From contig OY760175.1 in NCBI GenBank assembly GCA_963663165.1, forward strand, positions 3,968,001 to 4,032,000: 64,000 bases of DNA. Direction: 5' to 3'. The notes under the pieces were generated by a model, which did not search any database, was not told the DNA's origin, and worked only from the letters and a program-made list of their open reading frames with translations. How positions within the stretch are numbered: position 1 is the stretch's first letter; every line of letters begins with the position of its first letter. A program made the position numbers and the translations under genes. The DNA comes from an uncultured Desulfospira sp. (GTDB taxonomy: Bacteria; Desulfobacterota; Desulfobacteria; Desulfobacterales; Desulfobacteraceae). Positions 1-64,000 of this stretch are shown here, piece by piece.

Positions 1-596
1 TAATAAGTCACGAATACTGCTAAATCGTCAGTATTAAGGTTACCGTTATTGTAGAATGAAATAAAAGCTTTTAAATCGGCACCGTCAATGTCCCCATCCC
101 CGTCAAAATCGCCGGCACATGATCCCCAGAACGCCTTGACTCCATGGGTATTTGAAGTGCTGTAATCAAATACGATCCAACCGACATTCTCTGCCCAGGC
201 CTTGCCCGTGAATATTCCTGTATTCAGATCAATTGAAACACCATAATCCACTGAAGAACAATTGCCTGTATTCTCACAAGAAAAACTTATCCAACCGATG
301 TTTTCTCCCCAGGCATATCCTAAAAGGTTGCCGTAGCTGTCATGCTCCACCCCTCCTGATTCGGGGTCCATTTTAATCCATCCAACATTTTCACCCCAGG
401 CATAACCGGTTAACGCTGTCTCCGTAAGGGTAACTCCGGAGCCAAAAGACGGATTAAAATTAACCCATCCAATATTTTCTCCCCAAGCATAACAGTGGCC
501 GTCATTATGAGGATCTATGTTTTTGGCAAAGCTGATTCCGATAAGCAAAAACAGCAGACAGGCTGAGGCTATGACAGAAACAGGTATTTTTTTCAT
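1..596 (-). CDS. Secreted protein with repeated YAWGENxGW motifs and a C-terminal dockerin/EF-hand-like motif (runs off window)
   Basis: Not in ORF track; read manually from ATG 596 (ATGA overlap with upstream stop): MKKIPVSVIASACLLFLLIGISFA signal peptide, four YAWGENIGW-type repeats, CAGDFDGDGDIDGADL; frame open to window edge. Confidence 0.75.
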   Translation of the reverse strand, partial: MKKIPVSVIASACLLFLLIGISFAKNIDPHNDGHCYAWGENIGWVNFNPSFGSGVTLTETALTGYAWGENVGWIKMDPESGGVEHDSYGNLLGYAWGENIGWISFSCENTGNCSSVDYGVSIDLNTGIFTGKAWAENVGWIVFDYSTSNTHGVKAFWGSCAGDFDGDGDIDGADLKAFISFYNNGNLNTDDLAVFVTY

Positions 597-1303
597 TTCA
601 TCAAACGCCCTTTTTTTCTTATTCCAGCAAGGCCGATAAGGCCTATACATAACAGGCATAGTGTTCCCGGCAATGGGACAAGATAAGCCGAACGAACAGC
701 CAGGCCGTAAGTTAAAACATCTTTGCTAATGGTTCCTTGCCCACCGGTATTAAAACTAAATTCCCAGGTAGATTGAAAATTCGAGTCATAAGCATATTCC
801 GTACCAAATCCGTATCCATTAGAATTTTTTATCAAATAGAGGAAAGGGCCTGTATTATTCAACCCGTACTCGCTTCTTATACTTCCATCAGTATTATAAC
901 GACCGACATTCCCGAGGCTTTCGTAGAATAAATGCCCTAACTCGCTGGTAATGATATTATAGCCTCCTGTCGTGGTCCCGTCATAACCCCGTTCAAAAAG
1001 GCCATCAACAGCTTCGGGCAATCTCCAGTCACCAGTCCAGGATATATTGAAATCCTCAAAAAATTGGCAGCTCAATTCTTCAGTGTTATTTAAGCTGTCA
1101 GCCCAGGCAGTTTGAGTATTATAATCTGACAACCCATGGGTGTAGTCCAGCCAGATCAAATGCTGAACATCGTCATAAATCAGTTGGTATGTCCCGCCAT
1201 TATAATTTGCCTGGCCGACATAGATTAAGCTTGCCTGGGATACTCCCAATTGGCCTGCTACAAACAATAATGCAGTAAAACTAATTAAAATGTATTTATT
1301 CAT
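593..1303 (-). CDS. PEP-CTERM (VPLPG variant) sorting-domain surface protein, Lcl/DUF1566-like
   Basis: Signal peptide; WRLP and SELGHLFY motifs; C-terminal VPLPG + hydrophobic helix + RKKGR basic tail. Confidence 0.75.
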   Translation of the reverse strand: MNKYILISFTALLFVAGQLGVSQASLIYVGQANYNGGTYQLIYDDVQHLIWLDYTHGLSDYNTQTAWADSLNNTEELSCQFFEDFNISWTGDWRLPEAVDGLFERGYDGTTTGGYNIITSELGHLFYESLGNVGRYNTDGSIRSEYGLNNTGPFLYLIKNSNGYGFGTEYAYDSNFQSTWEFSFNTGGQGTISKDVLTYGLAVRSAYLVPLPGTLCLLCIGLIGLAGIRKKGRLMK

Positions 1304-1353
1304 TTTCTTTCCGCCCCCTTAGCCCAATCGTTAAGAGACATTTTATTTTAGTG

Positions 1354-2085
1354 TTAATCACGAACCGGCCAGACATACCGTGATCCTGTCTTTAAATAAA
1401 AAGAATATGTTGTGCCAGCATTCATATTAACACACCAGGCATAATTCCCTTCAGAATCAAGAATTCGGGAGGTACTTGACCAATATGCACCGTTAACAAC
1501 ATTATTAAACGGGTCTCCTTGATTACATTGATTGTTGCCTTCTGTATTCGAAATACATGGCCCGACAAAAGAAATTGCACGCAAGCTTTCCAGCTCATTG
1601 ATATTTGGAAGCCGCCAGTCTCCTGCAGAAGAACCGTCCGTAAGAGTTGAATCATCATCTTCCAGGTTGTTACACAGAGTCAGTGCCGTAGCCCAATCCT
1701 GAGCGGCCTCAAAATGATTTGCATTCTTCAGCCAAGTTAGTCCGGTAAGTTTGTCTGTCACAGTACCATTATTGTTATCCACGAATCGAGGTTCTGGCCA
1801 GGAAACCCCTTTTTGGTAATATCTATCATCATAGTTCAAAAAATGGTCTTCCAAATTTGTCTTAGGAAGAGGCGCATCGGTACAAACCAAATCATCCGTA
1901 TAAGCAATAAGCTCATCAACTTTAGCAGACAGCTCAGAATTCTTCTGGGATATCTCTTGCAATGAGACCATTGTCGGTTCAGGGCTACTTGGCGGTTCAA
2001 GATCCCCTGCCAAGATACCTGCAGGGGATACCAAAATCATAATTGCCAACAAAAGCAGCCTTAATTCTTTAAACCATTCCATCAT
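1354..2085 (-). CDS. Lcl C-terminal (DUF1566) domain secreted protein
   Basis: RFVDNNNGTVTDKLTGLTW, WRLPNINEL, YWSST, WPVRD motifs; likely start ATG 2085 after GGAG. Confidence 0.8.
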   Translation of the reverse strand: MMEWFKELRLLLLAIMILVSPAGILAGDLEPPSSPEPTMVSLQEISQKNSELSAKVDELIAYTDDLVCTDAPLPKTNLEDHFLNYDDRYYQKGVSWPEPRFVDNNNGTVTDKLTGLTWLKNANHFEAAQDWATALTLCNNLEDDDSTLTDGSSAGDWRLPNINELESLRAISFVGPCISNTEGNNQCNQGDPFNNVVNGAYWSSTSRILDSEGNYAWCVNMNAGTTYSFYLKTGSRYVWPVRD

Positions 2086-2856
2086 TCTTCTCCAAATAAT
2101 TTTGTATGAAAGATTTGAGACCTGGAATATAGAATTTGAGATCTCTTTGGACAAGCCGTTCTCAAATTTAAATCTATCATCATTAGAACGGGTCCCTCAC
2201 GGGCCATAAAAAAGGCCCTTGCTCAGTGGCGGTTGAATCTTTTATTCTGCCATATATCGTGCCTTCGTCCATGGAAACTATCCAGGCATAAGTTTCGTCG
2301 GACATATAAGTAGAACTAGACCAATAAAGGTAATTTTCAATATTATAAAAAGGGTTATCGGATATGCAGGGGTTTGAGTGTTGAAAATTACGCAAGCTTT
2401 TTAATTCATTTAAATTAGGCATTCGCCAGTTTCCCTGGACAGACCCGTCTGTGAGATCGCCACCGGCGGCAAGATCATGGCAGGCCTGTATGGCATCCTC
2501 CCATTTCAATTGGCCGAAATCGTTTGCATTCCTAAGCCAGACGAGATTTGTAAGATTGTCGGTAACCGTTCCATCCCCATTATTCGTAAATCTTGTTTCC
2601 GGAAGTGGAACACCTTTATTTTTATCTGCGTCATCGTGATCTGCAAATATTGTCAACTGGCCGGTTTTCGGCACCGGTGCGTCCCCACAGGCCAAAGCGG
2701 CTTCAATCTTATCGAGAATCACCTGGCTTTGTGTATACACATCTTCAAGCGTCATCATTGTAGACCCAGGGCTGCTTGATGGCTCTAAATCCCCTGCTAT
2801 GATAAAGATGGGGCAATGTAACATCACTAATAGCAGTAAAAGGGCTATCATAATTA

Positions 2857-4734
2857 GTGCCTGACCGGAAATTGGAACCATCATATTTTCCAGGGGTATC
2901 TGGGCTGAAATTCGTTTGAAGTTTCTGTTGTGATATGAATTACTTGTTGCTTTTTACTAATTACTATGTTAATCTAACCCTATAAAATTATATAGGATTT
3001 ATGTTTTGTGAGACAAGCCAATAGTAATTCAAACTTCAACATTCCATCAGAACTTCGAGGTCGTTTTGCGTAAAATTTTTGAACTACAGATGACATTCGG
3101 GCAGACCCCTATCGATCAAATTAAAATTGATATGAGAGCCAGGGATGAAATCCCCAAACTTCTTTTGGGACTCCAACATATCTATTGCGACCAGAGTCTT
3201 CGACAAAAAGTTTTTGATATCCTCACGGACATGATCCCAGAAAGTACCGATTCTAAAAATGGACGTCCCGGTATGGACCTGTGGAAGATCCTTGTAATGG
3301 GCGTCATTCGGCTCAATTGCAATTGGGATTATGATAAACTCCAGGAAATGGTGAACAACCACAAAACAATAAGGCAGATGCTGGGGCATGGCATGATGGA
3401 CAATGATATCGCCTACCCCCTTCAGACCCTGAAAGATAATGTCAGGCTTATGACCCCAGATATTCTTGACAAAATCAACACTCTGGTTGTGCAAGAAGGC
3501 CATAAACTTCTGATGAAAAAAAAACTTCGGACGATGGAGCCTTGATTGGGCGGTGTGATTCATTCGTTGTAGAAACCAATGTTCATTATCCCACAGATAT
3601 CAACCTGCTTTTTGATGCAGTCCGAAAAATGATTCAAATTGCCGCTATTATCAGCCAGGACATTGGAACGAGTATGTGGCGGCAATCAGCGTATAATATT
3701 AAAGCATTTAAAAAGCTTTATCGAATAGTCCAGCGTTTGAAACATTCCACATCAAAGGATGAAAAGAAAAAGGCCAAAAGAGTCCAGCAAATTATGGATG
3801 CCCATACAGCATATATCAAGCTTGCTGAAAAATATATTCAAAAGGCGCGATTGACCGTGGAAATGATACCGGCATCCGATATTATATGTGCAGCCCGAGC
3901 TGAAGAATTACAAACATATATCAACTACGCACTTTGGCAAATTGATTTGATCAAACGCCGGGTGTTACAGGATGAAAAGATCCCCCATGAAGACAAGATT
4001 TTTTCGATTTTCGAACCCCACACGGAGTGGATTTCAAAAGGCAAGGCCGGTGTTCCCCAGGAATTGGGCTTGCGGGTATGTATCCTGGAGGACCAATATG
4101 GCTTTATCCTGCACCACCGGGTGATGGAGAAAGAAACCGATGATAAAGTCGCCGTTGCGATGGTAACATTGGCACAAAGCAAATTTTCTGATCTCAAAGG
4201 ATGCAGTTTTGATAAAGGGTTTTACTCTCCAGGCAACAAAAAGGACCTGAAGGGCAGATTGGATATTTTGGTGCTTCCGAAAAAAGGCAGATGCAACAAG
4301 GCGGAATATGAAGAAGAAACAGCGGAAGATTTCATTCGTTTTAAAAGAAAACATTCAGCGGTGGAATCTGCCATAAACGGACTGGAAAATCATGGTCTTG
4401 ACAGATGCCCGGATCATGGCATTCAAGGGTTTAAGAGGTATGTGAGCCTGTCGGTTTTGGCAAGAAATCTCCAGATCATCGGGCATCACATACAACAAAA
4501 GGGATTAAAAAAGCTGCAAGGGTCTGAACAGCGCAAAGCAGCTTAAAACAGGCCATTGCTTAAAAAAAACACGGCAAACACTACAGTTGCGTCCGGAAAA
4601 GGAGAAAGTTGCCGAAAACCGGCAGAGATGGAAGCATTTCTCCCGGTTTGTGATGACAGGAACAACAAAGATTTAAGGTTTTGTCAAACATCGACCCCCT
4701 GAAAATTTCAAAATCGGGGTTTCCGGTCAGGCAC
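2857..4734 (+). mobile_element. Insertion sequence, ISNCY (ISDol1-like) group, 1,878 bp
   Basis: Perfect terminal IR GTGCCTGACCGGAAA; 6-bp TSD TAATTA at 2851-2856 and 4735-4740; family call from size, TSD and transposase appearance. Confidence 0.85.
3066..4546 (+). CDS. DDE transposase (ISNCY/IS5-like), joined by a -1 frameshift
   Basis: ORFs 3066-3545 and 3542-4546 are in -1 relation at an A9 run (3516-3524); GRPGMDLW, RCDSFVVETNVHYPTD, FDKGF, HSAVESAINGLE motifs; about 493 aa if fused. Confidence 0.85.
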
Positions 4735-5063
4735 TAATTATCTTACGAATAGTCATCTTAAGATATCTCCTATCTAAATCTTGTTGAAGCGAATTTTGCT
4801 ATTTTTTTCTGATATCTAAGCCATCTTGCAAAGTCAAGGTAAATTTTTTTATTGATAGAATTCTAATAAATCAGGATAATAGAAAAGAAATGACCATCAA
4901 AAAAAGAGGCAAGCCGATTGTTGGCTCTATTCAAAATCCCTTCTTGAAAACTTCTCATAAATTAACTGAGCAATCATGGTTATAAAACTCAGACCCCAAA
5001 TCCGAATTCAAATACCAAATCTTGTGGTCCGGTTCAAATCCCCAGATTACATTTTATATATCA

Positions 5064-5279
5064 TCAACCAACCGTAGCAGCTTGCCCAGACGGACACTGT
5101 AAATCCCGTGCCACCACTTTTGATTTAATCCAATTCTCAACCTCGGTATCAACCCACCCAACAGACCGGACCCCCAACTTAATTGACTGAGGGAAGGCCC
5201 CCGTCTCCATGAGGGAATATATTTGAGACCGGCAAAAGCCGGTTGTTTCCGTTACATCTTTAATTCGCAGTATTTTCAT
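5064..5279 (-). CDS. AlpA family transcriptional regulator / recombination directionality factor
   Basis: ILRIKDV..TG..RS.IY..M..G.FPQSIKLGVRSVGW...EVENWI signature. Confidence 0.88.
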   Translation of the reverse strand: MKILRIKDVTETTGFCRSQIYSLMETGAFPQSIKLGVRSVGWVDTEVENWIKSKVVARDLQCPSGQAATVG

Positions 5280-5302
5280 TGTTGAGCCTCTAATTTTCCC
5301 CG

Positions 5303-5557
5303 TTATTCATCGAAAAGCGTCATTTGCCTGGGGTCACTGTTTTTTTTGATTGTCCTGGAGGGCTGTTTCCCGGTAGCAAGCCGGCAAGCCTTTCGCCATG
5401 CCTTGTGCCCGCTTGAGGTGCCGCCATACTGAACACGGCTGCAATATTCCTAGTACCCCATGCGAAGGACCTTGTTGACGTATTTTTTGTCTTTGAGGTT
5501 CACGCCGTCCAAAAGTTCGGCGACCAGGGCTTTTGCAGGAGTGATCAGGTTAGACAT
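5303..5557 (-). pseudogene. Hypothetical 84-codon ORF with one in-frame TAG
   Basis: ATG 5557 to TAA 5303 in one frame with a single TAG at 5450-5452; ends QMTLFDE; directly upstream of AlpA. Confidence 0.45.
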
Positions 5558-5783
5558 GGATCGCCCCCAAGGAGCTAAAGGGGGGTGAAAACAAAAATCC
5601 GGTCGTGGCCTGAAACAACGGCCATGCCGGATTATTTGAAAGCTGATTTTCCATATTGCCCTCCATTATGGAGAGCAACAAGGGTGTGGTGATTACCTGT
5701 GCCGGTCAATCATGTGTATGACGGCATAGGGTTTGTTTGTGTGTCAATTATTATTTTTTTTTGCACTCGTGCGTAAAAAAGCG

Positions 5784-5813
5784 TTGACAATAATTACACA
5801 CGGTGTGTAAATT
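5784..5813 (+). promoter_or_regulatory. Sigma70 promoter of hicAB with palindromic operator
   Basis: TTGACA at 5784-5789; palindrome TTACACAC-G-GTGTGTAA at 5794-5810 in the spacer/-10 region, typical of antitoxin autorepression. Confidence 0.65.
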
Positions 5814-5837
5814 TTGATAAAACAAAGGGGATGTTCA

Positions 5838-6011
5838 ATGAACAAACGCCAACTCAAGAAAAAACTTAAAGAAAAAGGGGCATCATTCATTCGTCAGGGT
5901 GGGGGGCATGAGGTTTGGCTGAGTAAAAACGGTTATATGTTCACGGTTCCCCGGCATAATGAAATTTTAGAGAGAACGGCAAAAGACATATTGAAACAGG
6001 CTGATAAATAA
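5838..6011 (+). CDS. hicA: HicA family toxin (mRNA interferase)
   Basis: RQGGGHEVW...TVPRH.EI...TAKDILKQA signature. Confidence 0.88.
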   Translation: MNKRQLKKKLKEKGASFIRQGGGHEVWLSKNGYMFTVPRHNEILERTAKDILKQADK

Positions 6012-6021
6012 GGAGAAAGCT

Positions 6022-6429
6022 ATGGAAATATATTATGGGATTTTCTCTCCGGACGAAAGCGGCTGGGCTGTCCGGTTCCCGGATGCCCCGGCGGTGAACA
6101 CCTGCGGTGAGGATATCGAACAGGCCCTTGAAATGGCCGTGGACGCCTTAAGCGCAATTATGGTTATGGGCCGGAAAGGGCGAGAGTATGAGGTCCCAAG
6201 GGGGTATGAGGAAATTAAAGCTGAGGCTGAACCCGGGGAGCTTATTTTTCCAGTGATGCCGACGGAAAAGGCGATGGAGGAATACCGACCCAAAAAGCGT
6301 ATTAATGTTATGATCCCGGTGGACCTGCTGGACCGTGTGAATGAACACGTCAAAAGTCAGGATGGGGTTGACCGGTCAAAGTTTATTTGCGGAGCCGTTG
6401 AAAAAAGTCTTGAGATGGAAACTGAATAG
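6022..6429 (+). CDS. hicB: HicB family antitoxin with C-terminal ribbon-helix-helix
   Basis: VRFPDAP..NTCGEDIEQALEMA N-terminus; KRINVMIP..LL..V...RSKFI RHH; follows hicA. Confidence 0.88.
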   Translation: MEIYYGIFSPDESGWAVRFPDAPAVNTCGEDIEQALEMAVDALSAIMVMGRKGREYEVPRGYEEIKAEAEPGELIFPVMPTEKAMEEYRPKKRINVMIPVDLLDRVNEHVKSQDGVDRSKFICGAVEKSLEMETE

Positions 6430-6449
6430 GGGCGGTTATATAGAAGTAC

Positions 6450-6481
6450 AAAAGGGGTTAACCGAAACCGGCTAACCCCTT
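6450..6481. terminator. Stem-loop terminator (original tRNA-Met terminator, probably also ends hicAB)
   Basis: AAGGGGTTA...TAACCCCTT hairpin abutting the att repeat, T-run on minus strand. Confidence 0.6.
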
Positions 6482-6525
6482 GAATTATCTGGTAGCGACG
6501 CAGGGATTTGAACCCCGGACTCTGC
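6478..6525 (-). repeat. att site: 48-bp direct repeat of tRNA-Met 3' portion plus trailer
   Basis: Identical to 18700-18747 (CCTTGAATTATCTGGTAGCGACGCAGGGATTTGAACCCCGGACTCTGC). Confidence 0.92.
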
Positions 6526-7045
6526 TGTTCTACCCGCATGTTGGCCAAATGTGTGCCTTCGCGTTTGTCTATGTCGTGGGCATGTGTGTAAACTTTTTGG
6601 GCAGGGGAGTCAAGACCAATATGGTAGAATTTTTCAGTGAATAACCTGTCTTTAAGTATTGATTGACACAAGCCTTCCAAAGCAATATCAGACCTGAGTG
6701 TCTTTATCATGATAGCTAAACTGAAAGGTGATTTATGAAACGCTTACTTACTGCTTGTTTGTTCGTTGTGTTGTTACTTGCTGCTGATACTTTGGGCTGC
6801 ATCGGCGGGGTATTACCATTACCAGTTCTCAGGGGCCGAAAATTCCACCACAAATTTCTGAGTGCCTGTTATTAAGATGCTTCAGGGAACGGTTACCCCC
6901 CGTGCCCCCGGGCCGGTAACCAGTCTGCTTAATTCCCGGCTAATAACGGCCCGTTTCTATTCAAAATGGTGGCGCTCTTTGAATACTTCCAAGTTAACCG
7001 GGAGTATGCCCCGGACTGTTCAACCAGGAGCGCCGCCCTATGTCC

Positions 7046-7543
7046 TTACCCTGCCTTCAAGACATTATAGATGGTGGCCCGGCTGACCCCGTACGCCTTG
7101 GACAATTGGGTGGGATTCATGCCGTTGCTTCGCTTGCTTCGGATCTCGGATCTCTGCTGGCTGTTGAGCGTTGGCTTACGTCCCTTGTAGACTCCCTGGG
7201 CCTTGGCCCTCTGTATCCCTGCGGTCTGTCTTTCCTTTCTTAGGTTCGTCTCAAATTCAGCAAAGACCCCCAGCATCTGAAGGAAGGCCTTTCCACTGGC
7301 CGTGCTGGTGTCTATCTTCTGGTCCAGGATTTCAAGGCTTGCCCCCTTGTCTCTGAGAGTCTCCATGATGTCGGACAGGTCTTTCATGTTCCTGGCAAGG
7401 CGGTCCAGCTTCCAGACCACAAGCTTTTCTCCCTGGTCAACCATCTTGAGGACGGTATCAAGCTGATCCCGGCCTTTAGTCGTGGTCCCTGACTTCTTTT
7501 CCTCCAGGATCTTAGCGTCAGGACATACCGCACCAAGTCGCAC
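7046..7543 (-). pseudogene. Serine recombinase (resolvase), N-terminally truncated
   Basis: LVVWKLDRLARN, FAEFETNLRKERQ, YKGRKP and C-terminal HTH present; catalytic YxRVS motif absent upstream. Confidence 0.75.
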
Positions 7544-7746
7544 CAGTCTTAGAATTACCCGTTTTTGATTGCCGCATTCGTGTCACCAGAGTGTGTCACG
7601 TATGGTGTACCTTTCGGAACACGCCTGGTATGTCCCAAGACCCGCATGGTTAGATGTAACGTAAAGCCATTTTAATGTTTTACTTGACATTTGTACGTAA
7701 GGTCTTTAGGGTTACGTAACACTGACCCCAATTAGGAGACCACACC

Positions 7747-8340
7747 ATGACAAATGAGCAGGCACAACGTAACGGCAACACCGCCGGGCAGCACATTGGC
7801 TACATTCGGGTAAGCACCATTGACCAGAACACCCAGCGACAACTTGACGGCATCAGGTTGGACCGGACATTCACGGATAAGATCAGTGGCAAGGATGTTA
7901 ACAGGCCGAGTCTTCAAGAGTGCCTAAGTTATGTCCGGCAGGGAGACGCGCTTCATGTCCACAGTATGGATAGACTTGCCCGGAATCTGATGGATCTTCA
8001 AAAGATGGTTGAGGACCTTACGGCCAAGGGTGTGACTGTCCATTTCCACAAGGAAAGCCTGGTGTTCAATAATGACGCCAACGCTATGAGCCACCTAATG
8101 CTCCAGATTATGGGCGCTGTCGCTGAGTTTGAACGGTCGTTGATCCGGGAGCGGCAACAAGAAGGGATCGCCAAGGCCAAGCAAGCAGGCAAGCACCTGG
8201 GGCGGCGTTACAGTATGACAATGGAGCAGGTCAAGGAAGCCATGGCCATGATAGACGGCGGGTCTTCCAAGACTGAAGTCGCTGAGTACTTCGGGATCAG
8301 CCGTCAAAGCCTATATCGGAACCTGGAACGGACGGCGTAA
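7747..8340 (+). CDS. Serine recombinase (resolvase/invertase family)
   Basis: GYIRVST catalytic motif, SMDRLARN, AEFERSLIRERQ, C-terminal HTH; RBS AGGAG. Confidence 0.92.
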   Translation: MTNEQAQRNGNTAGQHIGYIRVSTIDQNTQRQLDGIRLDRTFTDKISGKDVNRPSLQECLSYVRQGDALHVHSMDRLARNLMDLQKMVEDLTAKGVTVHFHKESLVFNNDANAMSHLMLQIMGAVAEFERSLIRERQQEGIAKAKQAGKHLGRRYSMTMEQVKEAMAMIDGGSSKTEVAEYFGISRQSLYRNLERTA

Positions 8341-8748
8341 ATGTGGGCCTGAGGGCTCGATATTTTCGATTTCAGGGCCGTTTGCCACCCATGGTATACG
8401 ACTCTATCAACGGCGGTTGATTGCCGTTCAGATTCATTATTAGGCCGCTCAAATTACTATCAGTAATGTATAGGTTATGCATCATGTGTGCCACAGTTTG
8501 GATCGACTGATAGTCAAGCTATTCCGTCTCGGCACGATTCATGCTTATATTTACATTTAGAGGGACCTCACGCTGCACCAAAATCGACAAAACGTCCCTG
8601 AAATCGTGGTGGTCTGAGCTTTCCAATGGATCTATGGTTCCGGACCGATGACCTTGGTACGTTAGATGCCCTCAGTTCTGAGGAGGGCTCCCACGGCTAC
8701 GCATAGCCCACTACAACCGCCCCCGAAAGCCTACGATTTCAGTAAGAT

Positions 8749-8909
8749 TAACTGAATATCTAAAGAGAAGACGTCGGGCTTACAGTGCCGGTCCATTGTC
8801 CGGCTTTATATATAACCACAATGATGGGTGTCAGGTTAAAACCTGGTGGTCATCATTGTGGTTTCCAGGCTATTTTAGGGTTCCTGAACGTAACTGAATA
8901 TCTAAAGAG
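8749..8909 (+). repeat. 19-bp direct repeat TAACTGAATATCTAAAGAG (8749-8767, 8891-8909)
   Basis: Two identical copies in the apparently non-coding region upstream of the RNase H operon. Confidence 0.8.
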
Positions 8910-9167
8910 GAAAAATCGAATATGGGCCGTATCGCCGGATTCCTCATCTGGGCTTTTGACAATCTGTTTTGGGGCAAAAGGTACGTACCCAATGTTCAAC
9001 CACCCGTCAACCCATAACCATAGGAGAAACCACTATGATTTGACCGCTGGTATTTTGCAAACAATACGCACACCTATTTTCCCAATCTTGCGCCGAATTT
9101 CAATGCACAGACCCAATTTTATACCGGTTGGAGTTCGACGGCCATAACCCCCTTGGAGAACAATGCA

Positions 9168-9374
9168 ATGCCTTCAAAACCGGCCCCAAAGCCCGAAAGT
9201 ACAACAGTAAGAGAACATCTTGACCCCCTGGCTAAGGCCCTGGCTAACCCCCGAAGTCTACGGGCCGCTATCAATGCCAAGTGCTATGACTGCTGTTGTT
9301 ACCAGCGAATTGAAGTAACTAAATGTACATCTACCGACTGCCCTCTTCACAACCTGCGGCCCTGGCAGAGATAA
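9168..9374 (+). CDS. Small Cys-rich (putative Zn-binding) phage-like protein
   Basis: AINAKCYDCC...EVTKC...CPL..LRP pattern; RBS GGAG. Confidence 0.6.
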   Translation: MPSKPAPKPESTTVREHLDPLAKALANPRSLRAAINAKCYDCCCYQRIEVTKCTSTDCPLHNLRPWQR

Positions 9375-9411
9375 GCCCAGGATCGCCAATTTATTACAGG
9401 AGAATATCATT

Positions 9412-9731
9412 ATGAAAGACAACCCACAGACAACCCCCAGTTGCGGTCCGTCGTAAGCATCAACAGGCATGGATACCAGCGTACCACCTTGTCAGGCCGC
9501 CGGTCCCTGTACCCGATCAACACCAGGATAGACAGGGAGTCCCATGACCACCTGGAAAGCCTTGTGGCTTACTATAATGGGATCACCGGTCTCAAGGTCC
9601 GGCCTTGTGTGATCATAAGACGTGCCCTGGCTGTACTTGCAGGCCGTATACCCAATGCTGACCCGGCGCTTGAACAAGCGGCAATCGTTCAGTGTAGCCA
9701 TTTGGAAGATCACCATAGGGAGACATTATGA
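9412..9731 (+). pseudogene. Hypothetical protein, probably frameshifted near start
   Basis: RBS AGGAGA + ATG 9412 is out of frame with ORF 9441-9731; removing an 11-bp duplication (AGACAACCCAC) or adding one C to a C5 run restores frame; stop overlaps RNase H start. Confidence 0.45.
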
Positions 9732-10402
9732 ATTATCACGTTATCAGTACCGGTAATGGGACCGGGGGGATCTTCACCAGCAAGGCAAACGCCATGGAAT
9801 TTATGAAGACTCATTCCGGGACCTACAGGGTTATGGACCATCTGCCCGATCGGATTCCACCAAAGGATGCCTTCCGGCCTGAACCCGACGTTGAACCTGT
9901 AGTTCCCACGACTGTAAAGGATCTGGTGGGGCCACTCACGATCTATACGGATGGTTCTTGTCATGGGAATCCTGGACCAGGCGGCTATGGTGTGGTGATC
10001 AAAGACGAATCCCCGGCGTCAATGCTTGAGTTATCCCAGGGTTTCAGCAGGACTACCAGTAATCGGATGGAACTTATGGCCGTTATCACTGTTCTGGAGA
10101 CAATCCCGGATTTGTCCACCACCATCCATAGTGATAGTGCATATGTGATCAGCAGTATTAACCAGGGATGGGCCAAGGGATGGAGGGCCAAGGGATGGCT
10201 TAAGCGTGACGGCAAACCTGCCCTAAATACTGATCTATGGGAACGCCTGTTAAATCTTATGGAGAATTTCAATGATCTCACCTTTAGACATGTTAAAGGG
10301 CACAGTGGAAATTCTCTGAATGAAAAGGCTGACAGTCTGGCGAACAGTGCGGCTGACAGTGATAACTTGATTGGGGATATTGGATATGGGTCTAAGGACT
10401 GA
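9728..10402 (+). CDS. rnhA: Ribonuclease HI with N-terminal extension
   Basis: IYTDGSCHGNPGPGG, TTSNRMELMA, HSDSAYV, HVKGHSG..NEKADSLA: complete DEDD active site. Confidence 0.92.
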   Translation: MNYHVISTGNGTGGIFTSKANAMEFMKTHSGTYRVMDHLPDRIPPKDAFRPEPDVEPVVPTTVKDLVGPLTIYTDGSCHGNPGPGGYGVVIKDESPASMLELSQGFSRTTSNRMELMAVITVLETIPDLSTTIHSDSAYVISSINQGWAKGWRAKGWLKRDGKPALNTDLWERLLNLMENFNDLTFRHVKGHSGNSLNEKADSLANSAADSDNLIGDIGYGSKD

Positions 10403-10444
10403 GGGTTGTTCCTTTCCTGTTAACCTTTAATATAGAGAGGATAT

Positions 10445-10520
10445 GACCTTTAGTTGACCTTTAGTTGACCTTAGTTGACCTTAGTTGGCCTTAGTTGGCC
10501 TTAGTTGACCTTAGTTGACC
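10445..10520 (+). repeat. Tandem 10/11-bp array G(A/G)CCTT(T)AGTT x7 plus partial (iteron-like)
   Basis: 2x GACCTTTAGTT, 2x GACCTTAGTT, 2x GGCCTTAGTT, 1x GACCTTAGTT, GACC; followed by AT-rich tract before the polymerase-like gene. Confidence 0.88.
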
Positions 10521-10629
10521 AGATACTAACCCTAAGTAGACACCCCCAGTACCAGATTAATAAGACACTTTTTGTGGTGAAATTTCACTATTTTGAACTT
10601 TTTCATAACACACCAGTAATAAAGGACAA

Positions 10630-11940
10630 TTGCCTATGACAAATAACCATCCCCCGGTTAACGCCTGGGATCTCTATGAGGGGCGCCGGGCTGTTATTGA
10701 CCAGTATCGTGACCCGGATAATCAGGAACGCTTCAATAACTACCGGTATATCACAATGAATTTATGGAGTGAGGGCCCCCAGGTTGATCGCCTGGTTACA
10801 AAACTGTCCCTCATGATGTGGAGCGCCGACCATCAAAAACGGCATGATAACTTCAAGGTGGTCTTACTGAATCTCTTGAAGATATACGACAGCGACCCAT
10901 CCCGATATTTAGGATATCACCGGAACAATAATTTCTACACCGGCCTGAAAGCCCGCTTCAATCCTGCCGGGATAAGCCGCTTGGTCAATGATATTATTGA
11001 CAGCCTGGCAAAGGAAGACTTGGTGGAGAATCATCAGGGTAGATACTGGCGGGATCTAAAGATGGGCTACATAAGCAAAGTACGGACCACAAAGGATCTT
11101 ATTGACCTGATGACCGTCCACGGGGTCACTCCTGATCTGATCACCCGACACCCTGATACTGAGGTCATTATTCTCAAAGGCCCTAAGACCTGGAAGCATA
11201 GAGGGGGCCGTATGGTCAAAGTCAGCGGTCAATATCAGGAATACAACGATACCCAGGAAACGGGCGCCATGCGGGAACGCCTGGTAGCCTACAATCAGTT
11301 TATGGCTGGTGTAACCCTGGAGTATGACGGCGCTGTCATTCCCATTGGCCCTACCCGCCGGATTTTCAATGGGTCTTGGGACCAGGGAGGACGCTTCTAT
11401 GGTGGATTCTGGCAGAGCCTTTCAAAGGATAAGCGGTCCACCATAAAGCTGAACGGGGAGCCGGTCATTGAGTTGGACTACGGGAGCCTACACACCCACT
11501 TGTTGTACTGCCGGACCAATGCCACCCCGGAGGGGGATCTTTATGATTTACCCGGCGTTTCCCGCAAAGTGGCAAAACGTGCCGTTCTTCTGATGATCGG
11601 GAGCCGCCGCCGGTCCAATGTAATTCGGAACCTGGAGTCCTTTATCAGGGCTGAATACCCCAAGTCTGACCTTGAGGCCAAAGCCGTTACAACGGCCCTG
11701 GAAGACCGCCATAAGCCCCTGGAGAATCTTTGGTACAATGGCCGGGGTCTTGACCTTCAACACCAGGACAGCCTTATATGTGGCCGTATTCTGACCACCC
11801 TGACTGCCATGGGGATACCCTGCCTAAGCCTGTATGATAGCTTTATTGTTCCGGAACGGTATGAGGAATGCTTGAGAGGGCTCATGGTGGCTTGCTTCCG
11901 GGAGATCACCGGGGTGGCTTATGATCCACCCATAGATTAA
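10630..11940 (+). CDS. Compact family-A (PolA/T7-RNAP superfamily)-like polymerase
   Basis: GGRFYGGFWQ, motif A ELDYGSLH, motif B RKVAK, LQHQDS, motif C SLYDSFIV; 436 aa, no exonuclease domains recognised. Confidence 0.62.
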   Translation: MPMTNNHPPVNAWDLYEGRRAVIDQYRDPDNQERFNNYRYITMNLWSEGPQVDRLVTKLSLMMWSADHQKRHDNFKVVLLNLLKIYDSDPSRYLGYHRNNNFYTGLKARFNPAGISRLVNDIIDSLAKEDLVENHQGRYWRDLKMGYISKVRTTKDLIDLMTVHGVTPDLITRHPDTEVIILKGPKTWKHRGGRMVKVSGQYQEYNDTQETGAMRERLVAYNQFMAGVTLEYDGAVIPIGPTRRIFNGSWDQGGRFYGGFWQSLSKDKRSTIKLNGEPVIELDYGSLHTHLLYCRTNATPEGDLYDLPGVSRKVAKRAVLLMIGSRRRSNVIRNLESFIRAEYPKSDLEAKAVTTALEDRHKPLENLWYNGRGLDLQHQDSLICGRILTTLTAMGIPCLSLYDSFIVPERYEECLRGLMVACFREITGVAYDPPID

Positions 11941-11950
11941 GGCGGGGATG

Positions 11951-11992
11951 CCCATCCCGGTGAAGGATCATTGCGATAATCACCGGGATGGG
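11951..11992. terminator. Hairpin between convergent genes
   Basis: 13-bp perfect IR CCCATCCCGGTGA / TCACCGGGATGGG. Confidence 0.55.
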
Positions 11993-12001
11993 CCGGGGTG
12001 G

Positions 12002-12235
12002 CTATGACATCGGGGCCGACTCGGTTCTCTTCTGTGTCTTAATTCCCAGACCTGCTGCCTTTATGACAGACCTCAGTCCATTGGTCTTAGTTTCCAGTTC
12101 TGTGGTCAGTAACTCAATAAATGCCTGATTGTCAGAGTCCAATTGATCCCATTCAACAAAGGTATCGGATTGTTCATCAAAGATAAAAGCGCCGGGGATA
12201 ACTTCAATTTTCGTTTGATCAGTTCTAAGCTCCAT
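12002..12235 (-). CDS. Hypothetical protein
   Basis: ATG 12235 after GGAG RBS; 77 aa. Confidence 0.5.
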   Translation of the reverse strand: MELRTDQTKIEVIPGAFIFDEQSDTFVEWDQLDSDNQAFIELLTTELETKTNGLRSVIKAAGLGIKTQKRTESAPMS

Positions 12236-13700
12236 AGGTGTCTCCATTCGTTTTAGGTTTGTGGGACAGGCGGTCCCGAACATGCCACGAATAGATCATG
12301 ATGGCCTAATCTTGTCAAGCAAATTATTCTATTATTTCAAGTATTTATATACTTTTCTGCAACAGTTAACAAGGTGGCAATAATTGTTGATTGGAAAAAT
12401 AACGTGGGTGCCTTGCCGGTGCTGGTTACCCTTACTCATGGTGATTCTACCGATTGACAACATTCCCAAGACCACCTTTAGAAATCCTAAAAGTCATTTT
12501 TTTCGTCATCGTCTAAACCGCTTACAGCCTCTTGGTTTGCCCCCCACACTTAGCCCAGCGTGACCTTTTCAGAGGCTCAAGGTCCACCTCATAGCTCAAC
12601 TTAAGGATCGCAGCATCATATAGGACATCCACCTGGTATTTCTTCCCGTACCGCCCCATGGTCTCTCCCTGGAGAACATGACCAGTGAGTTCGTCAATGA
12701 GACTGTCCTTGATTAACTGCTGTTTGAGATTGTCAGTCAGGGTGTGCCGGAAGCTGTGATAGACCTTTTTAGGTGAGTCAATCCCACACGCTTTACGGAA
12801 GCGTCCAAACCATTTGGTTGCCTTGTGGCCGTAGTTATCGTTCTGGTATGGCAGTTCGGGAAACAGGCGAGTCTCACCCTTGCTTCTCAGATACTCCACA
12901 TAGCCCTTGAGGTTCAGTTCATCGCCGACAAATGGGTGGATCGGTATGGTCCGGTGCCCAGAGTCGCTTTTAACGCTGATTGTTTCATCCTGGGCGTCTT
13001 CCTGGAAGGTGAACGTATAGACGCCGTCAATGGTCTGGATGTCATCAAGGCGCAACTGGCAGAGTTCGTTGAGTCTGGCTCCGGTGTATAGTCCCAGGAT
13101 CGGTAACCAAAATTGATACGGCTCGGTGAATATGTCTTTGGTGTATCCTGGTGCTCCAAACAGCGCTTTCAGATCATCCGTGCTGAATGCATCTCTTTGC
13201 TTGTCCGGACTGACCCGCTTGGTTTTGACCTTCTTACCTTCAGCGTAGTTCGTGTCCATGTAGCCGTTGCCGACACACCACTTGAAAAACGCACTAAGGC
13301 TGCTCAAATAACGGTTTACCGTGGATTCACTCATGGTGGGCGCATCAACAGTTTTATTGATCTGGATGATCTCGGGAACGGTCTTGCTTTGGAAAACTTT
13401 CTTTTTGTTCATCCCCGCTTGATGAGATTCAAATAGTGTAACGGTATTATAGATTTAAGACATCAACAAAATATCAAATTTTTGTATAATTTAAGCTTGT
13501 TGCAAGAGGGGGTCAATAAAAACAGAGTTGCAAAATAATGTAACGGGCTAAAAATAATTCAATAATGATCTGTGGTTTCGCGTTTTTCAACAATCAGTCA
13601 GGCAAAAATCGACATCAAAATATATAAGGATAAAATACAGGCAGGCCAACTTCGGCTTATACCAAAGTGACCTGTTGATGCAGATAGGTTGTGATAAGGA

Positions 13701-14363
13701 TTATTGGGGAGGCAGATCTGATATAAATTCCAGGGCAAGATTAATATCAACAAATTGATGATTCAGTTCCTTTGCTCTGTCCCGGCAGTCTGTACAGATT
13801 TCTTTAAATTTGCGCATATCACCTTTAACAGACATATAAATCTGCTCAACGGCTTCCTGCTGGATGTCTTTGTATTCTTCAATGAAGTCCTCGACCTCTA
13901 TGGGATACAAAATCAGGGTTTTCAAGCGGCTGAGTATATCAGGATGGTTCCGGCTCAAATAAGTTCTCACCTTCGGCAAGCCCGCAAATACGATGGGAAC
14001 CCCGGCATCAATAATCCGTTTGAGATATGGCCAAACCCGGGCGTCCAAGTCATTAGCCTCATCTATGACGATAAAACAATTGGAGAGATTACAGATCATT
14101 TTCAGGTACTGGGGAGTCCGGCGGTAAGTGGCAGTGGCCTCATAATTTAATTCCTTGAGTATTGCGGCCAGGGTTTCATGTATATTAAACAGAGACTCAA
14201 CCCATACAGAATGGAGCTTTTTGGGGTGCAGCAATTTTAAAAACCGGGTTTTTCCTGCACCAAAGCCGCCTTCAATGAGGACGCTTTGGCCTCTGTAGAT
14301 CCGGTTATAAGTGGCAGACAAGTATGAGACCCTTCGTTTATCACTGATAAAATCCTCTTTCAT
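13701..14363 (-). CDS. AAA+ ATPase (MuB/TnsC/ExeA-like transposition regulator)
   Basis: Walker A GGFGAGKT, Walker B IVIDEA, Arg finger ILSRL; ATGA-coupled to transposase. Confidence 0.82.
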   Translation of the reverse strand: MKEDFISDKRRVSYLSATYNRIYRGQSVLIEGGFGAGKTRFLKLLHPKKLHSVWVESLFNIHETLAAILKELNYEATATYRRTPQYLKMICNLSNCFIVIDEANDLDARVWPYLKRIIDAGVPIVFAGLPKVRTYLSRNHPDILSRLKTLILYPIEVEDFIEEYKDIQQEAVEQIYMSVKGDMRKFKEICTDCRDRAKELNHQFVDINLALEFISDLPPQ

Positions 14364-16027
14364 GTTATGTCTCCGTGGGATGCATAAGTGGCTACATGGT
14401 TTGTATTTAAAGATTTTTGGCAGTCGAGCATAAATGCATTGAACAGAGCCTGATTTTTACGGTCATCCGGCTGGTTCATCTTTTTCATGTAATCTGCGTA
14501 CCTTGATTGATTATGCTTCAGCACTTGTTCCGCCCGGGCCAGGGTGATGCCTTTATGATAAACTTCGATTAAAACAGGCCGGTCAACGGCCATATTGTGC
14601 TTTTCTAAAAGAGCGATAATGGTGTCAAGTTCATCAGGCGGCACAGGCGAAGGTTCCGGTGCCGGCGGTCTGTCAAAGGGCTTTTTTGCAATGGCTTCGC
14701 CCAACAGTATACCGTCTTCATTTTGCTCAAAAATAAAAAGCTTGTCCTTGTATCTGGATATTTTCACCGGTGTGCTTTTATGTTTGCTGAACTTATCTGC
14801 ACCACTGGTCACATAATAATCCCGCTTGTCATGACGGATGGTTCTGTTTTTGGATACGGTGGCTTTGATTTTTCTGTAGCCGTACTTCATATATTCCTGA
14901 ACCTGGTTCGGGGTAAAAAGCAAGGTGTCTGCCCGGGTTGATAAAAAATCATCAAATTTCTGTGCCGGCACCCAGGCACTGACCACCCCGTCTTCGGTAA
15001 AATAATGTTGTGTATGATTATGAACGTTTCGGTAGTCGCTGAGCATAGTGCTGCTCCTTAATTCCTGAAGGCTGATATCAAGGAGGGTTACCGTAATTTT
15101 TTCCTTTCTTCCCCGCTTGAAGTCATATTCGGTAACGGTTTTCACAATCCTGTCCTCAAAAGCTTTGATAATCCGTATTTCAAAATTGTGAAGGCTCCGG
15201 TGTGAAGATTCCAGGTGTGCCTTATCCTTGGGTGAATACACCCTTGAAAAATCCGCAGCCAAATAGAAGCCTTGCGGTGTAGAGTGCGCAAGGTTAATGG
15301 CATTGATGGGACGTTTTAGGTTTAAAAAACCCTTTGCCTGGTCAGGCCTGATACCGATTTCTTGCAAAGGGAAAGGGGTACTCAATAAAAAACGGGTAAA
15401 AAGATCCACAGAGTTCAGGCTGCTTTCGGTAAAATAAAAGTCCAGGATAAACATGTTCCTGGAACCGGTATCAAATATTTCAATAACCTGTGGCTTTTGC
15501 CAGTTACCGTGTTCATCTCTGATCCTTAGATATTGAAATTTGCAGCCGTCAACCTGGATCAACGCAAATACCGGCACCGACTTAAAGGCATGAATTACCG
15601 GGACCTGGTCCTGTTCATCCTCTTTTTCCAGGTAAAATTTAAGATTTTCCCTTTTGACGCATCGCCGAAGTGCATGAAGACTGATGGGTCTGCCCAATTC
15701 CTGTTCAAGCCAGTAATGATAATTTTTAATGGTCCTGGCTTTCCGGGTGATAAAAATGAATCCCCGGGATGAGGGATCGCATGACGCCTTGACCATTTCA
15801 ATAAACCGTCTTCTGGTTTGCTCATCTATTGCTCTTGGCCGTCCGCTGCACTTGCGGCCTTCCATAACTCCTTTTTCAACCAATAAAAGGGCTGGCGGGA
15901 TAATTCCGGTTTTCTTGTACTGGTCCTTGTAATATTTTTTGGATCGTCTCTTGGCAGACCCGGTTTTATTCATGATTTTTTTGTGCAGCAGTAAATGAAA
16001 ACGGTCATCAATCGTCAGATCATTCAT
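14360..16027 (-). CDS. DDE transposase/integrase (Mu-like rve fold)
   Basis: GRPR HTH region; putative triad IQVD, IRPD, PKDKAHLE; start ATG 16027 after GGAG. Confidence 0.78.
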   Translation of the reverse strand: MNDLTIDDRFHLLLHKKIMNKTGSAKRRSKKYYKDQYKKTGIIPPALLLVEKGVMEGRKCSGRPRAIDEQTRRRFIEMVKASCDPSSRGFIFITRKARTIKNYHYWLEQELGRPISLHALRRCVKRENLKFYLEKEDEQDQVPVIHAFKSVPVFALIQVDGCKFQYLRIRDEHGNWQKPQVIEIFDTGSRNMFILDFYFTESSLNSVDLFTRFLLSTPFPLQEIGIRPDQAKGFLNLKRPINAINLAHSTPQGFYLAADFSRVYSPKDKAHLESSHRSLHNFEIRIIKAFEDRIVKTVTEYDFKRGRKEKITVTLLDISLQELRSSTMLSDYRNVHNHTQHYFTEDGVVSAWVPAQKFDDFLSTRADTLLFTPNQVQEYMKYGYRKIKATVSKNRTIRHDKRDYYVTSGADKFSKHKSTPVKISRYKDKLFIFEQNEDGILLGEAIAKKPFDRPPAPEPSPVPPDELDTIIALLEKHNMAVDRPVLIEVYHKGITLARAEQVLKHNQSRYADYMKKMNQPDDRKNQALFNAFMLDCQKSLNTNHVATYASHGDIT

Positions 16028-16577
16028 TATCTGCTCCCTTTGATACAATCTTTTCGTATATGACCCGGTGCCATAACAATGCGGCCTGACGGGAGGTTTT
16101 CTGCCAATGATCATGCTGGGCCACACGGACCTGTTCAAGCATTGCCTCTACAGCAGCCATGTATTCATTGGCAATTCGATCTGTCAGATCCGGGTTGCTT
16201 ACCGGAACCGTTTTCCGGGCCTCAATAAATCTTTTGATATTTCGTGCGGTCAGTTCCATGCCGCTGTTTATGATTTCCCTCCAGATACTGCGTTGTTCTA
16301 TGGAGTCCATTTGAGTAAGGGGACGGACCTGGGATTCGTTGGCAGGCAGCCTGTCGCCAATTGGCGACAAATTGTAGATCACTTCATAGGCTCTGATCAG
16401 GCGGTAGGCATAAGCCTTGCCCATATCCCACCGCTGCCTGGTATATGTTTCAAACGACTCAAACAAAGCCTGTTTGTATAAACGGTTATCACGAATTTCT
16501 TTCAAGGCCTGGCCGATTTTATAAAAACATTCCTGGTTGCGACCAATCAGGGTTTCAAGCTCAAGCAACCGTTCCAT
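16020..16577 (-). CDS. Helical DNA-binding accessory protein (DUF3102/ParB-like)
   Basis: IGQALKEIRD.RLY....SFE.Y...RW......AYRLI, ESQVRPL, TAR.I pattern seen in mobile-element proteins. Confidence 0.55.
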   Translation of the reverse strand: MERLLELETLIGRNQECFYKIGQALKEIRDNRLYKQALFESFETYTRQRWDMGKAYAYRLIRAYEVIYNLSPIGDRLPANESQVRPLTQMDSIEQRSIWREIINSGMELTARNIKRFIEARKTVPVSNPDLTDRIANEYMAAVEAMLEQVRVAQHDHWQKTSRQAALLWHRVIYEKIVSKGADNE

Positions 16578-16579
16578 AT

Positions 16580-16936
16580 TTACTGCCCTGCCGGCATGGG
16601 TCTGCCGACCATAGCAGCAAGAGCCGTCAATTTTGCTGCCTGAACCTGGGGTGCAGTATTTATTTGTTTCAAAAACAAAACACTATCCCGGAAGCCATAA
16701 CCCTTGATTTTCATGACAAGGTCGATGGTATTAAAATTCTTTTCGCATCTGAAGCACCGGGCCAGGTTCGTGGCTGGATTTACAGCGGTTTGAAATTCAT
16801 TGCACAAAGGGCATAGAAAACGAAAATAGCCATCCCTGATCTTGGATGGAATCTGTAAATGATCCCTGATCAGCATATCAACAGGGATATTGTTTCTCAG
16901 TTCAAATAATTGCCTGGATGAAAATCTGTTCTTCAA
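16580..16936 (-). CDS. CHC2 zinc-finger (primase ZBD-like) protein
   Basis: CPLC...ARCFRC.KNFNTIDLVM....GFRDSV.FL; TTG start after AGGAGG. Confidence 0.72.
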   Translation of the reverse strand: MKNRFSSRQLFELRNNIPVDMLIRDHLQIPSKIRDGYFRFLCPLCNEFQTAVNPATNLARCFRCEKNFNTIDLVMKIKGYGFRDSVLFLKQINTAPQVQAAKLTALAAMVGRPMPAGQ

Positions 16937-17192
16937 AAGACACCTCCTTGTTTTTTAAATTTCAGGTGCCTTTTTTATATCATCGGCCAGAGCCGTCTGT
17001 CAGTTGCCTCTTAAACTGGAATGGGGATTACTTTGTTGATATCTACCTGTATTATCAGCGGATTACGCACATGATGCCTCTTAGAATTAAACCTCGATTA
17101 GTCTGTCAATATACCTTTACATTACAGTTAGTTATCCCAACCATGTCTCTTGAAACCAATACTCGATTAGTCGTTTATGCCAAGGGGATATT

Positions 17193-17570
17193 TTATGGAA
17201 ACCCCCGGATTATTTCCCTGCTGTAACCGATAATTTGGGTAACCAGGTATTGGATGACAATTGCCGGCTTGATTCCATATTCCGTTATAATGACTTCCAT
17301 TGGCAAAACCGGCTCTTTGCATTTTTGATATGAAAGAACAGAAAGACTCCCGGATGTTTGTTGCTCCTCAGCTTCTTCAAGCTTTTTTGCCAGGTAGTTA
17401 TTTTTACAGACAGCTTTGTTTTTCCTGTTCCACTCTTCACATTGCCTCCGGTGAAGCTCATTTTGGCAAGCCGGGCTACATGTTTTCTGCCGTCCTTTTT
17501 GTCTTACATCAGGAGTGAACCATTTACGGCAAATAGAGCAAGGACGTTTTCCTCGTGAATTTTTTGCCAT
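17193..17570 (-). CDS. Zinc-ribbon-like hypothetical protein
   Basis: RPCSICRKWF.PD.RQ..RQKTCS.ACQ; first gene of transposon. Confidence 0.6.
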   Translation of the reverse strand: MAKNSRGKRPCSICRKWFTPDVRQKGRQKTCSPACQNELHRRQCEEWNRKNKAVCKNNYLAKKLEEAEEQQTSGSLSVLSYQKCKEPVLPMEVIITEYGIKPAIVIQYLVTQIIGYSREIIRGFP

Positions 17571-18711
17571 TATTTCTTCTCCAAGATTTGAATCAGGGAG
17601 ATTTTATGTACCAAATTTTGAAGGATGCAGCAGCGGGGTCTGTCGGCGGGATAGGCGGGGTATGATTTTTATTTTATTTGCTGGGTATAGCGGCGGGATA
17701 TCTGCCCGTTACATTATTTCGCTATGAAACTGCGGGGTAAGCGTTACACTTTTTGAATCTTACCACCCGCTGGTAATTGCAGGAGAGTGTCTTTTAGTGC
17801 CTTGACGGTAGGATGATCAATACGGCCAACATCCGTATCTTCGCCAAGGATTTGAAGCATGACTCTAAAATGACCATTGTAGGCCTTTATCGTCCGGGGC
17901 TTCCATAGACCCGCTTGAATATGTTCGGTTTTCCACTCTTGGATCAGATCCTTGATTAACGGACCGGAGGGTTTCGGCTGGGTGGTGACGGTTGGTGCTT
18001 GAACCGCCGAGGCCCCGGCGGGGACTTCCTGTTGTGGCGGCAGGAAGTTGTCATCACTATAATCGCCTTCGTTTCGGCGCTTTTCGATGGCAAGCACTTT
18101 GATCTGAGCCTTGAGGGTCTCTCGGCACATTTCAATGTAATCCACGGTGTCATTAGGAAGTTCATAATTGTTGGTCTCAAGGATATGATCAACAACCCGT
18201 CCTACCTTGGAATAGTCTCCTTTTTTGAGCTGTTCTTGGGCATCTTCAGTGAAATCGTCAATCTGGGTCAAATGCTCATCACGTATGTGAGGCATATCAC
18301 CCTCACCGTTGTAAACCGGTTCATAAGAAACCCGTTGCTCTTCCTCGTATTCAAGGCATTCATGAATAAAACCGTCAATCATCTGCTTTAATTTCTTGGG
18401 GTGTAGTAGCATTGGTGTCTTCCTGATTTTCCTGAATAGCTGGTGGACCCTTCCGGCAATGAGTTGTGCAAGTTGTGATGCCGTTCTGTGGTCAGCCCCT
18501 CTGAGGGATCTTCTTAGCTCTTTGAGTCCAACCTGAGGTTGGAGGTCAGACGGGATATTCATCCTGAAGTAATAGCCCGATTTGTTCTGTACCAGGTACA
18601 TGTCTTCCTTCACAATGTGTGTAACATTTGTGTGTAAGAAGCCACATATTGCCCAATCAAAAAGCCCCGTACTCTCGTAAGTAACCGAAAGTACAGGGGC
18701 CTTGAATTATC

Positions 18712-18788
18712 TGGTAGCGACGCAGGGATTTGAACCCCGGACTCTGCGGATATGAGCCGCATGCTCTGACCAACTGAGCTACGTCGCC
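18712..18788 (-). tRNA. tRNA-Met (CAT), probably elongator
   Basis: GGCGACGTAGCTCAGTTGGTCAGAGCATGCGGCT-CAT-ATCCGCAGAGTCCGGGGTTCAAATCCCTGCGTCGCTACCA; cloverleaf with encoded CCA (Ile2 not fully excluded). Confidence 0.93.
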
Positions 18789-18841
18789 AAAAAAACTTGG
18801 GCACTATATCTCAGTCGTTTTTTTTTGTCAAACGTTATTTA

Positions 18842-20653
18842 TTACGGGTTTGCTTTCTTAAAGTCCGACACCTCAACGGTAAAATTTTGCAGGTTCTCGG
18901 GCAGCTCTGAGAACACGAGCATGAACGGGACCGTTCCTTTGGGTTTGAGATTCACATTGGTTTGGTTCATGCCCTCTTTGACGGACAGCCGTTTGTTGAT
19001 ATCGGCCATATTGTTGTTCTTTAATTCATCCTCGGAAAGAATGTTGCCGCAATAGGCGGTCAGGACTTTTGCCTTGACCTTTTCTTTGGTGAGCAGGGTT
19101 CCCCTTACCTGGATATAGCTGTAGGCAACCTTGGCCGGGTTCTCTACTTTTCCGGTAATGATGAACAGTTCTCCGGCGGTTTTGTTTGAAATGAACCGCC
19201 CGTTTACGTTTTTCTGGCTGGGAACAGGCTTGGGTTCAGGAGCAGAGGGGGTGTCGCCGGCTATGAATTGCTGGATAAACGGAATTTTCACATTGGATAG
19301 AAAGGGAATTTTATATCCCATGGACAGGCTCAGAGCATATGCACCGACCGTGATCAGGAAAACAAGAACGATCAGAATAACCGGTTTTCCCACGGCGGAA
19401 TTTTTCTTGTGTCTTCTTGGGGGGGCAGCCTCAAAGGCAATTTCCCGGTCTTCAAATTCCGAATTGTCTTTCTCCGCTGAAAGGTCTTCAGGCCGGCCAT
19501 TTATCCGGGCGGATGAATCTTGACCGTCTTCCGTTTCATCCATGTCCCCGGACTCTTCTTCCATATATTCAGCGTCGGTTTCCGGTTCCACCTCCTGGTC
19601 TAAAACCTGATCATAAGATGAAAAATCCGGCTCTTCCACTTCTACTGTTCCCGGTTCCGAAACCGGTTCCGAAAAATGGGAATCTTCCAGCTCAAGGGCT
19701 TTATCAGGGCTCTGGATCACCAGGTCGTCGTCGGCAAAATCAAGTTCAAACGCATCTTCTCCGTCATCTGAAAACAGGTCTTCTTCTTTTTGGGAAGGCA
19801 CTTCAGCGGCAGAATCAAGGGGCTCGATATCCGTCAGGGAGGCCGGTGTTACATCATGTTCCAAAGATTCTGCGGTTTCATCTGAAACCTCGGGCGCCGG
19901 CTCTCCTTCCGGAGGTACCGGTTCCTCTATAGAATCATCAAAATCCAGGTTGTCTGCCTCAAATTCAATATCGCTGTCAACATCCGTTTCCTGGATTTCC
20001 AGGTCATCAAATTCTTGAGGATACTCCAGTTCAAGCTCGAGATCATCAGACTCCGGGGGAGTCTCAAGCTCAAGCTTCAGGTCATCGGATTCCGGGGCAT
20101 CATCAAGCTCAAGCGCCAGGTCATCGGATTCCGGGGCATCATCAAATTCAAATTCCAGATCATCATCAAAATTTATGGAAAGGGTATCGCTGTCCGCTTC
20201 ATCCGGGTCAAGAGAAAGGCCGGTGTCCATTTCCAGGTCCAGTTCTTCATCATCAAACTGGATTTCAATATCGGCCTCATCAATATCGCCTAAGTCTATA
20301 TCTGAACCGGTTCCGCCGGTTTCGATGTCAACCTCCCCGTCACTGAAATCTTCATCAAAGTCCAGGCTGTCCATGTCCATGGAACGGGGGGCCTGAACAT
20401 CTGCCGGGTCTGCCCCGGCTTCAGGGGCCTTAGGGTCAATGCCGGTTTCCGGTTCCTCTTTGATCCCGATTTCTTCCTGATTTTCTTCAGGGGGAAGTTC
20501 AAGGGGTGGTTCCTGGGTATCGGACGGGGGCGGCAGGGGAAAGACAGTGAAAACGTGCCGGCATTTGCTGCACCGGACCTTTGAGCCCTCTTTTTTCACA
20601 AGGGAATCGTCAAGGGCAAAGGTTGTGGAACATTCCTCACAGGTGACTATCAT
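18842..20653 (-). CDS. Zinc-ribbon / DUF3426 membrane protein with long acidic linker
   Basis: N-terminal CEEC...VRCSKC, D/E-rich linker with 12-aa repeats (DDAPESDDLxLE), TM helix, C-terminal PFMLVF domain. Confidence 0.82.
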   Translation of the reverse strand: MIVTCEECSTTFALDDSLVKKEGSKVRCSKCRHVFTVFPLPPPSDTQEPPLELPPEENQEEIGIKEEPETGIDPKAPEAGADPADVQAPRSMDMDSLDFDEDFSDGEVDIETGGTGSDIDLGDIDEADIEIQFDDEELDLEMDTGLSLDPDEADSDTLSINFDDDLEFEFDDAPESDDLALELDDAPESDDLKLELETPPESDDLELELEYPQEFDDLEIQETDVDSDIEFEADNLDFDDSIEEPVPPEGEPAPEVSDETAESLEHDVTPASLTDIEPLDSAAEVPSQKEEDLFSDDGEDAFELDFADDDLVIQSPDKALELEDSHFSEPVSEPGTVEVEEPDFSSYDQVLDQEVEPETDAEYMEEESGDMDETEDGQDSSARINGRPEDLSAEKDNSEFEDREIAFEAAPPRRHKKNSAVGKPVILIVLVFLITVGAYALSLSMGYKIPFLSNVKIPFIQQFIAGDTPSAPEPKPVPSQKNVNGRFISNKTAGELFIITGKVENPAKVAYSYIQVRGTLLTKEKVKAKVLTAYCGNILSEDELKNNNMADINKRLSVKEGMNQTNVNLKPKGTVPFMLVFSELPENLQNFTVEVSDFKKANP

Positions 20654-20761
20654 GGATTTTCCCCTTTGGCTATTTTGAAAGTACCGATAAACTGTCGGGT
20701 TTCTTTCCTGATTTTGTGCGGGCCGTATCCGGAATGAAAAACCGGTGGCGATCCCTGCCGG

Positions 20762-21277
20762 CTATAATTTCAGATCATAAATTGCCGGCAGATTTCTATA
20801 CCGCTCATTATAATCCAGTCCATAACCCACAATAAAACCTTTTTCAAGGGTAAAACAAGAATAACTCACTGCAACAGAGGTCTTACGACGCTCTTTTTTA
20901 TCGATCAGGGTGCAGATTTTTACGGACCGGGGATTGAGCAGGTTGACAAACTCAACAATTTTAAGCAGGGTTTTTCCCGTATCCACAATATCCTCTACCA
21001 GAAGGATGTCCCTGTCTTTTAATTCGAGGTCCGGCTGTTTGGTAAAGACAATCTGCCCGGACGAACTGGTCCCCTCATAAGATGAGGCCCCCATAAAATC
21101 AATGTCATGGTCAATGGCGATGCGCCGGCTCAAATCGGAAAGGAAAATAAACGACCCTTTTAAAATTCCCACAAGGACCAGGTCTTTATCTTTATAATCC
21201 TCGGCAATTTGATGTCCGATTTCGCTGACCTTTGCTTGGATTTCAGCCTCAGTGATAAGGGGAATGAATTCAGGCAT
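20762..21277 (-). CDS. hpt: Hypoxanthine phosphoribosyltransferase
   Basis: GILKGSFIF, LLVEDIVDTGKT, FIVGYGLDY..YRNLP. Confidence 0.95.
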   Translation of the reverse strand: MPEFIPLITEAEIQAKVSEIGHQIAEDYKDKDLVLVGILKGSFIFLSDLSRRIAIDHDIDFMGASSYEGTSSSGQIVFTKQPDLELKDRDILLVEDIVDTGKTLLKIVEFVNLLNPRSVKICTLIDKKERRKTSVAVSYSCFTLEKGFIVGYGLDYNERYRNLPAIYDLKL

Positions 21278-21337
21278 AATCAATATCTGACCGAAAACCC
21301 ATGTTTGGACGGCTCTATCGAGTCGTCCAAACACTGA

Positions 21338-22282
21338 TTATAATCCGGTTTTTTCCAGCTCCTTTATTAACTTCTTTTGTTCACCAGTAAGTTTTTTAGG
21401 CAGGTCTATATTTACAAGAACATAAAGGTCTCCGCAACCATTTCCTTTCATATAGGGAATCCCGTATCCGGCCAGCCGCATCTTTGCCTTGTTGTTGGTT
21501 CCGGCCGGCAGGTTCAGGCTTACGGTTTTCCCGGTGGGGGTGGCCACTTGAATTTTTCCCCCGAGCAGGGCCTGGCTTAACTTCACCTTATGGGTGACGG
21601 TGATGTCATTGCCCTCAATGGTGGTTCCGGCAGGAACGGACGGGGCAGACCGAATATAAAGGTTTCCGGCAGGGCCTCCCCCGGGGCCGGGCTCGCCTTT
21701 GCCGGCCAGCCGGATTTTTTTGCCGTAGGTCAGCCCTTTGGGGATTTTGACCTCAATGGCTTTTGTCCCGCGACCATCGCTGATGGTGATGGTTTTGACG
21801 GTCCCGTTAATCAGTTCATCAATGGTCAGGGGTATTTCATATTCAAGGTCTTTCCCCTTCATCGGGGCCTGCTGCCGGCCAAAGCCCTGGGCCCCGCCCA
21901 TGTTCTGAAAAAAAGGGTTGCCCCCCATGCCTGACGAAAAACCGCCCCTGGTACCGCCCTGCCGGAATGACCCTGAAAAGCCGCCCCCGCCGAATCCAAA
22001 TTCTTTTAAAATATCCCCGAGATCAAAATTTCTGAAAATATCTTCCTGGGAAAACCGCTGCTGGAAGTCGGCTGATCCGTAGGTGTCATACTGTTTGCGC
22101 TTTTCCGGATCACTCAGTACGGCATAGGCTTCACTGATTTTTTTAAATTTATCTTCTAAGGCCTTGTCCCCTTTGGTTTTGTCAGGATGGTATTTCAAAG
22201 CCAGTTTCCGGTACGCTTTTTTTATTTGCGCTGCATCGGCACTTTTTTCAATGCCCAGTATCTGGTAATAGTCATCGGCCAT
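21338..22282 (-). CDS. DnaJ-class chaperone (CbpA-like, no Zn finger)
   Basis: J domain with HPD, G/F region, DnaJ C-terminal domains. Confidence 0.92.
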
Positions 22283-22351
22283 GGTTTATTCCTTTTAATC
22301 AATTATTCCGATATCTTGTATCTTAAGATGATAAGTTCGGACAGCATTTAG

Positions 22352-24247
22352 TCAAGACCGTCCTTCAGATGGTTTTTGGTTTTGAAACGCCGCAATGGCC
22401 ACCATGAGTACCGAAATGGCCGCCGGCGTCATGCCGTCGGTCCGGGAGGCTTGCCCCAATGATTTCGGTCTTATTTTTCCCAGTTTTTCCCGGATCTCGT
22501 TGGACAGGCCGTGGACAGTGTTATAGTCTATCTGGTCCGGGATCCGTATTCTTTCAAGATCTTTAAATTTTTTAATCTCATTGTGCTGCCGTTTGATATA
22601 CCCTTCATACTTGATTTCAATTTCAACCTGCTGCTGCGCCCGTTCAGGGACGGGGTCAGGGGGCGGGCTGATTTCTTTAAGGTCGGCATAGGAAAGCTCG
22701 GCCCGCTTTAAAAGCTGCTCGGCCTTGACCCCGTTGGAGATGGGATTGCTCTGGCGGGACAGAAGGTATTCGTTCACCCCTCTTTCCGGTTTGACCACGG
22801 CTTTTTTGACCCGTTTAATTTCATCTTCGGCCCGGCGCTGGATTTCCCGACACAGGTCAAGGCGCGTTTTGGGGATCAGGCCGTAGTCATACCCCTTTTG
22901 GGCCAGCCTTAAATCCGCGTTGTCCTCCCTGAGCAGCAGCCGGTATTCGGCCCTGGAGGTGAACATGCGGTAGGGTTCTGTTGTGCCCCGGGTCACTAAG
23001 TCATCCACCATCACCCCCATATACCCCTCGGACCGGTCCAAAATAAAAGGGTCCCGGCTCTGGACTTTGCATGCGGCATTGATTCCGGCCCACAGCCCCT
23101 GGGCCCCGGCTTCTTCATACCCGGATGTTCCGTTGATCTGGCCGGCCAGGAAAAGCCCGGAAAGCTTCTTGGTCTCCAATGCCGGCGTCAGTTCCAGGGG
23201 ATTGACATAGTCGTATTCAATGGCATAGGCCGGCCGCATGATTTTGGCCCGCTCAAGCCCGGTTACCGACCGGACCACCTCATACTGGATTTCCAAGGGC
23301 AGGCTGTTGCCAAGACCGGACGCATAGATCTCTTTAGAGTCAATGCCCTCATATTCCAGGATCACATGGTGGCTTTCCCGGTGGGGGAATTTAACGATCT
23401 TATCCTCAAATGAAGGGCAGTACCGGGCCGACCGGCCTTTGATATGTCCGCCGTAAAGCGCTGAAAATTTAAGGTTTTTCCGGATAATCTCGTGGGTGGT
23501 TTCATTGGTTTCCCCCATGAAGCTGGGCAGCATGGGGGTGGTGATCTCTTTGGTCAAAAAGGAAAACGGCTTGGGCTCAGCTTCAGAGCCGTGGAGCCGG
23601 AACGCATCAAAATTTATGGTATCGGCGTGGAGCCGGGGCGGGGTTCCGGTTTTCATCCGGCCCATTTCAAACCCTAAATCCGCCAGATTTTGGGCCAGAT
23701 CCACAGCGGCAAACTCTCCGGCCCTTCCGGCCTGGATTTTTGAAGCCCCGATATGAACGGTTCCCTTTAAAAAGGTTCCCGTGGCAACGACCACGGCACC
23801 GGCTTTATATTCAAACCCCGTGTGATCCACTATACCCTTAACCTGCTGATCTTCAATGGCAAGGGTCTGAACCATGGCCTGTTTTAAATCCAGGTTGGGC
23901 GCTTTTTCCAGAACCGCTTTCATGTTCCTGGAATACATGGCCTTGTCGTTCTGGGTCCGGGTGGCGTGGACCGCCGGCCCTTTCCGGGTATTCAGGGTCC
24001 GGTACTGGATGGCGGACGAGTCGGTCACCCTGGCCATGGCACCGCCTAAGGCATCAATCTCCTTGACCAGCTGTCCCTTTGCCATACCCCCGATGGACGG
24101 GCTGCACGGCATGGCCGCAATTTTATCCATGTCAATGGTCAACAGCAGGGTGGCACACCCCATACGGGCCGCAGCAAGGGCGGCCTCACATCCGGCATGG
24201 CCGGCACCCACGACAATCACGTCGTATTTGTTTTCTGTAAAATTCAT
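22352..24247 (-). CDS. mnmG: tRNA uridine-5-carboxymethylaminomethyl(34) synthesis enzyme MnmG
   Basis: VVGAGHAGCEAA, KTGTPPR, AGQINGTSGYEEA, EPYRMFTSRAEYRL. Confidence 0.98.
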   Translation of the reverse strand: MNFTENKYDVIVVGAGHAGCEAALAAARMGCATLLLTIDMDKIAAMPCSPSIGGMAKGQLVKEIDALGGAMARVTDSSAIQYRTLNTRKGPAVHATRTQNDKAMYSRNMKAVLEKAPNLDLKQAMVQTLAIEDQQVKGIVDHTGFEYKAGAVVVATGTFLKGTVHIGASKIQAGRAGEFAAVDLAQNLADLGFEMGRMKTGTPPRLHADTINFDAFRLHGSEAEPKPFSFLTKEITTPMLPSFMGETNETTHEIIRKNLKFSALYGGHIKGRSARYCPSFEDKIVKFPHRESHHVILEYEGIDSKEIYASGLGNSLPLEIQYEVVRSVTGLERAKIMRPAYAIEYDYVNPLELTPALETKKLSGLFLAGQINGTSGYEEAGAQGLWAGINAACKVQSRDPFILDRSEGYMGVMVDDLVTRGTTEPYRMFTSRAEYRLLLREDNADLRLAQKGYDYGLIPKTRLDLCREIQRRAEDEIKRVKKAVVKPERGVNEYLLSRQSNPISNGVKAEQLLKRAELSYADLKEISPPPDPVPERAQQQVEIEIKYEGYIKRQHNEIKKFKDLERIRIPDQIDYNTVHGLSNEIREKLGKIRPKSLGQASRTDGMTPAAISVLMVAIAAFQNQKPSEGRS

Positions 24248-24407
24248 AACGCCTTAATATAATTTTGACTGGGAAATAATCAAGAGATAAGAAACAAGAA
24301 ACAAGAGACAGGGGGAAAAAAGGGAGGGGGCTGTGTTTGCAAAATTGGGGATTATGGCATAGCATGGGCTTGATTTTTGTTGGATCATGGAAGGATTATT
24401 TTTTAAA

Positions 24408-25322
24408 ATGGAAAAACGGTATACGGATTATAATTCCCATTTAAGGGCCATGTTCGGGGAAAGGGTTCAAAAAATCAGTGTGGACGCGGGGCTGACCTGT
24501 CCCAACCGGGACGGGCGCCTGTCCCGGAAAGGCTGCATTTACTGCAATGCCAAGGGATCTGGAACCAATGCCGCAGCCAGAGGGCTTTCCATCAAAGAGC
24601 AGATTGAGGCCGGCAAAATCGGGGCCCGGATTAAATATAAGGCCAGAAAATTTTTAGCCTATTTTCAATCCTATACCAATACCTATGCCAGTGTCGGCCG
24701 CATGAAAGAAATTTATGACCAGGCCCTTTCCTGTGACGGGGTAGTGGGCATGGCCATCGGAACCAGACCCGACTGCGTAGACCCTGAAAAAATTGATCTG
24801 CTGGCCGCCTATGCCCGGAATCACCTGGTCTGGCTGGAGTACGGGCTTCAGTCCGTCCATAATAAAACCCTGGACCTGATTAACCGGGGCCATGATTTCA
24901 AGGCGTTTCAGGATGCCGTGGGCATGACCCGAGGCCGGGGCATCAACATCTGTGCCCATGTGATCTTAGGACTGCCCGGCGAAGACCGGGCCATGATGCT
25001 GGAAACCGCTGAAAAACTGGCCGAGGCCGGCATCAACGGGGTTAAAATCCACCTGCTTTACGTGGTCAAGGGCACGGCACTGGACACCATGTTCCTTGAA
25101 GGCAAATACACCTGTATGGAGCAGGCAGATTACGTGGATATGGTCTGTGATTTTCTGGAGCGGCTCCCCAAGGAAATGGTAATCCAGCGGATTACCGGGG
25201 ATCCCCATCCCGAAGAACTCAGGGCCCCGGCCTGGGCCGCCCGGTACAGGGAAACCTTTAACATGATCCAGCATGCCATGGAACAAAGGGATTCGTGGCA
25301 GGGGTGCAAATTTAAAGTTTAA
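24408..25322 (+). CDS. TIGR01212 family radical SAM protein (YhcC-like)
   Basis: TCPNRDG...GCIYC, YFQSYTNTY, GTRPDC, RITGD. Confidence 0.92.
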   Translation: MEKRYTDYNSHLRAMFGERVQKISVDAGLTCPNRDGRLSRKGCIYCNAKGSGTNAAARGLSIKEQIEAGKIGARIKYKARKFLAYFQSYTNTYASVGRMKEIYDQALSCDGVVGMAIGTRPDCVDPEKIDLLAAYARNHLVWLEYGLQSVHNKTLDLINRGHDFKAFQDAVGMTRGRGINICAHVILGLPGEDRAMMLETAEKLAEAGINGVKIHLLYVVKGTALDTMFLEGKYTCMEQADYVDMVCDFLERLPKEMVIQRITGDPHPEELRAPAWAARYRETFNMIQHAMEQRDSWQGCKFKV

Positions 25323-26218
25323 GCTGCAAATTGCACCCTTTTGCCAGTTTTTCATGATACTCAGCATCCAAGTCCATAAAAACCTGCCGGTCATCTTATT
25401 TGGGAACATATTTTATTCGAATCAATCGAAATCGTCCCGTCAGCTTCATCTGAAGGGCAATTTAAAATCTGATCCTTGAGTTGGTATGCATTGGAACTGC
25501 ACAGGCTCTCGTTGTTATATATCCGCAGATAATATTCAATATGACAGAGGCTGTCCATTGCGACACTGATTAAAGAAGGGTTATTTTTGATCTGAAAATT
25601 ACCTGCTGAACTCAGGTTGTCCAGTCCGGAAAGGGTTTTCAGGGAATCATTAGACGATAAAAGCATAAAAGAAACGGCCGTAAGATTTTCCAACCCGGAT
25701 AAATTTAATAAGGCGCTGTTATTCATAATGATTAGATTTTCAAGCGTGGTCAAACTTACCAAACCATTTAAACTGACAAGACGGTCGTTTTCTGAGACCG
25801 AAAAAAAAGAGTCAATATAGCTTAGGGCCTCAGAAAAATTAATATCCACAATTCCATAGTCTGAATTCTGATTTCTATAGACAACATGGAATCGATAGTT
25901 TATGGTCAACATGGAAGATTACATAAAAAATACACTATGATCACAAATAACGGTTGGATTCAATAATGTCAATCGGTTACAAGCCAAAAAATGCCATACT
26001 TGATCATTTTTTTATGACATTTTTTCTCATTCTTAATTTGACCCATAAAAAACAAAAAATTGTAAAAGACCCGAAAATAAAGGATCCTGGGTTATATTAC
26101 TTGCTAGTAAAAATTCAAATCAAGGCTTGTAATGTCAGCCCGCTTTTGATAAAGTATTGCATATATTTGGTTAGTTCTGAGTATATTTGCAATACTTTAT
26201 CAGGAGGTGCTGGTACAT

Positions 26219-26848
26219 ATGGACAAAACACCAGACCTGAAGCTGATTTCAGCCTTTCAGGAAAACAAATGCTGGATGATCCAACCACTGGCCGAGCGAA
26301 TGAACTACTCCATCCCTTCAGTTCGGCGATTCCTGGCCAAAACCGGTTACTTCAGCAGTTTTTCCCACAATGGGAAATGGTACACCCTGGCCTCGATACC
26401 CCGTTTCAGCAGCAAGGGTCTTTGGTTTTACCGGGATATCGGTTTTTCAAGACATGGCCCGCTTACCCATACGCTGGTGAATCTGGTCGAGAAAAGCACA
26501 TCGGGGATGACAGCCGATCAACTGGGGCAGTTGCTTCGGTGCCGCTGCCATGCCGTTCTGGTTCAATTATACCGCAAGGGGCAGCTGCAAAGACAAAAGC
26601 ACGGCAGTTCCTATGTGTACCTGGCCATCGATCCTGTCAAAGCCGATGTTCAGGAAAAAGCCCTTCAAACGGAATATACACCCCTGCCGGCGGAGTTGGC
26701 TGTACAGATCCTCGTGGTATTTATCCAGAAACCCGGTTTGGATTTGAAACAGTTGGCCAAATCTGTTTTTCAAAAAACAGGAGTGCGGATCAACACAGAT
26801 CAGATTCAAACGCTTTTCGATACACACGGGATAAAAAAAAAGGCCTGA
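26219..26848 (+). CDS. IS ORF A (putative DNA-binding N-terminal part of transposase)
   Basis: RBS AGGAGG; homologous to 50678-51343 (SxxxNGKxYTL..IP.F...G.W......FS..G.L..T...LV..S..G.T..QLG.LL); ends at A9 run. Confidence 0.75.
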   Translation: MDKTPDLKLISAFQENKCWMIQPLAERMNYSIPSVRRFLAKTGYFSSFSHNGKWYTLASIPRFSSKGLWFYRDIGFSRHGPLTHTLVNLVEKSTSGMTADQLGQLLRCRCHAVLVQLYRKGQLQRQKHGSSYVYLAIDPVKADVQEKALQTEYTPLPAELAVQILVVFIQKPGLDLKQLAKSVFQKTGVRINTDQIQTLFDTHGIKKKA

Positions 26849-28656
26849 ATTCCGGAGCCAAGGCCTGGCTCGCGCTCAGCCGGAATTTAACCCGGCTTTA
26901 CCACGATACACTGCCGGGGGCATTGTTCCCGAATCCCCCGGACGTCAGGTTTCGGCCCAAAGAGAATCGTTGTTCTTGCGGCAGGACTCTTTTTGTCCAG
27001 AAAACCAGACGAAAAACCGTGTTTACCATGAGCGGTCCTTTTAAAGCCCATGAGACCCTGTACCACTGCCGGACATGCCGAAAAGTTTACCGTTCGAAAG
27101 ATTTGCGGAACATCGTTGCCAGATATTGTAATGTGGCATGGGATGTCCTTGTCTTTGTCGGTAAAAGTCTTTACCATCGCTGTCTGACAACTGATGAGGT
27201 CTGCCTTGAACTTATGCTCAAAAATATTGATTTGAGCCCTTCAGAAGTCGAATACCTTGGACGCAAATTCATTCTCTACCTCGCATTGGCGCACCAGCAG
27301 GCCACCCCTCGCATTGAACAGGCCATGAACCGCAGCGGCGGATACATATTGCACCTGGATGCCACCCATGAAGGAGATGCTCCAGTTCTGATGACCGGGA
27401 TGGACGGTCTGAAGCAGATTGTACTGGGCAATGTAAAAATCCCCAGCGAACATACCGACCATATCGTACCTTTCCTTGAGCAACTGCAAAGAAACTACGG
27501 CCCCCCCATTGCCTGTGTCCATGACATGGGGACTGGTATCTGTAAAGCAGTGTCCCTGGTTTTTCCTGGTACCCGAGACTTTGTCTGCCATTTTCATTTT
27601 CTGCGGGATGCTGGAAAGGATCTGCTCGAACCCTCTTACGGTCAATTAAGAAAAACCCTGCAAAAACATGCCGCCACCACCAGGCTGGGTGAAATTATCC
27701 GCGATCTTCACCAACGGATTGATAACCATGCTCTTGATGCGGAGCACCTGACAGCTGCCATTACAGAAGGACATACGTTAGAAACTATGGATCAGACATC
27801 TTCGGCTTCGATCTATTCTCTGTGCCTGTGGTGCCTACAGGGTAAAAAAGAAGGAAACGGATATGGGTTCCCGTTTGATCGACCACTTCTGGCCTTTGCC
27901 CGCAGAATTGCGCAATTGAAAGATTCTCTACCCTCCATTCAAAAAAAGGTCCCCCGGGACAAAGTTGGAGAACGGTTATTTGGCAAGCTCAATAACCTGG
28001 CCAAAAATATCTGTAATGATCCCGATTTCATTCGATCTATTGATGATCTTGAATGGCGGACCCTGCTTTTTGATGACCTCCGGAGAAAAATGCGTATTGC
28101 AGATCCTTCCGGACGGAACGGCTTGAATGATGATGGATCGAACAAATCCATGAACAGTATCCAAAAAGCCGTAGGCCGATTCCGTTCGAGACTTGATAAA
28201 AACACCAAGTACAAAAGAGATCTGCTTTGTCAAAAGTTGGCTAAACAGATCGATAAATACGATGAACGACTGTTTGCAGATCCCATTGAGGTCGACACTC
28301 CGTCCGGAAAAATAACCATCTATCCTCAGCGCACCAACAACCTGTTGGAACAATTTTTTCGGGGGCTGCGCCGTGATCATCGAAGAAAAACCGGTAACAA
28401 CTCAATGCGGCGGATTTTGCATGCAATGCTGGCTGACACGCCCCTGATAAAAAATTTGGGAAATCCTGAGTATATGCACTTGCTTCTGAATGGGAAGAAA
28501 AATCTTGAAGAACTGTTCGCGGACCTCGAAATCGACGGATATGAACCTATTTCTTCAATTTCTCATACCGACCGGGTACTGCCGGGCTTTAGGAAATTGA
28601 TAATAATGGATAATCTGCCGGAAAAAATTCAACTGGCTTTGGAGAAATGTTCATGA
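26833..28656 (+). CDS. IS ORF B, DDE transposase (MULE/IS256/ISL3-like), probably reached by -1 frameshift
   Basis: YILHLDAT, VHDMG, CHFHFLRD, QRTNNLLEQFFR; A AAA AAG slippery site at 26833-26842. Confidence 0.75.
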   Translation, partial: KKKGLNSGAKAWLALSRNLTRLYHDTLPGALFPNPPDVRFRPKENRCSCGRTLFVQKTRRKTVFTMSGPFKAHETLYHCRTCRKVYRSKDLRNIVARYCNVAWDVLVFVGKSLYHRCLTTDEVCLELMLKNIDLSPSEVEYLGRKFILYLALAHQQATPRIEQAMNRSGGYILHLDATHEGDAPVLMTGMDGLKQIVLGNVKIPSEHTDHIVPFLEQLQRNYGPPIACVHDMGTGICKAVSLVFPGTRDFVCHFHFLRDAGKDLLEPSYGQLRKTLQKHAATTRLGEIIRDLHQRIDNHALDAEHLTAAITEGHTLETMDQTSSASIYSLCLWCLQGKKEGNGYGFPFDRPLLAFARRIAQLKDSLPSIQKKVPRDKVGERLFGKLNNLAKNICNDPDFIRSIDDLEWRTLLFDDLRRKMRIADPSGRNGLNDDGSNKSMNSIQKAVGRFRSRLDKNTKYKRDLLCQKLAKQIDKYDERLFADPIEVDTPSGKITIYPQRTNNLLEQFFRGLRRDHRRKTGNNSMRRILHAMLADTPLIKNLGNPEYMHLLLNGKKNLEELFADLEIDGYEPISSISHTDRVLPGFRKLIIMDNLPEKIQLALEKCS

Positions 28657-28706
28657 TTCTACAAAATCCAACTGAATTTTGTGGTCATAGAAAATACAGG
28701 AGGACC

Positions 28707-29941
28707 ATGTTTGATCATTCTAAGCACAATTTACCCAAAACTATATCGGAATTAACGCCACCACTAAAGGATTTTCTGAATACCACTCGAAGCAAATTAA
28801 AAGGCCATGAACGGCGCCAATTCATGGCACGCGTTGTCTCCCTTATGGGGCACGGCGGACAACTAAAGGCTGAAAGAGAACTGGGTTGGGATCGGAAAAC
28901 AATAATCAAAGGGCGACGGGAAATAGAAAGCGGAGTTACCTGTGTTGATAATTTTTCCGGACGAGGCCGGAAATCGTGTTTAGAACATTTTCCGAATTTA
29001 AAAGAGGACATAACTCGTATTGTAAACCCTATATGTCAGACTGATCCTACATTCCGTACCCAGAATTTATATTCCCCAATATCTGCGAATGAAGTATTCC
29101 GTCGATTAGTTGACGACATGGGATATGACCCTGAGAATATGCCAACAGTACGGACTCTATCCACCATAATGAATAAATTGGGTTTTAAACTGAAGAAGGT
29201 CGCCAAAGCCAAGGTAAAAAAAAAATTCCTGAAACAGACATCATTTTTGAATATGTGCATAGGACAAACCAACTAGCCGATGAAACAGATGGCGTTTTAC
29301 GTATCTCAATGGACGCAAAAGCCACTATTAAAATAGGGCCTTATTCCCGAGGCGGATATAGTCGTTGCAATCTTAAAGCGGCGGACCATGATTTTAAACC
29401 CGATTCCCTTTTGAAACTTTTCGGTATCAACATACCTGCTCTGGATGAAAATTATATGTACTTCACTGAAAGCAACATCACCTCTGATTTCATGATTGAT
29501 GCGCTGGAATCACTCTGGCCTTCTTTGAACGCAAGATTCGCCCCACATACACTGGTGATCAATCTTGATAATGGGCCGGAAAATAGTAGCCGAAGGAGCC
29601 AATTCATTAGTCGCCTCGTGGACTTTGCCAAATCAGCATTTGTAAATATTAGTTTGGTGTACTATCCCCCGTACCACAGTAAATACAACCCAATAGAGCG
29701 AGTTTGGGGTGTTTTGGAAAATCATTGGAAAGGCGAATTGCTGAACAAAATTGAAAAGGTTCTCGGTCTATGTCGAACAATGACATGGAAAGGAGAAAAT
29801 CCTGTCGTCAAATTAATCAAAGGTGTTTACCCGACAGGGGTACGTTTGGTCAAGTCCGCCGTGAATAATATAGAAAACAAAATTATTCGGATTCCAGGGA
29901 TTGAAAAATGGGCTGTTGATATTCCATGCTATGAGGAATGA
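28707..29941 (+). CDS. ISAzo13 transposase, frame broken at A10 run
   Basis: RISMDAKA, INLDNGPEN, YYPPYHSKYNPIER; two ORFs meeting at 29216-29225. Confidence 0.8.
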
Positions 29942-31026
29942 ATTGTGGGTTTTAATTTTACCACATCCCTTAAGAGATCCAGGTGTGACAAGTTTATAAG
30001 CGCATCATTATTTGTGATATAAATTTCCTCAACCCATGCCAGATTGTCCAATCCGGAAAGGGTTTCAAGAAACGGGTTATCTCCTATAGCCAGGCTGCCG
30101 TCAATTTTTGTCAGGCTCTCAAGTCCTTTTAAATCGACAAGATCTGTTTCACATACCGTAAGATAGCCGGTAATTCTCGTGATATCTTTTAATCTTTGGA
30201 TATCCGTCTGATCCCGCACCACATGATCGCCATGATGAACAAAAGGAGATCTCATACAGGCGCTGCCGCCAAAGCTGTAGGCAAAATCTTCAATAATCCC
30301 CATGGATAAATCTTTAGCGAGCATGGCCAGATCCGCCCCGTCCATATCGCCGTCCCCGCCTTCAAAATCACTCTGGCAGACCGGATCGGACTCGATGACT
30401 GTAAAAGACGAGATGTCCGCCCTTACAAATTCATGCTCCCCTCCCTGGGGATAGGATTCAAACCCCAACCCCATAGACCCTGAAAACACAGAAAGATCCG
30501 GCGCATAAGTAATCAGAGAATCATCTTCAAAAGCGTTTCCTGTGGGATCAGACAACACCAGAAGGGTGACAAAATTATCCAGCCTGAAGTCAGACCCGTG
30601 AAGGATACTGTCACCCTTCAACGGATCTCTTAATTTGAGCGCATAGACATCTTCACCATCATCGCTGTTGTTGGTGATTTCGATATCTGCCCGGCCCTTG
30701 CCGGCTGCCGTGTAATCACCGACTTGAACAGATACCTGAATGACCGCATCCTGGTAAACCCCTTTATCCGGATCACGGTATTGAAAATCCGGTATGTCGG
30801 TTTCGATGGTATATTCAAGGTAAAATGGCTCGCCAACGGAAAATTCACATTCAATCCAATTGCTTACATCCACAACGGTTCCCTTGGCCATGTATGTAAC
30901 CTGCCTGGCCCTGACGTCAGGGGCCCCTGAAACAAAGACAATCATGAATATAAGAATAACTGCTGCAAGTCTGTTTTTTATTAAAACCGGTATCATGTCC
31001 ATAAGGAATCCCTTCTTTGTTTTTGA

Positions 31027-32718
31027 GTAACTACTCACCCCATAAAAAAATGTAAAAATTTAAAAAAAAGACTTGACAGGTTTTTTGAGGTCAATTTTAA
31101 AATTTTTTAAATGGTCACCAAATCCTTTGTTAAAGCATGCTGGCGCTTATTTATCCAGAAATTTACCGTAAAATCATGACAGATGATGCCGAATACATAG
31201 AAAATCCGCTATAGAGCAAATCTCGAGCCGCCAAAAACCCGTGTTATAATGCTGACATGGCAACGGTAGATAAAAATAGTGTTCGGGAAGAAATAGCCCG
31301 TCTAAAAAAGGATTTTGAAAATCTTTGTGCTGAGGGCAAAGTATCTCCTGAGATGCGGGCTCTGATGAACAGCATGCTCCTTATTGTGGAATTGATACTA
31401 TCTATCTTCCTTGAGAAAAAGACCCGCAAAGATAACAAAAACTCAAGTCTACCGTCTTCACAAACATCTAAGGATGAGACCTCCAAATCAGATCCTGGAA
31501 GTAAAGGAAAGGGCAAAGAGGTCAGCGGTAAGCTTAGCAATGCCCGCACAAAATCAACCGTCACCGTTGCGCAAGCTGTAACATGTAATGTATGTGGTCA
31601 GCCGCTTGATCAAGCACCCTGCCAGGGATATGAGCGGCGTACCAAAATAGATATCATTTTTGAAAAAGTCGTGGATCATGTTGATGCCGAAATCAAAGAG
31701 TGCCCCAACTGTAACACGACGGTCAAAGGACAATTTCCAGAGGATATGCCAGGCCCTCTGCAATATGGGAATGGACTCAAAGCATTTGTCATTCACTTGA
31801 TCATCAGCCAAATGGTTGCACTCAACCGAGTTCAAAAGCAGATTTCTGCAATGATCGGTGTGGTAATTTCAGAAGCAACCCTTCTAAAGTTTGTCTGGCG
31901 ACTTTATCAAGCACTTGAAAGGTGGGAGGTCAAATCGATAGAAGACATTCTTCAGGCCCCATCAATTCATGTTGACGAGACATCCTTTCGGGTGGATCGA
32001 AAAAATCACTGGATACATGTGTATTCCTCCGGAGGCACCACCTTGAAGCTACTTCACCGAAAGCGAGGCAAGGAGGCGATAGTCGATTTGAATATTATTC
32101 CCCGCTATGGCGGGGTAATAATCCACGATTGCTGGGCATCATACCTGTCGTACGATCATTGTGGACATGGACTTTGTGGTTCCCATCTATTGAGGGAACT
32201 GACATTTATTGTTGAATCCAATCAGTACAGGTGGGCTGCTAATATGAAAAAGCTTTTACAGGAAACTTGTCATAAAGTAGCAAAGCGGGAAGAAAAGTGT
32301 TTGGCAGATAAAGAATACGCTAATTTGCAAAAACGATTCCGTAACATTCTTACACGAGGTGATAAAGAGCTGCCGGAAATCCCGCCAAAACCAAAAGGAA
32401 AACGCGGTAAAATGGCCAAATCAGATGCCCATAATTTGTGGGAAAGGCTTAAAAATAATGAAGCGGCCGTTTTGCTGTTTGCCAAGGACCCATATGTTCC
32501 ATTCACTAATAATCGGGCAGAACGCGATCTTCGGATGGCAAAGGTAAAACAGAAAATATCAGGTTGTTTTCGATGTCAGCAATATGCTCATGCTTATTGT
32601 CGAATTTCAAGCTACCTGCAAACCATGGCAAACAAAGGCGTGAATCCTCTTGTTGCCATTCAGCTTGCTTTGGCAGGTGAAATCCCCGGTGTCGATTTTG
32701 ACCGGGGTGAGTAGTTAC
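31027..32718 (+). mobile_element. IS66-family (single-ORF, ISBst12-like) element, 1,692 bp
   Basis: IR GTAACTACTCACCCC; 8-bp TSD GTTTTTGA (31019-31026, 32719-32726). Confidence 0.9.
31257..32714 (+). CDS. IS66 family transposase
   Basis: NSSLPSS, Zn finger, HVDETSF, IHDCW..Y, CGSHLLREL, FTNNRAERDLR. Confidence 0.93.
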   Translation: MATVDKNSVREEIARLKKDFENLCAEGKVSPEMRALMNSMLLIVELILSIFLEKKTRKDNKNSSLPSSQTSKDETSKSDPGSKGKGKEVSGKLSNARTKSTVTVAQAVTCNVCGQPLDQAPCQGYERRTKIDIIFEKVVDHVDAEIKECPNCNTTVKGQFPEDMPGPLQYGNGLKAFVIHLIISQMVALNRVQKQISAMIGVVISEATLLKFVWRLYQALERWEVKSIEDILQAPSIHVDETSFRVDRKNHWIHVYSSGGTTLKLLHRKRGKEAIVDLNIIPRYGGVIIHDCWASYLSYDHCGHGLCGSHLLRELTFIVESNQYRWAANMKKLLQETCHKVAKREEKCLADKEYANLQKRFRNILTRGDKELPEIPPKPKGKRGKMAKSDAHNLWERLKNNEAAVLLFAKDPYVPFTNNRAERDLRMAKVKQKISGCFRCQQYAHAYCRISSYLQTMANKGVNPLVAIQLALAGEIPGVDFDRGE

Positions 32719-32772
32719 GTTTTTGAAAAAAATTGAGGCATAAGGTAACGCCCTTCAGCCTGCCCCCCTGCC

Positions 32773-33798
32773 TCAGTGCTGCACAAGCTTTGCAAAGCCG
32801 GCGGATTCAAACTCCTCGAACCCGGTATCCGTCTTTTGAATAATCAGGCATTCCACCTGGTCCAGGCTGTTGATCATGGCGATGCCGTCTTTGATATCCA
32901 TGACCATCAAGGCCGTGGCCAGGCCGTCGGCCAGGGTACAGTCCGGGGCAATGACCGAGGTTGAGACCACCTGATTTTTTACCGGGTATCCGGTTTTGGG
33001 GTCAATGATGTGGGAATAGGTCTGGTGGTTATTGACCACATAGTTCCGGTAATCCCCGGAGGTGGCAATGGCTTGATTTTTTAAAGTGACGACCCGGTAA
33101 ATCCCCTGGTTCATCTGATTCTTTTCCGGCCGGATAATACCCACGGACCAGGGTTTTCGTTTCTGATTATGGCCGGCTCCGGAAACTTCGCCCCCGATTT
33201 CCACCAAATAATCTTTAATGTCATAAGACCGCAGAAGCCCGGCAACGGCATCCACGCCAAAGCCCTTGGCAATGGAGCCAAGATCCAGGGTGACCCGGCC
33301 TGCTGCGGCCGTAAGGGTCTTTGGGGTCAGTGCCAGCTTGTCAAAACCCACCCGGCTTAAGGCAGAGGCAATCTTATCGGGTTCCGGAACCGCAAATTTT
33401 CCGGACCGGGTCCCGAATCCCCAAAGGTCCACCAGGGGCTTGACCGTCCCGTCCCAGGCCCCGCGGCTCAACTGATATATTCGTCGGGATACGGACAAAA
33501 CCGTTGAAAAATCCGGGCTGATCTCGAAAGGGGTGCCGGCCGGCTGCCGGTTGAAACGTGAAATCTCGCTGTCAGGGTCAAACATGGACAGATTCTTGTT
33601 GATCTGTTTGAGGCGTTTATCGATCCGGTTTTGCCAGGTTTCGGGAAACTCTTTTTTAGCGGTAATCAGCTTGACCGAATAAAAGGTGCCCATGGTTTTT
33701 CCGGTAACCGCGGTCTGGTGCCGGGCGGCAAGGGCGGGGCCACCGGTGAGAAGCAGGCTGGACAGGATCAGTATGGGCAGTAAGATGCGGATTTTCAT
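32773..33798 (-). CDS. apbE: FAD:protein FMN transferase ApbE
   Basis: MGTFY, DLGSIAKGFGVD, EIGGE, ATSGDYRNY, SHIIDPKTG, ADGLATA. Confidence 0.95.
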   Translation of the reverse strand: MKIRILLPILILSSLLLTGGPALAARHQTAVTGKTMGTFYSVKLITAKKEFPETWQNRIDKRLKQINKNLSMFDPDSEISRFNRQPAGTPFEISPDFSTVLSVSRRIYQLSRGAWDGTVKPLVDLWGFGTRSGKFAVPEPDKIASALSRVGFDKLALTPKTLTAAAGRVTLDLGSIAKGFGVDAVAGLLRSYDIKDYLVEIGGEVSGAGHNQKRKPWSVGIIRPEKNQMNQGIYRVVTLKNQAIATSGDYRNYVVNNHQTYSHIIDPKTGYPVKNQVVSTSVIAPDCTLADGLATALMVMDIKDGIAMINSLDQVECLIIQKTDTGFEEFESAGFAKLVQH

Positions 33799-34493
33799 GG
33801 ATACCCCCCCCTTAAAAAGGATGAAGGATGAAGGCTGAAGGATGAAAAGGGCGTTGTCCGGCAGTCTTCATCGAATTTTAAGCGTTAACCAGTACGGGTG
33901 CCAAAACCCGGGCTGTTCAGAATGGTTATATAAGACTGCCGGTGTAATTTCAATATGTTGGGGGCTGTTTTCCTGGGTAACCGCATTTATAATTTAGCAT
34001 GATATTGGGATGTTGCTGGTAAATTTTTTAAATGTAAACGCCTTGCTTTCCATTACCCTGAAAAGGAAATTTTACAGGGCATAATCTTGATTTCTTGCCG
34101 CAAGTATAGAACTTGACCACCCTACCATATGTTGTGGCTGGGGAGCGGGGCAAAAAACGACGGCGAATACCACGATTGTGGTCTGCTAAAAATTGGAATT
34201 GGCAGGAATTGGAAACTCCGTGATACACGTCATATTGCTCGCCGGTTTGATGATTTCAAAAGTGTGGAAGTACAGGGATAGTCCGGAGCAGGCTGTCATC
34301 GAAACATTGCGTCTCGTCGTCAATGTAGTCCTCACCTCCCAAAAATTCAGTTTGATCTTGCCAACATATACATAATGCAGAAAAAATGACCAAAAGAACG
34401 CCTGTGAAAAATTAAAATCATAGGGTATATTAAGAATAGGTTTTTTTGCGGTATCATTACCGAAAACGGTTAACATAAAGACAGGACGTTTCA

Positions 34494-34742
34494 ATGCCGG
34501 AAATTACGAGATTTTACGGGATTATTATCAAACTCTTCTTTGGGGATCATCCTCCACCACATTTTCACGCTGTGTATGGTGAATACCTCGCACTTTTCGA
34601 TATTAACTCTTTAAACGTGATTGAAGGGGATCTTCCGCCAAGGGCCAGGAAATTAGTTTTGGAATGGGCTGAAAAATATCAGGCTGAATTAAAGACGATC
34701 TGGGAAACTCAAAAATTTAAAAAATTACCACCTTTGGAGTGA
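34494..34742 (+). CDS. DUF4160 domain protein (putative toxin-antitoxin component)
   Basis: MPEITRFYGI.I....DHPPPHFHA.YG signature. Confidence 0.9.
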   Translation: MPEITRFYGIIIKLFFGDHPPPHFHAVYGEYLALFDINSLNVIEGDLPPRARKLVLEWAEKYQAELKTIWETQKFKKLPPLE

Positions 34743-34750
34743 TTTGAAAA

Positions 34751-35011
34751 ATGACTGTACCTAAAATAAAAACTGCGGTCGTGGCCGATCAACATACTCT
34801 CGTTATTACATTTGTTAATGGAGAGGTCAAAAAATACAATATCAGCAGGCTGTTAACTAATGAAATGTTCTCACCTCTTAAAAACCAGGCATTTTTCAGA
34901 AACGTTAAAGTGGAGCCAGGCGGATATGCTGTATATTGGGATGATATGATTGATATTAGTGAATATGAATTATGGAAAAACGGAATTTCGGAAAACCCTT
35001 CAAACGCCTAA
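34751..35011 (+). CDS. DUF2442 domain protein (putative toxin-antitoxin component)
   Basis: L.ITFVNGE...Y......F.PL....FF..V....GYAVYW....DI...EL; usual partner of DUF4160. Confidence 0.88.
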   Translation: MTVPKIKTAVVADQHTLVITFVNGEVKKYNISRLLTNEMFSPLKNQAFFRNVKVEPGGYAVYWDDMIDISEYELWKNGISENPSNA

Positions 35012-35241
35012 TTGCTTCTAACAATTAGTTTCCTGAACAGAGAGCCATCAATGGCACAATCAGATTTATAATGTTTTTCAACACACCTGAATTTACAGGG
35101 ATAGTCCGGAGCAGGCTGTCATCGAAACATTGCGTCTCGTCGTCAATGTAGTCCTCACCTCATGTTATCTCGTATATTCTAACAGGACCTCAATAGTTTC
35201 ATTAAAATTTATCCTAAAAAGCCATTTTTAATCAGAGCAAG

Positions 35242-35326
35242 ATTTGCAGTAACGATATTTTTGTAAAATTAAGTTGACAATTGATTGTTCTTGAGTTAAT
35301 TTGCAGTAACGTCATTACGGCAAATT
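35242..35326 (+). promoter_or_regulatory. Promoter/operator of the RM-defence operon
   Basis: TTGACA 35274-35279, 17 bp, TAATTT; ATTTGCAGTAACG at 35242 and 35299; imperfect palindrome AATTTGCAGTAA..TTACGGCAAATT at 35298-35326. Confidence 0.6.
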
Positions 35327-35332
35327 GGAGAT

Positions 35333-35914
35333 ATGGTGAAAAAAAAATTAAAAGAAATAACATCTGTGCAAATGGGGTACTCGTTCAGGTCCCGTCTCGA
35401 AGCCTCTGAGGGCGGCCAAGTTGCAGTTATTCAGATGAAGGATCTTCTGGATGACAACACGGTCGGCTGTGATGGTTTGGTCAGAATCAATATGGAAGCC
35501 ATGAAAGACCACCACCTTGCGCAAAGAGGTGATCTGGTATTCAGGTCTCGTGGATCTCTAACTACGGCAGCGGTTCTTCTTGAAGATCCGGGCAAGGCTG
35601 TTGTCGCCGCTCCTTTGTTAAGGATAAGGGTAACGAGGAAGGATTTGGTTTTACCCGAATATCTGAACTGGTACATCAGCCAGCGGGATGCGCAAATTTT
35701 TTTGACCAGCCGTGCCAAGGGGACGGTTCAAAAAATGATCAGTAAGCAGGCCATTGAAGATTTGGAAGTGGCGCTGCCAAGTCTGGAAAAACAGAAAAAC
35801 ATCTTAGAGCTGGCCATGCTTATCGCGAGGGAAAAAGCCCTGCTTCATACGATGGCCGATAAGCGGGAACAATACATTTCAACAATACTGATGCAGTTTG
35901 CAAAAGGGGAATAA
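35333..35914 (+). CDS. Single-TRD type I RM specificity-like protein
   Basis: GDLVFRSRG, PEYLNWYI, GTVQKMISK..IEDLEVALPSLEKQ; 193 aa half-HsdS. Confidence 0.8.
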   Translation: MVKKKLKEITSVQMGYSFRSRLEASEGGQVAVIQMKDLLDDNTVGCDGLVRINMEAMKDHHLAQRGDLVFRSRGSLTTAAVLLEDPGKAVVAAPLLRIRVTRKDLVLPEYLNWYISQRDAQIFLTSRAKGTVQKMISKQAIEDLEVALPSLEKQKNILELAMLIAREKALLHTMADKREQYISTILMQFAKGE

Positions 35915-35917
35915 AAC

Positions 35918-37495
35918 ATGAGCAGCCAAATTGACCAAAAAGATATCAACAACGCGGCATGGGCGGCGTGTGACACCTTCCGGGGCGTTGTTGATCCGGC
36001 GCAGTACAAAGACTACATTCTCGTGATGCTGTTTTTGAAATACATCTCTGATGTCTGGCAGGACCATTACGAAGCGTATCAGGCGCAGTATGGCCATGAC
36101 GATGTTCGTATCCGCCGCAAGCTTGAGCGTGAACGTTTTGTTCTCCCGCAGGTGTTACTCACTGAAAAGAATGACGAAACAGGTGAAGAGACTGTTCTGG
36201 ATGAATTTCCCGCCACCTATTACAGCTTGTATGAGCGCCGGTCTGCCGCCAACATCGGTGAGTTGATTAATATTGTACTCGACCATATTGAAGAGAGCAA
36301 CAAGAGCAAGCTCGAAGGGGTGTTCCGTAATATCGACTTCAACAGCGAAGCCAACCTCGGCAAAACCAAGGATAGGAATCGTCGTCTGAAACAACTGCTT
36401 GAGGATTTCCATAAGCCACAGCTCAACATGAAGCCCAGCCTCGTTTCCGAGGATGTCATCGGTAATACCTACATCTACCTGATTGAGCGCTTCGCCTCCG
36501 ACTCCGGAAAGAAGGCAGGAGAGTTCTTTACCCCGCTGAAGGTGACCGAACTGGTGGCCAAGCTGGCAGGTCCCAAACCGGGCGATCGTATCTGTGACCC
36601 GGCCTGCGGATCAGGCGGACTTTTGATTCAGGCTGCTAAACAGGTAGACGGCCGAGATTTTGCCCTCTTCGGACAAGAATCTAACGGGAGCACATGGGCG
36701 CTCTGTCGCATGAACATGTTCCTGCACAGTTTTGACAGCGCCCGGGTTGAGTGGTGCGACACCCTGAACAGTCCGCTGCTGGTGGAAAATGACCGGCTCA
36801 TGAAATTCGACTGCGTGGTGGCCAATCCGCCGTTCTCACTGGATAAGTGGGGGGCCGAAAATGCCGATAGCGACCAGTACAACCGTTTCTGGCGCGGGGT
36901 GCCGCCAAAGAGCAAAGGCGACTGGGCCTTTATCAGCCACATGGTGGAAACCGCCCTTGAAAAGCAGGGCCGGGTTGCCGTGGTGGTACCCCATGGCGTG
37001 CTGTTCCGGGGCGCAGCCGAAGGCCGTATCCGCCGGAAAATGATCGAAGAAAACCTGCTGGATGCGGTCATTGGATTGCCGGGCAATCTGTTCCCGACCA
37101 CCAATATTCCGGTGGCTATATTAGTTTTTCACCGCTCCCGTGAAAAAGGCGGAGCCCGTGAAGAGTGCAAAAACGTCCTCTTTGTGGATGCCAGCCGTGA
37201 GTTTGTCTCCGGCAAAAACCAGAACAGCCTCTCAGATGCGCATATCGGCAAGATCCTGGAGACCTGCGCCAACCGGGTCGAGGTGGAAAAATACGCCCAT
37301 GTGGCCGAGTTTGCCGAGATTAAGGAAAACGACTTCAACCTCAATATCCCCCGCTATGTGGATACCTTTGAAGAGGAAGAGGAGATCGATATCGATGCGG
37401 TGCAGGTGGAAATTGAGGCCATCGAAAAAGAATTGGCTGAAGTCAGGGTACAGATGGCGGAAAAACTTCAGCAAATCAACCGAGGGAATGTATAA
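35918..37495 (+). CDS. hsdM: Type I RM methyltransferase subunit
   Basis: GEFFTP, DPACGSGG, VANPPF, PHGVLFRG, NLNIPRYVD. Confidence 0.96.
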   Translation: MSSQIDQKDINNAAWAACDTFRGVVDPAQYKDYILVMLFLKYISDVWQDHYEAYQAQYGHDDVRIRRKLERERFVLPQVLLTEKNDETGEETVLDEFPATYYSLYERRSAANIGELINIVLDHIEESNKSKLEGVFRNIDFNSEANLGKTKDRNRRLKQLLEDFHKPQLNMKPSLVSEDVIGNTYIYLIERFASDSGKKAGEFFTPLKVTELVAKLAGPKPGDRICDPACGSGGLLIQAAKQVDGRDFALFGQESNGSTWALCRMNMFLHSFDSARVEWCDTLNSPLLVENDRLMKFDCVVANPPFSLDKWGAENADSDQYNRFWRGVPPKSKGDWAFISHMVETALEKQGRVAVVVPHGVLFRGAAEGRIRRKMIEENLLDAVIGLPGNLFPTTNIPVAILVFHRSREKGGAREECKNVLFVDASREFVSGKNQNSLSDAHIGKILETCANRVEVEKYAHVAEFAEIKENDFNLNIPRYVDTFEEEEEIDIDAVQVEIEAIEKELAEVRVQMAEKLQQINRGNV

Positions 37496-38355
37496 TGGAT
37501 CACAAGACAATTACTAAACTGATAAGTTCATTCGACACCCTTGTACACGAAATTCCAGAAGAATCCATCGAGTTTTGGTATGCCAGAGAGATCATGACAG
37601 TTCTCGGGTACGACCGATGGGAAAATTTCAGCAAGGTCATCCACAAAGCGTCCATTGCCTGTGAGACCGCAGGTGGCGTGGCTGCCAACCATTTTCGTGG
37701 CGTCACGAAAATGGTCCCTATCGGTTCCGGGGCAGAAAGACCTGTTGAAGATATCATGCTTACCCGTTATGCCTGTTATCTTATCGCCCAAAACGGTGAT
37801 CCCCGAAAAGAAGCCATCGCTTTTGCCCAGACCTATTTTGCCCTGCAAACCCGCAAGCAGGAACTCATTGAAGAGCGTCTTCGTTTGCAGGAGCGCCTCC
37901 AGGCCCGGCAAAAGCTGACTGAATCGGAAACGGAACTTTCCAGAAACATATACGAACGCGGAGTGGATGAGCGTGGCTTTGGCCGTATCCGTTCCAAAGG
38001 TGATGCGGCTTTGTTTGGTGGCAATACCACGGCAGGAATGAAGGAAAAATTGGGAATGCCTCCCGGCAGACCGCTGGCAGATTTTCTGCCAACAGTAACC
38101 ATCGCCGCCAAGAACCTTGCCGCAGAAATTACCAATTTCAATGTGCGTGAACATGATATGCAGGGGGAGTCCGCCATAACCGGTGAACACGTTCAGAATA
38201 ATACCAGCGTCCGCAATATGCTGGGTGAGCGTGGTATTAAACCGGAAGAGCTGCCGCCGGAAGAGGATATTAAAAAGCTGGAGCGGCGGGTGAAGTCGGC
38301 TGAGAAAAAGTTGATTAGGGGGTGTGAGTTGCCACAGAAGGGGGATGAGGTATAA
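37495..38355 (+). CDS. dinD: DNA damage-inducible protein D family
   Basis: EFWYARE...LGY.RWENF, LTRYACYLIAQNGDPRK..IAFAQTYFA.QTRKQE. Confidence 0.9.
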   Translation: MDHKTITKLISSFDTLVHEIPEESIEFWYAREIMTVLGYDRWENFSKVIHKASIACETAGGVAANHFRGVTKMVPIGSGAERPVEDIMLTRYACYLIAQNGDPRKEAIAFAQTYFALQTRKQELIEERLRLQERLQARQKLTESETELSRNIYERGVDERGFGRIRSKGDAALFGGNTTAGMKEKLGMPPGRPLADFLPTVTIAAKNLAAEITNFNVREHDMQGESAITGEHVQNNTSVRNMLGERGIKPEELPPEEDIKKLERRVKSAEKKLIRGCELPQKGDEV

Positions 38356-38423
38356 GTGATGAATGATGAATTAAAGAAAAACTCAACATTGAGCAGTTAT
38401 AACTTGCCTCTCGGCCAATCTGC

Positions 38424-39728
38424 ATGGCTCAAGGAGATTCAGCGATGATGCAACTGCGCGATATCCCAGCAGGATGGAAGTACTTAAAACTTAAAAAGTT
38501 ATTAACTCAAGATATTAAGAATGGATATTCGCCAAATTGTCCTGAGGAGCCTAATGGTAGTTGGATTTTAAGCTTAAGAAATCTAACCGGAAATGGCTTT
38601 GATCCTTCTCAGGCAAAACCGGCGCCTAAGGGCGATGTCAGAGTGAAAGATTTTTTGTTAGAGTCTGGCGATTTTTTAATAAGTCGATCCAATACGCTTG
38701 ATAAAGTCGGAAGGACAATGCTGTTTAAAGGTGAAATTGAAAATTGTTCCTATCCGGACTTGCTTATGAAATTTCGTGTCGATGAGACTCAAGTCATAAA
38801 TGAATATTTGGAAGGATATTTAAGAAGTTCAATAGTTCGGAGATACCTCCAAGGCCGCGCCTCTGGTACAAGCCATAGTATGGTGAAAATCAATAAAACA
38901 GTGGTCGGAAAAATACCTGTCATTTTGCCTTCTCATCCAGAACAAAAAGCCATTGCCGATCTGCTGTCCACCTGGGATGAGGCCATCGAGAAAACCGAGC
39001 GGCTGATTCAGGCGAAGGAAAAGCAATTAAGACAGATGTCGAGATGGTTGCTTTTTGGTCACAAAAGATTGGGGAATCAAAATAATGAGTTGGCTGATGC
39101 TCACTTTTTCAAATACCCGTCTGATTGGACATTGGTCAAAATTGAAAAAATTGCAAAGGAAGTCTCCGTACGTAATGATGAGTCCGACGAGACTGTGCTG
39201 TCATGCTCAAAATATGATGGGTTTGTCAATTCACTGGACTACTTCGGAAAACAAGTCTTCAGTAGCGATACATCCAATTACAAAATCGTTAAAAAAGGAC
39301 AGTTCGGCTATCCCTCAAATCATGTCGAAGAGGGTTCAATAGGTCTTCTTAAACACTGTGAAAAAGGCATTGTCAGTCCAATCTACGTTGTGTTTGAAGC
39401 TTCAAAAGAGAAGGTGCATTCACCGTTTTTGTACAAGCTGCTTAAAACAGACATTTATCGGCACATTTTCCAAGTCAGCACGAGCTCATCGGTTGACCGT
39501 CGTGGCAGTCTCCGCTGGGGTGACTTTTCTAAAATTAAGGTGCTGGTTCCGTCGCTTGAGGAACAACAGGAAATCTCGGAGAATCTGGCTTCAGCCCAGC
39601 ACGAAATCGACCTGCTGAAACAGCTCGCAGAAAAATACAAAACCCAAAAACGCGGTCTGATGCAGAAGATGCTCACCGGCGAATGGCGGGTAAAACCGGA
39701 AATCGTTAACCAATACATGGAGGCGTAA
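38424..39728 (+). CDS. hsdS: Type I RM specificity subunit
   Basis: Two TRDs separated by P..PEQKAIADLLS..DE.IE; C-terminal QKRGLMQKMLTG. Confidence 0.92.
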   Translation: MAQGDSAMMQLRDIPAGWKYLKLKKLLTQDIKNGYSPNCPEEPNGSWILSLRNLTGNGFDPSQAKPAPKGDVRVKDFLLESGDFLISRSNTLDKVGRTMLFKGEIENCSYPDLLMKFRVDETQVINEYLEGYLRSSIVRRYLQGRASGTSHSMVKINKTVVGKIPVILPSHPEQKAIADLLSTWDEAIEKTERLIQAKEKQLRQMSRWLLFGHKRLGNQNNELADAHFFKYPSDWTLVKIEKIAKEVSVRNDESDETVLSCSKYDGFVNSLDYFGKQVFSSDTSNYKIVKKGQFGYPSNHVEEGSIGLLKHCEKGIVSPIYVVFEASKEKVHSPFLYKLLKTDIYRHIFQVSTSSSVDRRGSLRWGDFSKIKVLVPSLEEQQEISENLASAQHEIDLLKQLAEKYKTQKRGLMQKMLTGEWRVKPEIVNQYMEA

Positions 39729-39730
39729 TC

Positions 39731-39964
39731 ATGGCTAAAGGTAAAAATCAACACGTTGTAAAGCATCCCGATGGCTGGGCGGTAAAGGGTGAGGGGAACA
39801 GCAAAGCGACCAAGGTGACCCGCACTCAGGCGCAGGCCATTGAAAAGGCAGAGAACATTGCCAGAAACCAGAAATCGGACACCAAAATTCATGGCGTGAA
39901 CGGAAAGATTCGGGCTGGCAACAGCTATGGAAACGACTCGTGTCCTCCTAAAGATAAAAAGTAA
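39731..39964 (+). CDS. DUF2188 domain protein
   Basis: NQHVV...GWAVKGEG..KAT....TQ..AI..A..IA.NQ.....IH..NGKIR..NSYG.D..PP. Confidence 0.9.
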   Translation: MAKGKNQHVVKHPDGWAVKGEGNSKATKVTRTQAQAIEKAENIARNQKSDTKIHGVNGKIRAGNSYGNDSCPPKDKK

Positions 39965-39975
39965 GGAGTGATTCA

Positions 39976-41880
39976 ATGCCAATATTTATATCGCATACAA
40001 CCAGAGACGATGAATTAGCCAAAAAGGTGTTTTGGCGGTTTAACCGCATTCACAATATTACCTGTTATATCGATGATATGGATAAGGAGCTTGGAAATAA
40101 TCGGGGAAAATCGAGCCTCACTCCGTTACTGGTCGATAGGTTGCGTAAATGCGACACATTGCTTGCTGTTGTCACAGAACATACAAAAGGATCATGGTGG
40201 GTGCCTTTTGAAATAGGCACTGCACGAGAAATGCCCCGGGTTAGGGCCTCAGAAAAATTAATATCCACAATTCCATAGTCTGAATTCTGATTTCTATAGA
40301 CAACATGGAATCGATAGTTTATGGTCAACATGGAAGATTACATAAAAAATACAGGAGGACCATGTTTGATCATTCTAAGCACAATTTACCCAAAACTATA
40401 TCGGAATTAACGCCACCACTAAAGGATTTTCTGAATACCACTCGAAGCAAATTAAAAGGCCATGAACGGCGCCAATTCATGGCACGCGTTGTCTCCCTTA
40501 TGGGGCACGGCGGACAACTAAAGGCTGAAAGAGAACTGGGTTGGGATCGGAAAACAATAATCAAAGGGCGACGGGAAATAGAAAGCGGAGTTACCTGTGT
40601 TGATAATTTTTCCGGACGAGGCCGGAAATCGTGTTTAGAACATTTTCCGAATTTAAAAGAGGACATAACTCGTATTGTAAACCCTATATGTCAGACTGAT
40701 CCTACATTCCGTACCCAGAATTTATATTCCCCAATATCTGCGAATGAAGTATTCCGTCGATTAGTTGACGACATGGGATATGACCCTGAGAATATGCCAA
40801 CAGTACGGACTCTATCCACCATAATGAATAAATTGGGTTTTAAACTGAAGAAGGTCGCCAAAGCCAAGGTAAAAAAAAATTCCTGAAACAGACATCATTT
40901 TTGAATATGTGCATAGGACAAACCAACTAGCCGATGAAACAGATGGCGTTTTACGTATCTCAATGGACGCAAAAGCCACTATTAAAATAGGGCCTTATTC
41001 CCGAGGCGGATATAGTCGTTGCAATCTTAAAGCGGCGGACCATGATTTTAAACCCGATTCCCTTTTGAAACTTTTCGGTATCAACATACCTGCTCTGGAT
41101 GAAAATTATATGTACTTCACTGAAAGCAACATCACCTCTGATTTCATGATTGATGCGCTGGAATCACTCTGGCCTTCTTTGAACGCAAGATTCGCCCCAC
41201 ATACACTGGTGATCAATCTTGATAATGGGCCGGAAAATAGTAGCCGAAGGAGCCAATTCATTAGTCGCCTCGTGGACTTTGCCAAATCAGCATTTGTAAA
41301 TATTAGTTTGGTGTACTATCCCCCGTACCACAGTAAATACAACCCAATAGAGCGAGTTTGGGGTGTTTTGGAAAATCATTGGAAAGGCGAATTGCTGAAC
41401 AAAATTGAAAAGGTTCTCGGTCTATGTCGAACAATGACATGGAAAGGAGAAAATCCTGTCGTCAAATTAATCAAAGGTGTTTACCCGACAGGGGTACGTT
41501 TGGTCAAGTCCGCCGTGAATAATATAGAAAACAAAATTATTCGGATTCCAGGGATTGAAAAATGGGCTGTTGATATTCCATGCTATGAGGAATGAATTGT
41601 GGGTTTTAATTTTACCACATCCCTTATATCGAGCTTTACACCTCTGCCGGATCGATCCTCTTATAGCTGGCAAGAGACCTTGCCGGAATACCTTCTTGAG
41701 TGGCCTCGGCTGCGCTCTGATAGCGATATAGATGTTTTTGCAAGAGAGTACAAAAAACAGTCTCTGCTGCTGGAAAAAAGCATTGGGCTTGAGAACTTCT
41801 CGCAAAGATCGGCTTCGGTGAATAATGCCCGGAACTTTGAATCTACCGTAATGAAATCATTGGGTCAGAGGAGTTATTGA
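39976..41880 (+). pseudogene. TIR-domain protein interrupted by ISAzo13
   Basis: IFISH...SWWVPFEIG; removing IS plus one TTA re-joins MPRV|ISSFTP..., 173 aa, stop overlapping next gene. Confidence 0.85.
40244..41623 (+). mobile_element. ISAzo13-family IS (copy 2), 1,380 bp; transposase broken at A9 run
   Basis: TSD TTA (40241-40243, 41624-41626); ORFs 40305-40886 and 40909-41595. Confidence 0.9.
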
Positions 41881-42500
41881 TGAGTCTTTACAATTTTTAC
41901 AACACCAATGTAACTCCCAAGCACAAGACGTTTATCAGTTTTCATCATTCAGATGATTACTACAAAAAGCATCTTGAAACCCAATGGGGTCAGCAGTTTG
42001 ATGGATTTGTTTCAAGGTCAGTAGGTGATGGCGATATTAACCCATATTTATCCACAGACCGCATCCGTCAGTTGATTCGTGATGATTTCATTTCTGATGC
42101 CACCGTTACACTTGTGCTTGTCGGACAGGGAACATGGCGCAGAAAGCATGTGGATTGGGAAATAGCTTCGGGCATTCATGACACGAAGAATAATTCAAGA
42201 ACTGGCCTATTGGGCTTGCTGCTCCCGACCTATTCGGCCCAGTTGCCATATGGAATGAAGGCATCGGCTTTGAAGTATACGGAAAATGGCAGCGTCTATA
42301 ACCCATATACAATTCCTCCAAGGTTGAACGACAACGTTGAATGCGGATTCGCCAAAATATATGCCTGGCCGACCTCTTCAAATGATTTGCGTGAATGGAT
42401 TCATGATGCATTTCAGCGACGCAAAACATGTTTACCAACAAACGGTCGAGACAGTTTTTCAAATAATAAAACTGAAGCTCAAACGCACTGGAGGGACTGA
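41880..42500 (+). CDS. TIR-domain protein (ThsB/DUF1863-like)
   Basis: KTFISFHH.D, DATVTLVLVG..TW.RKHVDWEI catalytic Glu. Confidence 0.88.
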   Translation: MSLYNFYNTNVTPKHKTFISFHHSDDYYKKHLETQWGQQFDGFVSRSVGDGDINPYLSTDRIRQLIRDDFISDATVTLVLVGQGTWRRKHVDWEIASGIHDTKNNSRTGLLGLLLPTYSAQLPYGMKASALKYTENGSVYNPYTIPPRLNDNVECGFAKIYAWPTSSNDLREWIHDAFQRRKTCLPTNGRDSFSNNKTEAQTHWRD

Positions 42501-42502
42501 CA

Positions 42503-43054
42503 ATGATATCAAGTACAAATAGAAGGAAGGTTTTTATTTCACATTATAAAGGGGACCGGAATGAGGTTGATGCTTTTATAAAGGATTACTCATCCGTTTT
42601 TATCCCCAAGGTGTTGGGTGCCAATGATAATGATGAATTTATCAACAGCACGAACACCGACTATGTCATGCAGCGCATAAGGGAAAAATACCTTGGTGAC
42701 AGTACCGTGACGATTGTTTTAATAGGAAGGTGTACACATAGTCGACGATATGTTGACTGGGAGATAAAGAGTTCTCTGCGACAGGGCCAATACACACCTA
42801 ATGGCCTAATGGGAATAGTTTTGCCAAGTTGTAAGAATACAGCTTATTTACCACGAAGATTGGAAGCAAACTGGAATAGTGAGCATCATAGTTGCTATTC
42901 AAGATACTGGTCTTATCCCTCTTCTGCTCAACAATTGGCAAACTGGATTGAAGATGCATATCAGGCCCGAACTTCCCGGGCGCATCTGATCCAGAACTCT
43001 CAGGATATGATGAAGTACAATGGCGTGTGTAAAATCTGCGGGGTGACACATTGA
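42503..43054 (+). CDS. TIR-domain protein (ThsB/DUF1863-like)
   Basis: KVFISHY, DSTVTIVLIG..T..RRYVDWEI. Confidence 0.88.
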   Translation: MISSTNRRKVFISHYKGDRNEVDAFIKDYSSVFIPKVLGANDNDEFINSTNTDYVMQRIREKYLGDSTVTIVLIGRCTHSRRYVDWEIKSSLRQGQYTPNGLMGIVLPSCKNTAYLPRRLEANWNSEHHSCYSRYWSYPSSAQQLANWIEDAYQARTSRAHLIQNSQDMMKYNGVCKICGVTH

Positions 43055-45123
43055 TGACAGCAGAATACAAACCACCCTTAGCCATACACTTTATTTGGAA
43101 CCCTGCAGATGAAGAACCTGTAAGTAAGATACTTGATGCTGTCAGGTCCAATTTTGCGCGTGATGTAGACCGGCCGTTTTCTCGTGGCTTAAACATACCG
43201 CTATTTTTCTATAGCTCAGAAAACCCGAATCAGCCCCCGTCACACTCACCTGCACAGCAGGCTGCAAAAGATATTGTATTCGTGTTCGCAAGCGTAAATA
43301 CACTAGGGCGGGACTCATGGAAATCATACATTAATCAACTGTCACTATCGGACACATTTCTGGCGGTTCCAATAGCCATTGATAGAAACGGATTAGGTCA
43401 TGGCAGTGAAGGCAGTCTCAAAAATCTGAATTTCCTTAGGTCTTACGAATGGTCGGGAGATTTAAAAGAGCAGCGGGCTATACTGGCCATGGCTCATGAA
43501 ATATACAGATACGGTTTCGTCGAAATTTGTGAAAATGATCATGGCAAGTGTTCATCAATTAAGATTTTTTTAAGCCATGCAAAAGCTGGAGATACTGGCC
43601 GCCTCCACGCTGAATCAATCTATAAATTCATCGATAGTACCAATATTTCGCGTTTTTTTGATGCGACCGAAATATCGCCGGGCTTCAAATTTGATGAAGA
43701 AATTATTAAGCACATAAAAGAATCCACATTGGTAGCGATAGGAAGTGACGCCTATTCCTCAAGATATTGGTGTCAGAGAGAAATCCTATGTGCTAAACAG
43801 CATCAGCGGCCTATCATCGCAGTTGATTGTCTTCAAGATTTTGAAGACAGGGTGTTTCCTGCAGGATCTAATGTCCCATGTGTGCATGTTTCACCGGACA
43901 CTCCAATTAGTGAGCCTGATATATTGCGTATCCTAATTGCTACCATTCTTGAAACGATACGTCACCTGCATGCGAAAAAATCACTCGAATATTATCAAAG
44001 CCAGGGTTGGATTAATAATGACTGTGCCATCATCTCAAGGCCACCCGAAATCCGTCAGGTGATCGATCTGAAAAATAGTGGGAAACAAAAAATTTGTTAC
44101 CCTGAACCTACGCTCTACTCCGAGGAAGCAGACTGGCTTTCGTATTTTGAAGTGGATGCGTTTACGCCCTTGTGGAACAAGGCTGAAGATGGGGCTTTGG
44201 GTAGTTTCAGAATAGGCATTTCCATCTCTGATAATCCTGTCGGTTATTATTCAGATCACCATTTACATGCTGACCATCTAAAGAGGCTATCCCAAGATCT
44301 GGCAAGGCACCTTCTTGCAAGGACAGGAACAATTATTTATGGAGGAGATCTTCGCAAAGACGGGTTTACACAATTTATTCTCGACGAGGCGATTGCATTA
44401 AAGACCCGTCTCAATACCGATAGCATTCATGTTGAGAATCATCTGGCTTGGCCTCTGTATGTATCAGATTCAGGAATGGTTGCCTGGAGAGCCAGGTACA
44501 ATGGAATTATTAAAACTGTTGAGCATGATATTCCAGATGATATTGCAGAAGGCATCGATAAGGGTGTCTTCATAGCTCCCAGTGGAACGGCTAATAAATA
44601 CATCTGGTCTCGTTGCCTTACATGGATGCGAGAGAAATCTATTGAGCTTTCTCATGCGCGTATATGCGCAGGTGGCAAACTTGCGGGCTATCACGGAAAA
44701 ATTCCGGGAGTTCTTGAAGAGATCATCATTTCAATAGAAAAAAACAAACCAATCTTTTTGCTCGGTGCTTTCGGTGGTGTTGTTGCCGAAGTTTGTAAAA
44801 CAATCACAGACAAGGCTATTGCTGAACCGATAACCGAACACTGGCAGATTACAAATAACGCCGGGTATTTTGAGCTTCAGGAAAAAGCCAAACAAGGAAA
44901 TAAGGATGCTGACTATACGAGAATTAAGACTGTTTTAGAAGGCATATCAGTGGATGATTTGGCACGTTCTTCCGGCCTTAGTTCAGACGATTATCGGCGA
45001 TTAATGGAATCCCCTTTTGTAGATGAGTGCGTGCATCTTGTTTTAAAAGGACTAAAGACATTAGCTTCTGCCAGCATGAGTAAAAAAACGGAGGGGCATG
45101 ATGAGGAACTTTCAGATAAATGA
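43054..45123 (+). CDS. TIR-SLOG fusion protein (Thoeris type III-like effector)
   Basis: Central TIR KIFLSHAK...SSRYWCQRE; C-terminal SLOG IGISIS, YGGDLR..GFT, CAGGK..GY.G.IPGVLEE, KPIFLLGAFGG. Confidence 0.82.
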   Translation: MTAEYKPPLAIHFIWNPADEEPVSKILDAVRSNFARDVDRPFSRGLNIPLFFYSSENPNQPPSHSPAQQAAKDIVFVFASVNTLGRDSWKSYINQLSLSDTFLAVPIAIDRNGLGHGSEGSLKNLNFLRSYEWSGDLKEQRAILAMAHEIYRYGFVEICENDHGKCSSIKIFLSHAKAGDTGRLHAESIYKFIDSTNISRFFDATEISPGFKFDEEIIKHIKESTLVAIGSDAYSSRYWCQREILCAKQHQRPIIAVDCLQDFEDRVFPAGSNVPCVHVSPDTPISEPDILRILIATILETIRHLHAKKSLEYYQSQGWINNDCAIISRPPEIRQVIDLKNSGKQKICYPEPTLYSEEADWLSYFEVDAFTPLWNKAEDGALGSFRIGISISDNPVGYYSDHHLHADHLKRLSQDLARHLLARTGTIIYGGDLRKDGFTQFILDEAIALKTRLNTDSIHVENHLAWPLYVSDSGMVAWRARYNGIIKTVEHDIPDDIAEGIDKGVFIAPSGTANKYIWSRCLTWMREKSIELSHARICAGGKLAGYHGKIPGVLEEIIISIEKNKPIFLLGAFGGVVAEVCKTITDKAIAEPITEHWQITNNAGYFELQEKAKQGNKDADYTRIKTVLEGISVDDLARSSGLSSDDYRRLMESPFVDECVHLVLKGLKTLASASMSKKTEGHDEELSDK

Positions 45124-45271
45124 AAAGCATCTTTCTCAAATCCCGGCTTTGCAGCTTTTGATTGGCTTGGGATTTGAATTTTTGACACCTGCAGAAGCTC
45201 TCCGCGAAAGACAGGATCGGACCTTCAATGTTTTATTGAAGAACATTCTGCCCAATCAGCTTAAGGAGTAA
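45101..45271 (+). pseudogene. Diverged duplicate of hsdR 5' end (56 aa)
   Basis: MRNFQINEKHLSQIPALQLLIGLGFEFLTPAEALRERQDRTFNVLLKNILPNQLKE* versus HsdR MNTFQINEKYLSQIPALQLLIGLGFEFLTPAEALRERQNRTSNVLLENILRNQLKE. Confidence 0.88.
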
Positions 45272-45275
45272 ACAA

Positions 45276-46019
45276 ATGAACAAATACCAGAAGCTTGACG
45301 ACTTGAAACAGAAACTTGATTCCTTCTGTCCACTGCCGCCAGAGATTGTTTCGAACCTTCATAAGGATCTGGTGCTTCGCTGGACCTATCACTCAAACGC
45401 TATCGAAGGAAATAGGCTGACGCTGAAAGAAACCAAGGTGGCGCTGGAAGGGATCACCGTTGGCGGGAAAACCATACGGGAGCACTTTGAAGCGATCAAC
45501 CACAGGGAAGCCATTTTTTTAGTTGAAGATCTGGTCAAAAAAAATGAGCCCCTGTCTGAGTGGCAGATTAAATCGATTCACCAATTGATCCTGAAAAATA
45601 TTGATGACAAAAATGCGGGTGTTTATAGAAAAACGAATGTCATCATCTCGGGTGCCGATCATGTTCCGACCGATGCCCTGCATGTAGAAAGCGACATGCA
45701 AAGCTTTATTAACTGGTATCAAACCCAAGGGGCGTCTCTCCATCCGGTAGAGCGGGCGGCCCGTGTTCATTCTGATTTTGTGAAAATCCATCCTTTTGTG
45801 GACGGCAATGGCAGAACATCACGGTTGCTGATGAATCTGGAACTGATGAAAAGCGGGTTCCCAGCGGTTGTTCTGCCTGTGGAAAAGCGCTTGGAATATT
45901 ACGAGACTCTGGATACCGCCCACACAAAAAATGATTATGAGCCATTTTTGACGCTGATTGCAAATATAACGGTATTAGGATTCAAACCCTACTGGCATGC
46001 CTTAGGGGTAACACCATGA
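45276..46019 (+). CDS. Fic family protein
   Basis: HPFVDGNGRTSR motif; N-terminal SNAIEGN inhibitory motif. Confidence 0.93.
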   Translation: MNKYQKLDDLKQKLDSFCPLPPEIVSNLHKDLVLRWTYHSNAIEGNRLTLKETKVALEGITVGGKTIREHFEAINHREAIFLVEDLVKKNEPLSEWQIKSIHQLILKNIDDKNAGVYRKTNVIISGADHVPTDALHVESDMQSFINWYQTQGASLHPVERAARVHSDFVKIHPFVDGNGRTSRLLMNLELMKSGFPAVVLPVEKRLEYYETLDTAHTKNDYEPFLTLIANITVLGFKPYWHALGVTP

Positions 46020-49000
46020 ACACCTTTCAGATCAATGAAAAGTATCTTTCTCAAATCCCGGCCTTGCAGCTTTTGATTGGCCTGGGGTTTGAATTTTTGA
46101 CACCGGCTGAAGCCCTGCGCGAAAGGCAGAATCGAACATCCAATGTCTTGTTGGAAAATATTCTGCGCAATCAGCTCAAAGAGATAAACCGCATTCGATA
46201 TAAAGGCGGTGAGTATCTCTTCAGCGAGGAGAATGTCCAGTCGGCTATCCAGAAGCTCAAAAACATAAAATATGATGGCTTGCTCAAGACCAACGAGGCC
46301 ATTTACGATCTGATCACTCTCGGAACAGCCATGGAGCAGACCATTGAGGGGGATTCGAAAAGCTTCAATATGAACTATATCGACTGGCCCAAATCCAGGA
46401 ACAGCCCCGGTCGCAACAAGTTTCATGTAACGGTCGAATACAGTGTTGAACGTTCACGGGGACACAGTCCCGTTTTTATGTCAGGCCGTTCACCTTCGTA
46501 TGACGCGTATAAAGCAGGACAAAGCTATTCAGAGAAAAACACCACTGGTGGTGCGGAAACCGCCCGTCCGGATATCGTTCTCTTCGTTAATGGTATTCCA
46601 TTTTGCGTGATTGAGTGTAAAGCCCCGCAGATTGAAGTTGCACAGGCCGTTTCTCAGTCCATCAGAAATCAGAATGATGACTATATCCCAAAGCTCTTCA
46701 TCTACAGCCAGATGGTGCTGGCTCTGAATAAAAACAGCGCTATGTACGCAACAACGGGTACCGCTGCAAAGTTCTGGGGTGTATGGAAAGAGCCTTTGAT
46801 GGATAACGGCGAGCGTGAGTTTGAAAAACTGGCAGCAGTGGTCAACCAACCACTTGCCAAGCCTGTTGCCGCCAAAATTTTTTCTACCTTTGATGTTCAG
46901 CCGGAAGCTTTCACCGGCAACAGGCTGGTGACCGAACAGGATAAGGCTTTGTTCTCCCTTTGCCGTCCGGAAAGGCTCTTGGAATTGGCATGGAAGTTTA
47001 CGGTATTTGACGGGGGGATCAAAAAGATTGCCCGCTATCAACAGTATTTTGTCATCAAGTCTACCCTGAATCGGGTAAAGCACTTTGATAGGGCAGGTTC
47101 GCGTAAAGGCGGTGTGATCTGGCACACGCAAGGGTCAGGAAAGTCACTGACCATGGTGATGCTGGCCCGTAACCTGGCCTTGGATCCCGAAATTTTGAAT
47201 CCGAGAATTGTTCTTGTGACTGACCGTGACGACCTCGATAAGCAGCTTGGGAATACCTTTGCCGCCTGTGGCCTTGGCGCCAACCGGGCAACATCAGGCA
47301 GAAACCTGCTGGAACTGGTCGCTGAAAAGAAGTCAGGAATTATCACAACCCTCATTCACAAATTCGACAAAGCTTACGCGGTAAAAAAATATCAGGATGA
47401 ATCCCCTGATATTTTCATTCTGGTGGATGAGAGCCACCGGTCCCAGTTCGGTTCCTTTTCCGCCCGGATGAGGCAGATGTTTCCCCATGCCTGTTATCTG
47501 GGATTTACCGGCACGCCGCTGTTAAAGAAAGAGAAGAACAACTTCACCAAATTTGGTGAACTGGTGGAGCCCCATTATTCCATCACACAGGCCGTTGAAG
47601 ATGGCGCGGTGGTTCCGCTTCTGTATGAGGGGCGGCATGTGGAGATGACACAAAACACAGAAGCAGTTGATCTGTGGTTTGAGCGGCACACGCAGGGGTT
47701 GACCAGGGATCAGCAGGCAGACCTGAAACGCAAATATGCCCGGGCAGAAATGCTGAACAAGGCCGATCAGGTCATATATATGAGAGCGTTTGACATCAGC
47801 GAGCACTTCCGCGGGAGCTGGCAGGGAACAGGATTCAAGGCCCAGCTGGTGGCCCCGAATAAAGCATCGGCGCTCAAGTACAATGCGTATATGAATGAAA
47901 TCGGCATTGTCAGTTCCCAGGTTGTTATCTCGCCGCCGGATATGCGTGAAGGATATGAAGAGACCGATGATGAAACAACGGATGAGGTTGTAAAATTCTG
48001 GCAAAAAATGATGAAGCGCTATGGCAGTGAAGAAGAATACGTAAAGCAGCTCATCAACCAGTTTAAACACGGAAGCGTTCCTGAAATCCTTATTGTCGTT
48101 GATAAGCTGCTCACGGGTTTTGACGCTCCGCGCAACGCAGTCCTCTATCTATGCAGGGTACTGAGGGAGCACACGCTGCTTCAGGCAATTGCCCGGGTCA
48201 ACCGTCTCCATGAGGACAAGGAGTTCGGCTTTATCGTAGACTATGCAAGCGTCCTCGGTGAACTGGACAAAGCGCTTACCATGTACAGCGCATTTGAAGG
48301 GTTTGATGAATCCGATCTGGTCGGCACTCTGACATCCATTAACAGCGAAATCGAAAAACTGCCCGGCAGGTATTCCGATCTTTGGGATCTATTCAAAACG
48401 GTTAAGCATTCATACGATGAAGAAGCTTATGAAGTGCTGCTTGCCGATGAGAACTTAAGAGAAGAGTTTTACGGCCGTCTGTCGGAGTTCGGAAAAACCC
48501 TTGGCATCGCACTCTCTTCCGAGAATTTCCTGACCAAAACAGATGAGAAGGCTTTATTCAGATACAAGGCAGATCTTCGGAAATTCCAGTCACTCAAAGC
48601 ATCTGTCAAAATCCGGTATGCAGAGGCTATTGACTACCGGGATTATGAGCCAAAAATCAAAAAGTTGCTGGATACACACATTCAAGCCAGCGAAGTTGTT
48701 CAGCTGAATAAGCCGGTCAATATTTTTGATGATGAAGCATTCATGGTGGTGAAAGAAGAACAAGCGGTCTATGGCAGCAAAAAAACAACGGCGTCAAAGG
48801 CTGATACGATTGCACATGCCACGAAGAAAGTCATCACCGAAAAGATGGATGAAGACCCTGCGTTCTACGAAAAATTCTCAAAACTGATCCAGAAGGCAAT
48901 TGAAGATTTCAGGGCTAAGAGGATATCCGATCTGGATTATCTGAATAAAGTCGTGGAGATCCGCAACAAGGTTGTTGGTAAGGTACATGAAGATATACCG

Positions 49001-49333
49001 GATAAGCTTTCCGGGAATGAAGATGCCATGGCCTATTTCGGGGTACTTAAGCCTTTCCTTGAAGCCTATTCTAAGCAAACCGGCGAATTAGGTGAAGAAG
49101 ACCTTGAATCAGCAGCGGCTGATACGGCAATTGCTATTCATGGAATATTGGAAAAACATAAGAAAGTTCACTTCTGGGATGATGAAGACACTCAGAAACA
49201 GGCAGTAAATGAGATTGACGACTATCTCTATGATGAGCTCAAGACGGAAAGGGGGATTGAGCTGTCGCTTGATCAGATGGATGACATCATTGAGAAAGCC
49301 CTGCAGGTGGCAAAGCACAGGAGTTATAAATAA
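46016..49333 (+). CDS. hsdR: Type I RM restriction subunit
   Basis: PDIVLFVNG...IECK nuclease, WHTQGSGKS, DESHRSQ, GFTGTP, LLTGFDAP, QAIARVNR. Confidence 0.96.
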   Translation: MNTFQINEKYLSQIPALQLLIGLGFEFLTPAEALRERQNRTSNVLLENILRNQLKEINRIRYKGGEYLFSEENVQSAIQKLKNIKYDGLLKTNEAIYDLITLGTAMEQTIEGDSKSFNMNYIDWPKSRNSPGRNKFHVTVEYSVERSRGHSPVFMSGRSPSYDAYKAGQSYSEKNTTGGAETARPDIVLFVNGIPFCVIECKAPQIEVAQAVSQSIRNQNDDYIPKLFIYSQMVLALNKNSAMYATTGTAAKFWGVWKEPLMDNGEREFEKLAAVVNQPLAKPVAAKIFSTFDVQPEAFTGNRLVTEQDKALFSLCRPERLLELAWKFTVFDGGIKKIARYQQYFVIKSTLNRVKHFDRAGSRKGGVIWHTQGSGKSLTMVMLARNLALDPEILNPRIVLVTDRDDLDKQLGNTFAACGLGANRATSGRNLLELVAEKKSGIITTLIHKFDKAYAVKKYQDESPDIFILVDESHRSQFGSFSARMRQMFPHACYLGFTGTPLLKKEKNNFTKFGELVEPHYSITQAVEDGAVVPLLYEGRHVEMTQNTEAVDLWFERHTQGLTRDQQADLKRKYARAEMLNKADQVIYMRAFDISEHFRGSWQGTGFKAQLVAPNKASALKYNAYMNEIGIVSSQVVISPPDMREGYEETDDETTDEVVKFWQKMMKRYGSEEEYVKQLINQFKHGSVPEILIVVDKLLTGFDAPRNAVLYLCRVLREHTLLQAIARVNRLHEDKEFGFIVDYASVLGELDKALTMYSAFEGFDESDLVGTLTSINSEIEKLPGRYSDLWDLFKTVKHSYDEEAYEVLLADENLREEFYGRLSEFGKTLGIALSSENFLTKTDEKALFRYKADLRKFQSLKASVKIRYAEAIDYRDYEPKIKKLLDTHIQASEVVQLNKPVNIFDDEAFMVVKEEQAVYGSKKTTASKADTIAHATKKVITEKMDEDPAFYEKFSKLIQKAIEDFRAKRISDLDYLNKVVEIRNKVVGKVHEDIPDKLSGNEDAMAYFGVLKPFLEAYSKQTGELGEEDLESAAADTAIAIHGILEKHKKVHFWDDEDTQKQAVNEIDDYLYDELKTERGIELSLDQMDDIIEKALQVAKHRSYK

Positions 49334-50058
49334 TGGAGGCATTAATTCATAGCAATAAACACTCGGTTGTTTACGGCCGGAAGACCATCGATTTCAGTCT
49401 TTTGTACTGTGACAGAAAAACGATGGAAATTGCTGTGCATCCTGACAGCACGGTGATTGTCAAAGCGCCCGTGCAATCCGATATCACATTGATAGAACAG
49501 AAAATCATAAAGCGGGCTCGTTGGATTTTCAGACAGCTGAATTATTTCAAGCAGTTTACTCCAAAGACGCCTGATCGATGTTACGTGAACGGCGAGACCC
49601 ACTTGTACCTTGGGAAGCAATTCCGATTGAAATTAGCCAAGGGACAGGAAAACTCAGTAAAATTGTCTCGCGGCTTTTTTCATGTTAATTGCCGGAGCGA
49701 GCCGACTCCAAATTCTGCCAAGATGTTATTAAACCAATGGTATTCGGAAAAAGCACAACTTCAGTTTGCCCAGAGTATGGACCGCTGCTGGCAGAAATTC
49801 AATGGTTTCGGTATTGGTCAGCCAAAACTATCCATTAAGCGAATGCAAAAAAGATGGGGCAGCCTTTCAGACAAGGGCACAGTGACCCTCAATACTGACC
49901 TGGTTAAAGCACCTAAAGAGTGTATCGATTATGTTGTTACCCACGAACTGTGCCACCTGAAATATCATGATCACAGCCCGGATTTTTATAAGCTCTTAGA
50001 CTCTGTCATCCCGGGTTGGGAGAAGATAAAACACAAACTTGAGGTAAGCATGTCATAA
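49333..50058 (+). CDS. M48/YgjP (DUF45) metal-dependent hydrolase
   Basis: RWGS, DYVVTHELCHL...HSPDFY; commonly follows hsdR. Confidence 0.88.
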   Translation: MEALIHSNKHSVVYGRKTIDFSLLYCDRKTMEIAVHPDSTVIVKAPVQSDITLIEQKIIKRARWIFRQLNYFKQFTPKTPDRCYVNGETHLYLGKQFRLKLAKGQENSVKLSRGFFHVNCRSEPTPNSAKMLLNQWYSEKAQLQFAQSMDRCWQKFNGFGIGQPKLSIKRMQKRWGSLSDKGTVTLNTDLVKAPKECIDYVVTHELCHLKYHDHSPDFYKLLDSVIPGWEKIKHKLEVSMS

Positions 50059-50677
50059 ATTTAACGATTAAGTTTCGTCAAATCCTTCCTGCTCACCATT
50101 TTTGATATCTTTACTGTGGACTACATCAATATCGAAAAGCTGCCAACCCAGAATTTAAAACCCCGGACTATTATTAATATTCAACACTCAGAGATTGCTT
50201 GTTTATACGGATTTTTGATTTCGGTGATGAGCGACATAAGTCTATGTTGACCGCTTTCTTCAAAGTTTCTTCAGCCACAAAATATGGGGTTGGACCCGCC
50301 TGCTTAGCAGCACGTTTTATACCGGATAAAGTTGACATTCCGGGCAAATCAAGAATTTTGGAACTCTTCGGCGAAATGTAATATTATAACCGGGGTCACC
50401 CTGGGCTGTTTTTCTTACCCCATATCAATGCCAAGGGTCTGCATAAGTGAATTTAGGACGGTTTGCGCCTATAACCGCAAATGACAGTTGGATTTTTTCA
50501 ACCAACTGATTTTTAATTCAATTAATACAACTTGTTTCAATTTGCAAAGTATATGTTTTAGTCGTTGAATCGAAAAACTCTAAGATTCTGGGCGAAATGG
50601 ATTATTTTTCCTGTTATTGCTTCGTAGTATATGATATTATTTGGCACAAATATCATATACTACGAAGAGAGGTTGTC

Positions 50678-51343
50678 ATGCCTATTATCGACGTTCAAAA
50701 AATTGAATCGGCCAGATCAACGCTTAAAAAACAAAAAATTTTTACCCTCAAAAAGCTTGTTTCAATTCTGGATTGTTCCTCCAGAACTGCCCAAACAAAA
50801 CTTAAACAGTGGAAGACCTACACAAGTTACAATCAAAACGGGAAGTATTATACTTTGCCTGAAATCCCTCAATTTGACGTTTATGGTATATGGCAATTTA
50901 AAAATGCCGCGTTCTCTAAGTATGGTAATCTAAAAAAAACCATTATCCATTTAGTGAACTCCTCATCTGAAGGGCTTACCGGCAGACAACTTGGTGAACT
51001 TCTTGGGTTATCACCACAATCCTTTGTGCATCATTTCCGTAGTTGTCCGGGTATCTGTCGAGAAAAGCACGCTGGTGTCTATGTCTACTTCTCTGACAAC
51101 ATTTCAATATTTAAAAATCAAGTAAAACAAAGGAGTTCCCTTGTCCTCCGTCAAGCGGCTATTTCCATTTCTGACCAGGAAGCAGTCATGATTCTGGTTG
51201 CTATTATCAGGCATCATGGCATATCCGCAGAAGACATTTTGGGCTTGCCGGAGATCAAAAAGAGCAAACTAAAGCCGGCTAATATCCAAGGATTTATGGA
51301 GTCTCATGAGTTGTTAAAAAAAATTCCGGATTCCAAGCATTAA
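50678..51343 (+). CDS. IS ORF A
   Basis: RBS GAGG; homologous to 26219-26848; A8 run at 51316-51323 near end. Confidence 0.75.
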   Translation: MPIIDVQKIESARSTLKKQKIFTLKKLVSILDCSSRTAQTKLKQWKTYTSYNQNGKYYTLPEIPQFDVYGIWQFKNAAFSKYGNLKKTIIHLVNSSSEGLTGRQLGELLGLSPQSFVHHFRSCPGICREKHAGVYVYFSDNISIFKNQVKQRSSLVLRQAAISISDQEAVMILVAIIRHHGISAEDILGLPEIKKSKLKPANIQGFMESHELLKKIPDSKH

Positions 51344-53148
51344 AACTGCTCAAAAGCTTTATCTCCAAGCTGACTGGGTCCGTCCAAACTAGTGTGCTAT
51401 TCTCAGCAAAGCCGACTTTGCATTTTTACCCGGAAATTTTAAAATGCCCTGATTGTAATTCTACACTCCATGTTCAGAAAACCGATACGAAGACCAGGGT
51501 CACCATGGACATCGGTGCCTATTTTGCCAAGGAAACGGTATTGTATTGCCCCCACGGTCACGGAACGTTCAGGTCCGAACAGCTTCGAAACCTTGTACCC
51601 AGGGGCGGCACTTTCGGGTTTGATGTCATTGTGGAGGTGGGGTTTGCACTTTTTGTCCGTTGTCTCAGCAATCAGGAGGTCATGGCTGAATTGGCGATCA
51701 AGAATGTATTCATCTCTGAACGGGAGATCAGCTTTCTGGGCCGTAAGTTTATCATTTATCTTGCCCTGGCTCACCGACAGAGCCGGCCGGCTCTGCGAAA
51801 GTTCTTCACAAGCAGGGGAGGATATATCCTTCATGTGGATGGAACTTGTGAAGGTGATAGCCCCAATCTATTTTGCGGCCTTGACGGACTCTCAGAACTG
51901 GTCCTTGATACGGTAAAAATTTCTTCAGAGAAAAAAGATGAGCTCATCCCATTTTTCCGTAGCATCAAAGAGCAGTATGGTGAACCAAGGGCACTCGTAC
52001 ACGATATGGGTAAAGGGATTGTCAGTGCGGTGGAGGAAGTTTTCCCAGGGACACCCGATTTTATATGTCATTTTCATTTCCTGCGTGACATTGGCAAAGA
52101 CCTGCTAGCTGATGAATATAGTTTTTTGCAGAAACGGTTAAAGAAACTCAAGGTTCGACCTGCATTGAGGAGGCAGGCCAAGTATCTTGAGAAAAAAATT
52201 GATCCGGTCGGCAAGGATATTGATGAAATTATTGAGAGCCTTCAAAGTGGGAATTGGCAGGCAACTGATTTCGATCATATCCCCACGATTATGGCATATG
52301 CTTTAATCCATTGGATATTTGACTATCCAAATCAATCCAACGGATATGGTTTCCCTTTTGACCGTCCATACCTTGATTTTTATCGACGTCTTCAAGATGT
52401 TCTCCGGTTGCTGGAACAAATCATGACCGTGAACCTCAGTGAGGCAGCAAATTTAAACAGAGCCTTTTCCCAATTATATAAAGTAGTCATAAAAGTCGTA
52501 GAAGATAAGCGTCTTAATGATCTTGCCAAAAACATGGAATCAAAGGCAGCCGTATTTGACAAGCTGCGTTGTGCTATGCGAATTGCCCTTCCTGATGGCA
52601 AAAATGGCATTAATGATAATGGCGATTCCATGAACATGAAAAGTATTGAAGAAAAAGTGACTGAATTCAGGAACTGGCTCCTTGAGAATAAACACAGACA
52701 AAAAACCTATGCTAACATGGTGGCACAGATTGACAAATACTGGGAAAAGCTCTTTGCCGACCCGATACCAGTCGTCACATCGGACGGAATTTTTACGGTC
52801 CAACCACAGAGGACGAATAACCTTCTGGAGAGATTTTTCCGGGATGAAAAACGACGAGGTCGGAAAAAAACCGGCATGGGATCGCTGAACAAAATGCTAA
52901 AAGCGGTCCTTGCCGACACGCCGCTGGTGCAAAATTTAAAAAACGACAAGTATATGGAGATTATTCTCAATGGATGTTCCAACCTGGCAGAAAGGTTTTC
53001 ACAAATTGATGCTGATCTGGTACAAAAAGAGCTGACCAAGGCGGCTGAAAACAATTGCAAAATATTCCCGGGGATCAAAAAAATGATAAGGGATACTGAA
53101 TTAACGGTAAAAATCTCAACGCTGTTTTGTCCAGCAGATGCAAAATAA
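51316..53148 (+). CDS. IS ORF B, DDE transposase, probably via -1 frameshift
   Basis: YILHVDGT, VHDMG, CHFHFLRD, QRTNNLLERFFR; -1 frame is open through the A8 run. Confidence 0.75.
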   Translation, partial: KKNSGFQALKLLKSFISKLTGSVQTSVLFSAKPTLHFYPEILKCPDCNSTLHVQKTDTKTRVTMDIGAYFAKETVLYCPHGHGTFRSEQLRNLVPRGGTFGFDVIVEVGFALFVRCLSNQEVMAELAIKNVFISEREISFLGRKFIIYLALAHRQSRPALRKFFTSRGGYILHVDGTCEGDSPNLFCGLDGLSELVLDTVKISSEKKDELIPFFRSIKEQYGEPRALVHDMGKGIVSAVEEVFPGTPDFICHFHFLRDIGKDLLADEYSFLQKRLKKLKVRPALRRQAKYLEKKIDPVGKDIDEIIESLQSGNWQATDFDHIPTIMAYALIHWIFDYPNQSNGYGFPFDRPYLDFYRRLQDVLRLLEQIMTVNLSEAANLNRAFSQLYKVVIKVVEDKRLNDLAKNMESKAAVFDKLRCAMRIALPDGKNGINDNGDSMNMKSIEEKVTEFRNWLLENKHRQKTYANMVAQIDKYWEKLFADPIPVVTSDGIFTVQPQRTNNLLERFFRDEKRRGRKKTGMGSLNKMLKAVLADTPLVQNLKNDKYMEIILNGCSNLAERFSQIDADLVQKELTKAAENNCKIFPGIKKMIRDTELTVKISTLFCPADAK

Positions 53149-53158
53149 ATACCAACCG

Positions 53159-56100
53159 TCATTTGCGGTCATAGGTTTGCGCCCCTTCAAAATCGTATTC
53201 ACTGATTGCTTTTTGAAGCTGGTCCGCCAGGGCCGTGGCGGCATTGTCCTGAATCAGGGCCTTGAGCTGACGAACCATGGTGACGGCCTCGGTATCATTG
53301 TCATCAATCATCTGCTTAAGGGACGCAAGCAGCGGTTTGACCGCTTCAGGGCCAGCAGCCTCTGAGGGCTCAACTGGCTGGTCTGCCGGCGGTTCCAGAT
53401 CCTTTATGCCCTGAACGGCTTCGGCCAGGCGGACGGCAAAGTCCTGAAGAATGTCCCGGATTTTGTGGGGCGTATCTTCTTTCAGGGCCGTATCCAGAAT
53501 CGTTGCCGCTTCAAAAAGCGGTCTGGCCCCGATATTGCCGGCAACCCCTTTAACGGTATGGGCAAGCCTCCGGGCGGTTTCCATATCCTGTACCTTTAAG
53601 GCCTGCTCAATTTTTTCCGGGACATCCCGCTGATTTTCAGCAAATTTTTCCAATAAATCCCGGTACAACACCGCATCCCCGGCCAGGCGCTCCAGTCCGT
53701 CCTCAACGTCGATTCCAGGCAAGGGGCCCAACCGGTCTGCCGTCGCGGTATGGTCTGCCTGCCCCTTAAGACCGGCCTGGGCCAAAGGATGCGGCGGGGT
53801 AATCTGGGGGACTGTGGGCTTAACCCATTTACTCAACACCGTGAGAAGTTCCCTGACATCAATGGGCTTGGCCACATGATCGTTCATCCCGGCGTCCAGG
53901 GCCTTTTCCCGGTCGCCGGTCATGGCGTTGGCGGTCATGGCGATGATGGGCAGGTCCTTGAATTTTGGATTTTTCCGGATCTCCCGGGCCGCGGTATAGC
54001 CGTTCATTTCCGGCATGTTGATATCCATGAGCACGGCGTCATAAGGGGCATTTCCTAAGGCCTCAAGGGCCAGGCGGCCGTTATCGGCCGTCTCCACCAC
54101 CAGGCCGTTGTTCTCCAGAATCCCCCGGGCCACCGCCTGGTTGACCTCGTTATCCTCGGCCACCAGAAGCCTGGCCCCCTGGATGGCCGACACACTGGGA
54201 AAGGTCTCCATCTGCCGGCCATGATGGGAAGGCCGGGAAACGGCCTTGCCGCCCAGAGTGGAAATAATGGAGTCCAGCAGTAAAGACGGAGACACCGGTT
54301 TGATCAGGTAACCGTCCAGGCCAATGCGGTCGGTCTCCTTCATCAACTCTTCCCTGGCATAGGCCGACACCATGATAATGGCAGGGACTTTTTCCCGGGA
54401 TGATGTTTTGATTTTCTCCGATGCATGCAGCCCGTCCATTCCCGGCATTTTCCAGTCCATGAGAACCAGGTCAAAGGGGTCGCCCTGCTGATCGGCCATT
54501 TCCACTTCCGCAAGGCCCGCTTCAGCGCCATGGGCCTGGGTCACCCGCAGGCCCATGGCCTCCAGCATCTTATCCAGAACCGTGCGGCAAACGTAATTGT
54601 CATCCACCACCAGAACCTTTTTCTTCTGAATTCCGGTGCCGGGCAGGTATGATGTAATGGATTGGGTATCTGCGGTTTCTAACCGGACGGTAAAGGAAAA
54701 GGTGGTCCCCTTTCCATATTCGCTTTCCACCCAGATCCGGCCGTTCATCATTTCCACCAGAGACTCGCTGATAAAAAGGCCAAGGCCGGTGCCGCCGTAT
54801 TTGCGGGTGGTGGAGGAATCGGCCTGGGAAAAGGCCTCAAAAAGCTTGGCCAGATGTTCTTTGGTCATCCCGATGCCGGTGTCTTTTACATAAAATTTGA
54901 GTTCCGCTTCGTCTGAGTCCGCCGCCAGCAATGAGCAGCCCAGAACAATTTCCCCTTTTTCCGTAAACTTGACCGCATTATTGGTCAGGTTGATCAAAAC
55001 CTGGCCTAAACGGATGGGGTCGCCGATGAGCATCTGGGGAATAGACGGCTCAATATTGTAAACCACCTCCAGCCCTTTTTCCTGGGCCTTGATCCCCACC
55101 AGGTTGGTCACAGTGTCTAAAACATCCTCCAGGGAAAATTCAATGCTTTCCATATTCAGTTTCCCGGCTTCAATCTTACTGAAATCCAAAATGTCGTTAA
55201 TCACGCCCAGCAGGGCTTTGGAGCCGGTCTGAATTTTCTGGATATAATCAAACTGGAGGGGATCAAGGGCGGTTTGAAGGGCCAGATGGGCAAACCCGAT
55301 AACCGCGTTTAAGGGGGTCCGGATTTCATGGCTCATGTTGGCCAGAAAATCGCTTTTGGCCTTGGTGGCCTCTTCAGCCACCAGCCTTGCTTCCTCAAGG
55401 TCAGCGGTCCGCTCCCTTACCAGTTCCTCAAGGTGATCCCGGTAGTCTTTGAGTTCCTTTTCCACTTTTTTTAACGGGCTGATATCCTTGGACATGGTGG
55501 CAATCCCCATGGGTGCCCCCTTCTCATCCTTAAGCAAAGAAATAGTAAGAAGCGTCGGGATAACCTCACCGTCTTTCCTGGCCCTCATCCATTCAAAATT
55601 CTGAATCACCTCCCCGTTGATACAGCGGAGAATCAACTCCAGTCCGCGGTCATGAACGGCTTTTTCGTTGGGAACAAGAAGGCTTAAGTGCTTCCCGAGA
55701 AGCTCTTCTCTGGTATACCCATAGGCTGGAATTGAGGATTCGTTCATATCAATAATATGAAGGGACAGATCCATTATCAGGATGGGATCGGCACCGTCTT
55801 TAAAAACCTTGGACATGAACCTGAGTTCGCGCTCAGCTTCTTTTTGTTCCGTAATGTCCTTGGTGGCACCGGCAAGGCCAATGATCCGGCCGTTTTTATC
55901 CAATACCGGCTCATAGGCTGCAGAAACCCATACCTCGCGGTTATCTTTATGCCGGACACGCAACTGCACCTCCTGCCGGCCCTGGCCGGAAAGCGCCATG
56001 TCGGCATGCTTTTGAAAAAGGTCCCAGTCCTGTTCATCAATCAGCGGCCTGGGATAGTCCGTCATTGCCATGCACTCTTTGACAGAATAACCGGTGATCC

Positions 56101-57235
56101 GCTCAACCGCCGGGTTCAGCCAGATCAGGTTGCCGTCAAGATCCCGCCAGGACTGCCAGTCATAGGTATGTTCCGATATAACCCGCAGCCGCTCCTCGCT
56201 TTTCCTGAGGTCTTCTTCGGTTCTTTTTTGGATGGCAATCTGTTTTTGCAGCCGCCGGTTGGCGGCCAGAGTCACCAGGATGATGACCAGAACGGCAAGG
56301 GCTGCCGGAACCCCGACAATGAGAATTTTTTCCCAGTCAATCTTTTTTTCAAAATCAATGGAAATCCATTGGTTGTGGATGGCCGCGGTTTCCCGGGGGG
56401 TGAACGAGGCGATCGCCTTATTGAGAATGCCCGTTAATACAGGCCAGTCCTTGCGCACCCCTATCCGCAGCCGTGAATCAAACTCTTCCACTATGCCCAC
56501 AATTTTGAGCTGGGTTAAACTGTGTTTTTGAATAAGATAGGCGGCATCGGCGGCGCTGATGACAAATACGGCTGCCCGGCCCTGGGCCACGGCGCGCATC
56601 CCCTGCAAAGGGGTCTGGACATCCACCAGGGTCAACCCCGGATAGAGCAGGGGCAATTTTTTCCGGATGAAATACGGTTCCACCACCGCCACTTTCTGGC
56701 CGTAATAATCGGTGATCTTTCCTGGAGACGGCTTGTCCTTGTCCCCCACCAGGACCCAGGGAAAATCAAGATATGTCTGGGTAAAATCAAGAAAGGCGTC
56801 CCGCTCCCTGGTCTGCATCAGGCTGGCAATGAACCCGATCTGCTTTTGCCGGGCAGCCGCCATGATCTGGGGCCATAAAAGGGGGGAACCGTCTTCGTTG
56901 TCCAGGGGCTTAAAGGTGACCTCAAGCCGGTTTTCGATCAGTTTAAGGTAATCGGCAACCATTCCCTGGGCCCGGCCCTGGTCATCAATGAATTCAAAGG
57001 GCGGGCGGTTGGCGGCAAACCCGATGCGAATCACCGGATGGGCCTTCAAAAAAGCCTGCTCTTCCAGGGTCAGGCGGTCAAGAAAAGAAGAATTCTTTTC
57101 TTCAGCCGCTGCATGGGCCATGGCAACAAAGGGCATATCACCGAAAGGAACAGCGTTGCCGGACCTGGACAGGCCGGGAACGCCGCCAAAAAACACAAAT
57201 TGGACCGTAAAAGACAAGAGAATTAGAATTCGCAT
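53159..57235 (-). CDS. Hybrid sensor histidine kinase (periplasmic binding domain, 2 PAS, HisKA, HATPase, 2 REC, Hpt); C-terminus altered by IS
   Basis: [25 protein letters not shown], two MDxxMP receivers, AHTVKG; original tail VLNSLMQTLGIDMG* lies at 50415-50460. Confidence 0.93.
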
Positions 57236-57531
57236 TATCGTCTCCTGGACACAAAAATATTGAGGGCTTGGTTCGAGAATACGGCAGGGGCTTTTGGTTT
57301 GTCAAGGCAATGTAAAAAACGAAGCCTGAAAGACCGGGGGTTGCGTAAGCCCGGGTTTGCACTTCCGGTATGCGGTCTGCCGGCTTCCGGTCTCCATCCT
57401 CCGGTTTCCGTTCAATTGTATTGGAAACCGCCGCCAAAAATGGTATTCAAAAAACTCAAACGGGCAAAGCCCAACCAAAGGAAAGGGGCTGAAAACGGTT
57501 TGAGCCCAAATACCTGGAATCGAGAGGCGTA

Positions 57532-58599
57532 ATGGAAGATTTTGAACAGAAATTGGTAGACATATTAAATTATGGTTCCCTTAATCTGGCCATCGGCATT
57601 GGATATAAGCATCAAATCTTTGATGTGATGGAAGATCTGGCAAAGCCTGCTTCTGTTTCGGATCTTGCCGAAGCAACGGGTTTAAACCAGCGGTATTTAA
57701 GGGAGTGGCTGGGTATCATGGCCACCGGAAAAATTGTTGAACTTGCCGGCAATCCAGATGAACCCGAATTATATGTGCTGCCCAAGGCCCATGCCGATGT
57801 GCTGACCCGGAAGGCGGGAAACAATAACCTGGGGGTGTATGCCCAGGAGATCCCGCTGCTCACCCTCTCGGCCCTGGAAGGGGTGCAAAAGGGGTTTGTG
57901 ACCGGAGGCGGGGTGCCGTTTTCCGCCTACCCCGACTTTCAGGACTTTATGGCTCAGCTTGCCGATGCAAAGCATGAACAGACCCTGACCCGGGACTTTC
58001 TGCCCTCAGTGGACAATGGGGGCCTGGTCCGGCGGCTGGAAAAGGGCATCCGGGTGTGCGACCTGGGATGCGGCCAGGGTGTGGCCTTAAAACTGATGGC
58101 AAAGGCCTTCCCCAAATCCGAATTTGTGGGGATCGATAATCACAAAGAGGCCATCCGGACGGCCAGGGACGGAATTGACGGCCGGCCCAACCTGGAATTT
58201 GTCATTGAAGATGCGGCCCTGATAAAGGATAAACGCCATTATAAAGCGAGGTTCGACTATGTGACGGCCTTTGACGCCATCCATGACCAGCCCCATCCCT
58301 TCCAGGCCCTTGAAGGGGTCCGCCACATGCTGGCACCGGGCGGGATGTTTTCCATGGTGGATATCAAGGCCGGCTCCCGGCACCGGGATAACATTGATCA
58401 CCCCATGGGCCCCTTTCTTTATACGGTCAGCCTCATGCACTGCATGCCCATCGGCCTTAATGACAATGGTATGGGCTTAGGGATGATGTGGGGCCGGCAA
58501 ACCGCCTGCAAGCTTTTGGAACAGGCCGGATTTGATCAGGTAGAGGTTTTGGATATTCCCAATGATGGATTTAATTTGCATTATTTGTGCAGGATTTAA
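57532..58599 (+). CDS. Class I SAM-dependent methyltransferase with N-terminal winged helix
   Basis: YLREWL, DLGCGQG, FDAIHD, YTVSLMHCM. Confidence 0.88.
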   Translation: MEDFEQKLVDILNYGSLNLAIGIGYKHQIFDVMEDLAKPASVSDLAEATGLNQRYLREWLGIMATGKIVELAGNPDEPELYVLPKAHADVLTRKAGNNNLGVYAQEIPLLTLSALEGVQKGFVTGGGVPFSAYPDFQDFMAQLADAKHEQTLTRDFLPSVDNGGLVRRLEKGIRVCDLGCGQGVALKLMAKAFPKSEFVGIDNHKEAIRTARDGIDGRPNLEFVIEDAALIKDKRHYKARFDYVTAFDAIHDQPHPFQALEGVRHMLAPGGMFSMVDIKAGSRHRDNIDHPMGPFLYTVSLMHCMPIGLNDNGMGLGMMWGRQTACKLLEQAGFDQVEVLDIPNDGFNLHYLCRI

Positions 58600-58607
58600 A
58601 AGAACCC

Positions 58608-61025
58608 ATGGATATTTCAATAGATTTTGATGCCATCACCGAACTGCTGATATCGGCAGACCGGGACGGCCGTAACTTTTTATATGAATATGAGGTGTAC
58701 CGCCTTCTTTCAAGATCAGGCGCGGAAACGCCGCCCCAAACCCGGTTGATTCAACGGACCGACCGGCTTTCAGACCAGGATCTGACTGCTTTTGCCGGCA
58801 CCAAAGCCGTCTTAAAGGTGGTTTCGGAAACCATTATCCACAAAACCGAGGCCGGGGGGGTCAAGGTGGTGGATATGGATGCCAATAAAATCCGGTCCGC
58901 CATCCGGCGGATGTTTTACGAAGTCCCGGAAAATTACGTCAACTGGCTTAAAAAGGGCGTGGCATCCATGCCCGAGCGGTATAAGGATCTTTCCGGGGAC
59001 GACCTGACGGCGGCGGTGAGCCGGGACATCAAGGGGATCCTTCAGGTTCAGTTTATGCCGCCGGATTCAGAGGCCTTTGGAAACGAACTGATTGTGGGGC
59101 TGCGCCATACCCGGGAATTTGGCACCATCTTGAGTGCCGGATTAGGGGGAACCGATACCGAGCTTTATGCCAAACGGTTTCGGAAGGGCCAGGCCATTGT
59201 GGCCGCCTCAACCAGAATGATTGACGGGGAAGGCTTTTTTGATATTTTCAAGAAGACCATTTCCTACCGGAAGCTGGCAGGCCTGACCCGGGGGCAGCGG
59301 CGGATTGTCACCGACGAACAGCTCATTGAGTGTTTTGAATCCTTTATCTGCATTGGCAACTACTACTCTCCGTTAAATCCGGACGCCCCCTTTGTCATTG
59401 ATGAACTGGAAATCAACCCCTTTGCCTTTACCGATTACCTCATGGTTCCTTTAGACGGGCTGTGCCGGTTTTCAAAGGTATTTTCCCTGCCGGCCCAACG
59501 GCCGGTCGAAAAAATTGATGCCCTGCTCCACCCTGAAAAAATCGGGATTATCGGGGTGTCTGAAACCCGGAAAAACTTTGGCCGGATTATTCTGGACAAT
59601 ATTCTGGCCCAGGGGTTTGAAAAGAAAAACCTGGTTATTATCAAGGACAAGACCCGGGAAATAGACGGGGTGGCCTGCCTGCCCGGCCTTTCAGAGTTAA
59701 CGGAACCCCTGGATTTGTTTATTGTTGCTGTAGGGGCGGACCATGTACCGGATCTGGTTCAGGAGATTATGGCACTTAATGCCGCCAAAACCGTCATGCT
59801 CATTGCCGGCGGATTAGGGGAAACCCATGACAGCAAAGATAAGGCCGGGCAGGTGGCCTCAAAAATCAACGAAGCCCATTTGAAAGGCGACGGCGGCCCG
59901 GTGTTCCTGGGGGCAAACTGCATGGGCGTTATTTCCAAGCCCGGCCGGTACGATACCTGGTTTATCCCCGAGGAAAAATTGCCCAAAAACCGGCAGGACC
60001 TGGTCCACAGAGCTGCCCTGATCAGCCAGAGCGGGGCATTCATGCTTCACCGCAGCCATCAGTGCCCAAAGCTTTCCCCAGCCTATATGATTTCCATGGG
60101 CAACCAGACCGACTTGACCCTGGGAGACATGGTCCGGTATTTCAAGGATTCGGACCAGGTGGATGTCATTGCGGTGTATGCCGAAGGGTTTAACGACCTG
60201 GACGGGTTATCCTTCTGCCAGGCGGTGAGGCAGGCGGTTCTGGCCGGAAAAGATGTGGTGTTTTACAAGGCCGGGCGGACCCCTGAAGGTAAAGCGGCCA
60301 CCGCAAGCCATACCGCATCCCTGGCCGGGGATTACATGGTCTGTGAAAGCTGCGTGTCCCAGGCCGGTGCCATTGTGGCCAGAAATTTTACGGAATTTCA
60401 GGACATCATGCTGCTGGCGGAAACCTTGAGCCCGAAAGAAATTAACGGAACCCGCCTGGCCGCCGTTTCCGGGGCAGGGTTTGAAGCCGTGGGTATGGCC
60501 GACTCCATCCAGTCCGATGATTTTAACATGAATCTGGCCGTGTTCCAGGACCAGACCCGGGATGAAATTTTGCAGGTCCTCAAAGAAAAAAAGCTGGATA
60601 AGCTGGTGACCCTGTCCAACCCCCTGGACATTAACCCGTCCGCCGATGACGATGCCCATGCCAGGATTGCCGGAATCCTGTCCAAAGACCCGGGGGTGGA
60701 TGCCGTGGTCATCAGCCTGGACCCCATGTCACCTGCCATGAAGACCCTTGATGGAAAAGACGGCTCCATTTATGATATGAACCATGAAAAGGGGATCTTA
60801 AATCTCATGGCCGATCTTGCCAGAAAAAGCCGGACCCCCATTGTCACGGTGGTGGACGGGGGACAGCTTTATGATCCGCTGCGAAATACCCTCATGGGCC
60901 GGGGGGTTCCGGTTTTCAGGGTCTGTGACAAAGCCGTGGCGGCCCTTTCGCTGTATATTCAGGGCCGGATGAGGGCCGAGGCCATAAGGAAAGCGGCCGG
61001 TACGCACCTGTCTTTTAACAATTGA
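58608..61025 (+). CDS. Acetate/acyl-CoA ligase (ADP-forming), ATP-grasp plus CoA-binding
   Basis: IHKTEAGGV, ELEINP, GANCMG, SQSGA, SHTASLAG, NPLDI. Confidence 0.88.
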   Translation: MDISIDFDAITELLISADRDGRNFLYEYEVYRLLSRSGAETPPQTRLIQRTDRLSDQDLTAFAGTKAVLKVVSETIIHKTEAGGVKVVDMDANKIRSAIRRMFYEVPENYVNWLKKGVASMPERYKDLSGDDLTAAVSRDIKGILQVQFMPPDSEAFGNELIVGLRHTREFGTILSAGLGGTDTELYAKRFRKGQAIVAASTRMIDGEGFFDIFKKTISYRKLAGLTRGQRRIVTDEQLIECFESFICIGNYYSPLNPDAPFVIDELEINPFAFTDYLMVPLDGLCRFSKVFSLPAQRPVEKIDALLHPEKIGIIGVSETRKNFGRIILDNILAQGFEKKNLVIIKDKTREIDGVACLPGLSELTEPLDLFIVAVGADHVPDLVQEIMALNAAKTVMLIAGGLGETHDSKDKAGQVASKINEAHLKGDGGPVFLGANCMGVISKPGRYDTWFIPEEKLPKNRQDLVHRAALISQSGAFMLHRSHQCPKLSPAYMISMGNQTDLTLGDMVRYFKDSDQVDVIAVYAEGFNDLDGLSFCQAVRQAVLAGKDVVFYKAGRTPEGKAATASHTASLAGDYMVCESCVSQAGAIVARNFTEFQDIMLLAETLSPKEINGTRLAAVSGAGFEAVGMADSIQSDDFNMNLAVFQDQTRDEILQVLKEKKLDKLVTLSNPLDINPSADDDAHARIAGILSKDPGVDAVVISLDPMSPAMKTLDGKDGSIYDMNHEKGILNLMADLARKSRTPIVTVVDGGQLYDPLRNTLMGRGVPVFRVCDKAVAALSLYIQGRMRAEAIRKAAGTHLSFNN

Positions 61026-61036
61026 TTTAATGGTTT

Positions 61037-61471
61037 ATGGTTAGCTATTTGAAAAATCTTTTCAGGAAAAAAGAGCCCCGCCGCCAAGGGGAAATTCCCG
61101 CTGACGGACAGGGGCCAATCCAGCCGGACAGGCCTGTGGGGCCCTGGATCGGTGTTGACCTGGACGGGACCCTGGCCGTGTACACCCGGGGCATGGCACT
61201 GAAGGAGATCGGAGAACCGGTGCCGGCCATGGTGGCCCTGGTCCGGAAAATGATCAACAACGGGGTCCGGGTTAAAATTTTTACGGCAAGGGCCGGCGAT
61301 GAAACACAGGTGCCCATTATTCACAAGTGGCTAAAATCAAACGGGCTTCCTGAACTTGAAATCACCAACATAAAAGATTACGATATGCTCAGGCTCTATG
61401 ACGACAGATGCATTCAGGTCGAAGCCAATACCGGCCGGCTGATGGTTGACCAAAAAGGGGGTCCAGGATGA
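61037..61471 (+). CDS. HAD-superfamily hypothetical protein
   Basis: VDLDGTL, IFTAR, LYDDR motifs. Confidence 0.7.
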   Translation: MVSYLKNLFRKKEPRRQGEIPADGQGPIQPDRPVGPWIGVDLDGTLAVYTRGMALKEIGEPVPAMVALVRKMINNGVRVKIFTARAGDETQVPIIHKWLKSNGLPELEITNIKDYDMLRLYDDRCIQVEANTGRLMVDQKGGPG

Positions 61472-62196
61472 AATATCTTTACATTATTGCCGGGATTCTG
61501 ATTATCTTTTCCGGGATAGCCGCTTATAACCTAACCCATACCCGGGTGAAGGTCTCAAAACCGTTTCTGGTGGTCAACGACCGGATCATGACCCGGGCTG
61601 AAGTCCAAGCCCTGATCAAAGAACAACCAGGGGACAAATCCATGCCGGCCGGCATCGAGTCTGTCATCACCCATCAGCTTCTGATCCAGGAGGCCTTAAA
61701 ACAGGGGATCAGCAAAGAAGAACCCTTTCGCCGTGCCGTTGAAAAATATTATGAACAATCCCTGGTCAAGTTCCTGGTTGACCGCAAGCTAAAATCCTTT
61801 AAAGCGGACGCGACCAAAGAAGAAATAGACCGCTACCTTTTGTTATGCCAGAAACGGGTGGTGGTATCCAAATTCGAATACCCCTCCATGAAAGAGGCCA
61901 ACTCCGGGAAAAAGACGGATCCCAAGAGAATAGAAGCGGATTTTACCCAGTTGCCCGGTGACATCAAATTATCGCTGCTAACCTTGAAAAAAGGACGGGC
62001 TTCTTTGCCGGCAGAATCGGCAGGCCGCGTCTTTGTCCTGAGGCTCGACGATGTGCAGCCCGTTCAGGGCGATCAGATCGTTTCTATTGATATCAACGAG
62101 GCTAAGGCCTTTATTCTAAAAAAGAAAAAAGAGAATATGATGGCCGCCTGGATCCGAAAATTAAAAAACAATGCCGAAATCTGGAGGGAAAAATGA
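61468..62196 (+). CDS. SurA/PrsA-like membrane-anchored chaperone
   Basis: N-terminal TM, VNDRIMT, LLIQEALKQG, W.RKLK.NA.I. Confidence 0.6.
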   Translation: MKYLYIIAGILIIFSGIAAYNLTHTRVKVSKPFLVVNDRIMTRAEVQALIKEQPGDKSMPAGIESVITHQLLIQEALKQGISKEEPFRRAVEKYYEQSLVKFLVDRKLKSFKADATKEEIDRYLLLCQKRVVVSKFEYPSMKEANSGKKTDPKRIEADFTQLPGDIKLSLLTLKKGRASLPAESAGRVFVLRLDDVQPVQGDQIVSIDINEAKAFILKKKKENMMAAWIRKLKNNAEIWREK

Positions 62197-62804
62197 GCTA
62201 CGGATCTTTTAAGCGCAGAAAATATTTTATCAATAAAGAACTCCAGGGGAAATTCATTTTCCATTATTTTATTTTTTTAACCCTGGGCAGCCTGATGTTT
62301 GTGGGGATCTTGAGTTTTTTTTCGTCAAACACCCTTTCCATGAGTTATGACAATTATCATCTTCAACTGGGGACCACCCCGGAAATCCTGTTTAAAAATA
62401 TATTGAGCGCGGAATGGAGTTTTATTGTTTTTGGCGGAATTTTGATCTCTTTTATCACCTTGCGGCTGACCCACCGGGTGGCCGGCCCCTTTTTCAGATT
62501 TGAAAAAGCACTCAATGAAATGATCCACGGTAATATTTCCAGAAAAATTATTCTAAGACCCAAGGATGAGGGCAAGGGCCTGGCCAAAAAGATCAACACC
62601 TTTAATGACAGATTGTCGGAAAACCTGGTTCTCATGGAGGAGATGAGTTCAAAAATAGCGATTTCCGCCCGAAACCTCGAATTGGCCATAGAAAAAGGGC
62701 AGACAGACGAAATTGCCGGACTTCTGGATACCATTAAAACCAGCCAGCGGGGTATTGAATCGACGGTTCATGAGTATACCTTCAATGTCAAGCCGGGATT
62801 TTAG
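62193..62804 (+). CDS. HAMP-domain membrane protein
   Basis: KRRKYFI..ELQGKF, two TM helices, THRVAGP..R, LR.KDE. Confidence 0.7.
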   Translation: MSYGSFKRRKYFINKELQGKFIFHYFIFLTLGSLMFVGILSFFSSNTLSMSYDNYHLQLGTTPEILFKNILSAEWSFIVFGGILISFITLRLTHRVAGPFFRFEKALNEMIHGNISRKIILRPKDEGKGLAKKINTFNDRLSENLVLMEEMSSKIAISARNLELAIEKGQTDEIAGLLDTIKTSQRGIESTVHEYTFNVKPGF

Positions 62805-62847
62805 ACCGGTCTTTCCGGTTTAAACCGGCCCAAGGCGCCGTCACCGT

Positions 62848-63723
62848 CTATATCAACTCATAACTCATGGAAAGGGGCGGCATGTCCAGCTGATTTAAGA
62901 CCCGTTCCAGCAGGATACCCTCCACGTTGTTGTACTCGTAGCCAAAGGTGGCTTTGACGCCCATACTGGTGAACTGGACGGCCCGGTCAATGGCAATGGG
63001 CAGGCTGTCTCCCTGGAGCAGGGCCCCGGTGACCACGCTGGCAAACGCATCCCCTGTGCCGGGATATTCCGTGGGCAGGTAATTGCAGGCCACCCGCCAG
63101 AACCGGTTATCACTTCTGTGATAGGCGATCACAGCGGTTTCGGCCTGGTCACGGCCGGTCCGGACACTGGTGACAATGACGATTTCAGGCCCCTTGTCTG
63201 CCAGCCGCATGATCCATTCCTTGATCCGGCCGGTTTCAATATATTCGGTATAAGGTTCATCCAGCAGATAGGCGGCCTCGGTCAGATTGGGCGTGATGAC
63301 ATGGGCATGGGTGATCAGGGACTTCATCTCCGTGACGTGGGCCTCACTTAACGGGGCATAGATCCTGCCGTTATCCCCTAATACCGGATCCACAATGATC
63401 TTAATGGCCTCATGCCTGAAATCCTCGATAAACTGCGTAACGATTTCGATCTGCTGATGGGAGCCTAAAAACCCCGAGTAGACCGCGTCGAATTTCAAGT
63501 TCAGCTTTTTCCAATGGTCTATCATGGGGGGCAGGGCATGGGTCAAGTCCACAAAGTGAAAATCACTGAACTTGCTGTGGGTTGACAGCACGGCCGTGGG
63601 AAGGGGACAGACCTGAATGCCCATGCGGGACAAAATAGGGATGATAACGGTTAAAGAGGCCCTTCCAAACCCGGAAAGGTCATGGATGGCGGCTACTTTT
63701 TTGACGGGGTTGGTCAGTTTCAT
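62848..63723 (-). CDS. pdxK: Pyridoxal/pyridoxamine kinase
   Basis: IHDLSGFGR.SL, YSGFLGS, DPVLGD, TPNLTEA, GTGDAFAS. Confidence 0.9.
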   Translation of the reverse strand: MKLTNPVKKVAAIHDLSGFGRASLTVIIPILSRMGIQVCPLPTAVLSTHSKFSDFHFVDLTHALPPMIDHWKKLNLKFDAVYSGFLGSHQQIEIVTQFIEDFRHEAIKIIVDPVLGDNGRIYAPLSEAHVTEMKSLITHAHVITPNLTEAAYLLDEPYTEYIETGRIKEWIMRLADKGPEIVIVTSVRTGRDQAETAVIAYHRSDNRFWRVACNYLPTEYPGTGDAFASVVTGALLQGDSLPIAIDRAVQFTSMGVKATFGYEYNNVEGILLERVLNQLDMPPLSMSYELI

Positions 63724-63906
63724 TTTTCTTACATCCGGTTTTTAGTTTGGGTTGTCACGCCTGAACTCAGACCCGTGTCATATACCATATTTCCCCCTGA
63801 ATCTGTCAACATTATCCGGGACGGTCGATCGACGCAGACCAAAAATCCGGGGGCGTCGCCATATCCGATCTCCGGGTATACGATCTCCCCTCTTCCAGCC
63901 TCCCAT

Positions 63907-63949
63907 AAAAAACCGTCCGGAACAGGCAAAGACCTGTTCCGGACGGTTT
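63907..63949. terminator. Intrinsic terminator
   Basis: 17-bp perfect stem AAACCGTCCGGAACAGG / CCTGTTCCGGACGGTTT with T-run on minus strand. Confidence 0.8.
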
Positions 63950-64000
63950 CATCCAGTTTCTGATGCGGCTTTTTTTAACGGTTTAGGATTCCTGGCCGCC

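Follow-up and report, generated by a model that had tools for sequence, protein, structure and literature searches.

A tRNA-Met-targeted element of an uncultured Desulfospira sp. encodes a minimal family-A polymerase of a known kind and an RNase HI that appears linked to one polymerase subclade

We analysed a window of 64,000 nt from an uncultured Desulfospira sp. (GCA_963663165.1, contig OY760175.1, positions 3,968,001–4,032,000 of the forward strand). The window holds an island at a tRNA-Met(CAT) gene on the reverse strand (18712–18788). A 48-bp direct repeat bounds the island: the proximal att copy (18700–18747) overlaps the tRNA gene, and the distal copy (6478–6525) matches it with 100% identity and reproduces the tRNA-Met 3' end. 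In run X7, a contig of a related strain joins position 6477 to 18700 and represents the empty site. Without an inserted IS (see below), the element measures ~7.9 kb. The preliminary description of this DNA had proposed an att-bounded tRNA element of ~8 kb, and the repeat, the empty site and the size bear this out.

The tyrosine integrase gene is on the reverse strand and is split. Its N-terminal part (17766–18613; DUF6538, PF20172) is 32% identical to residues 5–281, and its C-terminal catalytic part (12522–13412; PF00589) 62% identical to residues 276–566, of the intact integrase of the sister element L208. Inside the gene sits a multi-copy IS-like transposon of 4,346 bp (13420–17765, reverse strand) with TG..CA ends, 24-bp terminal inverted repeats and a 6-bp target duplication; near-identical and diverged copies occur elsewhere in the genome. 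The IS encodes a DDE transposase, an AAA ATPase and a CHC2 zinc finger ORF (PHROG 310/296) and is foreign to the element, so that the AAA and CHC2-zinc-finger ORFs lie outside the element proper. Because the IS splits the integrase, this copy is probably stranded and unable to excise unaided. The depth over the element in run X3 equals that of its flanks (169 vs 176–186), which counts against the replication reading that we favour below. No excision-circle joint occurred among 15 of the 23 contig joints listed, a sample that does not show absence.

The element carries two serine resolvase genes. The one on the reverse strand (7046–7543) is truncated: it matches PF00239 over positions 31–144 only, and none of the three frames encodes the N-terminal strand that bears the catalytic Ser. 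The other (7747–8340, forward strand) encodes an intact small resolvase of the gamma-delta type (PF00239 E 1e-38, plus HTH_7) with homologues 63% and 72% identical in the sister elements L206 and L224. Further downstream on the same strand, a 68-aa Cys-rich protein (9168–9374, counted from the ATG) is probably Zn-binding and belongs to a phage-type family (ESM Atlas 0.92, clusters mostly viral); a homologue is found 5' of the polymerase in L224 (E 1e-6). The following 96-aa ORF (9441–9731, forward strand) has no Pfam or PHROG match and is a backbone gene of these elements, with a 42% identical homologue directly 5' of the polymerase in L206, a tRNA-Glu element. This ORF was missing from the gene list of the preliminary description. 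It is overlapped by the co-oriented RNase HI gene (9728–10402; PF00075 E 5e-37), whose product has a short N-terminal domain and the full catalytic set D75, E115, D136 and D202 together with H192, as in type 1 enzymes. Seven tandem repeats (10449–10520) and an A+T-rich tract (10555–10630, 72%) separate it from a 436-aa polymerase ORF (10630–11940, forward strand). A GC-rich, perfect 14-bp hairpin 3' of the polymerase stop codon (11950–11993) is probably a terminator or 3' stabiliser, and an orphan ORF of 93 aa on the reverse strand (12002–12283) has no Pfam, PHROG or locus homologue. The co-oriented series from the Cys-rich gene to the polymerase ORF, with array and tract, is present as first described. 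As also described, helicase, Rep, relaxase and capsid families had no match in 18 ORFs searched with Pfam or 14 searched with PHROGs. Promoter and terminator scans gave chance-level hits only.

The polymerase ORF had been placed in the PolA/T7-RNAP superfamily by its motifs, and structural comparison confirmed this fold. With an AF2 model (pLDDT 89.9), the best Foldseek matches were Pol I-type enzymes (E 8e-5) and POLRMT (E 7e-4), and residues ~175–436 gave VIA Z values of 13.9 with apicoplast PolA, 13.6 with yeast mtRNAP and 12.7 with both T7 RNAP and Klenow; Pol I and T7-type RNAP thus tie in the fold search. The N-terminal domain is alpha/beta in the model, and its residues 47–170 match winged-helix proteins at Z 5–7, a range that may be chance. 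One long helix (209–226) precedes the Arg beta-hairpin. A sequence search of solved structures with the single protein returned nothing relevant, and with a 100-sequence profile only TRF2 (E 0.014). Neither the polymerase nor 26 relatives matched a Pfam family, and ESM Atlas returned unnamed clusters only.

The motifs of the polymerase are G253GRFYG, E281LDYGSLH, R312xxxK316, Q377xxD380S and Y402DSF, and R255, D283, R312, K316 and D403 are invariant in 100/100 aligned homologues. The stretch D251-x-x-G-R-x-Y257 resembles D421WRGRVY of T7 RNAP. Among these homologues, motif C reads HDS (H in 95/100, S in 92/100), like H811DS of T7 RNAP and unlike HDE of Pol I. Position 288, which corresponds to the sugar gate Glu710 of Pol I (PMC7581432), is His in 83/100 homologues. 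The preliminary description had taken Tyr in place of His in motif C as a reason to doubt activity, but Tyr402 is common to five of the 14 closest relatives and is therefore no sign of decay. Profile alignments with T7 RNAP (E 0.045) and Pol I (E 0.22) were not significant, so the residue equivalences rest on short motifs. Motif B is without the Tyr-Gly of both the Pol I and the T7 RNAP types, which counts against our favoured reading. The RNAP-type signatures of the active site make an RNA product plausible.

The polymerase family is large, with at least 6,632 clusters at 50% identity. PHROG 4756 was assigned to 27/27 aligned polymerase proteins, and the best BFVD matches had E values of 1e-18 to 4e-25. 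Members occur in phages, including ICP1, and one relative (P0042) matches 115 Rheinheimera phage records. The mobile context foreseen for a TV-Pol-type enzyme was found: in 49 well-flanked GTDB loci (both flanks ≥5 kb), an integrase or tRNA lies within 8 kb of the polymerase in 47, an integrase is present in 42 and a resolvase in 17. Integrase is also the only near-universal neighbour cluster (84/221 polymerase loci). Two sister elements lie between duplicated tRNAs (L206, 8.4 kb; L208, 7.6 kb). No replicative helicase was identified among 30 scanned of 62 recurrent neighbour clusters, and this again weighs against the reading favoured here. To judge from these sequences, the tRNA-targeted elements share a backbone formed by a tyrosine integrase and a winged-helix/family-A polymerase. 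They resemble tycheposons (bioRxiv 10.1101/2020.12.28.424599), which are likewise small and tRNA-targeted, with an inward-facing tyrosine integrase at one end, an optional small replication module and cargo. Tycheposon modules are described as containing primases, polymerases and helicases, and 'RNase H' occurs 0 times in the main text of that source.

The preliminary description did not recognise the gene combination as a named class. As to the polymerase, this does not hold: by homology, it is not new and belongs with divPolA2, described in 2024, and with the TV-Pol kind, described in 2008. AUR84708, the published representative of divPolA2, is homologous to it (hhalign probability 99.2, E 3e-19; BLASTP 22%, E 4e-11). 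According to the accessible text of PMC11348598, divPolA2 has the same size, an N-terminal globular domain, a palm with catalytic residues (D283 and D403 in the window polymerase) and no 3' exonuclease; a homologous thumb is not reported there. It is known from barbaviruses and Vibrio/Aeromonas phages, with an RNAP role left open. These are lytic phages in which divPolA2 stands beside a regular replicative polymerase, whereas the window polymerase belongs to a chromosomal tRNA-integrated element. The island branch, with the window polymerase, has His at the sugar gate and Asp-Ser in motif C, in contrast to Glu and Asp-Glu in divPolA2. The window polymerase appears linked to RNase HI, while the same accessible text mentions neither islands nor RNase H for divPolA2.

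TV-Pol was proposed as the primase-polymerase of replicative mobile elements (Iyer, Abhiman and Aravind 2008, PMC2579912). It shares with the window polymerase a minimal family-A core, the Arg hairpin, the two Asp residues, RxxxK and, in a subset of TV-Pols, an extra N-terminal domain, a likeness that rests on described features rather than on sequence identity with the members listed in 2008. Its neighbourhoods feature gamma-delta resolvase and lambda-type integrase, both present in the window. TV-PolN was predicted to be all-helical, while the N-terminal domain has beta strands in our model; the TV-Pol thumb is described as a two-helix coiled coil, and our model shows the one helix 209–226 in front of the hairpin. 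TV-Pol was further said never to have a conserved linkage to nuclease domains, which holds family-wide (219/220 loci) but apparently not in the RNase HI subclade. CCPol-MP-Cch2 of SCCmec similarly combines an exonuclease-less family-A polymerase with an integrative element (PMC7581432; bioRxiv 10.1101/2022.12.02.518924). In the accessible text of PMC7581432, CCPol is the only characterised TV-Pol; it starts chains de novo, makes DNA primers, and needs an SSB-like OB-fold partner and a helicase, a need that speaks against our favoured reading. CCPol keeps Glu710 and Phe762, in contrast to His288 at the gate and Leu320 at the 762-like position of the window polymerase. The OB-fold MP partner and helicase of the CCPol operon were not seen in the window element.

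The apparent linkage of one polymerase subclade to RNase HI is what seems new here. In the openly accessible literature, including the main text on TV-Pol of 2008, we found no paper on RNase H paired with a family A polymerase on genomic islands. The preliminary description had paired the two enzymes functionally. Family-wide, such a partnership fails: RNase H occurs at one of 220 polymerase loci, outside the island of that locus, and none was found inside the two fully delimited sister elements. Among the closest relatives only, indirect evidence supports the co-occurrence of the polymerase with a related RNase HI. The best polymerase matches (P0002, P0003) and the best RNase H matches (P0185, P0186) come from identical records by source, contig count and size, with P0002/P0185 on a record of 22,206 bp and P0003/P0186 on one of 34,332 bp; sharing a contig of 22 or 34 kb is not adjacency of the two genes. 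About 0.006 coincidental record matches would be expected above 10 kb. A third match (P0007 with P0263, 1,398 bp) was within chance (0.47 expected) and was set aside. The RNase HI of the window forms one clade with P0185, P0186 and P0191 (support 98/95) with shared derived residues and catalytic residues invariant at 54–57% identity; its long branches of 0.87 and 0.98 are a point against. A matching clade appears in the polymerase tree (SH-aLRT 98), and divergence is similar in at least three elements (polymerase 56–60%, RNase HI 54–57%). Given the shared records and the single RNase HI clade, the captured RNase HI seems to be co-inherited with the polymerase in this subclade, and for this subclade the shared records overturn the idea of one-off cargo. 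Searches of IMG/VR and of family, order and class genomes did not recover DNA from these RNase H-linked relatives; the best match was 33% in GTDB and, among the matches listed, 34% in metagenomes.

Members of this RNase HI family occur as ordinary chromosomal genes in 11/160 genomes of the family, and no polymerase, integrase or resolvase was found in 10 expanded chromosomal RNase HI loci. The host itself carries its own rnhA besides the element gene. As we read these data, the element-linked RNase HI clade is derived from host accessory RNase HI copies. In three genomes of one genus (G505–G507), the chromosomal RNase HI flanks the same tRNA-Met site, which counts against our favoured reading; a recent pick-up from this flank was rejected by the tree test, in which the window RNase HI could not be grouped with the flanking copies (p-AU 0.0026).

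Tentatively, and with somewhat less than even confidence, we read the 7.9-kb tRNA-targeted integrative element as encoding an RNA-priming initiator polymerase together with an RNase HI that handles its hybrids. After excision, the winged helix would anchor the polymerase at a site on the element; there, as its motifs suggest, the polymerase would begin a short chain of RNA (or mixed RNA/DNA) de novo, in a T7-like manner. One branch would have captured a host RNase HI and retained it, and this enzyme would process the RNA:DNA hybrid left by the polymerase. As in ColE1, it may trim the hybrid so that a 3'-OH primer results; alternatively, it may remove the primer and stand in for the 5' nuclease domain that the polymerase lacks. 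The host or a helper would presumably supply the helicase and the bulk of DNA synthesis, and the 10-bp array would be dispensable. RNase HI would be an accessory: most elements of the family do without a copy and can draw on that of the host. ColE1 is the model for the first option, as its RNA:DNA hybrid is processed by RNase H to a 3'-OH; according to the accessible text of PMC4555960, however, it works with RNAP, RNase HI and Pol I of the host, has genes for none of these, and carries RNA I/RNA II. Rfam gave no match of any kind in 6400–13500 at E values up to 1, RNA I/RNA II included.

A possible but rather unlikely alternative is a polymerase that acts as DNA primase-polymerase or gap-filler for the element, with an RNase HI long retained as cargo, to the benefit of the host or for clean-up of R-loops in general, and no functional tie between the two. 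Such a view would accommodate the lack of RNase H at 219/220 homologous loci, the chromosomal occurrence of this RNase HI family away from element genes, and the variable cargo of polymerase islands, such as restriction systems. It is also in line with the gate Glu and motif C Asp-Glu kept by the phage divPolA2 AUR84708, with the DNA primers made by CCPol and with the primase-polymerase role proposed by Iyer et al. In contrast, polymerase and RNase HI form parallel clades and have diverged to a similar degree in at least three elements, more than ordinary cargo turnover would be expected to leave; the RNase HI gene overlaps a backbone ORF in the same orientation, and the island branch has RNAP-type motifs. 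These motifs would also suit a miniature single-subunit RNA polymerase acting on its own promoter to transcribe the element genes, with the winged helix as promoter-binding domain and RNase HI clearing the R-loops that would form because the polymerase is without the RNA-displacement parts of T7 RNAP. We consider this quite unlikely. mtRNAP and T7 RNAP do tie for best structural match, no helicase partner was found among the neighbour clusters scanned, the phage gene is additional to a normal replicative polymerase, and an RNAP role for divPolA2 was raised by Yutin et al. (PMC11348598, accessible text). However, the polymerase part has ~260 residues, whereas the modelled T7/mt RNAP chains comprise 832–887; many elements carry few other genes to be transcribed, and no shared promoter-like repeat was found within the element.

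More improbable again is the idea that the element is a replicon complete in itself: the winged helix would attach to the seven phased repeats and open the A+T tract, and an RNA primer made by the polymerase would be processed at that site by RNase HI. The preliminary description had seen the array as a candidate origin, and its setting invites the idea: the repeats recur once per helical turn, rnh and pol flank the array, and the adjacent tract is in the top 1% of the genome's 76-nt windows for A+T. The winged-helix domain and the RNase HI link in the subclade would also fit. On the other hand, arrays of this class (period 8–25, ≥5 copies, ≥85% matches) occur 5' of 2/175 polymerase homologues, a count that leaves out the RNase H-linked relatives forming the closest subclade, vs 17/2,312 control windows, which is no enrichment. 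None was found in the two delimited sister elements (L206, L208), and the host genome holds 22, this one and 21 others. The units, two of 11 bp and five of 10 bp, are contiguous without spacers (TRF score 122, 95% matches), and there is no Rep family match as would be looked for in an iteron replicon. A dimer of the unit had no exact match in IMG/VR. Given the lack of enrichment and the many such arrays in the host, we set aside the array as an iteron origin, a role that is unsupported; it is most likely a minisatellite.

A bolder version of our preferred reading, in which RNA priming is taken further, strikes us as unlikely. The polymerases of the island branch would then be T7-like RNA primase/polymerases reduced to ~260 catalytic residues and a winged helix, and the subclade would be a self-priming integrative replicon encoding both primer maker and RNase HI, that is, an element-encoded ColE1-type start without Rep, primase or helicase of known families. 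If true, the enzyme would be the smallest T7-like RNA polymerase/primase and would offer a replication route for small genomic islands without known Rep or primase. If false, this would be one more island with a known polymerase type. In either case the family is a large one without a Pfam model, a backbone gene of many tRNA islands that is also present in phages. By combining an apparently captured RNase HI with RNAP-type motifs, the subclade provides a genomic hint that the product is RNA, and it makes a small, testable two-enzyme system.

Another candidate for an origin or control site lies upstream of the Cys-rich gene, where perfect 19-bp direct repeats (8749–8767 and 8891–8909) flank a 50-nt hairpin (8814–8863). 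The 19-bp repeat has no other occurrence in the genome, and Rfam gave no match for the repeat/hairpin region. The spacer as a whole (8340–9167) is not unusually structured (z −1.14), but the DNA fold of 8749–8909, a region picked for its hairpin, has a z of −3.67 and was matched in stability by 0/200 shuffles.

The element is delimited by a 48-bp direct repeat (6478-6525 and 18700-18747), the right copy of which overlaps tRNA-Met, and an empty site was found on a related-strain contig (sequencing run X7) that connects position 6477 directly to 18700. All features listed in the preliminary description were recovered at their positions. Judging by named relatives, the host is probably a member of the Desulfobacterales. 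In order, the element carries a truncated resolvase, an intact resolvase, an 830-bp spacer, a Cys-rich ORF, a 96-aa ORF, RNase HI (9728-10402, forward strand), an array of seven 10/11-bp repeats (10449-10520), the 436-aa polymerase (10630-11940, forward strand), an orphan ORF and an integrase. A multi-copy transposon (13420-17765; 4,346 bp, with terminal inverted repeats and a 6-bp target duplication) interrupts this tyrosine integrase. The N-terminal portion of the integrase (DUF6538) and its catalytic portion now lie apart, each corresponding to one half of an uninterrupted integrase in a sister element; without the transposon the element measures about 7.9 kb. Because its integrase is split, this copy is probably unable to excise unaided. 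Read depth in run X3 (perhaps the source sample) was alike for element (169) and flanks (176-186), and the joints listed for this run from contig data included no excision-circle joint.

The transposon encodes a DDE transposase, an AAA ATPase, a CHC2 zinc-finger ORF and two further ORFs, and about ten identical or diverged copies are present in the genome, one of them itself interrupted. A third tRNA-Met att copy lies roughly 1 kb beyond the left end of the window (host contig C1, 3966918-3966981), and the stretch from there to 6477 is an older tandem island with IS, AlpA and HicAB, which presumably also carries PEP-CTERM-like/DUF1566-like genes. In runs X1 and X7, loose ends and joints at 6477/6513 appear to reflect a different insert in the same att site in related strains, where resolvase- and integrase-like pieces (7062-7429 and 12591-12741) also appear to lie elsewhere.

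We compared 220 non-redundant loci with polymerase homologues (78 GTDB, 76 metagenome, 45 same-phylum and 21 viral), one self locus having been removed from 221. An integrase or a tRNA gene was present within 8 kb at 47 of the 49 GTDB loci that had at least 5 kb of sequence on each side. The integrase was the only widely shared neighbour (84/221 loci, window counted). Sixty-two neighbour clusters occurred in at least three loci; 30 of them were scanned with Pfam, and their helicase-type matches were restriction subunits only. Two sister elements could be fully delimited: L206 (8.4 kb, between duplicated tRNA-Glu genes; resolvase 63%, 96-aa ORF 42% and polymerase 35% relative to the window element) and L208 (7.6 kb, occupying the tRNA-Met site that the window element uses; integrase 62%). 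Neither an RNase H nor an array was found inside them. Both contain Rha-type regulators (L206 9854-10822; L208 8335-8688), suggesting phage-satellite ancestry. In 18 loci (L181 6922-8379 and 17 others), a second polymerase homologue or piece lies at most 5 kb from the first. Same-order genomes (L212-L223, L291-L298) carry a polymerase form of ~600 aa in a conserved operon with MerR-type HTH, DUF932, RadC and DUF2958 genes, and at some of these loci a large serine recombinase replaces the tyrosine integrase.

The polymerase had no Pfam match and matched PHROG 4756 (E 4e-47), as did 27 of 27 aligned proteins; its family comprises 6,632 representatives with an E cutoff of 0.001 and 4,207 with a cutoff of 1e-10. 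The polymerase fold suggested by the motifs was supported by an AlphaFold2 model (pLDDT 89.9, pTM 0.83), for which Foldseek returned Pol I-type enzymes and mitochondrial RNAP. A wide VIA structure search retrieved the apicoplast PolA at Z 13.9 (rmsd 3.6, 223 aligned), yeast mtRNAP at Z 13.6 (rmsd 3.1, 217 aligned), T7 RNAP at Z 12.7 (rmsd 3.3, 235 aligned) and Klenow at Z 12.7, so that on the predicted model Pol I-type and RNAP-type structures are tied as nearest; residues 47-170 matched winged helices weakly (Z 5-7). A barbavirus protein is among the top viral matches by structure. The profile aligned with AUR84708, the representative of divPolA2 (Yutin et al. 2024, PMC11348598), at probability 99.2, which identifies the polymerase, at the level of sequence, as a divPolA2 homologue. 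The family is thus one already known, from computation alone. By context rather than member sequences, the element fits those TV-Pols that carry an N-terminal domain (Iyer et al. 2008, PMC2579912), and by analogy would work like a TV-Pol element. A further homologue is ORF100 of the Vibrio cholerae phage ICP1 (ICP1_2006_E; L090 3119-4786), annotated as hypothetical.

Residues R255, D283, R312, K316 and D403 were invariant across 100 aligned homologues. Activity had been doubted on account of YD in motif C; Tyr402, however, recurs in 5 of the 14 closest relatives (four of the five nearest among them) and therefore does not point to an inactive gene. Set beside T7 RNAP and E. coli Pol I, three motifs are RNAP-type: DxxGRxY (T7 RNAP 421-427), HDS (811-813; HDE in Pol I) and Q/H-x-x-D (784-787). 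Motif B lacks Tyr-Gly, and profile alignments to T7 RNAP and to Pol I were not significant. Five residues past the motif A Asp, where Glu710 of Pol I discriminates against ribonucleotides (PMC7581432), 83 of the 100 homologues have His. Unlike the island members, AUR84708 keeps Glu at this gate and Asp-Glu in motif C, which suggests that the shift is a trait of the island branch (one phage sequence compared). The family may be split into DNA- and RNA-making branches, judging from a single phage sequence (L089 25469-26761).

The preliminary description had joined RNase HI, array and polymerase into a self-priming replication module. As a family-wide partner, RNase H failed: it occurred within 8 kb in 1/220 loci (149 with at least 1.3 kb upstream), beyond the att sites of that element, with a profile sensitive enough to pick up the distant host rnhA (E 3e-30). 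Of 160 genomes from the family, 11 have N-terminally extended RNase HI of the same kind as a chromosomal gene, which is surrounded by host genes at each of the ten loci expanded; the host also carries its own rnhA. Rare linkage, chromosomal copies and the host rnhA together pointed to cargo. For the nearest polymerases, linkage to RNase HI appears to hold. The best database matches of the RNase HI (P0185, 57%; P0186, 54%) and of the polymerase (P0002, 60%; P0003, 56%) agree pairwise in source, number of contigs and length of contig (P0185/P0002, 22,206 bp; P0186/P0003, 34,332 bp). With 42 x 123 length pairs, chance would give roughly 0.006 exact matches longer than 10 kb. The window RNase HI, P0185, P0186 and a further homologue, P0191, have derived residues in common and form a clade within the chromosomal family (support 98/95; two branches long). 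A quick tree likewise places the five nearest polymerases in one clade (SH-aLRT 98). Grouping the window RNase HI with tRNA-Met-flanking copies of one genus was rejected (p-AU 0.0026). All catalytic residues are retained. These data indirectly show, at the level of contig records, that RNase HI was co-inherited with the nearest polymerases; the simplest reading would be that a host RNase HI was captured once, long ago, and has been retained in at least three diverged elements. TV-Pols were reported never to have conserved linkage to nucleases (PMC2579912), unlike the nearest relatives of this polymerase, which appear linked to RNase HI. Neither the text searches nor the main text of that paper gave a report of the pairing.

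We tentatively propose that the polymerase would start RNA primers de novo, by analogy with T7-type initiation (PMC7581432), and that RNase HI would process the resulting hybrid, as in ColE1 (PMC4555960). That the polymerase is instead a DNA primase or repair enzyme and the RNase HI unrelated cargo would suit the chromosomal RNase HI copies and sits less well with the co-inheritance; we regard it as somewhat less likely. A small transcriptase, which the RNAP-type motifs would suit, seems quite improbable.

Still more doubtful is the full model, with the array as the replication start site of the element. The only points in favour of an iteron-like origin are a repeat period equal to the helical turn and the adjoining A+T tract (72%, top 1%). 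Against it, the repeat units are contiguous, the host genome holds 22 arrays of the same class, and homologues showed no enrichment: tandem arrays (period 6-40, at least three copies, within 600 bp) lay upstream of 2/175 and downstream of 2/188, versus 17/2,312 control windows. We read the array as a minisatellite. By the tests run, the element does not classify as a CCPol, an iteron replicon or a ColE1 replicon. As a control-site candidate, 8749-8909 is no weaker than the array: two perfect 19-bp direct repeats, unique in the genome and 142 bp apart, surround a 50-nt hairpin there, and the region is a possible origin, control or recombination site.
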